DNA of 64,000 nucleotides from Thermoplasmatales archaeon (GCA_027310185.1 DAIDBH010000017.1:64001-128000), one strand, 5' to 3'. Counted from the stretch's first letter, positions 1-64,000 are shown. The notes: a model not told the origin generated them from the sequence alone. A program made the numbers and translations.

Positions 1-675
1 AAAAATAATGATATAGACCAGAAAGGGGACTATATGGTGAAAATAACTTCACCGGAGGAAAGAAAAGCTAATGCGGACCAATATCACAGGATTCACATGA
101 AAGAAAAATTCAGGTACATGAGAACTTCTGATGAATTCAAGACTCTGTTAAACGCATTATGGTTTAAGAGGAAAGGTTTCCAGATGGAACTTCTTGAAAT
201 TAGAGATCAGAATAAAACCCTACAGGCATACGCTGTTGTGTTCAAGAAGATAGGTGAAATGGAGGCAAAGGTAATGGAGTATGCAGGTTCAAGAAAAGCC
301 ATAGCATCCTGCCTGCTTGATATACTCACTGAAATAAAATGTGACAGAATTAGGTTCAGGATAAATGATGATGATTTTGATCTTATGGAACAAATGTCCA
401 GATTAGATGTAAAATTGGTTCATGAAAATGTTCAAGGAACATTAAAAGTACTTGATTCACAATCCATATTCAGAAAACTCAGACCGCTAATAATAGAAAA
501 GTTAGGGGAAGATTTTGTTTTTAAAGAGATAAAAAATGATACATGGTCATTCATGTCTGTTTCTTTTGTCAAGGAGATTATGGGATATGGCCAGTTGACC
601 CACTTCATATTTGATAAGATCGACGGGGCTCTAGGTCTTTCACTTATGTTTACCGATGACCTGAATTATATATAA
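1..675 (+). CDS. GNAT/Eis-like acetyltransferase, C-terminal part (5' truncated by window)
   Basis: The frame is open from base 1. Segments YAVV...KVMEYAGSR and a C-terminal DDLNYI resemble tandem-GNAT (Eis-like) proteins. Confidence 0.5.
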   Translation, partial: KNNDIDQKGDYMVKITSPEERKANADQYHRIHMKEKFRYMRTSDEFKTLLNALWFKRKGFQMELLEIRDQNKTLQAYAVVFKKIGEMEAKVMEYAGSRKAIASCLLDILTEIKCDRIRFRINDDDFDLMEQMSRLDVKLVHENVQGTLKVLDSQSIFRKLRPLIIEKLGEDFVFKEIKNDTWSFMSVSFVKEIMGYGQLTHFIFDKIDGALGLSLMFTDDLNYI

Positions 676-776
676 AGTATAGACTGGATTCCATCCAATA
701 CAGGATCATTACTTTTCTTACCCTTATCAATGCAATGATTCCTGTATATAAATGAAAAAATAGTGTAAATAATTTT

Positions 777-1790
777 TTACTCAGAAATTCTGCCTGCTCT
801 CTGCTGGTCCTCGGCGCGCTGATCGTAGGGATAGGTTACTTCCAGTTCACTTGCCCTGTTTATCCTTTCAATATCAGCTTTTGACAGCTCCCATCCGGTT
901 CCACCTAGGTTATCCTTCAGCTGTTCGAGGTTTCTTGCACCTATTATGGGTGAAGTAACTGCAGGGTTTCTGAGCAGCCAGTTAATGGAGACCTGTGCCA
1001 TGCTCTTATGATTCTTTTCAGATATCTTTTCAAGTGTATTGATTATGTTCTTTGCCCTTCTGGTTTCGAACTGCCTGTAAAATTCTGCATTGTTTGAGTC
1101 TCCTATTCTTGTTCCCTTTGACGCTTCTTCGATTCCGCCCTTATACTTTCCAGTCAGGAAACCTCCTGCCAGTGGACTCCATGGCATTACAGCAATATTC
1201 TCTTCTCTGGCCATAGGCAATAACTCAAACTCAGTGGCTCTAACAAAGATGTTGTAATGCGGCTGAAGGCTTACCGGTTCGTTCCAACCCTTTGATCTGC
1301 ATAACTGTAGTGCCTTCTCGAACTGCCAGGCCCTGAAATTGCTAATTCCGATATATCTTACATATCCATCTTCAACCATCCTGTTGAGTGTTCCAAATGT
1401 TTCTTCCAATGGAGTGAGGGCGTCCCATGTGTGTAACTGTAAAAGATCTATATAGTCTGTGTTCAATCTTTCCATGCTCTCCCTGACTGAGTGTAGGAGA
1501 TGTTTTCTTGATAATCCAACACCGTTAGCATGGTCACTCATCCTGAACCTGGCCTTCGTTGCAATGACAAGTGATTCCCTATCCTGCCTCTTGAGCCATT
1601 CACCTATGATTGTTTCTGATTTTCCGTGTGAGTATACATTTGCAGTATCGATAAAGTTCCCTCCATTTTCTGTGAAGTGATCTAAGATTTCATGACTCTG
1701 TGCCTCGTTTGCCTGCCATCCAAAAGTCATTGTACCAAGGCATAGATCACTAACTAGCATCCCAGTGTTTCCAAATTTCTTCATTTCCAT
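777..1790 (-). CDS. Aldo/keto reductase
   Basis: LCLGTMTFG, FIDTANVY, IATK, YIDLLQLH, IGISNF, PWSPLAGG and PIIGAR motifs. Confidence 0.95.
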   Translation of the reverse strand: MEMKKFGNTGMLVSDLCLGTMTFGWQANEAQSHEILDHFTENGGNFIDTANVYSHGKSETIIGEWLKRQDRESLVIATKARFRMSDHANGVGLSRKHLLHSVRESMERLNTDYIDLLQLHTWDALTPLEETFGTLNRMVEDGYVRYIGISNFRAWQFEKALQLCRSKGWNEPVSLQPHYNIFVRATEFELLPMAREENIAVMPWSPLAGGFLTGKYKGGIEEASKGTRIGDSNNAEFYRQFETRRAKNIINTLEKISEKNHKSMAQVSINWLLRNPAVTSPIIGARNLEQLKDNLGGTGWELSKADIERINRASELEVTYPYDQRAEDQQRAGRISE

Positions 1791-2123
1791 AATGTAATGT
1801 ATAAGGTCTCTAACTTAAAAATATTTACCAGCGACTTTTGATCTTTTATAAAGACATTAGGTGGATCTGTTAAATAAGCTGATTATAAAAGTGGTTTGAT
1901 CTTTCATCTAAGCTCATGGATGAACCTAAATTTCATTTGCTGAGTGGATTCGTTGAGCGTCTTATATATTCACCAATACATGGAGTGTATACAAGACAGA
2001 GAATTAAATTTTCAACAGCATTAAATGAAATTTATATTTGGGAAATGGGGATTTTCAATTCTGATAATTAGATAACTTGATCTATGGAGTTAAAGCTCAT
2101 TCATGAAAAATAATTAAACCACA

Positions 2124-2966
2124 ATGAGCATATACCCCTTAATGAAATTAATTGAGAATTGGTTTTCAGAAAGATATTCAGATAACCTCCAGCTATCTTT
2201 CAGGGTGAGTGATCAGTTGCTATCAGTAAAAACTGATTTCCAGAGAATTGATGTTTTTGAGACATATGATTTTGGAAAGCTCCTATCCATAGATGGTACT
2301 GTACAGCTTACTGAAAAAGATGAGTTTGTGTACCACGACATGATAACAAGGATGCCATTTTACTATGCTGACGGAATCCCTGAAAAGGCACTGATAATTG
2401 GTGGAGGCGATGGAGGAGCTGCTGGGGAATTACTGAAGCTTGGACTGAAATCCATTGTCAATGTTGAGATAGATGGTCAGGTAGTCGAGGTATGCAGAAA
2501 GCACTTTCCCTCCCTGACTGCTTCATTCAATGATCCTAGGGTCAAGCTCATTGTGGATGATGGAATAAAATATGTCAGGAACACGAAAGAAAAATTCGAT
2601 ATTATAATTGTGGATTCAACTGATCCAGTAGGACCTGCAGAAGACCTTTTTAACGAGGAGTTCTATTCAAATGCTTCCAGGATACTGACCGATGGTGGCG
2701 TAGTTGTTACACAATCAGGATCACCATTCTACCAGCCTAAAGCCATCGAGCTGGCCAATAAAGGAATGAAAAAGTCATTTCCACATGTTGCAAGCTATGT
2801 TGCATTCATTCCAACATATCCAAGTGGTTTCTGGAGTTTCACAATGGCAAAGAAAAGCCAGATCAAGCTCAGAACAGAAAATGTGGAGAAGGGAAAATAC
2901 TTCAACCTGGAAATAGCAAAATCAAGTTTTGCACTGCCTGAGTTTGCAAAAAAACTCACGCTTTGA
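2124..2966 (+). CDS. speE: Polyamine aminopropyltransferase (spermidine synthase)
   Basis: [23 protein letters not shown] and PTYPSGFW motifs. Alternative start at 2142. Confidence 0.95.
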
Positions 2967-3333
2967 TCTTCCAGAAACTCTTCTTGTTCTGGAGCATTTG
3001 CTGATAGAGGCTTCCATGCTCCCTTGCAATTTTTTCAAGTTTTTTCATGTTTTTCATGAAGTGGGATTTGCTATCTGAATTGATATTCTTCATGAAGAAC
3101 CTGTCGTCCTCAATCCACTTATAGACGTAATAGATGAAAACTCCGCTTACAAATAGTGATACTATGAATATCCAGTCGTTCCAGTTTCCAATGGTATTCA
3201 ATCCAAATGAATATGTATTTACTGCGCCATTATGGAAGAATATGTAGTTAGTTGAAAATATCAGAAATATTAATCCGACTACAGCCATTACAAGATAGAA
3301 ATAGAGTGAAAATTCTCTTAATTTTGATGCCAT
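2956..3333 (-). CDS. Small two-TM membrane protein (DUF3198-like)
   Basis: Two hydrophobic helices and a SKSHFMKN...LEKIAR tail. Co-oriented with kae1-rdgB. Confidence 0.6.
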
Positions 3334-3365
3334 CAGTCATCACATATATATTTTAAATTATAAAC

Positions 3366-3917
3366 TTAGTCCTCTATTCCAAGATACCGGATGAAGCTCT
3401 TTAAGGCATTTATCCTGTGGGAATGCTGATTCTTTTCCTCGATGCTCATTTCTGCCAGTGTTTTTTCACAGTTTTCCGGTATGAATATGGGATCAAAGCC
3501 AAACCCCGTTTTTCCCTTTTCCTCTTCTGCTATTTTACCATGCTCTTTTCCCTGAAATGTGAGGATCTTTTCTCCATCAAAGTAGGATATTACAGTAAGG
3601 AAATATGCTGACCTTTCCTTATTCCTAAGTAAGTCCAGAATTCCCAAGTTTCCTATTGTTCTGGAAACGTAAGATGAGTATGGGCCAGGGAAGCCATTCA
3701 GTGAATTGATATACAATCCCGTATCTTCCAGGAAGAATTTCTCTTCTATTTCCCTTGATAGCTTCATTGCGCTGTCCCTTGAGATTTCTTCAGTTGTGTC
3801 CCCCTGTATTTCCTCATATTTCATCTTTACCCACTGGCATTCTATTCCCCTATTTCCAAGGAATGACGATATTTCATTGAACTTATGCATATTGCTGGTC
3901 AAGAATTTTAAAATCAA
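3366..3917 (-). CDS. rdgB: Non-canonical purine NTP pyrophosphatase (RdgB/HAM1)
   Basis: TSNMHK, EDTGL, GFPGPY, FGFDPIF and SHR motifs. Confidence 0.95.
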   Translation of the reverse strand: MILKFLTSNMHKFNEISSFLGNRGIECQWVKMKYEEIQGDTTEEISRDSAMKLSREIEEKFFLEDTGLYINSLNGFPGPYSSYVSRTIGNLGILDLLRNKERSAYFLTVISYFDGEKILTFQGKEHGKIAEEEKGKTGFGFDPIFIPENCEKTLAEMSIEEKNQHSHRINALKSFIRYLGIED

Positions 3918-5494
3918 ACATATCTCCTCCTTTTCTCTATATCATGCAGTACATTGACTACCTCATTGCATCTTTCACTATTTTCCCTGTATATTCTCTC
4001 AAACTTCTCATATGCGTCATTTCCGTAAATTGAGATCATGCTCTCCTTCAGGAGTCTGATATCATATGCCATGTCAGTAAGCGTTTTAGATACCTTTCCC
4101 ATGCTGGGATCAATCAGATATATATTGCCTTCATTTAAGATCATATTGTTAAGTGTCAGATCGCCATGAATGATATCCACTTCATGCAGTCTTGAAACAC
4201 ATTTCGCTATCTCATCCAGGATTTCCACATCTACTTTCCCGATGTTTGATGCCTGAATTCCTGGTATTTCTTCCATTTCAAAGCTCATTCTATCTTCATT
4301 GATTGAAAATACCGAAGGCACATTTAAACCAGCTTCCATCATCCTGTGGAGCATCACTATTTCATTCCTCATTCTCTTATTTCTCAACCTGAGATCAAGC
4401 TCCCTGTTCCTGTATGACTTAATGATTCTTTCTTTCACGATTGAATCGTATTCGTGAAATCTTCCTTCACTTATTATCGACTCGGCCCCTTTCTTGCTGT
4501 ATATTATATTATTCTCTGATACCCACGGAGTGTCAACTTCATCTATGCGATACATCTGATCTATTCCAGTATCTTCTATTTTCTGACCACCGTAATTAAG
4601 GTATGTGAGAATAGCAGCCTGCCCGATCATTGCACCATTATCCATGCAGTATTTCTCTGGCGTTTCAAAAACCCTCACACCGAGATCTTCTGCCATCCTC
4701 GATATCATTTCCTTCAGCCTGTTATTCCGGGCTACTCCTCCAGCCAGAAGTATTTCGCTCTTTCCAGATGTGTACAGTGCCCTCTCAAGTGTTTCAACAA
4801 GCATGGAGAATGATATTTCCTGAATGCTGTATGAAACGTCGCTCTCACTTTCCCCTTTTTGAAGTAAATTTTTCGCGGCTGTGTATATTCCAGAAAATGA
4901 ACAGTCCATTCCGCTAACTGAATATGGAAGATCGAGCAAATTTGAACCCTGGATAGCAAGCCTTTCTATTTCAGGTCCACCTGGAAACGGAAATCCCATA
5001 TCCCTTGCAATTTTATCCAGCATATTTCCAATCCCAATATCAAGTGTCTCTCCAAAGACCCTGTATCTGCCGTTCTTGTGGGCTATTATCTGTGTATTTC
5101 CCCCTGAAACGTATAACATGACTGGATCATTGGCGCCTGTTTCCCTCCTCCCAATCTCAATATGCCCGAGGGGATGGTTTACTCCCACAATCGGTATATC
5201 AAGCTTGAGTGCCATTGCTCTTGCAGCCACCGCCGTGATTTTCAAAGATGGTGGAAGTCCTGGACCTCTCGAAAATCCAATCATTTCTATGTTTGATTCC
5301 CTGAATCCGGATTCCTGTATTGCCTTATGTATAACATTAACAACATTTTCAAAGTGAAAATTTGCAGCCTCCCTGGGATTTATTCCACCCTTTACCGGCT
5401 TATAGGTTCTTGATACCATGGAATATATGTGTTTTTCATCCAGTACTGATGCGCTTGTTGTATGAGCAGTGCCTTCGAGGCCGAGGGTAAGCAT
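3914..5494 (-). CDS. kae1: Bifunctional Kae1 (t6A threonylcarbamoyltransferase)-Bud32 kinase fusion
   Basis: LGLEGTAHT, HPLGH, YVSGGNTQ, GETLD and DNGAMI motifs, then a C-terminal kinase with KGAES and HGDLT. Confidence 0.95.
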   Translation of the reverse strand: MLTLGLEGTAHTTSASVLDEKHIYSMVSRTYKPVKGGINPREAANFHFENVVNVIHKAIQESGFRESNIEMIGFSRGPGLPPSLKITAVAARAMALKLDIPIVGVNHPLGHIEIGRRETGANDPVMLYVSGGNTQIIAHKNGRYRVFGETLDIGIGNMLDKIARDMGFPFPGGPEIERLAIQGSNLLDLPYSVSGMDCSFSGIYTAAKNLLQKGESESDVSYSIQEISFSMLVETLERALYTSGKSEILLAGGVARNNRLKEMISRMAEDLGVRVFETPEKYCMDNGAMIGQAAILTYLNYGGQKIEDTGIDQMYRIDEVDTPWVSENNIIYSKKGAESIISEGRFHEYDSIVKERIIKSYRNRELDLRLRNKRMRNEIVMLHRMMEAGLNVPSVFSINEDRMSFEMEEIPGIQASNIGKVDVEILDEIAKCVSRLHEVDIIHGDLTLNNMILNEGNIYLIDPSMGKVSKTLTDMAYDIRLLKESMISIYGNDAYEKFERIYRENSERCNEVVNVLHDIEKRRRYV

Positions 5495-5528
5495 TTATTG
5501 TGTATGCCTGATCTTTATATAATTATGA

Positions 5529-6746
5529 TCAGGCCTTATTGTATGTGAAAAGGGCATATATCGTAGCAATGAACAGTATTCCAGCTCCAATTGATCCAAA
5601 GGCAAGCGTTTTAAGTCTGTCCTTCAGTGTTCTGGTTGCTGCAGAGCTGGCAAAAACAAGGGATGCCACAGCTGAGGATGTTGTGCTTAACCTGTATAAT
5701 ACGCCAATAGTAGTTATATGGCCATGGAAATGGAATCCAATCATGCTGAATATGGCTGGTATGAATCCCCTGAAATAGAACACTTCAAGGAAAATGATTC
5801 CTTTCAATAGAATAACCGCAAGAAATACGACTGGAAGAGTATAGGTAAATACCTGCTCAATCCTGTAGAATTTATTTGCCCTCTTCAGCGAGCCATTTCT
5901 CAGGCTCTTGAAGAATGTTCTCCATCCAGTTCTTGACCATCTTATATTCTGCTTCATGTAACTTTTTATATTGTCCTTAGGAATGGTCGTTACCCTTGCT
6001 TCAAAGGATTTTGTCGCAATGTATCCCTTGCCTATTATGTATGATGTAAGGTCTGCATCATCTCCCCCACCGTAATATGGAATTTTCCCTTCAATCTTGA
6101 AGTCGTAGAATGCTGGTGATGTAATGTATTTTCCAACAACATCCATCCTGTATGAACCAAAACCCCCATCTATTAGCATTACACTCCCGAAATGCTTCAT
6201 TGATCTCTGGATGATTTCCTTTGATCTCTCAATGAACTGTGAGGCATATGATGTGAACCTGCCATCCATAGTGTCAAATATTATATTTCCACCAACTCCT
6301 CCAACTTTTGGTGAATATTCATCCAGTATATTCTTAATGGCGTCTGTTTCAGGGATCATGTCCCCATCCATGAACACTACGATTTTTGTCTTAACTCTGG
6401 AAACCCCAAGGGCCATAGCCCTTCTCTTCCCGGAATGAACACCAGTGGTTAGAAAAGTGACACCTTCATCCTTGCACAGCGATAGGTATGGTTCCTCGAC
6501 TCCATCCCCCACTACTAGTATTTCCTTGACCTGATCCCTCACTGCTGCTATTGCCCTCTTCAGGTGATCCACCGATTCGTTGAATACTGTGATGACCAGT
6601 GTGGCATCCTGTGAAGTCAATCCATCTGATTTTACATGGGGTGAATTTTTCCTTCTTGAAAGATATGAATTTAAAAGGTAGTATGTTACTGAAAGTACGG
6701 ATGAAACCGCCGTTATGGTAATAAAAAGGAGGAATTCTATTCGCAT
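5529..6746 (-). CDS. Processive GT2 glycosyltransferase (hyaluronan/NodC synthase-like)
   Basis: GKRRA, DGD, GDDADLT and QNIRW (QxxRW) motifs, with N- and C-terminal TM helices. Confidence 0.85.
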   Translation of the reverse strand: MRIEFLLFITITAVSSVLSVTYYLLNSYLSRRKNSPHVKSDGLTSQDATLVITVFNESVDHLKRAIAAVRDQVKEILVVGDGVEEPYLSLCKDEGVTFLTTGVHSGKRRAMALGVSRVKTKIVVFMDGDMIPETDAIKNILDEYSPKVGGVGGNIIFDTMDGRFTSYASQFIERSKEIIQRSMKHFGSVMLIDGGFGSYRMDVVGKYITSPAFYDFKIEGKIPYYGGGDDADLTSYIIGKGYIATKSFEARVTTIPKDNIKSYMKQNIRWSRTGWRTFFKSLRNGSLKRANKFYRIEQVFTYTLPVVFLAVILLKGIIFLEVFYFRGFIPAIFSMIGFHFHGHITTIGVLYRLSTTSSAVASLVFASSAATRTLKDRLKTLAFGSIGAGILFIATIYALFTYNKA

Positions 6747-6835
6747 TTAATACCATGCTGTATCACTAGGCAATACTAATAAGTTAGTGGTACTAGTATT
6801 TAGTACATATAGTCCCTGAGTCTTGTTATTGAAGG

Positions 6836-7741
6836 TTAGTTGAAAACCGGTTCCTTCTCCCTTACGAATGTCCCATTTCTAAGGTCCCTCATAGCTTCGT
6901 TCAATTGCTCCCGTGTATTCATGACTACCGGGCCATACCATTCTATATGCTCATTGGTAGGATTCCCTGCAATAAACATTATGTCGCTTTCCTTTTCCCT
7001 GCCCTTAATTTCTATGAACTCACCGGCCCTTGAAAATATGAAGGCTTTCCTTTCAGTCATCTCTGTTTCACCGTTTATTCTTACATTTCCGGAAAAGTTG
7101 AACATTATGGCTCTCTTGCCTTCCAATTCGCTCAATTCTATGGTGTCTCCTTCCTTTATCCTAATATGATAATAGTCAAGACCAAGGTCATATGCAGATT
7201 TGTATGGTCCAGCGGCATCTCCAAAATCTCCAGCGAATACTCTCACAACTGAACCTGCATCAGTTTTGTACTCTGGGATATCCAATGCTTTGTAATAGGC
7301 ATATTCCGGAGTCTTCATCTTTCTTTCTGCAGGGGTATTAACCCATAATTGTAATCCGAGAACTGTCGTGTCTAATTTTTTATCATCGCTGCCTCTCATG
7401 CTTAAGAATGTTGGCATCTCCTGATGGAAGATGCCACTTCCAGCACTCATGTCCTGTACATCACCAGGAAAAATAGTTCCCTTGTTTCCATTGCTATCTT
7501 CATGATCAGTTTTTCCCTTGATCTGGTATGTTATTGTTTCGATGCCTCTGTGAGGATGCCATGGAAATCCCTTCTCATACTCTGATGGTTCTGATGATCC
7601 GAAATAATCGAGCAGAAGAAAAGGATCGGTATATTCAAATGTAGAAGGACCACCAAAAACTCTCAGAAGCCTTACGCCTGCCCCATCTATTGTGTAGTGA
7701 CCACTCATTTCAGCTTCTATTGATTTACTTTTGATACCCAT
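6836..7741 (-). CDS. Pirin family protein
   Basis: DPFLLLD, GFPWHPHRGIETIT, AGSGIFHQE, QLWVN and GPVVMNT motifs. Confidence 0.95.
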   Translation of the reverse strand: MGIKSKSIEAEMSGHYTIDGAGVRLLRVFGGPSTFEYTDPFLLLDYFGSSEPSEYEKGFPWHPHRGIETITYQIKGKTDHEDSNGNKGTIFPGDVQDMSAGSGIFHQEMPTFLSMRGSDDKKLDTTVLGLQLWVNTPAERKMKTPEYAYYKALDIPEYKTDAGSVVRVFAGDFGDAAGPYKSAYDLGLDYYHIRIKEGDTIELSELEGKRAIMFNFSGNVRINGETEMTERKAFIFSRAGEFIEIKGREKESDIMFIAGNPTNEHIEWYGPVVMNTREQLNEAMRDLRNGTFVREKEPVFN

Positions 7742-7818
7742 ATATATGAAATTGAAGAAGTCGAATAAACATTTTCATTTTGTTTTACTTATGTTACCTG
7801 ATTTACCTTTATTGACAA

Positions 7819-8490
7819 TTATCTCGCATTCTTCCTGAATAACGTTTCCATGATCTTCTTTTCAGCGTTCCTTATGTGATACAGGGTTGTTACCTTTGAT
7901 GCACCGTTTCCGATTGAAATCTCTTCTAGACCATTTTTTCTTGGCCATTCATAATATCCAGAATTGATCGCAACCTTCAGAGTCTCAATTTCCCTGTCAG
8001 TCAGGCCGTATAGAGATGGTGATGCATTATGCAGGAGATTTCCAGAGATTATATCTGAAACAGATACCTTATCAATTATCTGCCTCTCCACAAGATTTTC
8101 TCTTCCTACCTTATCCACTATATTTTCAAGATCAGACCTGAATCTGGATACGAGCCTGAAATTCTCTATCCCATTCCTGGCAATAATGGGAAAAAGCATG
8201 AAGACGTCCTGGTTCATCACTGCCTTAAGCATTCCATGTCCTATTTTATATGAATCCACAAACATGTTACCCTTGAATATTGTTGTTTCATAACTCCTGA
8301 AATCACCCTTTAATATGGATAATACCTGATCACTTTCTCTTCTGGCCGCTGTCAGGATAACGTGATTGAGGTTTCCCTTTATGATTCTTGCATTCTGGAT
8401 CAGTATTGAGTCTGGACTGTATTCACTTGCAGTAGCTATACTGCATTTCCCTCCAACCCCAAGTTCCAAGTAATACAATTCATAATGCAT
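7819..8490 (-). CDS. Bat/HTH_10-type transcriptional regulator
   Basis: C-terminal LTDREIETLKVAINSGYYEWPRK...HIRNAEKKI. The ATG at 8490 avoids overlap with the divergent gene. Confidence 0.85.
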   Translation of the reverse strand: MHYELYYLELGVGGKCSIATASEYSPDSILIQNARIIKGNLNHVILTAARRESDQVLSILKGDFRSYETTIFKGNMFVDSYKIGHGMLKAVMNQDVFMLFPIIARNGIENFRLVSRFRSDLENIVDKVGRENLVERQIIDKVSVSDIISGNLLHNASPSLYGLTDREIETLKVAINSGYYEWPRKNGLEEISIGNGASKVTTLYHIRNAEKKIMETLFRKNAR

Positions 8491-8544
8491 GAACTGAATA
8501 AACTTAAATCTTTTGAAGGTGTACATTGGATATTAATAGTAGGA

Positions 8545-9783
8545 ATGCATTTTTTGGCTGTGAGAACCTCAAAAACTGCTGCAGAGAAAATATTTTCGGA
8601 AAAGTCAGGTACAGATGCAAGTACCGGAGATTATGTCTGGGCAGTTCCAGATCTGGTTTACATGCACGATGTTCTGGGTCCCTCCTCAGTTCAGGCACTC
8701 AGGAATATTTCTGGTGGCAAGACAAATTATAAGGGAAAGGTAGTTGTTGTGAATGATCATATATTCCCTCCTAAGGATATTGAAAGTGCCCATAACATAA
8801 GAATGATGAATGAAAATGCAGAAATTGAAAAGTGGGAAATTATCCCATTTGGAGATGGTATAGAACATACATTACTGATCGAAAATGGAACAATAAAACC
8901 AGGAATGCTTGTGGTGGGAACTGATTCCCATACCGTTACTGCTGGTGCGGCTGGTGCTATGGGAGTGGGTCTTGGTTCTACCGATATTGGATCACTGCTG
9001 GCAATGGGAAAACAGTGGTTCAGGGTGCCTAAAACCATCCTGTTCAATATAGAAGGGAGCAGGGGAAGGTACATTACTGGAAAAGACCTTATTTTAATGA
9101 TTCTGAAAGACATCGGAGTGAATGGTGCCAATTATGCTGCCATGGAATTTCACCTTCATAAAAATTCGTCGTTTAACATGGATGATGATCTATCAATTGC
9201 AAATATGACAGTTGAGGCAGGGGCAAAGACATGCATCATAAAGAATTCCGGGCTACCGGAAAGCAATGAATTTCCAGAAAGCGATAAAGAGGCTGATTAC
9301 ATTGAAAAGAATTATGATATTTCTGAATTGGAACCTCAGATTTCTATGCCATATTCACCAGGAAATGTAACAGTTGCAAGCGAGCTAGAAGGTACAGAAG
9401 TGAATCAGGTATACATCGGGAACTGCTCCAATGGAACGATAAGTGACCTTAGAGAGGCTGCTTCAGTGCTGAGGGGAAAACACGTAAAAAAAGGCGTGAA
9501 GATGATAATTATCCCGGCTACAAGGAAGATATTCCAACAGGCAATTAGAGAGGGTTTAATTGATATATTCATAGAATCTGGTGCAACAGTCGGGCCGTCT
9601 ACATGTGGAGCATGCGCTGGCCTGCATATGGGAGTACTGGCGGAAAATGAAGTGTGCATAACAAACATAAACAGGAATTTCATGGGAAGAATGGGACATC
9701 CGTCCAGCAAGGTATATCTTGCAAACTCATATGTTGCAGCTGAGAGTGCAGTGGAAGGTTTTATACATGTGCCAGGTGAATAG
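8545..9783 (+). CDS. LeuC/HacA/DmdA-family aconitase-type hydratase large subunit
   Basis: HD, DH, GIEH, GTDSHT, IGNCSNG, CGACAG and NRNFMGRMG motifs. Start at 8545 (ATG) or 8560 (GTG). Confidence 0.9.
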   Translation: MHFLAVRTSKTAAEKIFSEKSGTDASTGDYVWAVPDLVYMHDVLGPSSVQALRNISGGKTNYKGKVVVVNDHIFPPKDIESAHNIRMMNENAEIEKWEIIPFGDGIEHTLLIENGTIKPGMLVVGTDSHTVTAGAAGAMGVGLGSTDIGSLLAMGKQWFRVPKTILFNIEGSRGRYITGKDLILMILKDIGVNGANYAAMEFHLHKNSSFNMDDDLSIANMTVEAGAKTCIIKNSGLPESNEFPESDKEADYIEKNYDISELEPQISMPYSPGNVTVASELEGTEVNQVYIGNCSNGTISDLREAASVLRGKHVKKGVKMIIIPATRKIFQQAIREGLIDIFIESGATVGPSTCGACAGLHMGVLAENEVCITNINRNFMGRMGHPSSKVYLANSYVAAESAVEGFIHVPGE

Positions 9784-10255
9784 ATTGGTATCTGTTTTTC
9801 TGTTGGGAGACAACATTGATACTGACAATATTGCACCTGGTGGTTATCTGCACCTGCCCATTGAGAAGCAGGTTGAGCACTGCCTTGAATCAGTGATAAA
9901 TAACTTCTCTGGTAAAGTTACAGGGGGAGATATAATAATTGCTGGTGAAAATTTCGGTACTGGATCCTCAAGGGAGCAGGCACCGGTTCTGTTAAGGACT
10001 ATTGGAATCAGGGCAGTGTTTGCAAGAAGTTTTTCAAGATTGTTCTTCAGGAACTCTATCAATGTTGGATTGTATCCAGGAATATATAACGGCCATGTTC
10101 CATTTTCAAATATGGAAAATGTAGAGATTGATTTTGAGCATTGCAAGATAGAAAGCAAAAATGGAATTATTCTATTCGAGCCGCCTACAGGAATTCTGAA
10201 GGAGATACTTGACTCTGGAGGAATGGTTAATTACGCGAGAAAAATGATAGAATGA
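9776..10255 (+). CDS. LeuD/HacB/DmdB-family hydratase small subunit
   Basis: GDNIDTDNIAP, NFGTGSSREQA and SFSRLFFRNSINVG motifs. Overlaps the large-subunit stop. Confidence 0.9.
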   Translation: MNRLVSVFLLGDNIDTDNIAPGGYLHLPIEKQVEHCLESVINNFSGKVTGGDIIIAGENFGTGSSREQAPVLLRTIGIRAVFARSFSRLFFRNSINVGLYPGIYNGHVPFSNMENVEIDFEHCKIESKNGIILFEPPTGILKEILDSGGMVNYARKMIE

Positions 10256-10324
10256 AGGGCTGGCAGGTTTTGAAGTTATGCCTGCATTTAAGAATGGAAC
10301 GAAATAATTAAGATTATACTTTTA

Positions 10325-11443
10325 TCACTTTCCTGAAATTCTCACAATTTCTTCGGTAGTAAATCCAAGACTTGAAAGCACGTCCTCTGTATCCTCACCC
10401 AGTTCGGGCACATGTTCTTCTTTCTTTGTAGAAACTGGTGTGGCCGGTAGAAAAATATTCCTCCCCTTGAAGCTGACATTATTCATTCCGTTTAATGCAT
10501 CCTCATCATTAAGAAGATCCCAGGGCTTCCTCAGGAAAGAATAAACTATCTGATGTCTGTCCAGTAAGTTGGAGAGTTGGCCAGATTCATATTTCGAGAT
10601 TATCCCTGCAAGATAGGGTATCAGCGTTTCCCTGTTTTCGTATCTGTTCCTATTGGTAGCATATTTATTAGAAAAATCTTCTCCAATGCCAAACACATTG
10701 CAAAATTTCTTCCACTGCTCATCGGTGGTAACAGCGATGAATATTTTCCTTTTATCCGAGGTCAGGAAGAAATCATAAATTCCCCATGCAAACCCTGCTT
10801 CATTGATTGGCAATAATTCCTTCTGATTGATCTGGTATGTTGATATATGCTGACCTATCATGAACATGGCATTTGAAAACAGTGAGGAGTCTATGCTCTT
10901 ACCCTTTCCTGTTCTTTCTCTTTCAAGAATAGCGTCGTATATTCCTATCACTGCCATTGATGCTGAAAACATATCCACCAGTGAGGCCCCAACTCTCATT
11001 GGCCTTTCCTTCAGGCCATTCATGTAGGCTATTCCAGAATCTATCTCTATGGGGTAGTCTAGTGACCTTCTTCCCTCTTTTTTTCCCTTCCCATATCCCC
11101 TGATTGAGACATATATCAATCCAGGATTCGTAATCTTAAGGGTTTCATAATCAAGATTCAATCCCTTGAGAAAATCACTGCTGAAATTATCGATTACTAT
11201 GTCTGCACTGTTTATCAGTCTCTTCAGGGATTCCTTTCCATCCGGAACCTTTGTGTTTATGACAACGCTTTTCTTGTTCCTGTTATAGTAAGCAAATGAA
11301 CCTGCACTCTCCCCTGTAAGATTTCTTGCAATGTCTCCAACACCTGGTCGTTCCACCTTAATCACTTCAAAACCCATTTCAGACAGTATTAACCCGGCAG
11401 TTGGGCCAGCCACTATGTGTCCAAGTTCTACTACTCTGTACAT
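10325..11443 (-). CDS. Family III CoA-transferase (CaiB/BaiF)
   Basis: VVELGHIVAGP, VIKVERP, NRNKKSV, SIRGYG, catalytic-region SLVD and PELGEDT motifs. Confidence 0.93.
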   Translation of the reverse strand: MYRVVELGHIVAGPTAGLILSEMGFEVIKVERPGVGDIARNLTGESAGSFAYYNRNKKSVVINTKVPDGKESLKRLINSADIVIDNFSSDFLKGLNLDYETLKITNPGLIYVSIRGYGKGKKEGRRSLDYPIEIDSGIAYMNGLKERPMRVGASLVDMFSASMAVIGIYDAILERERTGKGKSIDSSLFSNAMFMIGQHISTYQINQKELLPINEAGFAWGIYDFFLTSDKRKIFIAVTTDEQWKKFCNVFGIGEDFSNKYATNRNRYENRETLIPYLAGIISKYESGQLSNLLDRHQIVYSFLRKPWDLLNDEDALNGMNNVSFKGRNIFLPATPVSTKKEEHVPELGEDTEDVLSSLGFTTEEIVRISGK

Positions 11444-12474
11444 AGCTCATCAGCCTCCTTTATGATCTCATCCACTCCTATTACCCTCCCCTCACTGGCC
11501 GATATATCTTTTACCTTCTTCATTAGCGTGGATAGTTCTTCCCTGTTCAGATTTATATTCCTCCCTTCTAGAATCTTTTTTAGCATTGATTTTCCAGTAT
11601 AAACATTAACAGAAAAGTCCTCACCTTCAAACACGTCTGAAAAGGCCGCGTGTGTTCCAGCAGTGTGTATATATGTATTCTTTCCAACGTTTGGAAGATT
11701 CTTCCTGAAAAAGGATTCTCCTGCCTTCTTCAAAACAATTTCCAGAAACTCCTTTGTCAAGTTATCAATCCGGTCTATCTGCAATTCGCTGTCCATGCCA
11801 GTTTCCTTCAGGTATCTTGCAATGATTCCTGTGTCCGTGATTCCATTCCTCTCACCAAGACCCAAAAAAGTGGTATCTATTATATCAGCACCTGCCTCGA
11901 TACCGGCTATGGCATTGCTCACAGATAATCCATGATCGTTGTGGCAGTGAATTTCTATCTTTGCTTCCGAGACCTTTCTTGATTCTCCCACAACATCCCT
12001 GATCATTCCGGGGGTTGCCCTTCCCATGGTATCAGGGAGCTGGATTGTGTCAACGCCTAGTCCAGATAGAGCTTTTACAATTTTCACCAGCTGCTCCGTC
12101 CTGTACTGCGTTATATCTACAATACCAATTTCAACCTTCTTTCCAAGAGAAACTGCATATTTCACATTGCTGTATATTTCATCAAGAGAATCATACTTGA
12201 AAGGGAAATGGAGAGAAATGTTTGCTCCTGTTGAATCTATAAGATCAATATCTCCCCTTATGGCCCTTCCCAATCCAAAAACTTCGTGAAAGTATCCGCT
12301 CCTTGTTACTTCAGATGCAATTATAGTCTCGGATTCGTGAGCCGAAGGATAGGAGATCAATATTCTCTTTATCCCACATTCCGATATTTTTTTTGCAAGA
12401 TTCAATTTTTCTTCCACGCTGAAACTTATCCCCGGAGCCTGCATACCCTCCCTTAATGAATCATCAGAAATCAT
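11431..12474 (-). CDS. DRE-TIM metallolyase, homocitrate/isopropylmalate synthase-like, no regulatory domain
   Basis: DDSLREGMQ, LPDTMG, HCHNDHG, GLGERNG and HTAGTH motifs. Confidence 0.85.
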   Translation of the reverse strand: MISDDSLREGMQAPGISFSVEEKLNLAKKISECGIKRILISYPSAHESETIIASEVTRSGYFHEVFGLGRAIRGDIDLIDSTGANISLHFPFKYDSLDEIYSNVKYAVSLGKKVEIGIVDITQYRTEQLVKIVKALSGLGVDTIQLPDTMGRATPGMIRDVVGESRKVSEAKIEIHCHNDHGLSVSNAIAGIEAGADIIDTTFLGLGERNGITDTGIIARYLKETGMDSELQIDRIDNLTKEFLEIVLKKAGESFFRKNLPNVGKNTYIHTAGTHAAFSDVFEGEDFSVNVYTGKSMLKKILEGRNINLNREELSTLMKKVKDISASEGRVIGVDEIIKEADELCTE

Positions 12475-12569
12475 GATTTAATATTCAGGATATTTACTTA
12501 AATTGATACCCTAACACGTTAGAATATATTGAGAAGTAATGAAAAAATAAGAATAAATTTTAAAAATTT

Positions 12570-13937
12570 TTATTTTGCTATGGCTTCAATAAACTTGTTT
12601 GTGCTCTTCGGTCCAAGTAATATTAGTACTACTGAACAGATTATAACGAGTATCCATACAAATGTGAAAATTCCATCTGCGTTATGACCTCCTATGAAGA
12701 AGGCTATGAACAGCACAAGTATTGTGGTTGAGATCCTGCTTATGGAATAAACAAATCCAGAAGCAGTGGTTCTCACCCTTGTTGGGAAAATTTCAGCATT
12801 GTACTGGTGCATGAAGTTCGAGAAGTTCCACAGCATAAATGCAGTGAGGAAACCGAATATTACGGCTTCATCTATTCCGTGAATCACCGCGAAGAATGTA
12901 CCGAAAACGCCTCCCAAAACTGCGAAGAGTATGATTCCCCATTTCCTCTCAATCTTATCGATAATGAATATATTGAATACACTTCCGATAAGAAATCCTG
13001 AGAAAATTACTGCTGCAGCACCTAAAGGATCACTCGTTGGGTATGACACACTTACCAGTCCTGGTGCAAAGACTACAAACCCATAGAATATACCGGACTG
13101 GAAGAACATGAAAATAGCCATCATTATAGTCTGATTTCTCACATCTGGAGCAAAGATTTCCGTGTATTTCGAAACATGTATGGGAGCTTCAATTGTGTCT
13201 GTGACTGGAGGGAGTGCTGTCATTTTTGTTTCCCTCAATACTTCTGCCTCGATTACATCCATTTCTTTCTTTGCTTCATCCATCTTGCCATGAGTGGAAA
13301 GCCATCTTGGTGATTCTTTCAGTCTGAATCTTATTAACCAGACAACTATACCTGATGCTCCCATGAACCATAGTGGAATTCTGAATGAATAATAACCAAG
13401 CCCCGCAGTCAACGCTGTTATGTATATTATAAGCGGTGCTGATGTGACTGCTATGGTATAGATAAGGGCCAGCCAAGCTCCTCTCCTCTTCCTGACAAAG
13501 ATCTCTGTTCCATAACTGTCCACGAGTGGAAATTCTCCACCTACACCTATTCCGCCGATCAACACAAAGACTGCAACGAGTTGCCATGAGTCCATGAAAC
13601 CAGCGATTATCATACCAAGACCGAAAATCAACTGGTTATATAGGAACACAGCCTTTCTTCCTCTGGTATCTGCCAGTCTACCAAAAAATATAGACCCCAA
13701 GAACTCTCCCACAAAGAAGAAAGCGGGTAGAGCATAAGTTGCAAGAACTGAGGTACTTGATATTGCAAAATATGTTGCAACCAATCCAAGTATTGCTCCG
13801 TTTCCAAGCAGCATTAAACTCTCTGCCCACTCTCCACTTGTCAGCATTAGAGCAAATTTCACGTGAAATCTGCTATATGGCAGTCTTTCCAATCTTCCGG
13901 CAATATTATTCTCCGGATTCGAGTCATTTTCTACCAT
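12570..13937 (-). CDS. MFS transporter (aromatic acid/carboxylate:H+ symporter-like)
   Basis: RLERLP, GRLADTRGRK, ESPRWL and EIFPTRVR motifs, about 12 TM helices. Confidence 0.9.
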   Translation of the reverse strand: MVENDSNPENNIAGRLERLPYSRFHVKFALMLTSGEWAESLMLLGNGAILGLVATYFAISSTSVLATYALPAFFFVGEFLGSIFFGRLADTRGRKAVFLYNQLIFGLGMIIAGFMDSWQLVAVFVLIGGIGVGGEFPLVDSYGTEIFVRKRRGAWLALIYTIAVTSAPLIIYITALTAGLGYYSFRIPLWFMGASGIVVWLIRFRLKESPRWLSTHGKMDEAKKEMDVIEAEVLRETKMTALPPVTDTIEAPIHVSKYTEIFAPDVRNQTIMMAIFMFFQSGIFYGFVVFAPGLVSVSYPTSDPLGAAAVIFSGFLIGSVFNIFIIDKIERKWGIILFAVLGGVFGTFFAVIHGIDEAVIFGFLTAFMLWNFSNFMHQYNAEIFPTRVRTTASGFVYSISRISTTILVLFIAFFIGGHNADGIFTFVWILVIICSVVLILLGPKSTNKFIEAIAK

Positions 13938-14237
13938 GGTGGAATAAAACTTCAATTCTATATATATTGAGATTATAACAGGTTAGGGGTAATATTTCTA
14001 GTAATTCTCAAATTAGCTTTAAATATTGTTCAAATTTTATTTTATGTATATTTATTGCATAATTCTGTTGGTACAATGATACATACAAATTAACCAAGAG
14101 TTGAAGGTTCAATGTATTCGAATCATTTAATTCGGTTGGTTTGTAAATTCAGTCTGATTGAACCAAATACTTTTGAATTGATAAATTTATAAGCCATTTT
14201 AGTATTTCCCATAATCTTAGAAAGGAGGATTAATTAA

Positions 14238-14627
14238 ATGGCTGGAGGAAATTCGTTGGCAATCATTGCTGACAGAAAGACTGGAAAAACATACAAGAAA
14301 GAGATTAAACCTGAAAACCTTAGTCTGCTTAATGGAAGGAGAGTTGGAGAAGAGATTGATGGAATATTTTTTGAAATGCCAGGTTACAAGTTGAAGATAA
14401 CTGGTGGTTCATCAATAGATGGGTTCCCTATGAAGCCCGATCTTTTCATACAGGGTAAAAAGAGAATACTTGTCACATATAATAAAGGAAACAGGGGAAA
14501 AAGTGGACTGAGAGAGAGAGTTACATTCAGGGGCGCTATTGTTGGACCTGACATTTCCCAGTTGAATTTTATTGTTACCCAATATGGACCAGATCCACTG
14601 GAGAAGCCTGAGGAAACTAAAGAATGA
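14238..14627 (+). CDS. rps6e: 30S ribosomal protein S6e
   Basis: KITGGS.DGFPM and GLRERVTFRG motifs. AGGAGG SD upstream. Confidence 0.95.
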   Translation: MAGGNSLAIIADRKTGKTYKKEIKPENLSLLNGRRVGEEIDGIFFEMPGYKLKITGGSSIDGFPMKPDLFIQGKKRILVTYNKGNRGKSGLRERVTFRGAIVGPDISQLNFIVTQYGPDPLEKPEETKE

Positions 14628-15850
14628 GCAATCAGTTGCCACAGCCTGTGGTAAATATAGGAATGGTAGGTCACGTCGATCATGGTAAGAGTACCCTAAC
14701 CAAGGCGCTCACCGGGAAGAAGACAGACATACATTCTGAGGAAATAAAGAGAGGAATATCCATAAAATTGGGATATGCAGACACTCCAGTCTATGTCTGT
14801 GAAAATGGAGAAAAGGTTTATTCGAATAAGCCAATGAATGAAAATTGCAAGCTTGAAAGGGTCATTTCATTTGTAGATGCTCCTGGTCACGAGACCCTGA
14901 TGGCGACAATGCTCTCTGGTTCGTCTATTATGGATGGCGCACTTCTTGTAGTAGCAGCCAATGAAAAATGTCCCCAGCCACAAACAAGGGAACATCTTAC
15001 TGCGTTGGAAATAATGGGAATAAAAAATATAATAATTATCCAGAACAAGATTGACCTGGTTACAAGAGAAAGAGCACTGGAGAACTACAGGGAGATTAAA
15101 AGTTTTGTCAGGGGTAGCATTGCAGAAAATGCACCCATAATACCTGTAAGTGCCTATCACAACAAGAATATAGACAAGGTTTTTGAGGCTATTGAGGAAT
15201 ATATTCCAACACCAAAGAAGAGCAAAGAACTGGACCCACTTATGTATGTTGCCAGATCCTTTGATATAAACAAACCTGGACTTGCACCTTCAGAACTGAA
15301 GGGAGGCGTCCTTGGTGGGTCCCTTGTTCAGGGGACACTGAAGATAGGCGATGAAATTGAAATTGCGCCTGGAATACAGCAAACAAAGGGAAACAAGAAT
15401 GTCTGGGAGAATATTTTTTCAGAAGTTTCATCACTCATGGCAGGTTCAAGCTCATACAACGAAATTATACCTGGCGGACTCTCGGCAGTTGGTACATATC
15501 TTGATCCATTTTTGACCAAAAATGATTCCCTGACTGGAAGGATTCTAGGAAAGGCAGGAAAGGTTCCAGCAGTTGCAACTTTCATAGTTGCAGATTCACA
15601 TCTCCTCAACAGAGTGGTTGGTTTCGACGAGGAAATGAAAGTTGAACCAATTAAAACGAGGGAAAGCGTCATGCTTACCTTTGGTACATCAAACACCATA
15701 GGAATGATTTCCAATGCAAGGGAAGATGAGATAGAAATAATGCTCAGATATCCGGTTGCTGTCCAGCAAGGTGAGAGGATATCCATAGGAAGAAGAATAG
15801 CAAACAGGTGGAGACTGATCGGTTACGGCTCAGTCAAGTCTTTTTCATAA
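14624..15850 (+). CDS. eif2g: Translation initiation factor aIF2 gamma
   Basis: GHVDHGKS, RGISIKLGY, DAPGHE, NKID and RWRLIGYG motifs. Confidence 0.97.
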   Translation: MSNQLPQPVVNIGMVGHVDHGKSTLTKALTGKKTDIHSEEIKRGISIKLGYADTPVYVCENGEKVYSNKPMNENCKLERVISFVDAPGHETLMATMLSGSSIMDGALLVVAANEKCPQPQTREHLTALEIMGIKNIIIIQNKIDLVTRERALENYREIKSFVRGSIAENAPIIPVSAYHNKNIDKVFEAIEEYIPTPKKSKELDPLMYVARSFDINKPGLAPSELKGGVLGGSLVQGTLKIGDEIEIAPGIQQTKGNKNVWENIFSEVSSLMAGSSSYNEIIPGGLSAVGTYLDPFLTKNDSLTGRILGKAGKVPAVATFIVADSHLLNRVVGFDEEMKVEPIKTRESVMLTFGTSNTIGMISNAREDEIEIMLRYPVAVQQGERISIGRRIANRWRLIGYGSVKSFS

Positions 15851-16473
15851 TTGCACATCTGCCTGATGAAACATGACTGGCATCTGGGTTTTGCCCTGCA
15901 TATATCCTTGCTGATTTCAACAATTTCTCCATGAAAATTTCTTAAATCATCAATGCCAAGACTTTCTTCTATTTCCCTGCCAAGACGGTAAGCTTCCTTC
16001 ATGCCCGGTCTGATTATACCAATTCTCGAAAATAATCTCTCAGTGTATTTATCCACGACAAATACTTTCCTGTTGAAGGCATATAGCATTATATCCTGCA
16101 TTGTCTCAGTTCCGATTCCGTTCAGGCTCAACAGGAACTCTTTTAGGTCATTATCACTGAGCTTATCCAGCTCCTCTATGCCTCCAAACATCTCTATCGC
16201 GCTGCAGACATCTTTCAGATACCTTGATTTCTGGTTGAAGAAACCTGCAGGTCTGATGTGCTCCCTGATCTCTTCAACATTAAGATTAGAAAGTGCCTTG
16301 ATGCTATCCAGTTCATTTTTTGCAAGACTCCCAAGCGCCAGTCTTACATTGTTCCACGTTGTATTCTGTGTAAGAATTGCACCTATTATTATCTGGTCAC
16401 GTGTTTCGGCTGGCCACCATCCAAGGTCACCATATTTTTCCTTCAGAATTTCATGTAGTTCTGAGTAGTCCAT
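15823..16473 (-). CDS. HhH-GPD DNA glycosylase (endonuclease III-like) with [4Fe-4S] motif
   Basis: WWP, GAILTQNT, LLSLNGIGTET, VVDKY and CRAKPRCQSC...C motifs. Confidence 0.88.
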   Translation of the reverse strand: MDYSELHEILKEKYGDLGWWPAETRDQIIIGAILTQNTTWNNVRLALGSLAKNELDSIKALSNLNVEEIREHIRPAGFFNQKSRYLKDVCSAIEMFGGIEELDKLSDNDLKEFLLSLNGIGTETMQDIMLYAFNRKVFVVDKYTERLFSRIGIIRPGMKEAYRLGREIEESLGIDDLRNFHGEIVEISKDICRAKPRCQSCFIRQMCNYEKDLTEP

Positions 16474-16758
16474 CCATACATGATATATTCATTATAGGTA
16501 AGATTGACTTTTAAAATCATAGATGACCACATATTGATCAAAATATTACATAATTTACGGATTGTTAGCAATTTTCCTTCATTAATATGGAGAATAAACA
16601 GTAAAAATCAATAAAATATGTATTTGTCTTATTTGGTAAGACGAATTATTATTTTTATTAAAATAATACTATATCCCCAATAGGGCAGATTTACTATGTT
16701 TACTAAAAAAGGAATAAAAATATTTTAATACTAGTATGTGTATTAAGTATTGGTAAAA

Positions 16759-17031
16759 ATGGTAGGCATAAGCGAATTGTCGAAGGAGGTTTCTAAAAAA
16801 ACCGGACAGACACAGAAAGTTGCCAGAGAGGTCATTAAGGTCTTTCTGGACGAAGTTGTAGCTGAGGCAAACAGGAAGCAGAAAATAAACCTGGCTGGCT
16901 TTGGAATTTTCGAAAGAAAGACACAGAAGCCAAGGACTGCTAAGAACCCGCAGACAAGAAAGGAAATAAAAGTCCCTCAGAAGGAAAAGTTTGTTTTCAG
17001 GCCTTCAAGCAAAATAAAATACAAGAACTGA
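16759..17031 (+). CDS. HU-family DNA-binding protein (HTa-like)
   Basis: MVGISELSKEVSKK...INLAGFGIF...KNPQT...FRPS. Confidence 0.93.
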   Translation: MVGISELSKEVSKKTGQTQKVAREVIKVFLDEVVAEANRKQKINLAGFGIFERKTQKPRTAKNPQTRKEIKVPQKEKFVFRPSSKIKYKN

Positions 17032-17050
17032 TTACAAATTTTTTTTATTT

Positions 17051-17341
17051 TTAGAGTTTAGAAAATCTTTTTTTCCTTTCTTTGGAATCGAATCCTGTCA
17101 GTTCAAGTAGTAAATTGTTGAATATTTTTATGGAATTCATTGGTTCTTTATAGGCTTCATCTGTTTCCGTTGAAATGAACAGGTTTTTCTTGCCGCACTC
17201 AACGTCCACTTTCTTTAGCCCCGGTAGAGTAAATGTGATAATGTCGCCATCAACTTTTGCGTCTTTTGCAAATTTTCCAATTCTCTCAAGTACCGTATTC
17301 ACATCAGTTTTGTATCCTTTTTTAACTGGGTATTCCCTCAT
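17051..17341 (-). CDS. Conserved archaeal protein (DUF5611-like)
   Basis: MREYPVKKG...FNNLLLELTGFDSKERKK pattern. Coupled to the upstream gene by a 4-bp overlap. Confidence 0.7.
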   Translation of the reverse strand: MREYPVKKGYKTDVNTVLERIGKFAKDAKVDGDIITFTLPGLKKVDVECGKKNLFISTETDEAYKEPMNSIKIFNNLLLELTGFDSKERKKRFSKL

Positions 17342-18375
17342 TTTTCCTTACCTCTTTCCTTCTTTCTTTGCAGATGTCTTGCAAAATTCCTCGCATATAT
17401 TACTTCCATATACTGGGCATCGTGTTCCAGCAATGGAGAACATGAAATAAGCGTGAGATCATCCTGATAGTCCATAAGAACTTCGGACATTGTCTCAAAT
17501 TTCAGATCACCATGCTTGATTGCTGTAAGCTTTGTTTCTGTTGATCCGCTGTAATCAACGCCTGCAAATTCTATATACAGATCGCCTTTTGAGTGTGCCT
17601 TGAACTTGTTGATCACCTCTGTGAAATCCTTCGCCTGTATCAGGCTGCCGTTCGTTCTTGCGTGATAGTGTGGCATATTCAGGATCGGTTCAACAGATGG
17701 TACCTTTTTTGCTATGGAAAACAACTCCTCAGCCGAACCAAATATTTCAGGCTTGCCTGATGTTTCAACACCTATGTACGGGAAACCATGGTCAATGCCC
17801 ATTTCCTTGTCTATTGCTGAATATATCTCAATTGCCCTCTTAAGACTCCCCTTCTTTGACTCGTTGTAGAATCCAGTATGAGTGACTACTCTCTTGGCAT
17901 TCATTGCCTTTCCTATTATAAGTGACCACTTAAGATGATTGATGGATCTCTCAGAGATATCCTCATCATTGGATAATGTCTTTGTTGTGAGCATATCCAT
18001 GTAATATGGACTGTGCAGGGAAAGCAATACATCAAGCTCCTTTGCAAGATCACCTCCCATCTTCAGTTCATCGTAGTTTTTTGCCATGTTCCAGAACAGT
18101 TCTTCCACTATGTCATCTTCCTGAATTACCGTGTCCGTTCCTATGCTTGAATAAATACCTTCCTCGTTCGGTCTCAGGACGTCGATTATTATAGAGTTTT
18201 CGTTATCCTTCGGTAACATACCGGCATATTCTATACCCTGATTTTCTTGAACATTTACCCTGAGAAGCTGCACCTCCAGCGCCTTTAGCCCCAACTTATA
18301 AATTTCTTCAACGGAGTCAACAAATGTTCTTCCCTTGCTGGTAAGTGGTATCCCAGCTATACCATATCTTATCAT
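17338..18375 (-). CDS. Endonuclease IV-like TIM-barrel protein with insertion
   Basis: IRYGIAGIP, LSLHSPYY, VVTHTGFY, ETSGK, HYHAR and SPLLEHDA motifs. Confidence 0.8.
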   Translation of the reverse strand: MIRYGIAGIPLTSKGRTFVDSVEEIYKLGLKALEVQLLRVNVQENQGIEYAGMLPKDNENSIIIDVLRPNEEGIYSSIGTDTVIQEDDIVEELFWNMAKNYDELKMGGDLAKELDVLLSLHSPYYMDMLTTKTLSNDEDISERSINHLKWSLIIGKAMNAKRVVTHTGFYNESKKGSLKRAIEIYSAIDKEMGIDHGFPYIGVETSGKPEIFGSAEELFSIAKKVPSVEPILNMPHYHARTNGSLIQAKDFTEVINKFKAHSKGDLYIEFAGVDYSGSTETKLTAIKHGDLKFETMSEVLMDYQDDLTLISCSPLLEHDAQYMEVIYARNFARHLQRKKERGKEK

Positions 18376-18543
18376 AAACTCTTAGTATATTGAACACACC
18401 AATTTATTAGTTTTTATTTTCCATAAACATAACAGGCCTTAACGGAAAATGAAAATGTGATATTTTCTGTGCGGGCAGAAGTGGATTCAGGATTTTTTGC
18501 AGTTAAATGCCTGATTCAGATTTCGACTTTATGTGTGAATAAG

Positions 18544-18877
18544 GTGACATCTTCTTACTGCCAACGCAGGGGCTTCCTGTTTCAACTACAGTAGTCACCA
18601 TTGCTGTCAGGGTCCCAATCCCAACATGCTTAATTCCTGATTTCCCCCCCCTATACTCCTTAATTCCTTGATTTTCTCCATGTGTTTATTCTCTATTTTT
18701 ATTGCAGTATTGACAAATATCTTCCTCCTGTATTTCAAGACGTAAATGAAATGGCAGCATAATGAATATACAGAATGTGCCGCTTTCACTAGATCGTATG
18801 ACATGGTAAATATAATATTCCATATACTGTGAAGATTTCACTCCCTTTCATTAGAAACGGGATTCCTGCTCGCATGT
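18544..18877 (-). mobile_element. Internally deleted IS200/IS605-family element (non-autonomous remnant)
   Basis: Minus strand has a left-end hairpin TCCCGTTTC-TAAT-GAAAGGGA, a TnpA-like N-terminus, a TnpB-like tail and a right end CAGGAAGCCCCTGC...GATGTCAC. The left boundary is approximate. Confidence 0.8.
18607..18804 (-). pseudogene. tnpA'-'tnpB fusion remnant
   Basis: MSYDLVKAAHSVYSLCCHFIYVLKYRRKIFVN (Y1 transposase N-terminus) runs into VNTAIKIENKHMEKI, a degenerate TnpB RuvC-III NAAINI segment. Confidence 0.75.
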
Positions 18878-18973
18878 ATTAAATATTAACATGCAATCAA
18901 TTCCTAATGGATGTAGATTGGGATAAGTTAAATATTAGCCAAATTCTACCCATAATTAACAAAGGTGTACTTA

Positions 18974-20353
18974 ATGAATGTAGATCCAAATATCACAAAA
19001 TATCTGATAAAAGCAAAAATTTCTGCCGATGGGGTGGTTGAAAAACCTGATGTTGTTGGGGCCATATTTGGCCAGACAGAGGGTCTTCTCGGTGAAGAAC
19101 TAGATCTTAGGGACCTCCAGAAAGGAGGGAAAATTGGTAGAATAGAAGTTGAGATTGACAGCAAGAAGGGTAGGACTGAGGGTTTTGCCCTCATACCATC
19201 CGGTCTTGATCAGGTGGAAAGTTCTATCCTGGCAGCTTCTCTTGAAACAATAGATAGAATCGGCCCATGCAAGGCGAAGGTAGAGGTTGAAAGCGTCGAA
19301 GATGTCAGGCAGGAGCGCAGGAAGAAGATTGTTGAAAGAGCTGAGCAGTTATACAAGAAGATGAGCGAATCTGGAAAGACTGTGAGTGAGAGCATAATAT
19401 CAACGGTCAGGGAAGAGGTTGAGAGGGGAGAGATAATATCCTACGGAGAGGAAAAATTACCTGCAGGACCTGCAATAAAGGATTCTGATTCAATTATAGT
19501 TGTGGAAGGAAGGAACGATGTCCTGAATCTTCTGAAATACGGCATAAAGAATACCATAGCAGTACAGGGCACAAATATTCCAAGGGCTGTACAGAAACTT
19601 TCAACTGAAAGAACGGTAACAGTATTTCTAGATGGTGATAGAGGGGGAGACCTCATACTGAAAGAAATGCTTCAGGTTGCAGAAGTTGATTTCGTTGCCA
19701 GAGCACCACCAGGAACTGAAGTTGAGGAACTGAGCTACAAGCAGATCGTGAAGGCGCTGAGGTATAAAACTCCCACAGAGCAGTATCTTTCAATGAGAGG
19801 AATGAACGATGAGCTCAAGAACTTCAATGAGAAGAATGACAAGGATGCAAACAAGGAGAAGCACGAGCCGGAACACGTTAAGAATGACCAGAAACTGCAT
19901 GAACATGAGAGACATGAACAGAAGAAGCCTGAACATAGAGATCCGGAAATTGAGCCAAAGCACGAAAAACAGGAGCATCACCAGAGAGAAGTCCACGTGG
20001 TAGAGGAAAAGAAAGAACGCCAGAGTGAACCTGAGGAAAATAGAAAGACGAATAAATTTTCCATAATGGATCCAAACAGTGTGAGAAGAAGAATAACAGA
20101 GCTTCTTGAGAAGAAGGAAACCCAGGTAGTTGATGAGAAGGGAGAACCCATGGAGAGTTTCAATCTCGCAGAGGCACCTGATAAAATTTCAGAGATGGAA
20201 AAAGTAGAATATGTCATGACCGGTGGTGTCATTTCGCAGAGACTGGTAGATATCTGCCACAAAAAAGGGGTTAAGATTATCTATGGTGTAAAGAGAGGAA
20301 ACATCACCAAGAAACCGGAAGATATGAGAGTTGTGCCAATAGAAGAGGCGTAA
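18974..20353 (+). CDS. dnaG: Archaeal DnaG (TOPRIM; exosome-associated)
   Basis: KYLI, DVVGAIFGQTEGLLG, DRIGPC, VVEGRND and DGDRGG motifs. Confidence 0.95.
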   Translation: MNVDPNITKYLIKAKISADGVVEKPDVVGAIFGQTEGLLGEELDLRDLQKGGKIGRIEVEIDSKKGRTEGFALIPSGLDQVESSILAASLETIDRIGPCKAKVEVESVEDVRQERRKKIVERAEQLYKKMSESGKTVSESIISTVREEVERGEIISYGEEKLPAGPAIKDSDSIIVVEGRNDVLNLLKYGIKNTIAVQGTNIPRAVQKLSTERTVTVFLDGDRGGDLILKEMLQVAEVDFVARAPPGTEVEELSYKQIVKALRYKTPTEQYLSMRGMNDELKNFNEKNDKDANKEKHEPEHVKNDQKLHEHERHEQKKPEHRDPEIEPKHEKQEHHQREVHVVEEKKERQSEPEENRKTNKFSIMDPNSVRRRITELLEKKETQVVDEKGEPMESFNLAEAPDKISEMEKVEYVMTGGVISQRLVDICHKKGVKIIYGVKRGNITKKPEDMRVVPIEEA

Positions 20354-20356
20354 ATT

Positions 20357-21835
20357 TTGCCAAAAAGAAAAGCGAATACAACAGAAGATGTTAAAATACC
20401 ATCCAACCCACTGGACAGGGTAATAGGACAGGACGATGCAGTAAAGATAGCCAGGGTTGCAGCAAAACAGAGGAGAAACCTCCTGCTTGTAGGACCGCCT
20501 GGAATAGGGAAGTCCATGATTGCACAGGCGATGTCATTCCTGATCGAGGTTCCAGAACATGAAGTAAGAGTTATACACAACCTGATGTATCCAGAGAGGC
20601 CATATGTTGAGGTGAAGAGCAGGGCCCAGGTAGAGCAGGAAAGTGATGAGATTAATGCTGCCGATGGCATGATTGTTAGCCCGGAAGATATACCGGCTGA
20701 TGTGTCTGAAAAACTTGGTTACAGATGTCCGTCATGCGGGTATATTTCCATGTATACTGATACAACGTGCCCCAGATGCGGAGAGCAGAAAAATAAGAAT
20801 AATGCACAGGGCCCCTTTGGAGATATGTTTAACGTGTTAGGTGCTGCCCTTGGCGTACAGAACAACATGGAAAGAGTATCTTCGACCAGAAGAGTTGGCG
20901 AAAAGGAAGAAGTAATCATATATGAACGATTCAATGACAAGGTAAAGATTCTTGATGAAAAAGCCCTTGAAAGAAAGAAAAAGATGGAAAAAAAGAGCCC
21001 CAGCAAGGTCATAGTACCATTGAACAGGAACACATTCATTCTTGCAACAGGTGCCAGTGAGACAGAACTTTTAGGAGACGTAAGACACGATCCCTATGGG
21101 GGCCATCCACAGCTTGGCACAATGCCCTATGAAAGAGTTATAGCCGGTTCCATACATGAGGCACATGAAGGAGTCCTGTTCATAGATGAGATAACACACC
21201 TTGGTGAATTACAGAGATCCATACTTACAGCAATGCAGGAAAAGAAATTTCCCATAACAGGAAGGAACCCGCAAAGCGCAGGTGCAAGTGTTAGAGTTGA
21301 TTCTGTTCCAACTGACTTCATTCTAGTGGGTGCTTGTAATATCCAGGATCTTCCACAGATTCTTAGCCCATTAAGATCAAGAATTGCAGGTAATGGATAT
21401 GAGGTGCTTATGGAAGTATCAATGCCATACAATGAAAAGAATGTTGAAAGGTATCTTCAGTTTATTGCCCAGGAAATAATCAGCGATGGGAAGATTCCCC
21501 ATATGGAGATAGATGCAGCCATGATCATAGTCGAGGAGGGAAAGAGGAGGGCAAGCATAATAGATCACAGGGAAAATGCACTGACCCTCAGACTCAGAGA
21601 ACTTGGAGGACTGATCAGGGCAGCAGGTGATATTGCTGTGAGCAAGGAACACAAATACATAACAAAAGACGATATTATGGAGGCACTCAAGATATACATG
21701 CCAGTTGAGGAGAAAATAAACAAGATTTACGGCAATATGGGTAACGCCATTTCCAGCGAGTCAACAGCATCACAAAAAATGTCAGGTTACTATGGCGGCT
21801 TCCATAACTATTATGTGGATCCTTCCTACCAGTAA
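20357..21835 (+). CDS. LonB-like AAA+ ATPase with Zn ribbon, lacking the protease domain
   Basis: VIGQD, GPPGIGKS, CPSC..CPRC, LLGDVRHDP, LFIDEI and RLRELGGLIRAAGD motifs. The protein ends right after the ATPase lid. Confidence 0.88.
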   Translation: MPKRKANTTEDVKIPSNPLDRVIGQDDAVKIARVAAKQRRNLLLVGPPGIGKSMIAQAMSFLIEVPEHEVRVIHNLMYPERPYVEVKSRAQVEQESDEINAADGMIVSPEDIPADVSEKLGYRCPSCGYISMYTDTTCPRCGEQKNKNNAQGPFGDMFNVLGAALGVQNNMERVSSTRRVGEKEEVIIYERFNDKVKILDEKALERKKKMEKKSPSKVIVPLNRNTFILATGASETELLGDVRHDPYGGHPQLGTMPYERVIAGSIHEAHEGVLFIDEITHLGELQRSILTAMQEKKFPITGRNPQSAGASVRVDSVPTDFILVGACNIQDLPQILSPLRSRIAGNGYEVLMEVSMPYNEKNVERYLQFIAQEIISDGKIPHMEIDAAMIIVEEGKRRASIIDHRENALTLRLRELGGLIRAAGDIAVSKEHKYITKDDIMEALKIYMPVEEKINKIYGNMGNAISSESTASQKMSGYYGGFHNYYVDPSYQ

Positions 21836-21932
21836 TCCTTACTTTATTATATTAGTTTTTTTCGCTATGTGCAAATTTAGCATGTCATGACGATAGTTAA
21901 TAAAGTTAATATAATATCTATATGGTGATTAA

Positions 21933-22541
21933 ATGCCAATAGCACTTGGGGAAAAAGTCCCTGATTTTACCGTAAACACATCGAAAGGTCCCATAACCAT
22001 GTCGTCCTATAAGGGCAAGTGGGTTTTACTGTTTTCACATCCAGGAGATTTCACTCCTGTATGCACAACCGAATTCATGGCTTTCACAGAAAGATATGAA
22101 GATTTCAAGAAACTTGGTGTGGAACTCATCGGTCTCAGTATTGATAGCGTGTACAGCCATATAGCCTGGGTAAGAGATATCAAGGAGAAGTATGGAGTGG
22201 AGATACCCTTCCCAATAATTGCTGATGTCAACAAGGAAGTGGCAAACATATTCAATATCATAAACCCTGCAGATGGTATGACCGTAAGGGGCATCTTCAT
22301 AATAGATCCTAACCAGAAGGTAAGGTGGATGGCCTATTATCCTGCTGAGGTTGGAAGAAGCATATCTGAGCTCATAAGAGTTATCAAGGCACTTAAGTTT
22401 AACTGGGATAGAAAACTCGCAACACCAGCTAACTGGCAGGAGGGTGACCCTGGAGTTATGGGAGCGCCTGGAACACTTGAAGAAAGTTACGCAAGAGAAA
22501 AAGATGGCGCTGAGAGATGGTATCTTAAAAGAGTCAAATGA
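21933..22541 (+). CDS. Peroxiredoxin (Prx6/1-Cys type)
   Basis: FSHPGDFTPVCTTEF, IIDP and TPANW motifs. Single Cys. Confidence 0.95.
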   Translation: MPIALGEKVPDFTVNTSKGPITMSSYKGKWVLLFSHPGDFTPVCTTEFMAFTERYEDFKKLGVELIGLSIDSVYSHIAWVRDIKEKYGVEIPFPIIADVNKEVANIFNIINPADGMTVRGIFIIDPNQKVRWMAYYPAEVGRSISELIRVIKALKFNWDRKLATPANWQEGDPGVMGAPGTLEESYAREKDGAERWYLKRVK

Positions 22542-22876
22542 CCGATTGCGCAATGTACAATCTCACACTGGATGGATCACATCCATCCACAATTTGTGTG
22601 GAGATTTCGAAATTAAAGCCATCGCTTGAATCCCTGTATGAGATGATAGGTTCTGAATATCTTTCGGAATATTTATCAGATTTTATTTCTGAATTTGCAA
22701 GAACTGATGAGATCATGCCTGAGGATCATACACTTGGTTTTGTGATAGTCAATTCGAAGAAGAAGCATCTTTCATTTGCCTTCAATGGGCTGAAGGATGA
22801 CTATATTAAAGATATCAGGGAACTTGGATCAAAGATCCAGCAAAAGGGTTACACAGTTGAATATGACATTGATTGA
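22538..22876 (+). CDS. TA0956-family protein
   Basis: CAMYN...HPSTICV...FARTDEIMPED.TLGFVIVN pattern. ATGA overlap with the peroxiredoxin. Confidence 0.8.
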   Translation: MTDCAMYNLTLDGSHPSTICVEISKLKPSLESLYEMIGSEYLSEYLSDFISEFARTDEIMPEDHTLGFVIVNSKKKHLSFAFNGLKDDYIKDIRELGSKIQQKGYTVEYDID

Positions 22877-23015
22877 TGTTTCCAAATGAAAACCAGATGT
22901 TTCAAATATTTTTGATATCGCTACAGCTATAAAATTTTAACTTTTCAGCAATATGATCTCATTGTAGATTGGTTGTGTGATCAATTATATATATTCAACA
23001 ATCTTTTTGGATTTC

Positions 23016-23699
23016 ATGATGAATGAGGATGCTGAAAGCTCAGCACTGATAAGGGAAGAGGATAGGAGATTTTTGACCAGCCAGTTCAGGAAGAAGCTGA
23101 AAAAGCCTGTAACCCTGATAGTTTTCACATCCAGTGATAAAGAATGCATGTACTGCGAAAAGGCAGTTGAGATTATCAACGAAGTATCCAGCTTGAGTGA
23201 CAGGATCAGGACTTTGAGATATTCCTTTGAGAATGATAAGGAAATGATTGAGAAATATCAGGTGAAGAAATATCCTGCAATTATTGTAACATCTGAGAAT
23301 GTTGAAGATGGAAGAGTGGTATTTTACGGATTACCCTCTGGATATGAATTTGGTTCCCTCATAGAAAGCATAGAGAGTGCGTCTATGGATCAACCTGAAG
23401 TTGCAGATAAGGCTAGGGAGATAATTTCAGGAATTATTGAACCTGTGAAAATAACGGTTTACATCACACCCTCATGCCAGTACTGCCCGAGGGCAAGCAC
23501 TATGGCAAACAAATTCGCCATATTGAATCATAACATTAGATCTGAAATTGTGGAAATCCTGGAATTTGGAAAAGAAGATGAAATAAAAGATATAGAAAAA
23601 GTTCCGTATATCAGGGTAAACGACAGGATCACGGTAATAGGAACACACACTGAGGAGCAGTTTGCAGAATTTGTGATGGAAGCTACCAGAAAGGACTGA
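23016..23699 (+). CDS. Protein disulfide oxidoreductase (two thioredoxin folds)
   Basis: CMYC and CQYC motifs, plus GLPSGYEFGSL. Confidence 0.9.
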   Translation: MMNEDAESSALIREEDRRFLTSQFRKKLKKPVTLIVFTSSDKECMYCEKAVEIINEVSSLSDRIRTLRYSFENDKEMIEKYQVKKYPAIIVTSENVEDGRVVFYGLPSGYEFGSLIESIESASMDQPEVADKAREIISGIIEPVKITVYITPSCQYCPRASTMANKFAILNHNIRSEIVEILEFGKEDEIKDIEKVPYIRVNDRITVIGTHTEEQFAEFVMEATRKD

Positions 23700-23744
23700 T
23701 GATGATCTGCAAAAGATTTATTACAGGATTAAGGCTGTTGAACT

Positions 23745-24110
23745 ATGGAAAGCAATGATATTATTGCTGTATCAACAAACTACATCAGTGGGTACAGGGT
23801 TACAAAGGTTTTTGGAACAGTCTGGGGGCTGACCGTCAGGAGCAGGGGAATCGGCGGTAATGTTATGGCTGGATTGAGATCCCTTAAGGGAGGGGAGATC
23901 AAGGAATATATCACATTACTGAATGATGCAAGGAATATAGCACTGCAGAGACTGAAGGACGAAGCTAAGTCCCTTGGAGCCAACGCAATACTTGACGTGA
24001 GGTTTGATTCATCGGATTTTGCCCAGATGATGACAGAAATTGTGGCATATGGTACTGCTGTTATCGTGGAACAAACAGGCAAGCAGGGAGATCTTGTATC
24101 TCTTTCCTGA
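23745..24110 (+). CDS. YbjQ/UPF0145 family protein
   Basis: GGEIKEY, GANAILDVRFD and EIVAYGTAV motifs. Confidence 0.92.
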   Translation: MESNDIIAVSTNYISGYRVTKVFGTVWGLTVRSRGIGGNVMAGLRSLKGGEIKEYITLLNDARNIALQRLKDEAKSLGANAILDVRFDSSDFAQMMTEIVAYGTAVIVEQTGKQGDLVSLS

Positions 24111-24184
24111 TTTTCCGGTTAAGTGCAGTATATAATTGCAAATAGATCAAAGACTTAAATAATCAATTTACATTTAGTATTATC

Positions 24185-24484
24185 ATGATAGATTCACTGT
24201 GGGAATGGCTCATAGTAGGTGTTGTTATACTTGCCCTGTTTGGAAGTGCCAAGAAGATCCCTGATTTTGCAAGAAATCTTGGAAGGGCAACCGGTGAATT
24301 CAAGAGAGGACAGACAGAGATACAGCAGGAAATTAAGAAATCATTATTGGAGCCGGAGAAAGTTAATGAACCAGAGACAGATAAAATGATTGCACTTGCA
24401 CAGTCCATGGGAATAGAAACAAGCGGAAAGGATCCAAAACAGATAAGAGTAGAGCTTTCAGAAAAGCTTAAAAGTGATAATTAA
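24185..24484 (+). CDS. tatA: Twin-arginine translocase TatA
   Basis: N-terminal TM, then LFGSAKKIPDFARNLGRATGEFKRG. Confidence 0.93.
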   Translation: MIDSLWEWLIVGVVILALFGSAKKIPDFARNLGRATGEFKRGQTEIQQEIKKSLLEPEKVNEPETDKMIALAQSMGIETSGKDPKQIRVELSEKLKSDN

Positions 24485-25320
24485 TGGAAAATGGCCCGCT
24501 GAAGGTCATTACAAACAATATTGATGAACTGCGTTTCAGGGTTATAAGAATCGTAGCACCCATCCTGGTTTTTTTTAGTATTTTCCTGTTATTTGATCTC
24601 AGGTTTTTTAATATTAGCTTGGGCTCTTTCTCAGTTCAATTTCCTTTCATCTACCCTGATCCCTATGAAAATATGGGCGCCCAGTTCCTAAAACTCATAA
24701 TTGACCATGTTATAACAGAGCATTTCCAGCTGATTGCCATTAAACCCACAGATGGAGTGGTGGCTGACTTTTATTCCTGCCTGTTCCTGTCCATAATAGT
24801 AACATCACCAAATATTTCATACCAGACCGGAAAGTTCGTAGGACCCGCCCTTAAGGCTTCCGAAAAGCACCTGATCAAGACAACAATATACCCTGCACTT
24901 ATACTATTCCTGCTTGGAGCACTCGTAGGATTCTATTTTGTTGCACCACTCATGTTCAGGATCCTGTATGACTTTGACCTTGGTGTCGGGGCTCAGCCCA
25001 CAATGAGTATAACTTCCTTTGTTTCATTCTTCTTCATATATGTTCTTTCCTTTGGATTATCCTTTGAAACACCTGTCATCATGGTTGGATTGACATATCT
25101 CTCAATTGTGCCTGCAGCCTACTGGAGGAAGAACTGGAGATACGCCATAGTGGCAGCACTTATTTTCGGAGTGATATTTTCCCCAGGAGTAACTGGGTTT
25201 ACCATGATGCTACTGGCAATACCAATAATAGCATTGTATTTTGTGGGAATTTATGCATCCCAGAGAGTGGAAAGAAAGAAAAATAAGGAAATTCAGACAG
25301 ACCTAAATGGTCCCTCTTAA
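24484..25320 (+). CDS. tatC: Twin-arginine translocase TatC
   Basis: DELRFR, FVGPALKASEK, FETP and WRYA motifs, about 6 TM helices. Confidence 0.93.
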   Translation: MENGPLKVITNNIDELRFRVIRIVAPILVFFSIFLLFDLRFFNISLGSFSVQFPFIYPDPYENMGAQFLKLIIDHVITEHFQLIAIKPTDGVVADFYSCLFLSIIVTSPNISYQTGKFVGPALKASEKHLIKTTIYPALILFLLGALVGFYFVAPLMFRILYDFDLGVGAQPTMSITSFVSFFFIYVLSFGLSFETPVIMVGLTYLSIVPAAYWRKNWRYAIVAALIFGVIFSPGVTGFTMMLLAIPIIALYFVGIYASQRVERKKNKEIQTDLNGPS

Positions 25321-26028
25321 TTTCTGCCTGTATGATTCCAGTTCTTTGAGCCTGATTTTTTTTGTGTCAGTTGTTTCTATGTGGTGAGCATAGGACTTTA
25401 AGATCTCATTTCTCACAAACCTTGAACCCTTAATTCTCCTGAAAAAGCTGTTGTTTAATGAAATAGCTATGCTTTCAGCGTCTTCAAGGTTCCCCTCGCG
25501 ACTTATTAAACCATGATCCAGTGATTCCTTCAACGTTAAGATCCTGCCTGTGGCGAGCTCCTTCATTGCATTGCCTGGAATAAAATCCCTCATTCCTTCC
25601 GGAGGTATCATGATTGACGGAAAATCGTAGAGAATATCAGGAAAGCCATATTTACTGTCTTTTTCACCTACAGAATAATCACTTATTAATGCCAGCTCAA
25701 GCCCTGCACCCAGTGTGAATCCCTTACAGAACGATATAATGGGTGCTTCATAGTTTCTTATAAGCTGCATGATGCCTGTCCCCAGCGATACAACAGTCAG
25801 AAGGAAATCATTGTCCTTTACAAGATGACATGAACAGTCATAGCCCATGGAAAAATTCTCTCCTGTAGATCTGATCACCACAGGTTTCAGGTTTCCGTCC
25901 GAAGTTATTGATGATAAATTCATGAACAATTGCTGCAGGGCCTCCAGATCCATTGAATTCTCAGGTATGTTGTTGATTATTAGTGAATGGATTGATTCAG
26001 TTTCCTCGTGAATTACCTTATTACTCAG
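25303..26028 (-). CDS. Divergent enoyl-CoA hydratase/isomerase (crotonase) family protein
   Basis: FSMGYD, GAGLELALISD, YGFPD and LATGR motifs. The frame extends upstream of the ATG at 25953 to a CTG at 26028. Confidence 0.75.
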   Translation of the reverse strand: MSNKVIHEETESIHSLIINNIPENSMDLEALQQLFMNLSSITSDGNLKPVVIRSTGENFSMGYDCSCHLVKDNDFLLTVVSLGTGIMQLIRNYEAPIISFCKGFTLGAGLELALISDYSVGEKDSKYGFPDILYDFPSIMIPPEGMRDFIPGNAMKELATGRILTLKESLDHGLISREGNLEDAESIAISLNNSFFRRIKGSRFVRNEILKSYAHHIETTDTKKIRLKELESYRQKLRGTI

Positions 26029-26294
26029 TACATTGTCAGGTTGTATCTCTCATCAACCTCCTCATAGGTCTTCCTGTCCCTGATGCCGAGGATGTCCGAT
26101 ACCTTCTTCATGATGTCTTCGTATGGAGATGCCTCTTTCCTTTCAATATATGGCCACTCTTCTCCAATGATCAGTCTCTTGACCCTATCACTGTACATGA
26201 ACTGGTAACCTTCCTTCTTCATCTCGTGGATCCTCTCTGCCACTTCTTCAGGTTTTTCCATGTTGCTGAACATGTGTTCAAGTTCTTCACTCAT
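26025..26294 (-). CDS. Hypothetical protein, translationally coupled in the nuo operon
   Basis: TGATG overlap with the upstream gene. Charged, about 89 aa. Confidence 0.65.
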   Translation of the reverse strand: MSEELEHMFSNMEKPEEVAERIHEMKKEGYQFMYSDRVKRLIIGEEWPYIERKEASPYEDIMKKVSDILGIRDRKTYEEVDERYNLTMY

Positions 26295-26644
26295 CACAGA
26301 TCACCACATCTCTTTCCATTGAATTCGGGGAATCTCACATTGTATCTATCAGCTGCATAATAAAGGTGGTATACGAAGTTCTCAAGAAAACCTTTCCTGT
26401 CTTCAACATCATAGACAAAGTTTGAATTCATGACGTTTTTCACAGTATCTATATCTATTTTGCCTCTCAGGAAATCATCAATGGACTGCATCACCTTGAG
26501 GTGGCTCCTTATTCTTTCGTTCTTTGATATATTCACTTCATTTTCCAGGCTCTTCAATTTCCTTTCAATAAGCTTCATTGCATCGTCTATCTCTCCTGAA
26601 AGGACTGCTGAATCAATTACTTCCAGATCATATAATGGATTCAT
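26294..26644 (-). CDS. Hypothetical helical protein, coupled to nuoN
   Basis: TAATG overlap with the nuoN stop. MNPLYDLEVID...GKRCGDL, 116 aa. Confidence 0.7.
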   Translation of the reverse strand: MNPLYDLEVIDSAVLSGEIDDAMKLIERKLKSLENEVNISKNERIRSHLKVMQSIDDFLRGKIDIDTVKNVMNSNFVYDVEDRKGFLENFVYHLYYAADRYNVRFPEFNGKRCGDL

Positions 26645-28083
26645 TATACACCAACTCCCAATCCTGAAACTATACTGCTCAGATATGGATATCCATAGAT
26701 CAGGAACGAAAGTCCTATGGACATCACTGCACCTATCACAACCGGCAGAAGTATGGAACCGGATAGGTTGAATTCCCTGTCCTCTGTTGCAGGTCTGAAC
26801 ATGACTACTATTACCCTCAGGTAGTAGAATACAGATATTGCACTGTTCAGTATACCTATAACCGCAAGATACCACAGATTTCCACTAATGAGTGAAAGGA
26901 ATAGATAGTACTTCGCAAAGAAACCTGCGGTTGGGGGTATTCCCGCAAGGGCAAGCATCATAATCCCAAGAGAAATGGCGAATACAGGGGACTTGAGGCC
27001 AATGCCTGAAAGATCATTTATCATGATTTTTTCCTTCTTCACAGCGCCTGATGCAATAAAGGCTCCTCCTTTCATGAATATATATACAAGAGAATAGTAC
27101 ATGGCGGCAAAAATAGCCACTGTTATTGCAAACTGGGATGCAGAACTGGAAACCACTGTCAGTACCAGGACCAGATATCCAGCCTGGGCTATGCTTGAAT
27201 ATGCAAGCATCCTTTTAAGATTGTTTTCCGAGAGTGCAGCGAAGTTTCCGTATGTCATCGTGATTATGGAAACTATTGTGAAAAGATAGAAAACATCCGT
27301 GCTCAAGGAGGAGAATCCAACCAGAAATACCCTCAGTATAATAAGGAATGCAAGTACCTTGGTTCCGGAAGAAAGGAATGCTGAAACAGGATTGTTAGTT
27401 CCATCGTAAGCATCTACCGCCCACTGCTGGAGTGGCACAAGAGCAAGCTTGAAACCGAATCCTACAAAAAGCAATATGAGCGCAAGAAGCATTGACGGCT
27501 TCGTCACATCGGTAATTGAGACTGTAGATACAAGGTTGAATGTTCCTGTTGAAAGGAAATAGAATGATGAACCAAGAACTATGAATCCGGTAGCAATAAC
27601 CCCAGTGAAGAAATATTTAGCTGAAGCCTCAAGATTTCTTTTTGACTTGCCGTGGGCTGACAGTATGTATGTTCCAACACTTACTCCCTCAAATGCTATG
27701 AAGATGAATATAAGATTAAGGCTGAATGCTGCAATGATCATGGCTATGTTTACAAACAGAAATATGGAAAAGAATATTTCCGGGTCGTGCTTCAGTTCTG
27801 AACCTGCCGTGAATGAGACATAGAGAGATGATGTTATCAGGATAAGGGCAAAGAACAGCCCGAAATTATTTATAACAAAGGCTCCTCCAAAGAATGAGGA
27901 ACTGCCTGAATCAAGCAGTAGCAGCATTACCATTGATATGAGCAGTGCTATAATTGAAACGATGGTGTATACCATCCAGTTTTTTACCCTTCTTCCCATC
28001 AGCAACATTCCAAAAGCCACTAGGCCGAGGAATATTTCAGGGTAGAGGGACTTTAGAATCGAAGAATACAATACAAACGTCAT
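26644..28083 (-). CDS. nuoN: Complex I subunit N
   Basis: EASAKYF, GFKLALVP..W..DAY, KRMLAYSSIAQAGY and LAGIPP motifs. Confidence 0.93.
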   Translation of the reverse strand: MTFVLYSSILKSLYPEIFLGLVAFGMLLMGRRVKNWMVYTIVSIIALLISMVMLLLLDSGSSSFFGGAFVINNFGLFFALILITSSLYVSFTAGSELKHDPEIFFSIFLFVNIAMIIAAFSLNLIFIFIAFEGVSVGTYILSAHGKSKRNLEASAKYFFTGVIATGFIVLGSSFYFLSTGTFNLVSTVSITDVTKPSMLLALILLFVGFGFKLALVPLQQWAVDAYDGTNNPVSAFLSSGTKVLAFLIILRVFLVGFSSLSTDVFYLFTIVSIITMTYGNFAALSENNLKRMLAYSSIAQAGYLVLVLTVVSSSASQFAITVAIFAAMYYSLVYIFMKGGAFIASGAVKKEKIMINDLSGIGLKSPVFAISLGIMMLALAGIPPTAGFFAKYYLFLSLISGNLWYLAVIGILNSAISVFYYLRVIVVMFRPATEDREFNLSGSILLPVVIGAVMSIGLSFLIYGYPYLSSIVSGLGVGV

Positions 28084-28084
28084 T

Positions 28085-29572
28085 TTAGAATACCCCCTTT
28101 ACGAAGCTCAGTATGGGACCGAAGAAAAGGTTCGGATATATTCCAAGGAGCAGTATGAGTATGAAGAGAAATGAAAGCAGTAATATTTCTGTTCCCTTTG
28201 CATCCTTAAGTTTTCCCATATTCTCATTGAATGGCCCATTCAGAGTTTTCTGTACTACCCATATATGGTAGGATGCTGTAATAATCATCCCAAAAATAAT
28301 CAGGAAGATTATGGCCCCAATCACGTAATAGGATGATAATACAATGGACGCCTCAGCTATGAACCCTGCCAGTCCTGGGAGACCAAGGGAGGCCATTATT
28401 CCTGCCAGGAAAAAGGCTGAAATATAAGGCATGTCCCTCCATAAACCACTTACTGACAGGTTTGACTCTGTTCCAGCTCTCTGTTTTATGAGATACAGTG
28501 AAGAAAAGACGAGACCCATGATTAGGCCGTGTGCAAGTATCTGGTAAATGCCTCCCGCATATGCAGTATATGAGACCTGGCCACTGGTGAGTATTCCATC
28601 CCCAAGGGATATGCTTATGAATCCCATTGAAGCAGCACTTGCATATGCCATCATCTTCTTTGTGTTTGTCTGGAACATTGCAGTGAGTGCGAAGTAGATG
28701 AGGCTGAAGATGCCCAGTCCTATTATGGTCCAGGCTATTCCCGCTCCGATGACTGATGCTATTGGCATCAGTACAGCAAAGAACCCGTAGCCTCCCATCA
28801 GGGAAATGGCTCCTGCAAGTACTATTGTAACAGGATAAGGTGCTGATGTATATGCATCAGGTAACCATGAGTGCAGTGGGAATGACGGCATCTTTACCAG
28901 GAATGCAAAGAAGAATCCGAAAAGGGCAAAATACGTCCAGAACGGTACCTTGTCAGTTATATCACTGATTATGAAGGAAGGATTCAGAAGTGTTGACATG
29001 TTAAGTGTGAAAACGTTTCCGTGTGATGAACCATAGTATGAAAACAGTGTCAGTATGGAAAGCAGGAGGAATACAGATCCTATCTGTGTATAGACGAAAA
29101 ATTTCAGTGATGCCTTCTCCTTTCTTGAATCTCCGTATATGGCGATTAAAAGGAATACAGGTATTATGATAGCTTCCCAGAATACATAGAAGAACAGGAA
29201 ATTCCTTGATATCAGCAGTCCATAGAGACCTACCTCTGTAAACATCATCAATCCATAGAATCTTCTGTCAAATTTTTCATTCTTTGCTGTATATAGAGCT
29301 GCAAACATTATTACAGTTGTCAGGAAGAGCAATGCTATGGAAAGACCATCCACGCCGGTGCTGAATGTAATGCCTATTGACCTGTCAATTGGATATGAAC
29401 TCTGGGAAATGAGTCCTCCAGTATATGATTGAAATCTTGCAAGACCATATATTACAGTCAGGACAAGAATTATGAAACTTTCAATTACCGCAACTTCCCA
29501 AACCCTTTTCTTAAGGAGAATGGATATGATTGCGAATATTATGGTTAATAAGAAAATATATAAAATAAACAT
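28085..29572 (-). CDS. nuoM: Complex I subunit M
   Basis: FYVFWE, VKMPSFPLHSWLPDA and GLPGLAGFIAE motifs. Confidence 0.93.
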   Translation of the reverse strand: MFILYIFLLTIIFAIISILLKKRVWEVAVIESFIILVLTVIYGLARFQSYTGGLISQSSYPIDRSIGITFSTGVDGLSIALLFLTTVIMFAALYTAKNEKFDRRFYGLMMFTEVGLYGLLISRNFLFFYVFWEAIIIPVFLLIAIYGDSRKEKASLKFFVYTQIGSVFLLLSILTLFSYYGSSHGNVFTLNMSTLLNPSFIISDITDKVPFWTYFALFGFFFAFLVKMPSFPLHSWLPDAYTSAPYPVTIVLAGAISLMGGYGFFAVLMPIASVIGAGIAWTIIGLGIFSLIYFALTAMFQTNTKKMMAYASAASMGFISISLGDGILTSGQVSYTAYAGGIYQILAHGLIMGLVFSSLYLIKQRAGTESNLSVSGLWRDMPYISAFFLAGIMASLGLPGLAGFIAEASIVLSSYYVIGAIIFLIIFGMIITASYHIWVVQKTLNGPFNENMGKLKDAKGTEILLLSFLFILILLLGIYPNLFFGPILSFVKGVF

Positions 29573-31465
29573 CTAAATCCCTCCAAGGAGTTCAAGGAGA
29601 AGCATCAATACTGCCACTCCTGCTATAAGAAATACGAAATAGTATTCCACAACACCATCCTCTATTCTCCTCAGTACGCCACCGAATCCCATTGCACCCT
29701 TTCCTGTCCCTTCAATAGAAATAGAGAATCCCTTCTCCAGCCTTGAGACACCGGAAGACAGTGGAAGTATCACTCTCTCCGCGATAACTCTTGTAAATAA
29801 TGCATCCAGGAAGTACTTTGCCTTGAGAAGCCTGTAAACAGGGTTCCTGTCATAATTCATCCTCTGCCATCTTGTTGTGGCATAGAGCCCAATGGTTATG
29901 AGAACGCCTATTACGACCATTGTCAGTGGCATATACTCAATGAACAATGGCACAACCACCTTTGTGGTGTCCGGCACGATGAAATCGTAGAAACGGTACT
30001 GTATCAGGCCGAGCGTCAGTGAGAGAAATGCCAGTATCATCAATGGGATTAATACGATCTTTGGAGGATCTTTTGCTTCCTCTGCAAGTTTAGATCTCGG
30101 TTTCCCCAGTGCAACAAGGAAGAACATCCTGAATGTGTAAAGTGCAGTCATCAGTGCTCCTATTACAAGGAAAATCCATGGAAGTATTGAATAGACATTA
30201 CTGCCATTCATTATATAATAGTTATATGCAACATCTATGATGGTATCCTTTGAGAAGAAAGCTGCAGTAGGTGGTATGGCTGCCAGTGTTATAGATCCTA
30301 TGAACATTAGCGAAATTGTTACCGGCATCCTCTTCCATAGCCCACCCATTTTCTTTACATCTCTGAGCTCCATGAGAGTAAGTAGTATAACTCCAGCTGA
30401 CATGAAAAGCAAGGCCTTGAAGACCGCATGAACTACCAGATGATAGATCGAATATCCTATGACGCTTTCACCAAAGGTAGAAACCATTCCGAGAGCTGCC
30501 ATCATGTATCCGATCTGGGAGATCGTGGAATATGCAAGAATCCTTTTCAGATCATTTACAACTATTCCAATGGTTCCAGCAAATAAGGCAGTAAATGCCC
30601 CGATGTACAGTACTGACTCAGATGCCAGAGGTGTGGCATTTGCATAAAGTGGAAGAACTCTTGCTATAAGATATACACCGGCAGTTACCATTGTTGCAGC
30701 ATGAATCAGCGCAGAAACTGTGGTTGGGCCTTCCATTGCATCGGGTATCCATACATGTAATGGGAACTGGGCAGACTTACCAGCTGCTCCTCCAAGGAAG
30801 AGCAGACCAATAATAGTCAGGTTCTGCGCCCCTATTTCTGTAGCAATTGTGTGGGCATTGTTGATCAGGTATGGTATGCTGAGTGGTGATGAAACTCCCT
30901 GTACTGTTAGAAGAGAGTAAAGTACTGCAAGCCCTATTATAAATAGCAGATCACCAACCCTTGTAACTATAAATGCCTTCTTTGCTGCAGAAGCCGCGTT
31001 TGGCTTGAAGAACCAGAATCCTATCAGGAGGTATGAACAAAGGCCTACCAGTTCCCAGAACAGGAAGAATTCAAGGAGATTTGATGCAAGTATAAGACCG
31101 AGCATTCCTCCTGTGAAAAGGGCTGTTTCTCCGAAGTATGTATTCTTCCTTGGATCATCCTTCATGTAATACATGGCAAAGAGATGGATCATCAGGGAAA
31201 CGAATGAAACCATCAGTACCATTACAACGGCAAGGTGGTCCACATAGATTCCTGCGTTAATGTTATCGAACCAGTTATAAGTCTGATAAATTGGAGTTGA
31301 TGTTCCTCTTATGTTCAACCATACAATTATTGAAAGTATGAGCGATACTAGTATGGATAATGAAGCGAGGACGCCTGCCAGTACTTTGCTCTTTTTCCCC
31401 GCAATGACACTTATGGGGGCAAATATTATGGGTGTAAGGAATATGAACCATGCATAGTTTAACAT
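29573..31465 (-). CDS. nuoL: Complex I subunit L
   Basis: WELVGLCSYLLIGFW, GKSAQFPLHVWIPDAMEGPT and HAATMVTAG motifs. Confidence 0.95.
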   Translation of the reverse strand: MLNYAWFIFLTPIIFAPISVIAGKKSKVLAGVLASLSILVSLILSIIVWLNIRGTSTPIYQTYNWFDNINAGIYVDHLAVVMVLMVSFVSLMIHLFAMYYMKDDPRKNTYFGETALFTGGMLGLILASNLLEFFLFWELVGLCSYLLIGFWFFKPNAASAAKKAFIVTRVGDLLFIIGLAVLYSLLTVQGVSSPLSIPYLINNAHTIATEIGAQNLTIIGLLFLGGAAGKSAQFPLHVWIPDAMEGPTTVSALIHAATMVTAGVYLIARVLPLYANATPLASESVLYIGAFTALFAGTIGIVVNDLKRILAYSTISQIGYMMAALGMVSTFGESVIGYSIYHLVVHAVFKALLFMSAGVILLTLMELRDVKKMGGLWKRMPVTISLMFIGSITLAAIPPTAAFFSKDTIIDVAYNYYIMNGSNVYSILPWIFLVIGALMTALYTFRMFFLVALGKPRSKLAEEAKDPPKIVLIPLMILAFLSLTLGLIQYRFYDFIVPDTTKVVVPLFIEYMPLTMVVIGVLITIGLYATTRWQRMNYDRNPVYRLLKAKYFLDALFTRVIAERVILPLSSGVSRLEKGFSISIEGTGKGAMGFGGVLRRIEDGVVEYYFVFLIAGVAVLMLLLELLGGI

Positions 31466-31466
31466 T

Positions 31467-31766
31467 TTACCACCTTATCTCCTTCAGCAACGAGATATCT
31501 ATCTTGCCGAATTTCTTGTATATTGAAACCAGTATACTAATTCCAACTGCAGACTCAACTGCAGCTATTGCAATTGTGAACAGGGCCATGACAAGTGGAT
31601 CTACCTTTCCTGTTCCAATGGCAGCGGATACCAGACTCAGTATGGCACCATTTAGGAGTATTTCCACCGATATTAGCATCTTAATCCCTATTTTGGATAC
31701 CATTATGCCGTACAGACCTATGGTGAATAGTGCCAGTGAGATCAACTGAACTATGAACTGATCCAT
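31467..31766 (-). CDS. nuoK: Complex I subunit K
   Basis: SVEILLN and IAAVESAVG motifs. Confidence 0.92.
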   Translation of the reverse strand: MDQFIVQLISLALFTIGLYGIMVSKIGIKMLISVEILLNGAILSLVSAAIGTGKVDPLVMALFTIAIAAVESAVGISILVSIYKKFGKIDISLLKEIRW

Positions 31767-31985
31767 TTATTCATCATCCTCCGCCGTGTGAAACATTCCC
31801 ACGATACCCGTCACCAGAACAACAGAAAGAAGTTCAAAAGGTATGAGGTATGTACTGAATAACTCCTTTGATATGCTGGTTATGTTCTGCTGTGCCGGGA
31901 TATATGACCCAGAAACACTAACAATTGAAACAGCCATTACTATGAAGAACAGAACTGCGGATATGGCAGCAGGAATTTTATTCAA
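31767..31985 (-). CDS. nuoJ: Complex I subunit J, C-terminal half
   Basis: LFSTYLIPFELLSVVL motif. Confidence 0.85.
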   Translation of the reverse strand: MNKIPAAISAVLFFIVMAVSIVSVSGSYIPAQQNITSISKELFSTYLIPFELLSVVLVTGIVGMFHTAEDDE

Positions 31986-32226
31986 TTTCCTTACCTCCTG
32001 TTATCATCATCGTGAATACGAGAAGGGCACTTACTGCACCCACATAAACAAGCAATTCTATGGCTCCAACAAGTGTCGCTCCAAGAAATATGAAATTGGC
32101 AGAGAGCACAAAAAGGAATGCCATTAGGAATATAATGCTCCTGACTATATCCTTCTCTTCTACAGAGATGGCAGCAAGAACTATGAGAATTATTGCGAAT
32201 ATAAGGGTGATTATTGTGTAGATCAT
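31978..32226 (-). CDS. nuoJ: Complex I subunit J, N-terminal half
   Basis: LVYVGAV motif, three TM helices. Confidence 0.85.
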   Translation of the reverse strand: MIYTIITLIFAIILIVLAAISVEEKDIVRSIIFLMAFLFVLSANFIFLGATLVGAIELLVYVGAVSALLVFTMMITGGKEIE

Positions 32227-32663
32227 CTTCTTACCTCGTCCTCCCCTTTCTCAAGGTCCGTTGGGGAGTACATGAAATTATTCTTCGTTCTTGCAGTCTC
32301 AAACACTTCCTTGAGGTATATTGCATCTGTTGGACAGATCTCCTCGCAGTTCCTGCATACTGTGCATGTACCAAAATTAACAGTTGGATATATCTTCCTC
32401 TTATTCCTCTGATTCTCCTTGTCCAGGTTCATCATGGTAATGGAGAGATTTGGGCATACCTGCTCACATAGTGTGCAACCCACACAGTCATCTGTGCTCA
32501 AATAGACCCTGAACCTGAATCTGTCGGGTATATCACCCTTAACTTCTGGATACTGAACAGTGACTGGCTTCTGAAAGAGATGTTTAAATACTGTGAACAT
32601 CCCCATAACGGAACCTACAATTGGGATTCTTTTTGGTTCCTTCACTTCTTTTATTTCTATCAT
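32223..32663 (-). CDS. nuoI: Complex I subunit I (2x[4Fe-4S])
   Basis: TVQYP, CVGCTLCEQVCP and CTVCRNCEEICP motifs. ATGA overlap with nuoH. Confidence 0.93.
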   Translation of the reverse strand: MIEIKEVKEPKRIPIVGSVMGMFTVFKHLFQKPVTVQYPEVKGDIPDRFRFRVYLSTDDCVGCTLCEQVCPNLSITMMNLDKENQRNKRKIYPTVNFGTCTVCRNCEEICPTDAIYLKEVFETARTKNNFMYSPTDLEKGEDEVRR

Positions 32664-33700
32664 GCTATCCCTCCAAATATTATGATTCCTGTAATTATAA
32701 GATTGATAAATGAGATTGGCAGTAGATATTTCCACCCAAAGTTCACGAACTTATCTATTCTCACCCTTGGCATGGAAAGCCATATTGTCAGCGATATCAC
32801 TACCAGAACAAGAGTCTTTATCATAAGCCAGATAAATCCAGCATAGTTCGTGTACGGACCGAGATAACCACCAAGATATATGGTACTTATTAGCATTGAG
32901 CCAAGGAAAATTGTTCCGAATAGCCCAAGGTAAAATAGACCGAATCTAAGCCCACTGTATTCGGTGGTGTTTCCGGTAACTAGCTCACTGTCACTTTCAC
33001 CCATATCAAATGGAGAATATGATGCCCTGGCTGCCATGGATATTAGGAATACGAAAAATCCCAAAGGTTCCAGGATTGCAAAAGGTATTGACTGGGCAAC
33101 GACAACCCCGTTTATGTCCAGTGGATCAGATACCTTGACCGATGCCATCATTACAACAGCAAGAATTGAAAGCATCATGGGAACCTCGAAGGATATATCC
33201 TTTGCAACTCCTCTCAATGCTCCAAGTACGGCATACTTATTGTTTGAACTTATTCCTGACAGTATCTCGCCTATGGGCATTATGGCCAGCAGAGCGAATA
33301 TTATTATAAGGCTCACATCAGAGTGGGTTACTGTTAGCTGTCCGAACCATGCGAGAGGTCCGTAGGGAATGAATACAAAACCCATTATGAGCCCAAAAAA
33401 TATCAGAATTGGTGCAACCTTGTAAGCAAGATCGTCTCTTCCTTCTGGCAGAATGGATTCCTTCTGTATTAATTTCAGGCCATCAGCCATAACCTGTAAA
33501 ACTCCTCCCTTGCCTACCCTGTTAGGCCCGATCCTCATCTGGACCCTTGCCATATATTTCCTGAAGAAATATACCATGCCAGCGATAACAACAACTGAAA
33601 ATATGATCACAATCAGGGTCTCAATTATATAGGCCAGAATGTAAGATGGATAATGCCCCAGTGCTGATAATATATCAGCAATCCTCAGGAGCAAATTCAT
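32660..33700 (-). CDS. nuoH: Complex I subunit H
   Basis: ARVQMRIGPNRVG, ADGLKL.KE, PFD..ESDSELV and PRVRID motifs. Confidence 0.95.
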   Translation of the reverse strand: MNLLLRIADILSALGHYPSYILAYIIETLIVIIFSVVVIAGMVYFFRKYMARVQMRIGPNRVGKGGVLQVMADGLKLIQKESILPEGRDDLAYKVAPILIFFGLIMGFVFIPYGPLAWFGQLTVTHSDVSLIIIFALLAIMPIGEILSGISSNNKYAVLGALRGVAKDISFEVPMMLSILAVVMMASVKVSDPLDINGVVVAQSIPFAILEPLGFFVFLISMAARASYSPFDMGESDSELVTGNTTEYSGLRFGLFYLGLFGTIFLGSMLISTIYLGGYLGPYTNYAGFIWLMIKTLVLVVISLTIWLSMPRVRIDKFVNFGWKYLLPISFINLIITGIIIFGGIA

Positions 33701-34821
33701 CTATCCACCTCCCCGAAAACGAGATCTATGGAACCTGAAATTGCAACCATATCAGCAATCAGTACATCCTTAGCCAGATATGGCAAAACAGAAAGATTCT
33801 TGAAAGATGGGCTTCTCACATGAACCCTGTATGGTTTTACAGATCCGTCTCCTACGAGGTAGACTCCAAATTCGCCCTTTGTTGACTCTGTTCTTGCGTA
33901 CACGTCCCCCTCTCCTCTCAGTCTTACCATGAGGGATTTTTTCGCCTTTGGGTTGAAATATGGGCCGTCAGGTATCTTGTCCAGGGCCTGATTGATGATC
34001 CTGACTGATTGCCTCATTTCCTCAAATCTAACAACAAACCTAGCCAGCACATCTTTTCTCTTTGAAATTGGAATATCGAAATTTACCTTGTCATATGCAA
34101 GATAGGGTTCCGCTTTTCTAACATCATATGGTATACCGGAGGCTCTCAGCATTGGTCCTGTTACTCCGTAATCAAGTGCAACCTCAGGTTCAAGAATACC
34201 TATATTCTTTGTTCTTGATATAAAAATATCATTCTTTACAAACAGGTTGTAAACCTCTTCAAGATTCTTTGGAAACTGTTTTGTGAACTCCTTAATCTTA
34301 TAAATTATCTTATCATTAAAATCCTGATAGACCCCACCTATGCTCATGTAGTTTGTTTCCTGCCTGGATCCACATATTTCAGTGAATAGATCTAGAACTT
34401 TTTCTCTCTGCTCGAACACGTAGAAGAAAGGTGTCAGCATTCCAAGATCAAGTCCAAAGGCTCCTGCCCATACGAGGTGAGAAGCAATCCTGTTCAGTTC
34501 TGCCATGACTGTCCTTATCCATACAACCCTTTCTGGTGGTTCTATGTTGAGAAGCTTTTCCGCTGCTTCAAGATAACCCACTTCCATGTTCATGGCTCCC
34601 ACATAATCCATCCTGTCGAAATATATGAGGGCATCACAGTAGAAATCAAGTTCGCATATTTTTTCAGCGTTTCTGTGAAGATATCCTATAACAGGCTCTA
34701 CCTTTTTCACTGTTTCTCCATCAAGCAATAATTTTAACCTGAGCACTCCGTGAGTAGATGGGTGTTGAGGTCCCATGTTAAGTTCAATATATTTCTCCTT
34801 CAATCCGCTGTTTTCTATCAT
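33697..34821 (-). CDS. nuoD: Complex I subunit D
   Basis: NMGPQHPSTHGVLR, GYLHR and GEVDR motifs. No NiFe CxxC motifs. Confidence 0.95.
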   Translation of the reverse strand: MIENSGLKEKYIELNMGPQHPSTHGVLRLKLLLDGETVKKVEPVIGYLHRNAEKICELDFYCDALIYFDRMDYVGAMNMEVGYLEAAEKLLNIEPPERVVWIRTVMAELNRIASHLVWAGAFGLDLGMLTPFFYVFEQREKVLDLFTEICGSRQETNYMSIGGVYQDFNDKIIYKIKEFTKQFPKNLEEVYNLFVKNDIFISRTKNIGILEPEVALDYGVTGPMLRASGIPYDVRKAEPYLAYDKVNFDIPISKRKDVLARFVVRFEEMRQSVRIINQALDKIPDGPYFNPKAKKSLMVRLRGEGDVYARTESTKGEFGVYLVGDGSVKPYRVHVRSPSFKNLSVLPYLAKDVLIADMVAISGSIDLVFGEVDR

Positions 34822-34823
34822 TA

Positions 34824-35291
34824 TTACCACCCATCTCCAGGATCGAAGCTTACCTGATCGTTTCCTTCATCGTCCATGTTCACATACTGTATCTTGCTCA
34901 GATCATAGTCTTTCCTGAGTGGATAACCAACCCACCCTTCTGGAAGGAGGATTCTTTTGAGATTAGGATGTCCTTCGAATATTATTCCCATCATATCATA
35001 CTGCTCCCTTTCATCCCAGTTCGCACTTTCAAAAAGTGATGTGACACTTGGCATCCTTGAATCTCTAGTTTCTGATTTTATAACAAGCATCTCCTCCGTC
35101 TTTGAATTCGTGAGATGATACACGACTTCAACCCTGTCCCTGAAATCGACTGTACTTATGAGACTGAGTGAATCAAATCCTCCGTTCTTCATATCCTTCA
35201 TAAGTTCCAGCAGGTTTTCCTTCGGTATCCTCAGAACCTTTCTGCCATCCTTGCTTTTTTCTTCTTTAACTTCATAGGCCATCAGGTTCAC
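34824..35291 (-). CDS. nuoC: Complex I subunit C
   Basis: [18 protein letters not shown] and YPLRKDY motifs. Confidence 0.93.
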
Positions 35292-35752
35292 CTCTCTGCT
35301 TCATTTCTTATCTTTTTCTGTAAGAGTATTATTCCATTCGTTAGTGCTTCTGGTGTTGGAGGGCATCCTGGAACATACACATCCACCGGTACCACCCTGT
35401 CAACACCGAGAACCACTGAATAACCCTGGTTATATGGGCCACCCTGAATTACGCAGACTCCCATTGCGATAACATATTTCGGGTATGGCATCTCATCATA
35501 CAGTCTCCTGAGTCTTGGGGCCATTTTCTTGGTTACAGTCCCTGAAACAATCATTAAATCAGACTGCCTTGGAGAATTCCTGAACACCTCACTCCCAAAT
35601 CTTGAAACATCAAGCCTTGATGCCTGTACCGCCATCATCTCAATGGCACAGCAAGCAAGTCCAAAAGTCAGTGGCCATATTGAGTTGCTCCTTGCCCACT
35701 CCATGGCCTTATCCATTGTTGTAGTTACAAAGCCTGTATCCCCAGTTTTCAT
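35288..35752 (-). CDS. nuoB: Complex I subunit B
   Basis: [15 protein letters not shown] and PGCPP motifs. Confidence 0.95.
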
Positions 35753-36189
35753 TTAATCCACCTCATATACCCCTTTCTAAAGGCGTAAAAAACTACACTC
35801 ATCGGCATTGAAATGAAGATTATTGTTTCAATGAATGCATATACACCAAGACTCTTGAAGTCGAATGCCCATGGAAGAAGAAGGGCCATATCTACATCAA
35901 AAAGTATGAAAAGAAGCACAATAACGTAATACTGTACCCTCACAAATGACCGGTATGAACCTCTTGCAACCTCTCCGGATTCGTATGGTTTTGTATAGAC
36001 AGAGCCCTTTACAGGAGAGGATTCCTTGGAAAGATTTGAGATGATATCTGAAGGCTTGAAAGAAATCTTTGCCGCTGGACCCTTTGCCCTTCCTTTATCC
36101 AGGCTTGGGAGAATTGTGAAAACAAGGTACATAGCCAGTGCGAGTAAAACGATAGTGATAAGCGCAGGTATGTATCCATACAGTAACAT
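35749..36189 (-). CDS. nuoA: Complex I subunit A
   Basis: PYESGE, YY...LFILFDVD and LPWA motifs. Confidence 0.9.
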
Positions 36190-36223
36190 AGTTCCATATT
36201 TTAGGAAAATATTTAAGTGTTGT

Positions 36224-38038
36224 TTAATTTGAATCCTTATTTCTCACCGTGTTTATTAACCTGGCGACAAGTGATGGATCTATAACACCTTCATTCATGG
36301 AACTGAGTTTCCTCAATATATCAGTCATGTTTGAATTTATATCTATTTCACATTTCCTGATCAGGTTCATTAAGGACTCTTCTGGAAGTGGTTTCAGCAG
36401 GTTAAGGTTTAATATTTCTCCAATGGAATTGCCTGAATACAAAAGATCTATTGCCCTTTCCATTGAATATCTCCCCAGTGAGTTCTTAACGCAGAATTCA
36501 ATCACGGTTTGTATCTGATCCCAGCTTACCTCCCTTCCATATTTTTTGTTCATTTCTGGGATCGTCTGGATGATTATTCTGGATAATACCTTTCCATTAT
36601 TTTCATTCGCAAGATCTGTGAATCTTTTCACTTTTCCATCTGATATAAGTGTTTCAGCATCCTGTGTTGATATTCCATACCTCCTGCTGACACTATGCAT
36701 GAAGGATTCCAGTGCTTCAGGAATTTCCCTGGAAGCTTCTTCCAGAAGAAACTCATCTATCTGGATTACAGGAATGTCTGTTTCCGGATACATCCTGCTG
36801 CTTCCAGATAGTGGCCTCATATACCTGGTTGTGTTGTCTTCAAGTGCAGCCCTGGTTTCTGAGAAATCCATTGACATCAATTTGGCTATTCTTTCCTCTA
36901 TTACCCTTGCTGCATCCTGCACAGTGTCCGGTTCTATGATCAGTAACAGGAATGAATCATTCTTCTTCAGATTGAGTTCGTCTGCGACCATATCCCTATC
37001 ACTTGTTGTTAGTCCGTAGGCTGGCAACTCCTCATAGTGAATTACACCCCTTATGTTAATCTGCTTCAGTGCATCTGCAATTTCCCTGCCGAACCTGAAC
37101 TTATCTGTCTTCATCACTCCCCTGAAGTTTGCCAGTCGTGATGCATATATCATCCTCCCATCGTCCAGTCCTTTCAATATCATCTTTGAACCTGTTTCCT
37201 TAAACATGCCTGTGATGTCCCTGAATTCCAGTTTCTCATGGCCTCCATTGGCCCTTACTCTTTCCACTGCCTCTGCCAGCCATTTCTGCCTTGCTGCTTC
37301 ATTTTCAAGTATATCCCTTATGGCGGAGAGTTTTGATACTCCTTTTATTTCTACCCTTCCATATCCCATGGAAAAATTTACATCCTGCCGTATTGCATCT
37401 GCTCCCTTTTTCAGAAGTCCCATGACTAGCATCCTGTTTCCTATTTCCCTTGCTATGGCAATTGCATCTTCTGCATTCTTCATGTCTGGAGCTGTGGAAA
37501 TCTCTATAAGTGGCAATCCAAGCCTGTCAAGTGAATAAACTACCATATTACCTTTTTCTTCTATTTTCCTGCAGGAATCTTCCTCAAGACAGATCGTTGT
37601 TATTCCTGCTCCGGCATTTCCTGTTTTTATCTCACCGCCAATTCCAATCAGTGAAGTCCTCTGGAAACCACTTGTATTTGATCCATCTATTACGACCTTC
37701 CTCATTACAGAAACCCTGTCCATGATTGATGAACTGAATGCCATGGACATTGCAAGTGCTGCCTTCAATGCTATCCTGTTGATCTCTATTGGAGGTTCCT
37801 CGTCTGCTTCTACAAGGCAGGAATTGTCAGAAACAATGTACTTGAATATCCTGTCTCTGGCTTCTTCATAATATGTGGATATATCTTTTGAACCTATTTC
37901 ACCCGAGGATGAGTGCAGCCTTCTAACAAATGACTGTTCAGTAAGTTCTCCTTCTGAATTGCACCTGCAAAAAAGCTTTCCCACATCCATCTGCATATGC
38001 ACTTCAAGTCCTATCATTGTATTCTCAGGGATGGTCAT
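36224..38038 (-). CDS. gatE: Glu-tRNA(Gln) amidotransferase subunit E
   Basis: GLEVH, KLFC, DEEPP, DGSNTSGFQRT, IRQDVN and RMYPETD motifs. Confidence 0.96.
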   Translation of the reverse strand: MTIPENTMIGLEVHMQMDVGKLFCRCNSEGELTEQSFVRRLHSSSGEIGSKDISTYYEEARDRIFKYIVSDNSCLVEADEEPPIEINRIALKAALAMSMAFSSSIMDRVSVMRKVVIDGSNTSGFQRTSLIGIGGEIKTGNAGAGITTICLEEDSCRKIEEKGNMVVYSLDRLGLPLIEISTAPDMKNAEDAIAIAREIGNRMLVMGLLKKGADAIRQDVNFSMGYGRVEIKGVSKLSAIRDILENEAARQKWLAEAVERVRANGGHEKLEFRDITGMFKETGSKMILKGLDDGRMIYASRLANFRGVMKTDKFRFGREIADALKQINIRGVIHYEELPAYGLTTSDRDMVADELNLKKNDSFLLLIIEPDTVQDAARVIEERIAKLMSMDFSETRAALEDNTTRYMRPLSGSSRMYPETDIPVIQIDEFLLEEASREIPEALESFMHSVSRRYGISTQDAETLISDGKVKRFTDLANENNGKVLSRIIIQTIPEMNKKYGREVSWDQIQTVIEFCVKNSLGRYSMERAIDLLYSGNSIGEILNLNLLKPLPEESLMNLIRKCEIDINSNMTDILRKLSSMNEGVIDPSLVARLINTVRNKDSN

Positions 38039-39282
38039 CAGAGAAACACCCCCATTTCTTCCCTCTCCAGTAATTCTCCATGCATGTTTGTTCTCATCAT
38101 GATCTCAAATTCTTCCTCCTCATAGTTACCGAGAACATGCATCATCTTGACATATGCAGTTTCAGGCAGTATATTGCCCACTGATATTATGCCTGATTTC
38201 TTCATTTCCCTTCCTGTTGAATATATGTCCAGGTTAGTTGTTCCAAAGATGCATTGTGTTGTGATTACCGCTTTCATTCCCTCCTTCACCCTTTCACTGA
38301 TTGACTGCAGAAATTTTGTTGCTATATGGCCAAGTCCTGTTCCCATTAAAATGATCCCCTTCTTACCATCCATTGACCTGAAAAGCTCTTCTTCCGTTAG
38401 GCCAGGGTATGTGTAAACGATGGATACCCTCTTTTCCAGGTTGGTTTTGAGTATATTTTCCTCAGCCCTTCTTCTGTAAGCTCTATCAAGGTTCACCAAT
38501 CCTTCCTGGAATGTTCCTATGGGATGTTCACCAATGGCCTTGAATGCATCCCTCCTTGTTGAATGCATCTTTCTTGATCTGGTTCCCCTGATCAGGTCTA
38601 TCCTTTCGTCTGATGAGTTATGATGCATGGAAATTCCAACCTCCCCGAAGTCTGTTGTTGCGAAATCCACCGCTGCCTCAAGGTTGAGATATGAATCGCT
38701 GCTCGGCCTGTCTGAACTTCTCTGCGATCCGACCAGAATTATTGGTCCGGACTGCGTCTCGAACATGAATGCAAGTGCAGATGCTGTGTACGACATGGTA
38801 TCGGTACCATGGGATATCACAACGCCTTCAGAATTATTCAGCTCATCCCTGGCTTTTTTTGCCAGGCTAATCCACTGATCTGGCTCCATGTTTTCACTGA
38901 GAATGTTGGAGAAGTCAACCCTCTTCAACCTGTATCTGTTTTCCATATACCTGAACTTGGATGTGAGTTCTCCAATATCCAGCGATGGAAATACTGCACC
39001 GGTTCTGTAATCCACCCTGCTCACTATGGTTCCGCCTGTGGTTATAAGTGACACAGGCTTGCCCGTTCCTGACTCCTTTGCCTCTTCACCCTTACTTAAA
39101 GCCTGGAGTTTTCCCTTCTTCACAATAACAAATGAATCTGGCCTGACTGAAATGTTATAACCATTTTCCAGTTTTACGTTGAAGAAATCAGTATCAGTGG
39201 AGATAAGGGTTCCGATCATTTCCTTTCCCTTCCAGCTGAATTTAATTGTGTCACCCATTTCAGGTTTCCTTGAATCTGGCAT
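38038..39282 (-). CDS. gatD: Glu-tRNA(Gln) amidotransferase subunit D
   Basis: TGGTIVSRVDYRTG, HGTDT and GSQRSSDRPSSD motifs. Confidence 0.96.
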   Translation of the reverse strand: MPDSRKPEMGDTIKFSWKGKEMIGTLISTDTDFFNVKLENGYNISVRPDSFVIVKKGKLQALSKGEEAKESGTGKPVSLITTGGTIVSRVDYRTGAVFPSLDIGELTSKFRYMENRYRLKRVDFSNILSENMEPDQWISLAKKARDELNNSEGVVISHGTDTMSYTASALAFMFETQSGPIILVGSQRSSDRPSSDSYLNLEAAVDFATTDFGEVGISMHHNSSDERIDLIRGTRSRKMHSTRRDAFKAIGEHPIGTFQEGLVNLDRAYRRRAEENILKTNLEKRVSIVYTYPGLTEEELFRSMDGKKGIILMGTGLGHIATKFLQSISERVKEGMKAVITTQCIFGTTNLDIYSTGREMKKSGIISVGNILPETAYVKMMHVLGNYEEEEFEIMMRTNMHGELLEREEMGVFL

Positions 39283-39378
39283 GAATCAATATGGTTGATT
39301 CTTATTTTAATCTTTAAAAAGAATTTCAAATTACTGTAGATATGATTTCGTTCTTGTTTCTATAGAACATGTGTAGAT

Positions 39379-40167
39379 TCATATCAGTCTACTCATTTTA
39401 TTTATTCCGAGCATATTTCCAAGTTCCATTGCATTTAAGGGAGCATTTCCGTTAGGATGATTATTGAAAAATATGAAAATTTCGCCAAACTGTCCTTCAT
39501 ATCTATTGATTTCATCTTTTATTGCTACCAGTTCGTTTGAATTGTAGTCATAATTGAATTTTTCCATTCCAGATTCTTTTACGGAAAATGACTGATTTCT
39601 TCCATGCAGTCTTATGTAGGCTTTTCCATTTTTTGAGCTGTTTAATCTTAAGTGATTTATGTAATTGTCTGTGAACGCTATGTTGAATCCTGCATCCTCA
39701 ACCAGTTTCTGGATTTGCTGGAAATTATTCTCTTCAAATATTCTCGGCTCGCAGTAAATATTGTTCTCATTACCTGTGATTTCAGACATTTCTACAAGAT
39801 ACTCCTCTATGTTGTGCATCTTTATCCATGGGGGCAGTGTGAATAGAAATTTTGAATCCTCATCCCTCCTATTTGCTGGATTCAAAACATTTTTCAAGAA
39901 AAGTTCCATGCTTTCCTTCCTATCTTTCATATGGCCAAAATGACTTACCGATGATGGGATTTTTATGGATAACTTGATTTCCTTGGAGATTTTCCTTATT
40001 GAATTCTCGAAAGCCTCCATTGGTGGCGTTGAATAATATGTTGAATCTATTTCTAATGCACTGAAAAAATTTGTGTAGTAATTTACAGATGGCCTGGTTC
40101 CTTCAGGATAGAATTTTCCAACCCACTCCCTGTATGCCCATCCACAAGTTCCAAGAAATATCTTCAA
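39379..40167 (-). CDS. DUF72 family protein
   Basis: GTCGW, EIDSTYY, YIRLHGRN, YDY and FFNNH motifs. Confidence 0.9.
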   Translation of the reverse strand: MKIFLGTCGWAYREWVGKFYPEGTRPSVNYYTNFFSALEIDSTYYSTPPMEAFENSIRKISKEIKLSIKIPSSVSHFGHMKDRKESMELFLKNVLNPANRRDEDSKFLFTLPPWIKMHNIEEYLVEMSEITGNENNIYCEPRIFEENNFQQIQKLVEDAGFNIAFTDNYINHLRLNSSKNGKAYIRLHGRNQSFSVKESGMEKFNYDYNSNELVAIKDEINRYEGQFGEIFIFFNNHPNGNAPLNAMELGNMLGINKMSRLI

Positions 40168-41309
40168 GGATTCAGTTCCCTCAGTACTTCCCTTGCAATT
40201 ATTACCCTCTGGATCTGGTTTGTGCCTTCGTATATCTGTGTTATTTTTGCATCCCTCATGTGCCTTTCTGCGTCCAGATCTATTGTGTATCCATAGCCAC
40301 CGAATATCTGGAGTGAATCTGTTGCGATCCTGTTTGCGACATCAGATGCAAAGAGCTTTGCCATTGAAGATTCCTTTATGCATGGTTCATGTCGATCCCA
40401 TCTTTCCGCTGCATTGTAAGTTAACAGTCTTGCTGCTTCGATTTCTGTTGCCATATCGGAGATCATGAACTGGATTCCTTCCATGCTTGAAATGCTCTGG
40501 CCGAACTGTTTCCTCTGCTGCGAATAAATGACAGCCTCCTCAAAGGCAGCCTCTGCTATACCCAGAGCCTGCGATGCAATCCCTATCCTGCCAGCGTCCA
40601 GTGTCTCCATTACCACCTTGAATCCTTCGTTCAACTTACCCACAATATTTGATTCCGGAACCCTTACATTTTCAAATATGAGCTCCACGGTTGATGATCC
40701 CCTGATCCCCATCTTGTGGATGTCCCTGCTGATCTTGAATCCTGGTGTGTCTGAATCAACCACGAATGTTGTTATTCCCCTGTGTCCCTTTGATGGATCT
40801 GTTACAACATCAACAACAAAAAATTTTGCAAGTCTTCCGTTTGAGATGAAAATTTTAGTACCATTTATTACATACTCACTTCCGTCCTTGACTGCGGAAG
40901 TTTTGATGGCTGCCGCATCACTGCCTGCCCCTGGTTCTGTAAGTGCCAGTCCGCCTATCTCACCTTCAGCAACCCTCTTCAGATATTTACTTTTCAAATC
41001 TTCGGAACCAAACATCAGAACCGGTTCCCCGAATAGGGTTAAAGCACCATCTAGGACCAATGATGTGCTTGGGCAGGCCTTTGATATGATTTCAATTGCC
41101 CTCATCAGGAAGCTGAAGCTCATCCCGTATCCACCGTATTCCTTTGGAATGTAACTCGCAAATAACCCAAGTTCCTTCATTCTATCAATGAGTTTTTGTG
41201 GAACTTCCTCCTTGAGATCAATCTCCCTTGCAAGTGGTTTCACCTCTTCGTTGGCAAATCTCTTGATGTATTCGAGAACATCCTTTTCCTCTTCCTTAAG
41301 TCCACTCAT
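40164..41309 (-). CDS. Acyl-CoA dehydrogenase (short/branched-chain type)
   Basis: ALTEPGAGSD, NGTKIFISN, KMGIRGS, QRKQFG, GGYGY and IYEGTNQIQR motifs. Confidence 0.95.
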   Translation of the reverse strand: MSGLKEEEKDVLEYIKRFANEEVKPLAREIDLKEEVPQKLIDRMKELGLFASYIPKEYGGYGMSFSFLMRAIEIISKACPSTSLVLDGALTLFGEPVLMFGSEDLKSKYLKRVAEGEIGGLALTEPGAGSDAAAIKTSAVKDGSEYVINGTKIFISNGRLAKFFVVDVVTDPSKGHRGITTFVVDSDTPGFKISRDIHKMGIRGSSTVELIFENVRVPESNIVGKLNEGFKVVMETLDAGRIGIASQALGIAEAAFEEAVIYSQQRKQFGQSISSMEGIQFMISDMATEIEAARLLTYNAAERWDRHEPCIKESSMAKLFASDVANRIATDSLQIFGGYGYTIDLDAERHMRDAKITQIYEGTNQIQRVIIAREVLRELNP

Positions 41310-41474
41310 AAATGGATAATGTTATTCCTGATATTATTTTTTAGTAGGTTTAATACTTTAGTGGATAGGGTGTCATGTTCCTTAATTATGTGGAAATTAT
41401 CAGTTTATTAATAGCAAAACCAATTTATTTTAAGCCTTTCTTTTCTATTGCAAAAGATTTTTACTTATGCATTG

Positions 41475-42137
41475 ATGCCAATCCCAATGGAATTTAAAGC
41501 TAAACTGGTTACATGGGAGGATATTGAGACGTGGTGTGAGGAGATCGATAAAAAGATGCTGAAAGACGGGACACCGGATGCAATTATTGGACTGTCAAGG
41601 GGAGGTCTCGTTCCTGCAAGGATACTCTCTGATATGATCCTCATGAAGAACCTTTATGCCATAAAGACTGAACATTGGGGTCTTACTGCAACAGTGGATG
41701 GAAAAGCTGATCTGAAGTATGGACTGAATGTTTCCATTGAGGGAAAGAATGTTCTCGTGGTAGATGATATTACGGACACAGGACAGAGCATGAAGCTTGC
41801 ATATGATTATATTAAAACACTCAAGCCAAGGTCCATAAAGACCTCTACGATGCTTCATATCGGCCACTCCTCCTTTGTTCCAGACTACTATGCCCAGTTT
41901 GTTACCGATAAGGAATGGACATGGTTCATCTTCCCGTGGAACGTTTATGAGGATATCACGAATCTATCATCCAAGATAGAAATGAAATCAAATTCTGTGG
42001 ATGAGATTGAGAAGAAGCTGAAGGAGAGTTTCGATCTCTCGGTAAAAAAGAATGTTCTGGAAAAGGTTCTGATGCAGATGGTACATATGGGAAAGGCAGA
42101 ATTGAGTGATGGAAAATATACTTACATTCAGGCCTGA
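41475..42137 (+). CDS. Type I phosphoribosyltransferase (purine salvage-like)
   Basis: GLSRGG, VLVVDDITDTG and WFIFPW motifs. Confidence 0.88.
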   Translation: MPIPMEFKAKLVTWEDIETWCEEIDKKMLKDGTPDAIIGLSRGGLVPARILSDMILMKNLYAIKTEHWGLTATVDGKADLKYGLNVSIEGKNVLVVDDITDTGQSMKLAYDYIKTLKPRSIKTSTMLHIGHSSFVPDYYAQFVTDKEWTWFIFPWNVYEDITNLSSKIEMKSNSVDEIEKKLKESFDLSVKKNVLEKVLMQMVHMGKAELSDGKYTYIQA

Positions 42138-43057
42138 ATAATTGTACCGGATAAACCTTCGATCACATTATTTGCATCCTTAAGTGAGCCTATCCTTGCA
42201 ACTTTTCCTCCCCGTTCAACAAAACTCATTGCTGCAAGAACCTTTGGTCCCATGCTACCCTTTGAGAATTGCCCCTTATCATAGTATTCCCTTATCTCTT
42301 TTAATTTAACTTTACCAAGTGCTCTTTGAGTGCTTTTACCGAAATCTATGAATGCATTCTTCACGTCTGTAAGTATCACGAATTCCTCTGCTTCAAGCAT
42401 GTGTGCCAGTACATAGGAAGCCAGATCCTTGTCAATAACTGCATCCACTCCACTGTAATAATTGCCTTTTTTTATCACTGGAATACCGCCCCCACCGGTG
42501 CATATTGGCAGGAATCCTGCGTTCAGGGAGCTCATTATTGCATTCTTTTCAAGTATATCAAGAGGCATTGGGGAGGGGACACATCTTCTCCATCCCTTCT
42601 CAGTTTTCATGAACTCCCAGTCTGTACTGCTTTTAAGATCATTGTATTCCTGCTCTGAATAAACTCTTCCAACAGGTTTTGTTGGATTCTTGAAGGCCTG
42701 ATCACCCTCGTTAACGATTGTTCTTGTAAGTATATTGATTGCTTCCTTTCCTATTCCAGATACTGATCTTACCTGCTCATATGCTTCAATCAAAATCTCC
42801 CCGATCAGACCTTGAGACATTGCTCCAAGTGCGTGCATTGGCATTGGGGGAGGCAATTCGTTTGAATTTTGATTCCTCAGTATTAGGTCTCCGATCTGAG
42901 GCCCGTTACCGTGAGTTATAATGACATCTTCCTTTACGATTATATCAGACAATGATTCAAAGGCGTTTACGGCTCTCTTTACCTGTGTTTCATAATCCCT
43001 GGAATCACCACTTTCCATCAGGGCGTTTCCTCCAAGTGCGATTACAATTTTGCTCAT
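42128..43057 (-). CDS. arcC: Carbamate kinase
   Basis: ALGGNA, HGNGPQ, NPTKPVG, GGGGIP, AVIDKD and GSMGPK motifs. Confidence 0.95.
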   Translation of the reverse strand: MSKIVIALGGNALMESGDSRDYETQVKRAVNAFESLSDIIVKEDVIITHGNGPQIGDLILRNQNSNELPPPMPMHALGAMSQGLIGEILIEAYEQVRSVSGIGKEAINILTRTIVNEGDQAFKNPTKPVGRVYSEQEYNDLKSSTDWEFMKTEKGWRRCVPSPMPLDILEKNAIMSSLNAGFLPICTGGGGIPVIKKGNYYSGVDAVIDKDLASYVLAHMLEAEEFVILTDVKNAFIDFGKSTQRALGKVKLKEIREYYDKGQFSKGSMGPKVLAAMSFVERGGKVARIGSLKDANNVIEGLSGTIIQA

Positions 43058-43184
43058 TAGATCACGGAAAACATAGATTTGTTGCATCTATATAAGAGAA
43101 AGCTCGGTTTTTAAATGCTGGCTCATGAAGTTGCGGAATTAAAGACTGTGAGAGGACTTTTAAATCATCGTGCTATTTTACATT

Positions 43185-43571
43185 ATGAATATGGAAATTC
43201 GAATGAAGAGCAAAAAGAGCTTTGAGGAGGTGTGCTCAGAGGTTTCAAAAAAGGTTAGTGAAGTAGGTTTCGGAGTACTGGCTGAGATAAAGACGAGTGA
43301 TGTTTTGAAATCAAAGGGGTATGAGTATTTTCCCCTCAGGACTTACGAGATATGTAACCCTGGATATGCGTCAAAGATATTGAATACTGACGTCAGGTTT
43401 GAGTCACTGCTTCCCTGCAGAATTGTGATAAAGGGAACAAAAGATGGGAGTGAGGTTATAGGACTTCTGCCTGAAGCCATGGCTGGACTGGTTGGAAACA
43501 GAAATGTGGAAGATACAATGCTGAAGGTTCAGGAAGTAATTAAAAAAATTGTTGCTGACCTCGCCAGATAA
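43185..43571 (+). CDS. DUF302 family protein
   Basis: GFGVL, ICNP and LLPCRI motifs. Confidence 0.88.
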   Translation: MNMEIRMKSKKSFEEVCSEVSKKVSEVGFGVLAEIKTSDVLKSKGYEYFPLRTYEICNPGYASKILNTDVRFESLLPCRIVIKGTKDGSEVIGLLPEAMAGLVGNRNVEDTMLKVQEVIKKIVADLAR

Positions 43572-43652
43572 ATTATTTCTAATGAATATATCTCATGAAT
43601 AATTGATGAATATTCTGCGAACCTCTTTTATGTCATCAAGAAATACCTGATC

Positions 43653-44468
43653 ATGAAGTTAACAGTAGCACACACGCCAGACCCGGATGACGCATTCATG
43701 TTTTATGCAATGATCACTGGAAAAATTAAGACCAGTATGGAGTATGAACAGATAATAAAGGATATTGAAACACTGAATCATGAAGCTGAAACAGGGATGT
43801 ATGATGTAACGGCAATATCTGCAAATGAGTATGCAGATGTAAATGAAACATATGCTCTCACAAGATCGGGAGCAAGTTTTGGACTCACCTATGGACCACT
43901 GGTTGTTGGTAAGAGTGAGGTAGATTTCAAGAAGGCGATTATAGGATCACCAGGACTTGGAACATCTTCGCACCTCCTATTCAGGATGTTTGTGGAGAAA
44001 GACGCAGACCTTAGGCCAATGAGATTTGACCTCATACCTGATTCAATCATGAAGGGAGATATACAGGCAGGAATAATAATTCACGATGAACAGCTTACTT
44101 ACCAGAATAAGGGCCTGATAAAACTTGCAGCGATCTATGATAAATGGAAGGAATACGCAGGTGACCTGCCGGTTCCACTTGGATTTAATGCAATAAGGAA
44201 ATCACTTGGAAAAGAAGTGATTGCCAATTACATTAAAGATTTTGAGAACTCTATAAAATATGCACAGCAGCATGTGGAAGAGGCAGCAACTTATGCAATG
44301 AAATACGCGAGATACAAGGACCTTGAGCTGGAGACAAAATTCATCCAGATGTATGTTAACGATCTTTCAATAGACTTTGGAGAAAAGGGAAGGAAAGCCC
44401 TAAAAATGTATTATGATCGGGCTTTCAAGATGGGGTTGTTGCCAGAGTTCAAGATGGAAATAGTGTAA
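43653..44468 (+). CDS. mqnD: 1,4-dihydroxy-6-naphthoate synthase (futalosine pathway)
   Basis: HTPDPDDAFMFYA, DIETLN, IIHD, LPVPLG and MYVN motifs. Confidence 0.9.
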   Translation: MKLTVAHTPDPDDAFMFYAMITGKIKTSMEYEQIIKDIETLNHEAETGMYDVTAISANEYADVNETYALTRSGASFGLTYGPLVVGKSEVDFKKAIIGSPGLGTSSHLLFRMFVEKDADLRPMRFDLIPDSIMKGDIQAGIIIHDEQLTYQNKGLIKLAAIYDKWKEYAGDLPVPLGFNAIRKSLGKEVIANYIKDFENSIKYAQQHVEEAATYAMKYARYKDLELETKFIQMYVNDLSIDFGEKGRKALKMYYDRAFKMGLLPEFKMEIV

Positions 44469-44579
44469 AAATTTCCTTAGTTATTAAGCCTTCCATCAAA
44501 TTCCAGACCTATTTGCTCTTATGATATCACCTTCTAGAATATTGCATATTTTTCTACGATACTCATGCAGGTGAACCTA

Positions 44580-45464
44580 TCACTTGATAGCAAAACTCTC
44601 ATTACTCCATATAAAAGTAAAATTATCCCATGTCATTTTTATCTGCGTAAAAATTAAGTAGTTATTTAATTCATCTAAATCTTTGGAATTTAAGGTGTTT
44701 ATGATAACTGTTTGATTGCACTGTATCGTAAAATTTTCATATGATATTCTTGAAACTTTTTTATCACTCATGTTGTAATAAGAAGTTGATATGATTACAT
44801 GAGCGATAGAATGCTTAGAATCCCCAATACAGAAAGCTTTTTCTGAAACATTACCATGTCTAGATTTATTTACTAAGTCAAGACCCTCCACGTGAATTAT
44901 ATAATTATTCATTTCAACACTTTTTGCAGATAGTTCTGTGTTATTGATCCCCCTCACTCCTAAGTAAGGAACTATAGCATAATTTCCAGGTATTGCCGGT
45001 TCGAATATTGGTTTTGTTGTTTGGTTTCCCTGATATTGGATGATTGTTCCGTTCCAGTTCACGGATATGAAAGTTTCTTTATTGGCTTTTATGGTTTTAA
45101 CCGGTATGGTTGTGTATAATGCCGTTGCACCATTAGTCTGCCTGTAATTTGATGTACAGTTTATAGCCTTTGTGAACACGTTATTATCATAACAATTAAT
45201 GTTGTTGAATACAGTTGATTGGTTTCCGATGTAATAAAGTTGTAGCCACGGGTTTGAATAAACTGATGTTTCAAAACTTGCTCCATTGAATGGTTCAATT
45301 GATATGGTGATATTGGTACCCTGATCAGGTTTTGTGTAATTTGATTGTGCAGCAAAATAACAGTTATAGTAGGGTTTTATTGATGATTTATATACGTAAA
45401 CTCCAGAAGTAGTAAAGATTGCAATTATGAGTATAATTATAAGTATCCTAAACTCTTTTTTCAC
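44580..45464 (-). CDS. Hypothetical membrane-anchored/secreted glycoprotein
   Basis: N-terminal hydrophobic anchor, N/T/S-rich sequence with many NxS/T sequons, AT-rich DNA. Confidence 0.7.
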   Translation of the reverse strand: MKKEFRILIIILIIAIFTTSGVYVYKSSIKPYYNCYFAAQSNYTKPDQGTNITISIEPFNGASFETSVYSNPWLQLYYIGNQSTVFNNINCYDNNVFTKAINCTSNYRQTNGATALYTTIPVKTIKANKETFISVNWNGTIIQYQGNQTTKPIFEPAIPGNYAIVPYLGVRGINNTELSAKSVEMNNYIIHVEGLDLVNKSRHGNVSEKAFCIGDSKHSIAHVIISTSYYNMSDKKVSRISYENFTIQCNQTVIINTLNSKDLDELNNYLIFTQIKMTWDNFTFIWSNESFAIK

Positions 45465-46118
45465 TTTTTATCATCCTGAAGTTTTATTTATAATTTTATG
45501 AAGCTGTTGAATCATAGTTTTAGCCTCCTCCCATTTTAACACAAGAGCATGAGTAGTAACCTATTTAACCAAATGTACCAGTTCGACTTGTAGATCGATT
45601 GGATGCACAATTATCAAAATGTCATTAGTATTTATTTTTAAACTCGTTTTTAGTATATTGGCTGATGGATATGTTTATTTCCATTACCCGACTATTTTAT
45701 CTAATTTTGCTCTAATTTACTTTTTTTATCAGGTTTAAGCTCTTTCGTTGCTTAGATATATCTTTTCTTACAATTATGACTTATCTTCGGAAATTTGGTA
45801 TTGCTAGATATCTATGAGTAACTAACATATCCATTCATGGCTGGGTCTATATAGTATTGGAGAAATGAAGAATTCTCATCGTAATGAGCCTTCCAGGATT
45901 TTGGCTTCTCCATTCAACTATGAGGCCATGTTGCTATTCAGTAATAGATTCTTGTTATGGGAGCTAAACAATAATGGACTTTGCAAATTCCTTAATGGAA
46001 AAGAGAGAATAATAGAAATTTTATATTTTGACTTAAATAACTTGAGTTACTTTCCTTATTAACTAAGATTTCTAATCTGTGTGAGTTAGGTAATTTTCAA
46101 AGAAAATTGAGTAGAGAT

Positions 46119-47873
46119 CTAGTTCCTTACCTCTTCTGTCTTCATTGTTGAAGGGGATGCAGAAGGAGTAGGTGTTGGCGATCCTGTTTCGTTTATGATT
46201 TCCTTCTTGGAATCATCATATATGACCTTCCTGCCCCTGAGTGCTGAAAGTATTGCTCCAATTATGAAGATGAAGAATCCTGCTATAAATGCCATCCTTA
46301 AAGATGTCATGAATGATCCTGCAAGTGCAGTTGGGAACCATATCTTCCCCTCAAGTGTCAGAATTACTGAATGTGGTATTAAAGCGCTCAACCCTGCAAG
46401 TGCAGGTTCTGAAAGGATTGTACCCACCGGGTTATACCCCAGGAACGCTGAAAACAGTGCTGAGGTTGGGGGCAGCTTGTCAAATATGGGTATGAGAACA
46501 GGTGCACCGGACGTTGCAAGTGCGGGACCGAAAGAGCCCGGTATGAGTCTTGTTAAATATACCAGGACTATCGTGAAGAATATTCCCATGCTTGCGGTCT
46601 GCCCTGTGTTCTGCAAAGTTGCCCTCATTCCAGAAGCAACACCTCTTAGCTGTGGTTTTACTGAATTCATCACTGCCGTTATGTTAGGAGCTGCGAACAT
46701 TCCCATTCCTGATCCCATCATGAACAGCATTAAGGCAAATGGAACGTATGCAAAATTGTATGGCAGAGTTGCCAGCAACAGGAATGCAACTGCACTGATC
46801 AGCAATCCTACAGTGGATATGAGTCTTGCCCCTATCTTATCAGATAATGCGCCACTTACAGGACCAAACACCACAAATCCCAGCATCATAGGAATTGTAT
46901 AGATTCCGGCCCAGAATGGTACAGAACTGTAACTGTATCCATGAAGTGGAAGCCATATTCCCTGAAGAAGGATGATTATCATGAACATCAGTCCACCCAT
47001 ACCCATTGACTGTAGCATGCTTGCAAAACTCCCGGTTGCAAATGCCCTGTTCCTGAACAGGGAAAGATTGAACATTGGCTGTTCAACTGCTCTCTCTATG
47101 AATATGAATGCAACAACCATTATGACTCCAATAGTCATTGATGCAACTACATATGGGTTTCCCCATCCCATGCTTGAGTTGTCATATGGCATAAGACCGT
47201 AGGTTACACCCAGAAGTATCAGTGTAAGGCCTCCTGCAAATGCAATATTTCCTGGAATGTCCAATTTTTGTTTCTCGTGACGTGTCGAAGTTTCCTTAAG
47301 CTTGGCATAGGACCAGATTGTTCCGATGATACCAACTGGAACGCTCACCAGAAACACATCTCTCCAGTATATTGTTGCCAGTATTCCTCCCAGTATTAAA
47401 CCAATAAGGGACCCTGCAAGTGCTGCTATCTGGTTGAGACCCATAGCCTTGCCTCTTTCATTTGCCGGGAAACTGTCTGTTATTATTGCTGCAGAGTTTG
47501 CAAAAAGGAATGAAGCTCCTACTGCCTGAACCATCCTGAACAGGATTAATTCAAGTCCTGCCGTATCTCCTGTTCCCGGTGTAAGATATAGTAATATTGA
47601 ACCTACTGTAAAAATCAGAAACCCAAGGTTGAATAGCCTGACCCTTCCAAATATATCGGATAATCTTCCAAATGTCACAAGAAGAACTGCAGTTACCATC
47701 ATGTAACCCATCAAGATCCATAGAAGATATTGGAACGAAGAGCCAAGGAAGGGGTTCAGGTGTATACCTTTGAAGATAGCTGGTAATGATATCAACACTA
47801 TGGTGCTGTTGATTGATGCCATCAGGACACCCAGTGTAGTATTGGATAATGCGACCCATTTATACTGAACCAT
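46119..47873 (-). CDS. MFS drug:H+ antiporter (DHA2, EmrB/QacA-like)
   Basis: [26 protein letters not shown] and LDIPG motifs, about 14 TM helices. Confidence 0.93.
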
Positions 47874-47907
47874 CTTTAATCATGCGCATATTTCAGGGTT
47901 GTATAAA

Positions 47908-47932
47908 TACTTAATTCATAATTGATTAAGTA
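47908..47932. promoter_or_regulatory. Inverted repeat, candidate operator between divergent genes
   Basis: TACTTAAT-N9-ATTAAGTA next to a TATA-like element. Confidence 0.4.
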
Positions 47933-47956
47933 ATGAAATATTAATAACTATTTTAT

Positions 47957-48505
47957 ATGCAAAAGCAATTATGCATCATGTTAGGCAGAAAGGGAGCTAT
48001 AGTTTTAACCGTAGCGCTTCTCATAATATTTTCTGGAATGACCTATGTGACCATATTCAACAGTAAGACAGCCCTGTCAACATCTGGTGGTTATCTTAAT
48101 GTTACAGCATCACAATCACAAAAGCAGCTTGGGTTTGTAAAAGAACCGGGCTGCATAGAATTTAACATAACTGTTAAGACTGATGCATCCACCGTGTCCA
48201 TATTTTCCTTTGGAAATGTTTCGACAGGTTCAGGCAGTTATACAAACCTTACGTCTTTCATCAATACATCATCGACGTATAACGGCCTGGTCGTAAATTC
48301 AACAGACAGATACAACTATGTGACCGTGACTAACTTTAAGAATGATACTATAATAAACCTGAAAATGATGGTTTCATCACCTGCGTTTGAGAATATGCAG
48401 TCATTCAATCCTCAAAACAGAGATACGGTGTATCCTGTGACGATCCTGGTTATAGGCTCGAACGATGGGGCTGATGGAACCGGGTTCGGACTGGTTAAAC
48501 TGTGA
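47957..48505 (+). CDS. Hypothetical secreted/membrane-anchored protein
   Basis: N-terminal TM, S/T/N-rich beta-type sequence, sequons. Confidence 0.7.
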   Translation: MQKQLCIMLGRKGAIVLTVALLIIFSGMTYVTIFNSKTALSTSGGYLNVTASQSQKQLGFVKEPGCIEFNITVKTDASTVSIFSFGNVSTGSGSYTNLTSFINTSSTYNGLVVNSTDRYNYVTVTNFKNDTIINLKMMVSSPAFENMQSFNPQNRDTVYPVTILVIGSNDGADGTGFGLVKL

Positions 48506-48649
48506 GTTGTTCAGATATGTTTTTCAGGAAAAAAAGTATGGAAAAAGTGGAAAAACAGGTCAATAGAATGCAAATTTATGTATTTATGTTTGCCGGTATT
48601 TTCAAAATATTTATGAACCATAAGATTTTAACTGACTGAGGGTGAAAAA

Positions 48650-50332
48650 ATGACGAGATTTGTATTAATATCAGATAGCACATTGAGTTATGAATACAGG
48701 AATTTTCCACTTCTAGATTTTCTACCCTGTGCGCCTGGAAAGGCAATACCAGAAAGAGTTTACAAATTCCTGAAGGGGCCGGCTCCACCTGCTAAGCCCA
48801 ATGGCGAGACAGTGTTTGCACCATATGCAATAAGGAAGCTTGAAGCCAGCCTTCTTACAAAATTCAAGAGAGAAGAGATAGCTGTTGCACACGAGGATCA
48901 TCTTGAAAACTTTATCAAGGATGATACTGAAATAATAGCGGTCTCAACCATGGATCCACTTGGTATTGGACCGACCACAATGTCCTACTATGCCCTATTC
49001 GGTGGCAATCTCGATGCATGGGTAAGGAGAGACTGGGATAAGCTTATGGACAGGATCAATGTGGTGAGAAAGGGAAAGAAGGCAAAACTGATCGTTGGTG
49101 GACCCGGTGTATGGGAATTCACAATTCTCAGAGATGAGATAGAGAAATACCATTATGATTACGTTTTTTCAGGTGAGGCAGACGATATCGCACCAATGTT
49201 ATTTGATCAGATAGCAGCGAATGATATAGATAAAAATGTGTTCAGAACTGGTTTCGTAAGTTATGATGAGAACTTCAAGAGGGTTACGATCAATGATCCA
49301 CTTTTCCTGTCAAGAGGATTTTCCAAAGCCGCATATCCAAGGCTTGAAGAGATACCAAGAATTGTTGCACCATCCATGAAGGGAATGGTTGAAGTCATGA
49401 GAGGTTGTGGTGTGGGATGTGATTTCTGTGAAGTAACACTAAGGCCACTTAGATATGAACCCACTGAAAATGTTGTTGCTGAACTTAAGATAAATGCAGC
49501 CGCAGGTTTGACGAACGGTTGGCTTCACTCTGATGAATTCTTCGGGTATAAGCATGGTAATTTATTTGCGCCAAATGAAGAAGCCCTAACAGAACTTCTT
49601 ACAGCAGTAATGAATGTTAAGGGTATCAAGACATCTAATCCAACCCATGGTCGTGTTTCCATCCCTGCAGGTTATCCGGAGATGATGGAAAAGCTTTCAA
49701 AGATCCTGAAAACTGGACCGAGAAACTGGATAGGTATCCAGACGGGAGTCGAGACTGGTAGTGATGAACTGGCCAAGAAACATATGCCTAACAAGACCCT
49801 TCCGCTCAGGATAGGTCCAGATGGAAGCTGGCTGGATATTGTCTGGCAGGGTGTATATGTGGAAACAAAGAACTACTGGAGACCTGCATTCACCTTACAG
49901 GTTGGCCAGAATGAGGAGACTGAAGATGATAACTGGCAGACGGTAGAGATGATAAACAGACTCAGTAATTCCTATTCTGAAGGAGGCAGACCCTTTGAGT
50001 TCACGGTAACACCACTGGTAAATGTTCCCCTTGGGAGGATAAAATCAAGATCACTCAACACAAATATGCTTACAAAGGATATGATGGCAGTCTACTATGC
50101 ATCGTACAGGCATCTATCAAAAATGGCTACAAGAGACGGTTTCAGGGATACTGACGGGAACTTCCTTTCAAGGATAGGAACTGGATCTCTTATTTCTGGC
50201 GGCGGTTACCTTATGATGAAATACATTGAGAAGAGGGCTGCAAAGATGGGAGTAGACATAGAAAAAGTAAAACACTATGGAGTGGAGCATTCCCGGGATA
50301 TTACATCTCTATCGGCACTTGCAAGAGCATAA
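48650..50332 (+). CDS. Radical SAM protein with N-terminal B12-binding-like domain
   Basis: VEVMRGCGVGCDFC (CX3CX2C), LIVGGPG, GEAD and GVETGS motifs. Confidence 0.88.
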   Translation: MTRFVLISDSTLSYEYRNFPLLDFLPCAPGKAIPERVYKFLKGPAPPAKPNGETVFAPYAIRKLEASLLTKFKREEIAVAHEDHLENFIKDDTEIIAVSTMDPLGIGPTTMSYYALFGGNLDAWVRRDWDKLMDRINVVRKGKKAKLIVGGPGVWEFTILRDEIEKYHYDYVFSGEADDIAPMLFDQIAANDIDKNVFRTGFVSYDENFKRVTINDPLFLSRGFSKAAYPRLEEIPRIVAPSMKGMVEVMRGCGVGCDFCEVTLRPLRYEPTENVVAELKINAAAGLTNGWLHSDEFFGYKHGNLFAPNEEALTELLTAVMNVKGIKTSNPTHGRVSIPAGYPEMMEKLSKILKTGPRNWIGIQTGVETGSDELAKKHMPNKTLPLRIGPDGSWLDIVWQGVYVETKNYWRPAFTLQVGQNEETEDDNWQTVEMINRLSNSYSEGGRPFEFTVTPLVNVPLGRIKSRSLNTNMLTKDMMAVYYASYRHLSKMATRDGFRDTDGNFLSRIGTGSLISGGGYLMMKYIEKRAAKMGVDIEKVKHYGVEHSRDITSLSALARA

Positions 50333-51433
50333 TTGGGAAAGATAATAAAAAACCCTGAACCTCTGGAAACGGCGTATATTCCAGGATATCTCATTAACAG
50401 GGACAGTGAGCTGGATTCTCTGCAGAAGAATGTAGTATTTCCTGTGATGAGCGGTTTATCAAGCAATATTTTTATTTATGGACAGTCGGGTACGGGAAAG
50501 ACCGTTACCCTCAAATTTCTTTCATCCATGGAAACCGGCTGTTATTTCCACTATGAAAACGCCATATCTGCGGGTTCCTTCAAGAGGATTGTGGTAAAGA
50601 TTCTCAATTCACTTGGAAAACAGGTCTCAGAGAAACAGCCATTTGATTCCCTGTTCATGAGTCTTAAGAGGTATATTTCCAGGCCGATCATACTCGTTGT
50701 GGATGAATGCCTGAATCTTGTAAAGACTGATCCTGATGGACTCTACAATGTACTGAGGTCAGCAGAACTCTATGACCTTAGGATGGGCTTGATCCTTGCA
50801 TCAGTAGATAACCCTGCCCTTCACATGACATCCAGGGAGATCAGGAGGATCGGTATTTTCAATGAAATGAAATTCAGCAAGTATTCTACTTCAGATCTTT
50901 CAGGCATCCTGGATTACCGTTCAAGAGAATCACTTTATGACGGTGTTATTGAACCGGAAATTATTGAAGGTATAGCATCCATATGCTCCAGGTCTGGAAG
51001 TGCGAGGATGGCCATAGAGATATTGCAGAAAGCAGCCTTCATGAGTGAATATGAGAACAGGAGGATGATTGACCTGGAAACTGTAAGGAAAGCTTCTGCA
51101 ATGATCAACCCGTATATCACTGAAAGTAAATTGATGGAACTGGACCAGAAGGAACTGCTCATCCTTCTATCAATTTGCCAGGTACTTGAAAGGGACATCG
51201 ATGCAACAATGGAACATATAACTGACCAGATAGGCATCAATTTTGAAACCAGGGATCAGACCATCCCTGACCTGCCACTTATTTACAGGGCCATAAGACA
51301 TCTTGAGTCCCTGGATATAGTGGAGAGTGTGAGAGAAAGTTCAGGCAGGGGAAAGGGCGTTAAAAAGAGGTTTTTCATGGATGATCTACCTGTTTCAGTC
51401 CTCATACAGAAAATATTTGAAATAATAGAATGA
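50333..51433 (+). CDS. cdc6: Orc1/Cdc6-family AAA+ ATPase with winged helix
   Basis: YIP..L.NR, Walker A GQSGTGKT, Walker B LVVDE, F..Y...L, GSAR.AI and SGRGKG wing motifs. TTG start abuts the upstream stop. Confidence 0.88.
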   Translation: MGKIIKNPEPLETAYIPGYLINRDSELDSLQKNVVFPVMSGLSSNIFIYGQSGTGKTVTLKFLSSMETGCYFHYENAISAGSFKRIVVKILNSLGKQVSEKQPFDSLFMSLKRYISRPIILVVDECLNLVKTDPDGLYNVLRSAELYDLRMGLILASVDNPALHMTSREIRRIGIFNEMKFSKYSTSDLSGILDYRSRESLYDGVIEPEIIEGIASICSRSGSARMAIEILQKAAFMSEYENRRMIDLETVRKASAMINPYITESKLMELDQKELLILLSICQVLERDIDATMEHITDQIGINFETRDQTIPDLPLIYRAIRHLESLDIVESVRESSGRGKGVKKRFFMDDLPVSVLIQKIFEIIE

Positions 51434-51437
51434 GGCT

Positions 51438-53438
51438 TCAGAACCACCATGAAAGATCTGGCTGTTTTTTTATAATTAGCTGCGAGAACAGGAAGTCGAA
51501 AGGCTCAAAGTTTCTAAGGAGAATCTTTGTATAGAATTTCCTGTCAACCGGTTGATCATCAAAATTGACAACCTTTTTTGCTGAATCGTTGATTATAACA
51601 TTCATGGACTGCCCTGGCATGATCTCGATTCCATCTTCCATCAGAGACTCCATTGAGGCTTTCTGTATGTTGTTTACCCTGTAATCCTGATAATATTTTG
51701 ATGGCCTCAACGTGAGTAAAAAGTCACTTTTCTGGAATTTGTCAATGTTTCCCATATACCTGTTTTTTAATTCCACATATCTTGACTGTATGTAGTGATC
51801 ATTCACTCCGGGTTCAAGTTCTTCAAGAAGCCTCAGGACATCCTCCTGTGCTTTTATCACAACTGTCGGAGAGTCTGAACGCCTGATTCCTATCCCCCTC
51901 ACCTTGTAGCTTCCATCATATTTCAGGCCGAAATACCTGTTCAGGGCACCAAGACCAGATCTTGCAGGCAGAAATACCATCCATTTATAGTACCCATCCA
52001 TCACTATATTTATTGAAGTCTCCTTTCTAACCCTTTTCAGTAGTTTCTGTATATCCCCATTACCCTGAATAAACAGCGAATCCACTATTCCATGTATGGG
52101 TGTAAACCCCTCAGATTCTCCTATCCTCATGGCCATCTCAAGTGCCCATCTTCCAACGGAGGTTATGGCCTCATGCATCTCTATCTTTCCAAACCTTGCG
52201 TTCTTGAACCCTGTATACCCAAATGATGTTAGAAGAAGCCATTTCAGCACCTTATCCCTCATTTCAAAATCCTTCCTGATCCTCTTGTTATACTTGTATA
52301 TGAGCCTCCTCTTGAGAAGAATATCAAGTGATGATGGAATGAATCCCTTTAAAACACTGGTGCTGTATGGATTGTCACCTGGCAGTTTTACCTGTTTATC
52401 AATCCCGATTGTCTCAGGAGACATGTTGAAATGATGCATTATGGATGGATACATTGATGAGAAGTCAATCTCGTATACGTTCCTGTAGAATCCCGGTAAT
52501 GGCTGAAATACATATCCTCCACGATCACTTTCCATGAAAACATTCAATGGCTTTGGATCTTCATGATCGTCCTTGTCTGTGATTATAAGAATCCCTGATC
52601 TTATGGCCTCATAGTTTTCCATGGATGATACGGCGGTTCCAGGTGTTACCCTGCATACTGTCTCCGGAGAGAGTCCAGTTATGCGACTTATCTCGAATAT
52701 GCCTTCAAGGCCACCTTCTTCATACATGAATGAGTTACTGTTTATTGATATCCTTCCATTTATGTGTATTGATGGCGTTGAATATGAGACCCTTCCATAT
52801 GACATGAATGACCTGCCACCAGATGTTCTGTATCCTATCCTCTTACCGATGATCATGTCAATGCGTGAAAGGAATGCTGCCATTGAGCTTGCATCGTCGT
52901 ATATTATTATGGGAGAACTCTGGAAATTATCCATGAAAAATTTCATGGCATCCATTTCATTGGTGAATTCCGTGCTATTTATTTCAGCATGCTTCCATCT
53001 GTATCCGTTGTATTTAACACTGCATTTCATGCAGGGTATTTCTGGATCATGATCCAGTGGGCTTTCTATGGAAAAATAGGTTAAATTGCCTGCAGACATG
53101 ATCTTCAGTCCCGGATCGAGAAGACCGTTATATATCCGGAATTTTCTTCCGTATCCTATGCCCTTGATTATTTTTATGAATTCCCTTTCCCTGTTCTGGG
53201 CTATATAAATTCTCAGGCCTTCAACCCTTGAATATACATCCCTTTCCACCGAATGCTCATAAACTATGTCCCCGGCATCTTCAATCTGCCTTTCTAGAAA
53301 ATCCATATCAAAAGGGTCTCCAGTGACAAATATCCAGTTTCTCCAGTGGATCTTTTCATATCTTAACCTGCCATTTTCATAAACCCACAGGAGAGGATTC
53401 CTGCCTGTTGTAAGATTGACTATTGTTCTACTGCTCAT
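51438..53438 (-). CDS. PolB2/Dpo2-type family B DNA polymerase
   Basis: Motif A DFSSMYPS, motif B KWLLLTSFGY, motif C HGIVDS (replacing YGDTDS) and VRGIGIRR. Degenerate exonuclease region. Confidence 0.9.
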   Translation of the reverse strand: MSSRTIVNLTTGRNPLLWVYENGRLRYEKIHWRNWIFVTGDPFDMDFLERQIEDAGDIVYEHSVERDVYSRVEGLRIYIAQNREREFIKIIKGIGYGRKFRIYNGLLDPGLKIMSAGNLTYFSIESPLDHDPEIPCMKCSVKYNGYRWKHAEINSTEFTNEMDAMKFFMDNFQSSPIIIYDDASSMAAFLSRIDMIIGKRIGYRTSGGRSFMSYGRVSYSTPSIHINGRISINSNSFMYEEGGLEGIFEISRITGLSPETVCRVTPGTAVSSMENYEAIRSGILIITDKDDHEDPKPLNVFMESDRGGYVFQPLPGFYRNVYEIDFSSMYPSIMHHFNMSPETIGIDKQVKLPGDNPYSTSVLKGFIPSSLDILLKRRLIYKYNKRIRKDFEMRDKVLKWLLLTSFGYTGFKNARFGKIEMHEAITSVGRWALEMAMRIGESEGFTPIHGIVDSLFIQGNGDIQKLLKRVRKETSINIVMDGYYKWMVFLPARSGLGALNRYFGLKYDGSYKVRGIGIRRSDSPTVVIKAQEDVLRLLEELEPGVNDHYIQSRYVELKNRYMGNIDKFQKSDFLLTLRPSKYYQDYRVNNIQKASMESLMEDGIEIMPGQSMNVIINDSAKKVVNFDDQPVDRKFYTKILLRNFEPFDFLFSQLIIKKQPDLSWWF

Positions 53439-53655
53439 GGTTGATTCTGCCAATCATTTCCATGATTACGGATATGAGAAATGCAGTTTCTGGAGACAGC
53501 CTTGAAAGATCCATCTGGGACGCGTGAATCCTCCCCATGAGGAGTATTTCATCAAATATTTTCCTGTCCCTTTCAGGCATGGAGCTCTCCATGGATTTCA
53601 TTGTCTTTGCAAGACTTTCCATAACCTGCCTTGACGTGTAGGTATTTCTGCCCAT
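53428..53655 (-). CDS. Small PolB2-associated helical protein (arCOG07300-like)
   Basis: MGRNTYTSR...DRKIFDEIL...FLISVIME, directly upstream of polB2. Confidence 0.75.
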   Translation of the reverse strand: MGRNTYTSRQVMESLAKTMKSMESSMPERDRKIFDEILLMGRIHASQMDLSRLSPETAFLISVIMEMIGRINHEQ

Positions 53656-54089
53656 TTTTCATCACCCCCTGTATCCTGCGTGTAAAATGCCCTCTTCATT
53701 AAATGGTTGGTTCTCACACTTAACGGTGGTTTCCCGATAAATTCAACGAATGCAAAAAGGCCCCTGGTAATAGGCCATATGGCCATTGCATCCATCATGT
53801 AGCTTACAGATTCTGAGTCCCAGTCCTCCACCGCCCTGCTATTCAGAACCATTGCACATGCTGCTGTATCCTGCTCTCCCATTACCCTTATGAGCTGGTG
53901 GGATGTCAGTATCCTCTGTATCCGAACGTCTCCGGCTGAGAGATTTGAGAGGAATGCTGGCGAAAGCATTATTCCATCGGTTATGAGAAGGTTCAGTGAA
54001 TCAGCACCTTCAAATTTCTCCAGTATATGTTCCTGAGCTGTCTCGGAAAATGAGTTGTATACAATTATGGTCAGTGAGCCCCTGTACAT
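53598..54089 (-). CDS. Degenerate RadA/RecA-fold protein (no Walker A)
   Basis: First gene of the polB2 operon. VRIQRILTSHQL resembles the RadA i.i.Ra.t..Ql segment. Confidence 0.55.
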   Translation of the reverse strand: MYRGSLTIIVYNSFSETAQEHILEKFEGADSLNLLITDGIMLSPAFLSNLSAGDVRIQRILTSHQLIRVMGEQDTAACAMVLNSRAVEDWDSESVSYMMDAMAIWPITRGLFAFVEFIGKPPLSVRTNHLMKRAFYTQDTGGDEKWAEIPTRQGRLWKVLQRQ

Positions 54090-54189
54090 AAATTTGAAAA
54101 CTCTTATTTCCCTTAATAAGCTTTGGCATGAGAAAAAAAATGAAAAAATGTAATTTTTCCCTGAAATTCAAGGTAAACAGGTGGATGAC

Positions 54190-55245
54190 ATGAGTGGGGA
54201 ACCGGTGAGGAAGAAACTTTCCATAGGGCATGATGAAACTGAGTATGTATGCGGAAAAAATGCAATAGATGTTGAGGATGATGAGGGCATATTCATTGTT
54301 AGTGAAAATGTCAGGAATATGTATCCGGAGAAGGTGAGAAGGTTCTCAGAGGAAAAAATTATCCTTGTTGAAGATGGTGAGAATTCAAAAAGGATTGATA
54401 ATTATGAAAAGGTATGCAGGATGCTGATTGACAGCAACGTAGAGAGGAACAGCTGCCTGACATATATTGGAGGGGGGACCATTGGTGATCTTTCAGGCTT
54501 CATAGCATCCACATACAAGAGAGGACTGAGGTTGAAAGCAATACCCACAACATTACTGTCACAGATTGATAGCTCCATCGGTGGAAAGAACGGAATAAAT
54601 TTTTCTGGCGTGAAAAATGCCATAGGTACATTCAGGAACCCTGAAAGAATAATTGCAGATACTGACTTCCTGATGAAAAATGACCAGCTCATAAGGGAAG
54701 GCATGGCTGAGATGATAAAACATGGATTCTCCCTGGATTATACAATAATTGATACGCTCATGAATAATGATATGGAAAGCGTGAAGAAAGGAGACGTGCT
54801 CAGGGACCTGATCATGAAAAATGCAGAAATAAAAGCTTCCGTGTGTGATGAAGATCCGTATGAACTTCTTGGAAGAAGATACGTACTGAACTTCGGACAT
54901 ACAGTGGCCCATGGACTTGAAGCTATATCTGAAAACAGGGTAACCCACGGATCCGCAGTGATGTACGGAATGATGTTTGAAATGAAGATGTCAGAGCTTG
55001 ATGGAATGATGAAATATGATGGAACTGGTAAAATGAGTGACCTCATGAACAGATATGGCATGAAGATGCCAGAAGTCAGTGATGAAATGCTTGAGGGAAG
55101 CCTCAAGTACATAATGAATGACAAGAAGATAAGGAATGGAAAAATCACGATTCCAATGGCTACTGAACCTGGCATGACAGTTATGACTGATCTGAAAATG
55201 GAAATTTTCAGGGAATTGTTTTTAAAAGCTGGGAGAATGATGTGA
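54190..55245 (+). CDS. aroB: 3-dehydroquinate synthase
   Basis: DGENSK, GGGTIGD, PTTLLSQIDSSIGGK, KNAIG and LNFGHT motifs. Confidence 0.95.
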   Translation: MSGEPVRKKLSIGHDETEYVCGKNAIDVEDDEGIFIVSENVRNMYPEKVRRFSEEKIILVEDGENSKRIDNYEKVCRMLIDSNVERNSCLTYIGGGTIGDLSGFIASTYKRGLRLKAIPTTLLSQIDSSIGGKNGINFSGVKNAIGTFRNPERIIADTDFLMKNDQLIREGMAEMIKHGFSLDYTIIDTLMNNDMESVKKGDVLRDLIMKNAEIKASVCDEDPYELLGRRYVLNFGHTVAHGLEAISENRVTHGSAVMYGMMFEMKMSELDGMMKYDGTGKMSDLMNRYGMKMPEVSDEMLEGSLKYIMNDKKIRNGKITIPMATEPGMTVMTDLKMEIFRELFLKAGRMM

Positions 55246-55246
55246 G

Positions 55247-56074
55247 ATGATGTATGGCCTTCTTGGATCACCTGTGGGCAGGTCCTGGAGTGAGGTTCTA
55301 TTCAACAGGATATTCGAACTGGAAGAAAATGACAATATTTACACAGCAATCAACATCAGTCTAGCAACACTGAAAAGATTCATGGAAAAAGTGGATGTGA
55401 GCTACAAGGGCTTCAACGTCACAATTCCTTATAAGGAGGATATCCTCAGATACACTGAAAACAGGGACCCGCTTGTATGGAAGGCAGGTGTTGCAAATGT
55501 TATAAAACGGGAAGGTAATGGTTTTACCGCCTTCAACACAGATTATGCAGGTCTCCAGGAGCTGTTCACTAAGAATAATGTGAACCTGGATGGAAAGAGG
55601 GTGGCAATTGCTGGAGCTGGTGGCGTTTCCAGGATCCTGATCTACTACATACTTACAAACTTCAGTTCGGACACACTGCACATATTTACCAGAAGCCCGG
55701 AGATGACAGGAAAGAAGATCAAGGGGACATGGCAGTATGAAAATATGAAGATAAGAAGTTATGATGATATTGAAAAATATGATGTCCTGATCAACTGCAC
55801 ACCACTGGGAATGAACCCGGGAGATCCATCACCATTTTCCCCATCTTTTTATGATGAAAAGGCCACTGCCATAGATCTTACATACCAGTATGAAGAAACG
55901 AAATTCATGAAATACGCAACCGAAAAGGGAGGCAAAGCCACCAACGGCAGGGAAATGTTCTTCAGGCAGGCAGAGGAGACTTACAGGATCTTTTTCATGG
56001 ATGAGTGCAAACGGGAAATATTCAGCAGGGCAAGGGGTGATACCTTAAGATGGATGACAGAACACTTATCCTGA
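55247..56074 (+). CDS. aroE: Shikimate dehydrogenase
   Basis: GFNVTIPYK, NTD, GAGG, NCTPLGM and DLTY motifs. Confidence 0.93.
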   Translation: MMYGLLGSPVGRSWSEVLFNRIFELEENDNIYTAINISLATLKRFMEKVDVSYKGFNVTIPYKEDILRYTENRDPLVWKAGVANVIKREGNGFTAFNTDYAGLQELFTKNNVNLDGKRVAIAGAGGVSRILIYYILTNFSSDTLHIFTRSPEMTGKKIKGTWQYENMKIRSYDDIEKYDVLINCTPLGMNPGDPSPFSPSFYDEKATAIDLTYQYEETKFMKYATEKGGKATNGREMFFRQAEETYRIFFMDECKREIFSRARGDTLRWMTEHLS

Positions 56075-56889
56075 ACATGAACTCTGGAATATCGATTCTC
56101 AGTGCTTTTGTGAACTGGAAAGGAGCGGCCCTGGCACTGGATTACCAGATGGAAATAACTGCAAGGAAGGGAGATGCAAAGAAGAACCAGTGGAATATAA
56201 GGAGGATGCTGTCCATATTGAAGAACTCCTATGGAAAGGATTCAGAACTGCAGATAGATGTAAGCAGGAAAATACCTTCAGGAATGGGGTTGAAGAGCAG
56301 CAGTGCCCTGGTTTCTGGAGTTGTGAAGGCTTATTCCATATTCAATGATATGAACATGGAAACAGAGGATATTGTGACCGTATCAAGCAGGATATCAAGA
56401 CAGATAAAGGTCTCGGCCACAGGTGCATCTGATGATCTGTATGCTTCAATACTTGGAGGTCTGTGTGTAACAGATAACAGGAATGCAAAGCTACTGAGGC
56501 ATTACAGGATAAGGGAAAAACATTACATAATAATAACCTCAAGGGATAGAAGATCGAGTTATGATTATGGCAAGATGGATCTATCGTTCCTGAGAAATGC
56601 ATATGAAAGAATGTTCCAGAGATTAAATTCATACAACTTTGAAGATATAGCCATCATGAATGGATTTTATCTTGGAACAGTGTCTGGCATTGATATGCCT
56701 GGTGAGATATTGAATAAGCTCAGGTTTAACATAATGGGGATAAATGGCAAGGGACCATCCCTGTTTCTTCAGTATGAAAATCCAAAAACACTGGAAAGGG
56801 ATATAGAAATTCTCAGGAGGGGAAATGTGAGCTTTCTAGTTGCTTCAAGCACAAATCTTCCTTCATCACATGAGTGGAAAAATGAGTAG
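56050..56889 (+). CDS. aroK: Archaeal (GHMP-family) shikimate kinase
   Basis: IPSGMGLKSSSA, SATGASDD and GKGPS motifs. Confidence 0.88.
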   Translation: MDDRTLILNMNSGISILSAFVNWKGAALALDYQMEITARKGDAKKNQWNIRRMLSILKNSYGKDSELQIDVSRKIPSGMGLKSSSALVSGVVKAYSIFNDMNMETEDIVTVSSRISRQIKVSATGASDDLYASILGGLCVTDNRNAKLLRHYRIREKHYIIITSRDRRSSYDYGKMDLSFLRNAYERMFQRLNSYNFEDIAIMNGFYLGTVSGIDMPGEILNKLRFNIMGINGKGPSLFLQYENPKTLERDIEILRRGNVSFLVASSTNLPSSHEWKNE

Positions 56890-58138
56890 AATTATAATTC
56901 CAGGAGAACTGAGTGGTAAAGTTGATGCTCCATCTTCCAAAAGCATATCACAGAGAGTTCTATTGCTTTCTGCCTTCCTTCCAGGGCATAAGCGCATAGG
57001 ACCAATTTCTGGATGTGAGGATGAAATGGTTGCACTTGGGATATGCAGTTCCAACGGAATGAAGATAATAAAGGACGGCAAATATTACAACATTTACGGT
57101 TCATTCACTGATCCAGAATCAATAAATGTTGGGGAATCTGGCACTGCCCTAAGAATGGTGCTTGGTCTGCTGGCGTCCAGAAGATGCAGGTGCGCTATAG
57201 ATACCGAAGGGAAACTTTTGGAGAGACCATTAAAACCCCTGATAATTTCACTTGAAGGCATTGGGTGCAGGTTTTCAATGAACGGGAGAACATTGCTTTT
57301 TGATGGGACAGATGCTAGATACGTGAAAGAAATATCCATAAACGGAGAAATAAGCTCACAGTTCACAAGTTCAATTCTTTTATACATGGCACTGAACCCA
57401 ATTGAGGATAAGATCATCCATATGGAGGGAAAGGTCAATTCAGAAGGATACCTCAACATGACCGTTGATGTGCTTAGGAAACTGGGCCTGACCATCAAAA
57501 GAACCGGTAGCGATCTCATGATAAATGGGACATTGAATGAAATGAACACTTCCCTTGATATAGAGGGAGATTATTCATCAGCCTCTTTCCTGATTGCTGC
57601 TGGATTGCTGCTATCCAGGAAGGGGATAGAAATAAATAACCTGAAAAGAGAAAGCATGCAGCCAGACGTGAATATTCTGAATTTACTTGATGGATTTCTG
57701 CAATATGGAGAAAATTCAATAATTGCCATGAAAAAAGATATAACTTCCCCCCTTGAGGTGGACGTCAACATAAACCCGGATCTGGCACCGGTTATGGCCC
57801 TATTGGGAATGTTTTCAAGACATGGGGCGACCATAAGAAATTCAGATAGGTTAACCGGCAAGGAGAGTGACAGGAAGAAGGCGATTATCCAGATAGCTGA
57901 GGCCTTCGGATCAGAAGTTGTTGAAGACGATGGAGATTTGCATATTGGCCCAAGCAAGAACGATGTTTCACCTGCACTCCCAATATTGATGGATCACAGA
58001 ATTGTCATGGAAACAATCCTGGCACAGTCAATGGTAGCAGAGAAGTTCATAGTGCACAATCCTGAAAGCCTGAACAAGAGTTATCCTTCGTTTATAGATG
58101 ATTTGATTTCCCTTGGATTTAAGGAAGAATTGGAATAA
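56882..58138 (+). CDS. aroA: EPSP synthase
   Basis: PSSKS..R, GESGTALR, SSQF, EGDYSSA, KESDR, DHR and KSYP motifs. Confidence 0.92.
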   Translation: MSRIIIPGELSGKVDAPSSKSISQRVLLLSAFLPGHKRIGPISGCEDEMVALGICSSNGMKIIKDGKYYNIYGSFTDPESINVGESGTALRMVLGLLASRRCRCAIDTEGKLLERPLKPLIISLEGIGCRFSMNGRTLLFDGTDARYVKEISINGEISSQFTSSILLYMALNPIEDKIIHMEGKVNSEGYLNMTVDVLRKLGLTIKRTGSDLMINGTLNEMNTSLDIEGDYSSASFLIAAGLLLSRKGIEINNLKRESMQPDVNILNLLDGFLQYGENSIIAMKKDITSPLEVDVNINPDLAPVMALLGMFSRHGATIRNSDRLTGKESDRKKAIIQIAEAFGSEVVEDDGDLHIGPSKNDVSPALPILMDHRIVMETILAQSMVAEKFIVHNPESLNKSYPSFIDDLISLGFKEELE

Positions 58139-58168
58139 GGATTATTAGCAACCAAACAATTTCAATAT

Positions 58169-59821
58169 ATGCTTTTATTTCAGGACATATTGGAATTAAC
58201 AAAATCTGAAGCGAGGAAACACATCGAGACCCTGGATGACAAGGATGTTATTTTCGACCAGACTGATCATGCCCATATTACAATCAGGTTGATAAGATAT
58301 GAAAAAACGGTTGATAACTTTGATACTAAATTACAGGCCATAATGAAAGAATTGAAGAAACTTCCATTTATTAAGTCACTGGAATATGAGAAAGGTTACA
58401 TAAATATCTTTGCAGATGGATGGTATCTCCTGAATGCCATGCATGAATCCCTTGAAACAACGGGTTCCTTTCCTGATTCTTTCCAGGATCCTGAAAGAGT
58501 GTCGGTTGAACATACGAGCACAAATCCGACTGGTCCCATACATATGGGAAGGATAAGGAATTCCATAATAGGAGACTCAATTGCAAGATTGATGGAAAGA
58601 TATGGCTACAGGGTTGTCACTCAGTATTATGTCAATGACTCGGGTAAACAGATGGTATCCCTGTACCTTGGTTATGAAAAGTTCCATAAGGGTGAAAAAT
58701 TAACAAAGGAAATACTGCTGGATGGATATAAGAAGATTTATGGATATTTTGAGCAGAAGGGCGATGAAAAAGAAGTGGAATCGCTGATGGAAAAATATGA
58801 AAAAGGGGATGACAACCTGATATCACAGATAAAGAATATAGCCCAGATAATGCTGGATGATATTGTTTCTGACCTGAATCTACTTAACATAAAGATGGAT
58901 GAGTTCACCTGGGAATCAGAATTTATTGTCACTGGAGAAACAGAGGAAGTCGTCAGAGACCTTTCAGAATATATACAGGAAGAGGATGGGGCAAAATATA
59001 TAGATGTGCCCAATGTCAGGAAGATTTTTGTCAAGAGGAAGAACGGGACAAGCCTCTACGTGACAAGGGATATTGCGTATCATATGTACAAGTTCTCACA
59101 GTATGACAAATGTATTGTTGTGGTTGGGGAGGACCATAAGGAACACGGAAAAATCATGGATTATGTGATGCACCAGCTCCTGGACTATAAGAATTCTCTT
59201 GATTTTGTTTACTATGGAATGGTCAATCTTGAATCTGGAAGAATGTCTACAAGAAAGGGTACTAGCGTCACTGTGAAAGAAGTTTATGAAAAATTATACG
59301 AAAAGGCCAGGAATGAAGTCATGAACAGATATGGAAATGAGGATGATGTTGACAAAATAAGCAGGGATATAGCAGTCTCTTCTCTCAGATTTTATATGCT
59401 GAAGATCAATATGCAAAAACCCATAACCTTCAAGTGGGATGATGCCCTGGATTTCAATGGAGAAACTGCACCTTTCATCATGTATTCTTACACAAGAGCA
59501 AGCAGCATAATGGAGAAATTGAAGGAAAGTTCGGGTGAAGCAACACCTGAGAACCTTGAGAAGGAAGAAGATGATCTCATCCTTGAGATGTATAAATATC
59601 CATATAAGATAATTGATGCAACAAGAAGCCTGAGACCAGATATCATAACTGGTTATATTCTGGATCTATCTAAAAAATTCACTACTTTCTATGAGAAATG
59701 CAAGGTACTTGGTGAAGAAGAAGGAGTTGAACAGAGAAGAGTGAACATTCTGAAGACATACATGAACATCATTGATGACAGTTCACAACTTGTGGGAATA
59801 AAGAATGTAAAAAAGATGTGA
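58169..59821 (+). CDS. argS: Arginine--tRNA ligase
   Basis: EHTSTNPTGPIHMGRIRN, YVND.G, YVTRDIAY and MSTRKG motifs. Confidence 0.96.
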   Translation: MLLFQDILELTKSEARKHIETLDDKDVIFDQTDHAHITIRLIRYEKTVDNFDTKLQAIMKELKKLPFIKSLEYEKGYINIFADGWYLLNAMHESLETTGSFPDSFQDPERVSVEHTSTNPTGPIHMGRIRNSIIGDSIARLMERYGYRVVTQYYVNDSGKQMVSLYLGYEKFHKGEKLTKEILLDGYKKIYGYFEQKGDEKEVESLMEKYEKGDDNLISQIKNIAQIMLDDIVSDLNLLNIKMDEFTWESEFIVTGETEEVVRDLSEYIQEEDGAKYIDVPNVRKIFVKRKNGTSLYVTRDIAYHMYKFSQYDKCIVVVGEDHKEHGKIMDYVMHQLLDYKNSLDFVYYGMVNLESGRMSTRKGTSVTVKEVYEKLYEKARNEVMNRYGNEDDVDKISRDIAVSSLRFYMLKINMQKPITFKWDDALDFNGETAPFIMYSYTRASSIMEKLKESSGEATPENLEKEEDDLILEMYKYPYKIIDATRSLRPDIITGYILDLSKKFTTFYEKCKVLGEEEGVEQRRVNILKTYMNIIDDSSQLVGIKNVKKM

Positions 59822-59902
59822 TACATCAATGGGTACAAACGGATGCAATTTACTGGTTTTAATGATATCGATCAACGTTAAATACGTTGAAAAAATCCCG
59901 CG

Positions 59903-60127
59903 ATGATAGGTATGTCTGGTCTATATCACGTAAAATGCCCGAACTGCGGAAATGAATTCAATGTAAACTATTCTGAATGGAATAGTCTTTCGGATCCATC
60001 GTTAGGTTTAATTTTCAGGTGGGGACCTCATTCGTTTTCAGTAAAGTGTCCACAGTGCCATAAGAGGGAAAGGTATCATGTCACACCTGCAGATGCAGTA
60101 ACTCAAGAAGACGACGCTCAAATTTAA
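59903..60127 (+). CDS. Small zinc-ribbon protein
   Basis: CPNCG and CPQC pairs, acidic tail. Confidence 0.7.
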   Translation: MIGMSGLYHVKCPNCGNEFNVNYSEWNSLSDPSLGLIFRWGPHSFSVKCPQCHKRERYHVTPADAVTQEDDAQI

Positions 60128-60248
60128 AATTTATCTGTATACTTAGCTATTGCAATTCATATAAATTTTAGGAGAACATGAAATAAACGCGATTAGCTAA
60201 TAAATAAAAAAAATGATGAATCTAAAAATATTGAAAAAAATTAGATAT

Positions 60249-63206
60249 TTATTGTTTTGTGTTGTTATCTTTCTTTGGGACCTGCTTCTGGTCTGTTATC
60301 TTTTTCTGGCTTGACTGTGGGAGTGACTGCTGCTTTCTCTGTCCTGCTCCCGGGAATTTTCCTTTTGTAAGTCTGTAATATAGAAGAGCCAGTATCAGTA
60401 TTATTACTATAATTGCAACGATAACGAGAAGTACCCTGTCAGATGAGACACCCACACTTACAGTCTTTACAAGCTGGCCGTCCTTCTGGACAAAGCTTGG
60501 TTGGGCTGAGTTTGATGCCTGGAATGACAGACTCTGTGATCCAGAATTTGCAAGTGAGATGTTAATGTCGTATGTTCTGGTCTGGTTAACTGCCAGGCTC
60601 TGAGAGAACGACTTGCTCTTCAAAAGAGCGCCATTATCATATACTACTATGGTAAGACCGGTAACAGCCACTTTACCATGATTCGTAACATTTACCTGTA
60701 TCTCCTTTGTAACGCCCTGAGAGAAGGAACCTGAATAATGTACACCGCTCACAAGCAGTTTTGGTCCACTGTAGGTTGTTGTGTAAGAAACATTATCATA
60801 ACCACTCAGTACAGGGTTTGTTACCTTCAGGGATATGTGGATCTTTGCAACAAGGTTGAATTGAACTTCTACCCATGAAGATGTGTTCCACGCGCTGGCT
60901 GAACTATCATACTTGATAATTGATAGATTTGCTGTGTTTGCAGGTATCTTTGTTCCATTGGCAAACATGAAGGTCCAGTTATAGCGCAGGCTCGACTTAC
61001 CATAATACTTGTCAGCTGAGTAATTAGCTGTCAGTATTACCGGAGACCCAGCAGGTATTGCAGTTATATTCTTATTGGATGGATTCTGGATTGTTACAAC
61101 TGCACTTGGGTTTGTCGTATCATTTACCATGGCCTTTATCTGAACAGATCTTGTTGTGTTTCCCGCACTGGTTACATTCAGTGTTCCAAGCTTTGGAATT
61201 CCGTTGATTGTTGGAGTTGTAAACTGGTAATTTACAGTTGTTCCTTTCAGAGTTGAATTTGGAAACATCCAGCTATAACTTAACTGTACACTGTATTTTT
61301 GCAGATTATAAGTAACGTTCAGCGAACTCAGAGAGGCATCAAAGGTGACCTGTGAGTTTTGAGGTACCATTATTGACACTGTTCCAGTATCAGCCATTGA
61401 TGATGAAATCTTGTGAAGTTTGCCGTTGAATGTGTATGTGAAATTCACGTTAGGTGAATTCGTTTTCTGCAGCACAAGGAAAGTTATGTTAGTAACATTG
61501 CTAAAGCCAGAACTGTCTGTCCCTGTAAGTTTGTATGTGGTTGTTTTGGTAAGTTGAAGAGAGTAATTGTACCCGGTATATTGACTGGTAGAATTCTTCC
61601 ATGAAAATTTCACAGGTGAATTATACTGGTATTGACCTATTATGGGGTTGTAAAGTGTCTTTGACATATTAATGGAGAATGCAGTATTGTATGGGACGAT
61701 AACTACTGTGTTCTTTGCAGTTGAATTCAGTATGGATGAAGTTGTGATCATTCCCTTATAATATACAACTGCATTAGAATTTACAAAGTACGGATTCTGA
61801 ACCTTTCCAAAGGATACTGTTACCATTGAACTTGTGCTTACTGGCATTATTTCGAATGGATTTCCATAGGTTACAGATGAAGATGCAGACTGAACAGAAA
61901 CATTGACGTTATTATAGTTAATGTAAGTCACATAATTTACATTTGATGGAGTGTACTGAGTTCCCTTCTGGTATACTTTCAGTACCAGGTTCTTATAATC
62001 CTTTGATGACATTTTTGCATTTGTGTAATTTGCAAAGGTGTAGAGACTCAGGCTGTATTTGTTGTATACAAGGCTATTCGTATCTACATGGCTTCCTGTC
62101 AGATTATAGTAGGAATTGTTTGCCAGGAATGAATAGTATGTGTTCGCAGGTATGTGTCCCGCTGATTTCAAAACATCATTCATGAAACCATTTGAACTTG
62201 ACAAATTATCCAATACTTCCTGATAGGCAAGACTCATTACTGTACTGTTTGCCATATCTGGGAAGGCAGTCCCTGAATTCAGGTTATAATGTGTTACAAC
62301 GGATAATGTTTGAAGATTCTTGCTCAGGGAATAGTTCTTGAAAACGTTTGATGTTGATGGGGTTAATTTCAAATTTCCTGATACGGATATTGACATTGGT
62401 CCATAACCATTAGCTGCTATCATGAACGCAGTATCTTTTTGTGCACTGACATAGTATAAGCCAGAATTGAATGACACAGTCGTATAATGGTTAATTGTAG
62501 AATTGAATTCAACTATCTTAAACGAATTTATTTTTGCGCCTGATTTTGAATATACTGCCCCAAAATAGTTGACTGCACTGCTTCCAAGCTCTATGGTAAC
62601 CATATTTTTAGATTCCAGTGTAAGAACCTGGGATGTTACTCCCTGACTTGGCTGGTTGTTATAATAACTGTTTGCATAAAACATGGTTCCATTAGGTAAA
62701 TATGCGTTAAAAGAAGTAGAATTGGTTGTTTTTGTCAAAAATGTATAACCTTCAGTGGTTGAAAACATTATTGTTGCAGTTTCTCCATTCAGATTTTTTA
62801 AATTAACTGTAGAATAGGTAAGAACAACTGCCTTCAGGCTGATTTCTACTGCCTGATTTGCAGAATTAACATCCAGGTAGTAATATGTCTTGTTTGTCAG
62901 ATAATGCGCCCCACCTATTATGGAAAGTGTAGGCATCACTGTTACCAAATAACTTCCATAGCTTAGTGAAACGTTTAAGCTGTTGCCAGTATCTGTAAAG
63001 GTATACTGGCCCTGTGAGGCATTTATGTATATTACAGGATTCACTGCAAACCCAACTTGATTTTTCCCTTCCATCACATACATGTTAAGATTAACATGGG
63101 ACGTGGAGGGAGCATAAGAACTCGACGATGATGCTGCGGCGACATTTGCCATGCCCGCAAGAAATACTGCTATCAGAATTGCTGACAACACTTTTTTACT
63201 GTCCAA
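60249..63206 (-). CDS. Large cell-surface glycoprotein with PKD-like and CARDB-like domains and C-terminal TM anchor
   Basis: Signal peptide, FDASLS..YSW.F and YNWTF (PKD-like), VNVTNHG (CARDB-like), then a TM helix and K/Q-rich tail. Confidence 0.8.
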   Translation of the reverse strand: MDSKKVLSAILIAVFLAGMANVAAASSSSSYAPSTSHVNLNMYVMEGKNQVGFAVNPVIYINASQGQYTFTDTGNSLNVSLSYGSYLVTVMPTLSIIGGAHYLTNKTYYYLDVNSANQAVEISLKAVVLTYSTVNLKNLNGETATIMFSTTEGYTFLTKTTNSTSFNAYLPNGTMFYANSYYNNQPSQGVTSQVLTLESKNMVTIELGSSAVNYFGAVYSKSGAKINSFKIVEFNSTINHYTTVSFNSGLYYVSAQKDTAFMIAANGYGPMSISVSGNLKLTPSTSNVFKNYSLSKNLQTLSVVTHYNLNSGTAFPDMANSTVMSLAYQEVLDNLSSSNGFMNDVLKSAGHIPANTYYSFLANNSYYNLTGSHVDTNSLVYNKYSLSLYTFANYTNAKMSSKDYKNLVLKVYQKGTQYTPSNVNYVTYINYNNVNVSVQSASSSVTYGNPFEIMPVSTSSMVTVSFGKVQNPYFVNSNAVVYYKGMITTSSILNSTAKNTVVIVPYNTAFSINMSKTLYNPIIGQYQYNSPVKFSWKNSTSQYTGYNYSLQLTKTTTYKLTGTDSSGFSNVTNITFLVLQKTNSPNVNFTYTFNGKLHKISSSMADTGTVSIMVPQNSQVTFDASLSSLNVTYNLQKYSVQLSYSWMFPNSTLKGTTVNYQFTTPTINGIPKLGTLNVTSAGNTTRSVQIKAMVNDTTNPSAVVTIQNPSNKNITAIPAGSPVILTANYSADKYYGKSSLRYNWTFMFANGTKIPANTANLSIIKYDSSASAWNTSSWVEVQFNLVAKIHISLKVTNPVLSGYDNVSYTTTYSGPKLLVSGVHYSGSFSQGVTKEIQVNVTNHGKVAVTGLTIVVYDNGALLKSKSFSQSLAVNQTRTYDINISLANSGSQSLSFQASNSAQPSFVQKDGQLVKTVSVGVSSDRVLLVIVAIIVIILILALLYYRLTKGKFPGAGQRKQQSLPQSSQKKITDQKQVPKKDNNTKQ

Positions 63207-63257
63207 TGTGATCTTCCTCTTTTTCGCTAAATAAACTCATACTTATAAACATTCCTT

Positions 63258-64000
63258 TTAAAGTTCTATTTCCGTAGTTTCTACAGGATTCATAAGATGA
63301 AGCTTGGTTACTATCTGATATGGTGTTGGAATTTTTCCACTGAACTTTAACCACCTCTTCTCGATCTTCATTCCCATTTTGTCAATGAATTTATAAGGGT
63401 TTACAAATGCCATTTTCATTATGTCTTCATGGGAAATTCTGTTCGTATTTTTCTGAATTCTATAAAGAAAGTCCATCTCCTGGAATATGTCTGGATTGAC
63501 CGTCATTACGTTATCCGTACCCAGCATAATATTAAAACCACTTTCCACGAATGAGCTGTAATCCGGCCTGATATTAAAGAAATAATTTGACCTTGGTGTT
63601 ATTGCTATATTCTCAGTAATTGCCTTCAGGGAAGTGAGCTGATCTCTATTGAGGGCTGTACAGTGAATCAGAAGGTCAGGTTTCAGATCGTATAATGGCT
63701 CAATGGGTTCCTGCCTATTTTCACTAAAATGTATTGATACTATGAGTCCCATTTTCCTTGCCTCCTTCCCAATTGATATAATCACGTCATTATCATCATC
63801 GGATACTGCACTGAATCCCACGCCCTGGATTATATCCTTGATTTTTTCAAGATCTTCAGTGCTCTCAGGTCTTCCCAGAGTGATGGCGTTAGGTTCAGCT
63901 TCTCTTATTGCCTTTAAAGTTTCAATGGATTTTGAGCCAGCTTCCCTGTAATCAAAAAAACTACCTGTACCGATTCTCTTCATGAATGAAATAGTGTTTT
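63258..64000 (-). CDS. Metal-dependent amidohydrolase (5' truncated by window)
   Basis: DYRE, IHFSE, IHCT, TPRSN and LGTDN motifs. The frame is open to the window edge. Confidence 0.85.
   Translation of the reverse strand, partial: NTISFMKRIGTGSFFDYREAGSKSIETLKAIREAEPNAITLGRPESTEDLEKIKDIIQGVGFSAVSDDDNDVIISIGKEARKMGLIVSIHFSENRQEPIEPLYDLKPDLLIHCTALNRDQLTSLKAITENIAITPRSNYFFNIRPDYSSFVESGFNIMLGTDNVMTVNPDIFQEMDFLYRIQKNTNRISHEDIMKMAFVNPYKFIDKMGMKIEKRWLKFSGKIPTPYQIVTKLHLMNPVETTEIEL

Follow-up and report, generated by a model that had tools for sequence, protein, structure and literature searches.

Friedmann et al. reportedly described, in 2006/2007, a succinyl-CoA:(R)-citramalate CoA-transferase and an (R)-citramalyl-CoA lyase from Chloroflexus aurantiacus, the lyase presumably belonging to the HMG-CoA-lyase branch. 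The same logic, in which a family III CoA-transferase and a DRE-TIM enzyme activate and split a free 2-hydroxy-dicarboxylate to acetyl-CoA and a 2-oxoacid, would apply to a gene cluster that we analysed in a window of 64,000 nucleotides (the whole stretch of DNA under study) from a Thermoplasmatales archaeon of acid mine habitats, whose genome is 99.5% complete. The archaeal pair differs, however, in that its lyase candidate falls in the synthase branch (160.9 bits against homocitrate synthase versus 57.7 against HMG-CoA lyase) and in that a transporter, a regulator and, optionally, LeuCD and TcuAB feeders accompany it. CitDEF and the CitE/HpcH lyases, including the itaconate route (Ict-Ich-Ccl), likewise work by transferring CoA or ACP and then splitting citrate, citramalate or malate in a retro-Claisen reaction. 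Their lyase fold is unrelated to that found here, and no CitE/HpcH-type lyase exceeded the family cut-off in the genome (best HpcH_HpaI match, 20.9 bits). Unlike citrate lyase and the itaconate route, the cluster has neither an acyl-carrier subunit nor an enoyl-CoA hydratase, and hydration, in contrast to the itaconate route, would take place on the free acid by means of an Fe-S enzyme.

Homocitrate synthase and homoaconitase, of the alpha-aminoadipate lysine and methanogen coenzyme B pathways, provide the best solved relatives of the DRE-TIM, LeuC-like and LeuD-like proteins, yet their equivalog models score far below cut-off on the cluster enzymes. In Salmonella, TcuA converts tricarballylate to cis-aconitate (an excerpt of PMC10468695, via its reference 40), a product that, in the same excerpt, simply enters the TCA cycle. 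As in Salmonella tcuRABC (PMC10468695, same excerpt), TcuA and a TcuB-like membrane Fe-S protein adjoin an MFS/MHS transporter and a regulator in relatives of our locus; in these archaea, however, TcuAB are linked to a dedicated LeuCD hydratase and to the CoA-transferase/DRE-TIM pair. Finally, Re-citrate synthase is related to homocitrate synthase (a passage of PMC12016533), showing that the homocitrate/isopropylmalate synthase (IPMS) lineage handles oxaloacetate and citrate, such that a citryl-CoA-cleaving member is plausible. Likened by the description in that passage (PMC12016533), it differs in being a hydrolysing enzyme of anaerobes without Si-citrate synthase, whereas our host has two Si-type enzymes.

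The gene cluster and its genomic setting

Using ORF calling together with Pfam and NCBIfam profiles, we located six genes whose places, families and orientations agreed with those given in a preliminary description of this DNA; a literature search returned no published account of the cluster. An HTH_10 regulator (7819-8526, minus strand; Pfam HTH_10, 65.2 bits) lies divergent from a LeuC-like large subunit (8545..9783, plus strand; NCBIfam; ORF open from 8485) and a LeuD-like small subunit (9767..10255, plus strand; TIGR02087; ORF open from a TTG at 9719). Converging on LeuCD across a spacer of 69 nt are, all on the minus strand, a family III (Frc/CaiB/BaiF) CoA-transferase (10325..11443; Pfam CoA_transf_3, 277.6 bits), a DRE-TIM metalloenzyme of 347 aa (11431..12474; Pfam HMGL-like, 145 bits) and an MFS transporter (12570..13937; Pfam Sugar_tr/MFS_1; ORF to 13955), the first in-frame ATG of which, at 13937, is the end coordinate reported earlier. 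The DRE-TIM and CoA-transferase ORFs share 13 nt, as expected from the overlap already noted, and no beta-decarboxylating dehydrogenase is present inside the island, again as described.

The divergent gap, previously put at about 55 bp, depends on the starts chosen: the longest ORFs of the regulator and LeuC would overlap, whereas a regulator start at 8490 and the LeuC ATG at 8545 leave 54 bp (8491..8544). These starts were preferred because of orthologue lengths (a median of 217 aa for the regulator and open frames of 409-412 aa for LeuC), and the second Met, at 8490, is thus the likely start of the regulator; similarly, the ATG at 9767 was preferred for LeuD because its orthologues have a median length of 166 aa. 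The 54 bp region is presumed to be a shared promoter/operator of the regulator and LeuC. Pfam places the HTH_10 domain at the C-terminus (residues 175-227), and the N-terminal ~170 aa matched no Pfam family, with nothing besides HTH_10 below E=0.1; the earlier 'Bat-type' label is therefore apt for this domain and justified by nothing beyond it.

The whole genome contains a single Iso_dh gene, which scores 577.7 bits with the equivalog model for NADP-isocitrate dehydrogenase (cut-off 567.3), such that leuB is no more present elsewhere than in the island. Genome searches also revealed no other LeuA-like gene and no ketol-acid reductoisomerase (KARI) except for a 33-bit partial match. LysA and DapB are present, indicating lysine synthesis by the diaminopimelate (DAP) route, and the homoisocitrate dehydrogenase of the alpha-aminoadipate pathway is missing; the LysW cluster adjoins argG and argH. 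As LeuB, a second LeuA-like gene and KARI are missing and lysine is made via DAP, the cluster has no role in Leu/Ile/Lys chain elongation, in keeping with the non-biosynthetic function originally proposed. Other genomes hold the module alongside canonical LeuA-LeuC clusters. A full AcnA is encoded as well, so that a second aconitate hydratase would be redundant. TcuA was not found in the host genome with the query used.

Conservation and linkage across archaea

The genes are co-conserved across archaea. Linkage was counted in 63 orthologous loci (L006-L068), drawn from 79 loci and spanning three archaeal phyla. In 58/63 loci, the CoA-transferase gene comes after the DRE-TIM gene, on the same strand and within 150 nt; the order is reversed in two. 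An HTH_10 regulator adjoins this core pair in 49 of the 63 and an MFS gene in 43, whilst LeuD (23/63), LeuC (22/63), TcuA (13/63) and TcuB (11/63) are found near it less often. In loci flanked by at least 6-7 kb (n = 19), we found the CoA-transferase in 19, the regulator in 18, a transporter of the cluster-type MFS or MHS type in all 19, LeuCD in 11 and TcuAB in seven. Carriers include Thermoplasmatales, Caldisphaera/Acidilobaceae, Thermocladium and Nitrososphaeria, those that can be cultured being Cuniculiplasma, Oxyplasma, Thermoplasma volcanium and Acidiplasma, and although gene order differs between lineages, linkage is kept; for example, all six genes lie on one strand in Thermocladium (L058), and TcuA, TcuB, LeuC and LeuD are contiguous on a single strand in another locus (L025). 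Recurrence of the linkage across the 63 loci puts the arrangement beyond chance. The best-conserved protein of the cluster is the MFS transporter (96/89/88/82% identity in L006-L009, compared with 83/78/68/61% for the DRE-TIM enzyme).

A survey of 121 genomes of the order revealed that the feeder genes depend on the core. A core orthologue occurs in 38 of the 121, and module-type LeuC in 16, every one of which bears the core, at a distance of ≤5.2 kb. Conversely, 22/38 core-bearing genomes have no module-type LeuC, and hydration is therefore not essential to core function. TcuA was identified in ten of the 121 genomes, within 3 kb of the core in six of these; two of the ten have no core orthologue. 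As such, the DRE-TIM/CoA-transferase pair is the invariant core, with LeuCD and TcuAB as optional upstream feeders, and the fixed, self-contained six-gene island of the preliminary description has to be given up (LeuCD in 22-23/63 loci and 16/38 core genomes). Within the same genus, five of eight genomes gave a match at E <= 1e-30, of which four hold a true orthologue; genome G120 has none, only a 129.7-bit paralogue. The distribution of the module is thus patchy, like that of accessory catabolic modules.

The DRE-TIM enzyme and its partners

Against solved structures, the DRE-TIM family profile scored 133.6 bits with IPMS and 113.3 with citramalate synthase, in addition to the higher value for homocitrate synthase given above; the match to HMG-CoA lyase extended only over positions 127-251. 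The best solved relatives are 6ktq/3ivs. NCBIfam synthase models were all far below cut-off on the protein (e.g. 180.8 vs 517), as was the HMG-CoA lyase model (57.8 bits vs 246). Judged by sequence, the enzyme is a new, separate branch of the homocitrate/isopropylmalate-synthase lineage, rather than of the 'HMG-CoA-lyase type' first suggested.

In 64 orthologues, and in the more distant relatives also examined, this branch lacks acidic active-site residues of condensing enzymes. With equivalences to MAMS set by motif spacing, V119 occupies the position of Glu227 (Glu in 0/62 orthologue sequences having a residue there), M/L11 that of Glu92 of 'GEQ', and L39 that of the Glu of 'IE.G.P' in synthases, whilst the segment bearing Tyr399 is deleted; the loss of the counterparts of Glu227, of Glu92 and of the stretch around Tyr399 sets the enzyme apart from homocitrate synthase. 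By contrast, the metal ligands, Arg8, Gln12, Thr149 and His275 are kept. The MAMS mutants E227A, E227D and Y399S are inactive, and the counterpart of His275 is the proposed base (both from an excerpt of PMC11532901). We propose that the enzyme may act as a 2-substituted-malyl-CoA lyase; nevertheless, loss of the Glu and Tyr residues could reflect other chemistry, and not 'condensation without hydrolysis'. The pocket carries E115 (51/64) and L68 (60/64) where homocitrate synthases have an Arg and a His, which we take to bind the distal carboxylate, and in this respect it does not resemble a site for tricarboxylates or 2-oxoglutarate.

For the CoA-transferase, the nearest NCBIfam models were succinate-glutarate and succinyl-CoA:mesaconate CoA-transferases, both far below their cut-offs, and the nearest structures were 4ed9, SUGCT 9br6 and a formyl-CoA transferase. 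In all five structures compared, an Asp aligned with that of 'vGaslvD', and this catalytic-position residue (D157) is invariant in 15 orthologues. The LeuC-like protein, the large subunit of a [4Fe-4S] hydratase from the aconitase family, belongs to the aconitase/IPM dehydratase large-subunit subfamily NF001614 (465.5 bits; cut-off 385) and to TIGR01343 hacA_fam (445.5 bits; cut-off 385.7), with the LeuC and HacA equivalogs falling short of their cut-offs; 'igNCsNG' and 'stCgaCag' align to Cys-bearing motifs in 4kp2. This structure, the Methanocaldococcus (M.) jannaschii homoaconitase large subunit, is its best solved relative (319.6 bits, compared with 265 for IPM isomerase 4nqy/4kp1). The LeuD-like protein (TIGR02087, 147.2 bits; cut-off 109) is similarly closest to the homoaconitase small subunit 2pkp (134.6 bits, compared with 94 and 87 for IPM isomerase subunits). 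In the alignment, its substrate loop, 'PGGYLH-L', stands opposite YLRT (2pkp) and YLVY (3vba), and hence reads YLH and not the YLRT of homoaconitase. The His at the specificity position is found in 21/24 module LeuDs and is confined to Thermoplasmatales, with M, N or T in three loci of other phyla.

A candidate catabolic route and its alternatives

These features suggest that the cluster is probably a catabolic module, subject to regulation, that acts on an acid of the 2-substituted malate type, e.g. citrate or citramalate. The MFS protein, presumed to be a proton-coupled importer, would bring the organic acid into the cell; should it arrive in cis-unsaturated form (cis-aconitate/citraconate type), the LeuCD-like Fe-S hydratase would add water to yield a 2-hydroxy acid. 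The CoA-transferase would transfer CoA to this acid from a succinyl-CoA or acetyl-CoA donor, and the DRE-TIM enzyme, presumably translationally coupled to the transferase, would split the acyl-CoA, releasing acetyl-CoA together with a 2-oxoacid (oxaloacetate in the case of citryl-CoA, pyruvate in that of citramalyl-CoA), with the HTH_10 protein governing the divergent promoters. In relatives, as opposed to the host genome, a TcuAB-type flavoprotein dehydrogenase would extend the route upstream to a saturated acid (tricarballylate type): their TcuA reaches 522 bits on the TcuA (tricarballylate-dehydrogenase) equivalog (cut-off 369), and the linkage fits a sequence in which the acid is dehydrogenated, hydrated, activated with CoA and cleaved. 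The earlier proposal of import, hydration, activation and cleavage hence gains from co-conservation, the missing biosynthetic genes and the TcuAB link, whilst losing the HMG-CoA-lyase assignment and the fixed island. In disagreement with a catabolic role, however, no known acyl-CoA lyase is as close in sequence to the DRE-TIM enzyme as the synthases are.

The same architecture would also suit import of citraconate or maleate, whose hydration by LeuCD would give (R)-citramalate or D-malate, followed by CoA activation and cleavage to pyruvate or glyoxylate plus acetyl-CoA, with the TcuAB-like enzyme of relatives oxidising methylsuccinate. Leu68 in place of the homocitrate synthase His, alignment of His89 of 'LH.PF' with the 'IHIF' of IPMS and the want of a basic residue at the Arg position mean that a small or apolar side chain fits better than a carboxylate; moreover, the nearest named CoA-transferase models use dicarboxylates (glutarate, mesaconate, HMG), and Chloroflexus is said to offer the (R)-citramalate precedent. 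Nevertheless, we consider this C4/C5 route unlikely, given that TcuA lies above the tricarballylate-dehydrogenase cut-off, that LeuC and LeuD both resemble homoaconitase more closely than they do isopropylmalate/citramalate isomerase, and that homocitrate synthase outscores citramalate synthase with the DRE-TIM profile.

Less probable still is a biosynthetic or energy-saving route in which the DRE-TIM enzyme joins acetyl-CoA to a 2-oxoacid and leaves the thioester unhydrolysed, the CoA-transferase recycling the CoA, e.g. onto acetate, LeuCD isomerising the product and the MFS protein exporting or exchanging it. Acetate would thereby be activated without ATP, or detoxified at low pH; acetate is toxic to acidophiles. 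The nearest relatives are indeed all condensing synthases, the metal site, Arg8, Gln12 and His275 are kept, and tight coupling to the CoA-transferase would let the thioester be conserved. However, the residues required for condensation, as indicated by the MAMS mutants (PMC11532901, as excerpted), are absent, and two citrate synthases already exist in the genome. Furthermore, no downstream dehydrogenase or other Leu/Ile/Lys-specific gene is linked or needed, distribution is patchy even inside one genus, and a dedicated regulator, an importer-type MFS/MHS protein and TcuAB linkage are typical of catabolism.

Catabolism of the HMG/leucine type, in which a SUGCT-like transferase and an HMG-CoA-lyase-like DRE-TIM enzyme (the genome's only HMGL-like gene) would yield acetoacetate and acetyl-CoA, is very improbable. 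In its favour, SUGCT structures are among the transferase's best solved relatives (129.9 bits), the Pfam match of the DRE-TIM enzyme is HMGL-like and 'G(M/L)Q' replaces the synthase 'GEQ', where HMG-CoA lyases carry 'GLQ'. Against it, the HMG-CoA lyase models match both weakly and partially, the synthase-type 'GIGERNG' loop is kept and HMG metabolism has no place for LeuCD or TcuAB.

Within the catabolic reading set out first, tricarboxylates would be the foremost candidates, at somewhat less than an even chance, closely followed by C5 dicarboxylates and then by some other 2-substituted malate. TcuAB and the homoaconitase-like LeuCD weakly favour aconitate, citrate and tricarballylate over citraconate and citramalate, such that, of the substrates originally put forward, the (homo)aconitate type gains slightly and citraconate and maleate recede. 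The cluster itself is a conserved yet unstudied gene set of acidophilic archaea.

Organization and conservation of the gene cluster

ORF calling placed six ORFs within window positions 7819–13955. A regulator of the HTH_10 type lies on the (-) strand, and LeuC-like and LeuD-like genes diverge from it on the (+) strand; three further genes, for an MFS transporter, an HMGL-like (DRE-TIM) protein of 347 aa and a CoA-transferase of family III, converge on LeuCD from the opposite side. All six gene families named in the preliminary description were borne out by Pfam/NCBIfam matches, and the divergent gap, which had been put at ∼55 bp, comes to 54 bp when the second Met (8490) is taken as the regulator start and the ATG at 8545 as that of LeuC. 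The DRE-TIM and CoA-transferase ORFs overlap by 13 nt, and the MFS ORF has an in-frame ATG at 13937. The cluster is flanked by unrelated genes: on one side lie those for Pirin and for a glycosyltransferase of the GT2 family, on the other those for ribosomal protein S6e and for aIF2-gamma. Elsewhere in the window, positions 44001–46000 have a GC content of 0.337, compared with about 0.40–0.42 in the adjacent 2 kb bins.

A pattern scan using one genome per species returned 79 loci. We left out 16 of these (L069–L084), in which the matches (≤ 33 % identical) were either ordinary synthases with 'GEQ' or members of a sister family from bacteria, and analysed the remaining 63 (L006–L068), which span Thermoplasmatales, Caldisphaera/Acidilobaceae, Thermocladium and Nitrososphaeria MAGs. 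When their ORFs were clustered at ≥ 28 % identity and ≥ 60 % length coverage, the DRE-TIM gene was recovered in all 63 loci and the CoA-transferase in 62, followed by the regulator (49), MFS (43), LeuD (23), LeuC (22), a TcuA-like flavoprotein (13) and a TcuB-like membrane Fe-S protein (11). The expectation that these genes would be conserved together across archaea held for the DRE-TIM/CoA-transferase core pair, which lies in that order on one strand and within 150 nt in 58/63 loci. The order is reversed in two (L042 and L043), two others (L061 and L063) contain just a distant CoA-transferase paralogue further off, and no CoA-transferase was found in L065, where the gene is partial. As many contigs are short, we also considered the 19 loci with at least 6–7 kb of flank on each side; here the CoA-transferase and a transporter were present in all 19 (the cluster's MFS in 16, an MHS-type transporter in the remainder), the regulator in 18, LeuCD in 11 and TcuAB in seven. 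Accessory genes stay linked but are arranged and oriented differently from lineage to lineage: in Thermocladium (L058), LeuC-LeuD-MFS-DRE-TIM-CoA-transferase-regulator all lie on a single strand, and in L025 TcuA-TcuB-LeuC-LeuD are contiguous on one strand. The Pirin + Pirin_C gene (6836–7741, - strand) was considered as a further member and excluded, because it lies next to the regulator in just 4/63 loci (L006, L007, L008 and L012), all from close relatives. An MHS-family transporter was observed near the core pair in six loci (L036, 6244–9028, as two tandem copies; L021, L026, L040, L060 and L067), four of which (L021, L040, L060 and L067) are without the usual MFS; its score is 274 bits against a metabolite/H+ symporter model, and the 166 bits that it reaches against TcuC lie under that model's cut-off.

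Searching 121 sampled genomes of the order with the DRE-TIM profile cleanly separated orthologues, scoring ≥ 268 bits and mostly > 430, from the ordinary synthase paralogues at ≤ 180 bits, and placed an orthologue in 38 genomes. Module-type LeuC (≥ 51 % identity and ≥ 446 bits, compared with ≤ 45 % for canonical LeuC) occurred in 16 genomes, all within the 38, and always on the same contig at ≤ 5.2 kb from the DRE-TIM gene. TcuA was found in 10/121 genomes, < 3 kb from the DRE-TIM gene in six, on a different contig in two, and without a DRE-TIM orthologue in two (G082 and G106). The core pair can thus stand alone, whilst the occurrence of module-type LeuCD only beside the core, and of TcuAB mostly beside it, is typical of enzymes that feed into a catabolic route from upstream. 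In six genomes (G044, G052, G060, G064, G009 and G086), four of them in family f3, the DRE-TIM match contains one in-frame stop (TAG, TGA or TAA); these could be pseudogenes or cases in which the gene's own terminal stop was counted in the match.

The host belongs to the Thermoplasmatales, and named relatives of its DRE-TIM protein include those of Cuniculiplasma sp. (68 %), Oxyplasma meridianum (61 %), Ferroplasma, Caldiplasma and Thermoplasma volcanium (45 %). Seven metagenome studies, covering mine drainage, mine tailings and fuel cells, contributed 20 runs with DNA near-identical to the cluster; two of these entries possibly represent the window's own source. Two RNA-labelled libraries (X3 and X20), both from what is probably the source sample, yielded contigs identical to the cluster, which in X3 cover 8587–12461, 12629–13923 and 5000–8365. 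As these are contigs from a single sample and the libraries may contain DNA, neither the depths (36.6, 250 and 148, compared with a flat 16.5 in the DNA run) nor the intergenic stretches left uncovered were counted as signs of expression or transcript ends.

The DRE-TIM enzyme and its partner proteins

The preliminary description had taken the DRE-TIM protein to be of the HMG-CoA-lyase type, which our comparisons contradict. The family profile scored 160.9 bits on homocitrate synthase 6ktq, 136.5 on homocitrate synthase 3ivs, 133.6 on the isopropylmalate (IPM) synthase 3ewb and 113.3 on citramalate synthase 3ble, compared with 57.7 bits on HMG-CoA lyase (2cw6), there over positions 127–251 only. 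The protein falls far under the cut-off of every NCBIfam synthase model (best NF002085, 180.8 bits against 517; TIGR02146, 162.1 against 413.6; TIGR02090, 156.3 against 484.8), and reaches 57.8 bits (cut-off 246) on the HMG-CoA lyase model PRK05692, over residues 126–241 only. Together, these scores place the enzyme in the synthase rather than the lyase lineage. The family also carries the 'GIGERNG' loop of the synthases, at the position where HMG-CoA lyases have a Cys-containing loop.

Residues were mapped onto MAMS, a reference condensing DRE-TIM synthase, using structure alignments and the spacing of motifs named in its description (PMC11532901). The metal site, substrate Arg/Thr, helix Gln and catalytic His of the condensing synthases are all kept, with R8/E9 corresponding to MAMS Arg89/Asp90, Q12 to Gln93, T149 to Thr257, H176/H178 to His288/His290 and H275 to His388. 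Across 64 orthologue sequences these residues are nearly constant (R8, E9 and Q12 in 61 each, T149 in 60 with Ser in three more, H176 and H178 in 64, and H275 in 63). Three positions that are Glu in synthases are occupied otherwise: V119 corresponds to Glu227 (V 54, I 4, T 2, P 1, S 1 and two gaps; never Glu), M11 to Glu92, the Glu of 'GEQ' (L 36, M 24, E 1), and L39 to the Glu of 'IE.G.P' (L 48, I 6, M 3, V 3, Q 1, E 1); in addition, the Tyr399-bearing segment after 'AGTHA' is deleted in the family. The MAMS study gives E227A, E227D and Y399S as inactive and E227Q as still active (PMC11532901). On these alignments the active site is remodelled, with H46, S48, E49, Y42, D75 and D77 as new invariant residues. 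We suggest that the enzyme may keep the enolate chemistry on acetyl-CoA and a 2-oxoacid, without the synthase-type completion, and would act as a reversible lyase on a CoA ester that the coupled transferase supplies.

A search of 1.84 billion representatives returned only about five full-length ones at > 320 bits, and a tail of relatives at 220–265 bits with an identical signature, Desulfobacula proteins included. The combination of LREG[ML]Q, YPxAHxSE, Val for the catalytic-site Glu and the post-AGTHA deletion marks a wider, unstudied clade reaching Desulfobacula. Two Desulfobacula MAGs (L071, 8085–14560, and L069) carry a bacterial sister family at 29–31 % identity, with DDTLREGMQ, YPxAHxxE and no Glu at the Glu227 position. 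Its context is unlike that of the cluster, with a tautomerase-like gene, a radical-SAM gene and genes for three 2-oxoacid:ferredoxin oxidoreductase subunits as neighbours, and tblastn with the window's proteins (E-value ≤ 1 × 10−10) detected no CoA-transferase or LeuCD homologue in either locus. Source annotations describe the DRE-TIM protein as 'hypothetical' or '2-isopropylmalate synthase', and the entries in the ESM Atlas are unnamed 'HMGL-like' clusters only, with 94 members from Thermoplasmatota and 51 from Thermoproteota.

The CoA-transferase matches CoA_transf_3 over its full length (277.6 bits, residues 3–352). The Asp of its 'vGaslvD' motif aligns with the Asp of 4ed9, SUGCT, formyl-CoA transferase and YfdE, which we take to be the nucleophile of family III enzymes, and D157 is invariant in 15/15 sequences. 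No substrate-specific CoA-transferase equivalog was reached, the best being succinate-glutarate (176 bits, cut-off 750), with 152.6 bits (cut-off 700) on the mesaconate CoA-transferase model; the substrates of its closest named relatives are dicarboxylates (glutarate, mesaconate, HMG and oxalate). Complex prediction for the DRE-TIM protein and CoA-transferase gave a score of 0.00, with the mark at 0.32, which speaks neither for nor against a complex.

The LeuCD proteins pass subfamily cut-offs (NF001614, 465.5 against 385; TIGR02086, 437.2 against 410.2; TIGR02087, 147.2 against 109) and reach none of the equivalogs LEU2 (409.5 against 610.7), HacA_Meth (384 against 550) and HacB_Meth (149.2 against 230). 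The Cys-bearing motifs 'NCsNG' and 'CgaC' of LeuC align with those of 4kp2. Both subunits are nearest to homoaconitase, LeuC to the methanogen enzyme (319.6 bits, compared with 265 for IPM isomerase) and LeuD with 134.6 bits compared with 94 and 87. The LeuD specificity loop reads YLH-L, as opposed to YLRT in homoaconitase and YLVY/YLVM in IPM isomerase, and of 24 module LeuDs, 21 carry this His, whilst the three without it come from loci outside Thermoplasmatales. The TcuA of relatives scores 522 bits on the tricarballylate dehydrogenase equivalog (cut-off 369), and their TcuB is weaker and under model cut-offs (196 against 524 and 180 against 247); TcuA was not found in the window's own genome using the L007 protein as query. 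According to PMC10468695, Salmonella TcuA converts tricarballylate to cis-aconitate, with TcuB passing the electrons on and TcuC importing the acid.

Biosynthetic background of the host genome

The preliminary description had noted that the cluster contains no LeuB/homoisocitrate dehydrogenase (HICDH), and this extended to the whole genome assembly, which is 99.5 % complete: no beta-decarboxylating LeuB/HICDH was found, the single Iso_dh gene being an NADP-isocitrate dehydrogenase equivalog. The cluster's DRE-TIM gene is the sole HMGL-like gene in the genome, and there is one LeuC-like gene plus one match in a 902-aa open frame that we take to be AcnA. For ketol-acid reductoisomerase (KARI_N), the genome gave only a 33-bit partial match (positions 2–68 of 165), whereas 14/14 control genomes score. 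The genome accordingly does not have the LeuB/HICDH and further pathway genes required for 2-oxoacid chain elongation (Leu, Lys via aminoadipate or Ile via citramalate), and the cluster does not serve the biosynthesis of these amino acids. Moreover, in several genomes of genera g3 and g13 the module is present on top of canonical LeuA-LeuC clusters, and is therefore not their leucine pathway.

Lysine synthesis by the aminoadipate route, raised by a LysX_arch match, was rejected for three reasons: the LysW-ArgC-LysZ-LysJ-LysX-LysK cluster (G000:C4:100831-109519; L088, 4831–13519) is directly followed by argG and argH; LysA (329.5 bits, cut-off 297.9) and DapB are both present; and homocitrate-synthase residues are missing from the DRE-TIM protein. 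A search with DapB_C found no match in the Thermus, Deinococcus and Sulfolobus control genomes, which use the aminoadipate pathway. The LysW carrier system of this genome probably serves arginine, not lysine. A role as the organism's citrate synthase, of the Re type, was ruled out by the presence of two Si-type citrate synthases (G000:C18:104195 and C1:280704).

A stand-in for the malate synthase of a glyoxylate cycle was also considered as a role; here the sole ICL-family match in the genome lies in a 300-aa frame (positions 150–251, 56 bits; G000:C12:241232-241528, L094), taken to be a putative methylisocitrate-lyase/PEP-mutase-type protein. Together with the two citrate-synthase genes, this frame would be compatible with a methylcitrate cycle (PrpB/PrpC-like). 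Nothing in the genome scores above the family cut-off for HpcH/CitE-type lyases.

A candidate catabolic route and its substrate

We consider it fairly probable that the cluster is catabolic, with import of an organic acid, optional hydration, CoA transfer and cleavage to acetyl-CoA and a 2-oxoacid. Within this explanation, tricarboxylates are the leading class of substrate, at somewhat below an even chance, and other acids, outside both the tricarboxylates and the C5 dicarboxylates, are the least likely. The linkage to TcuAB, and the fact that LeuC, LeuD and the DRE-TIM protein are each nearest to 'homo-citrate' enzymes, point to tricarboxylates. Standing against these are E115 and L68, at the positions where homocitrate synthases have the Arg and His that hold the distal carboxylate, together with a genome that is without TcuA by the L007 query and contains the frame taken to be AcnA; a C5-dicarboxylate route (citraconate, (R)-citramalate or methylsuccinate) is therefore nearly as likely. 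In favour of tricarboxylates, the synthase lineage handles oxaloacetate and citrate in Re-citrate synthase (PMC12016533).

A more specific version of the catabolic explanation, which we put forward as possible but doubtful, is that a branch of homocitrate/isopropylmalate synthases lost the residues for hydrolysing condensation and became a reversible (Re-type) citryl-CoA or 2-alkylmalyl-CoA lyase paired with a family III CoA-transferase; with the homoaconitase-like hydratase and TcuAB, this would constitute an undescribed archaeal route. Tricarballylate would be converted to cis-aconitate, citrate and citryl-CoA, and the latter cleaved to oxaloacetate and acetyl-CoA. Such a system would be an analogue of citrate lyase built from wholly different folds, and gene transfer would have spread it among acidophilic archaea of three phyla.

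Citrate lyase, malyl- and citramalyl-CoA lyases and the itaconate route are known to share the underlying logic, in which CoA is transferred to a hydroxy-dicarboxylate that then undergoes retro-Claisen cleavage; the (R)-citramalate pair of Chloroflexus reportedly works in this way. What is new is the enzyme lineage that would do the cleavage, its combination with TcuAB and with an Fe-S hydratase that would work on the free acid, and the occurrence of the module across acidophilic archaea; literature searches found no description of the module.

Acidophilic archaea, with Thermoplasmatales among them, predominate in acid mine drainage and at solfataric sites, and organic acids are toxic at low pH; to our knowledge, little has been established on how acidophilic archaea handle them. 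The cluster is one of the few conserved, regulated, transporter-linked metabolic modules of acidophilic archaea, and it has no assigned function. If the catabolic explanation is true, the cluster would represent a new way for enzymes to split citrate-like or citramalate-like acids, and an example of a biosynthetic synthase scaffold turned catabolic lyase. It would also correct a systematic mis-annotation that gives leucine auxotrophs an apparent partial leucine pathway.
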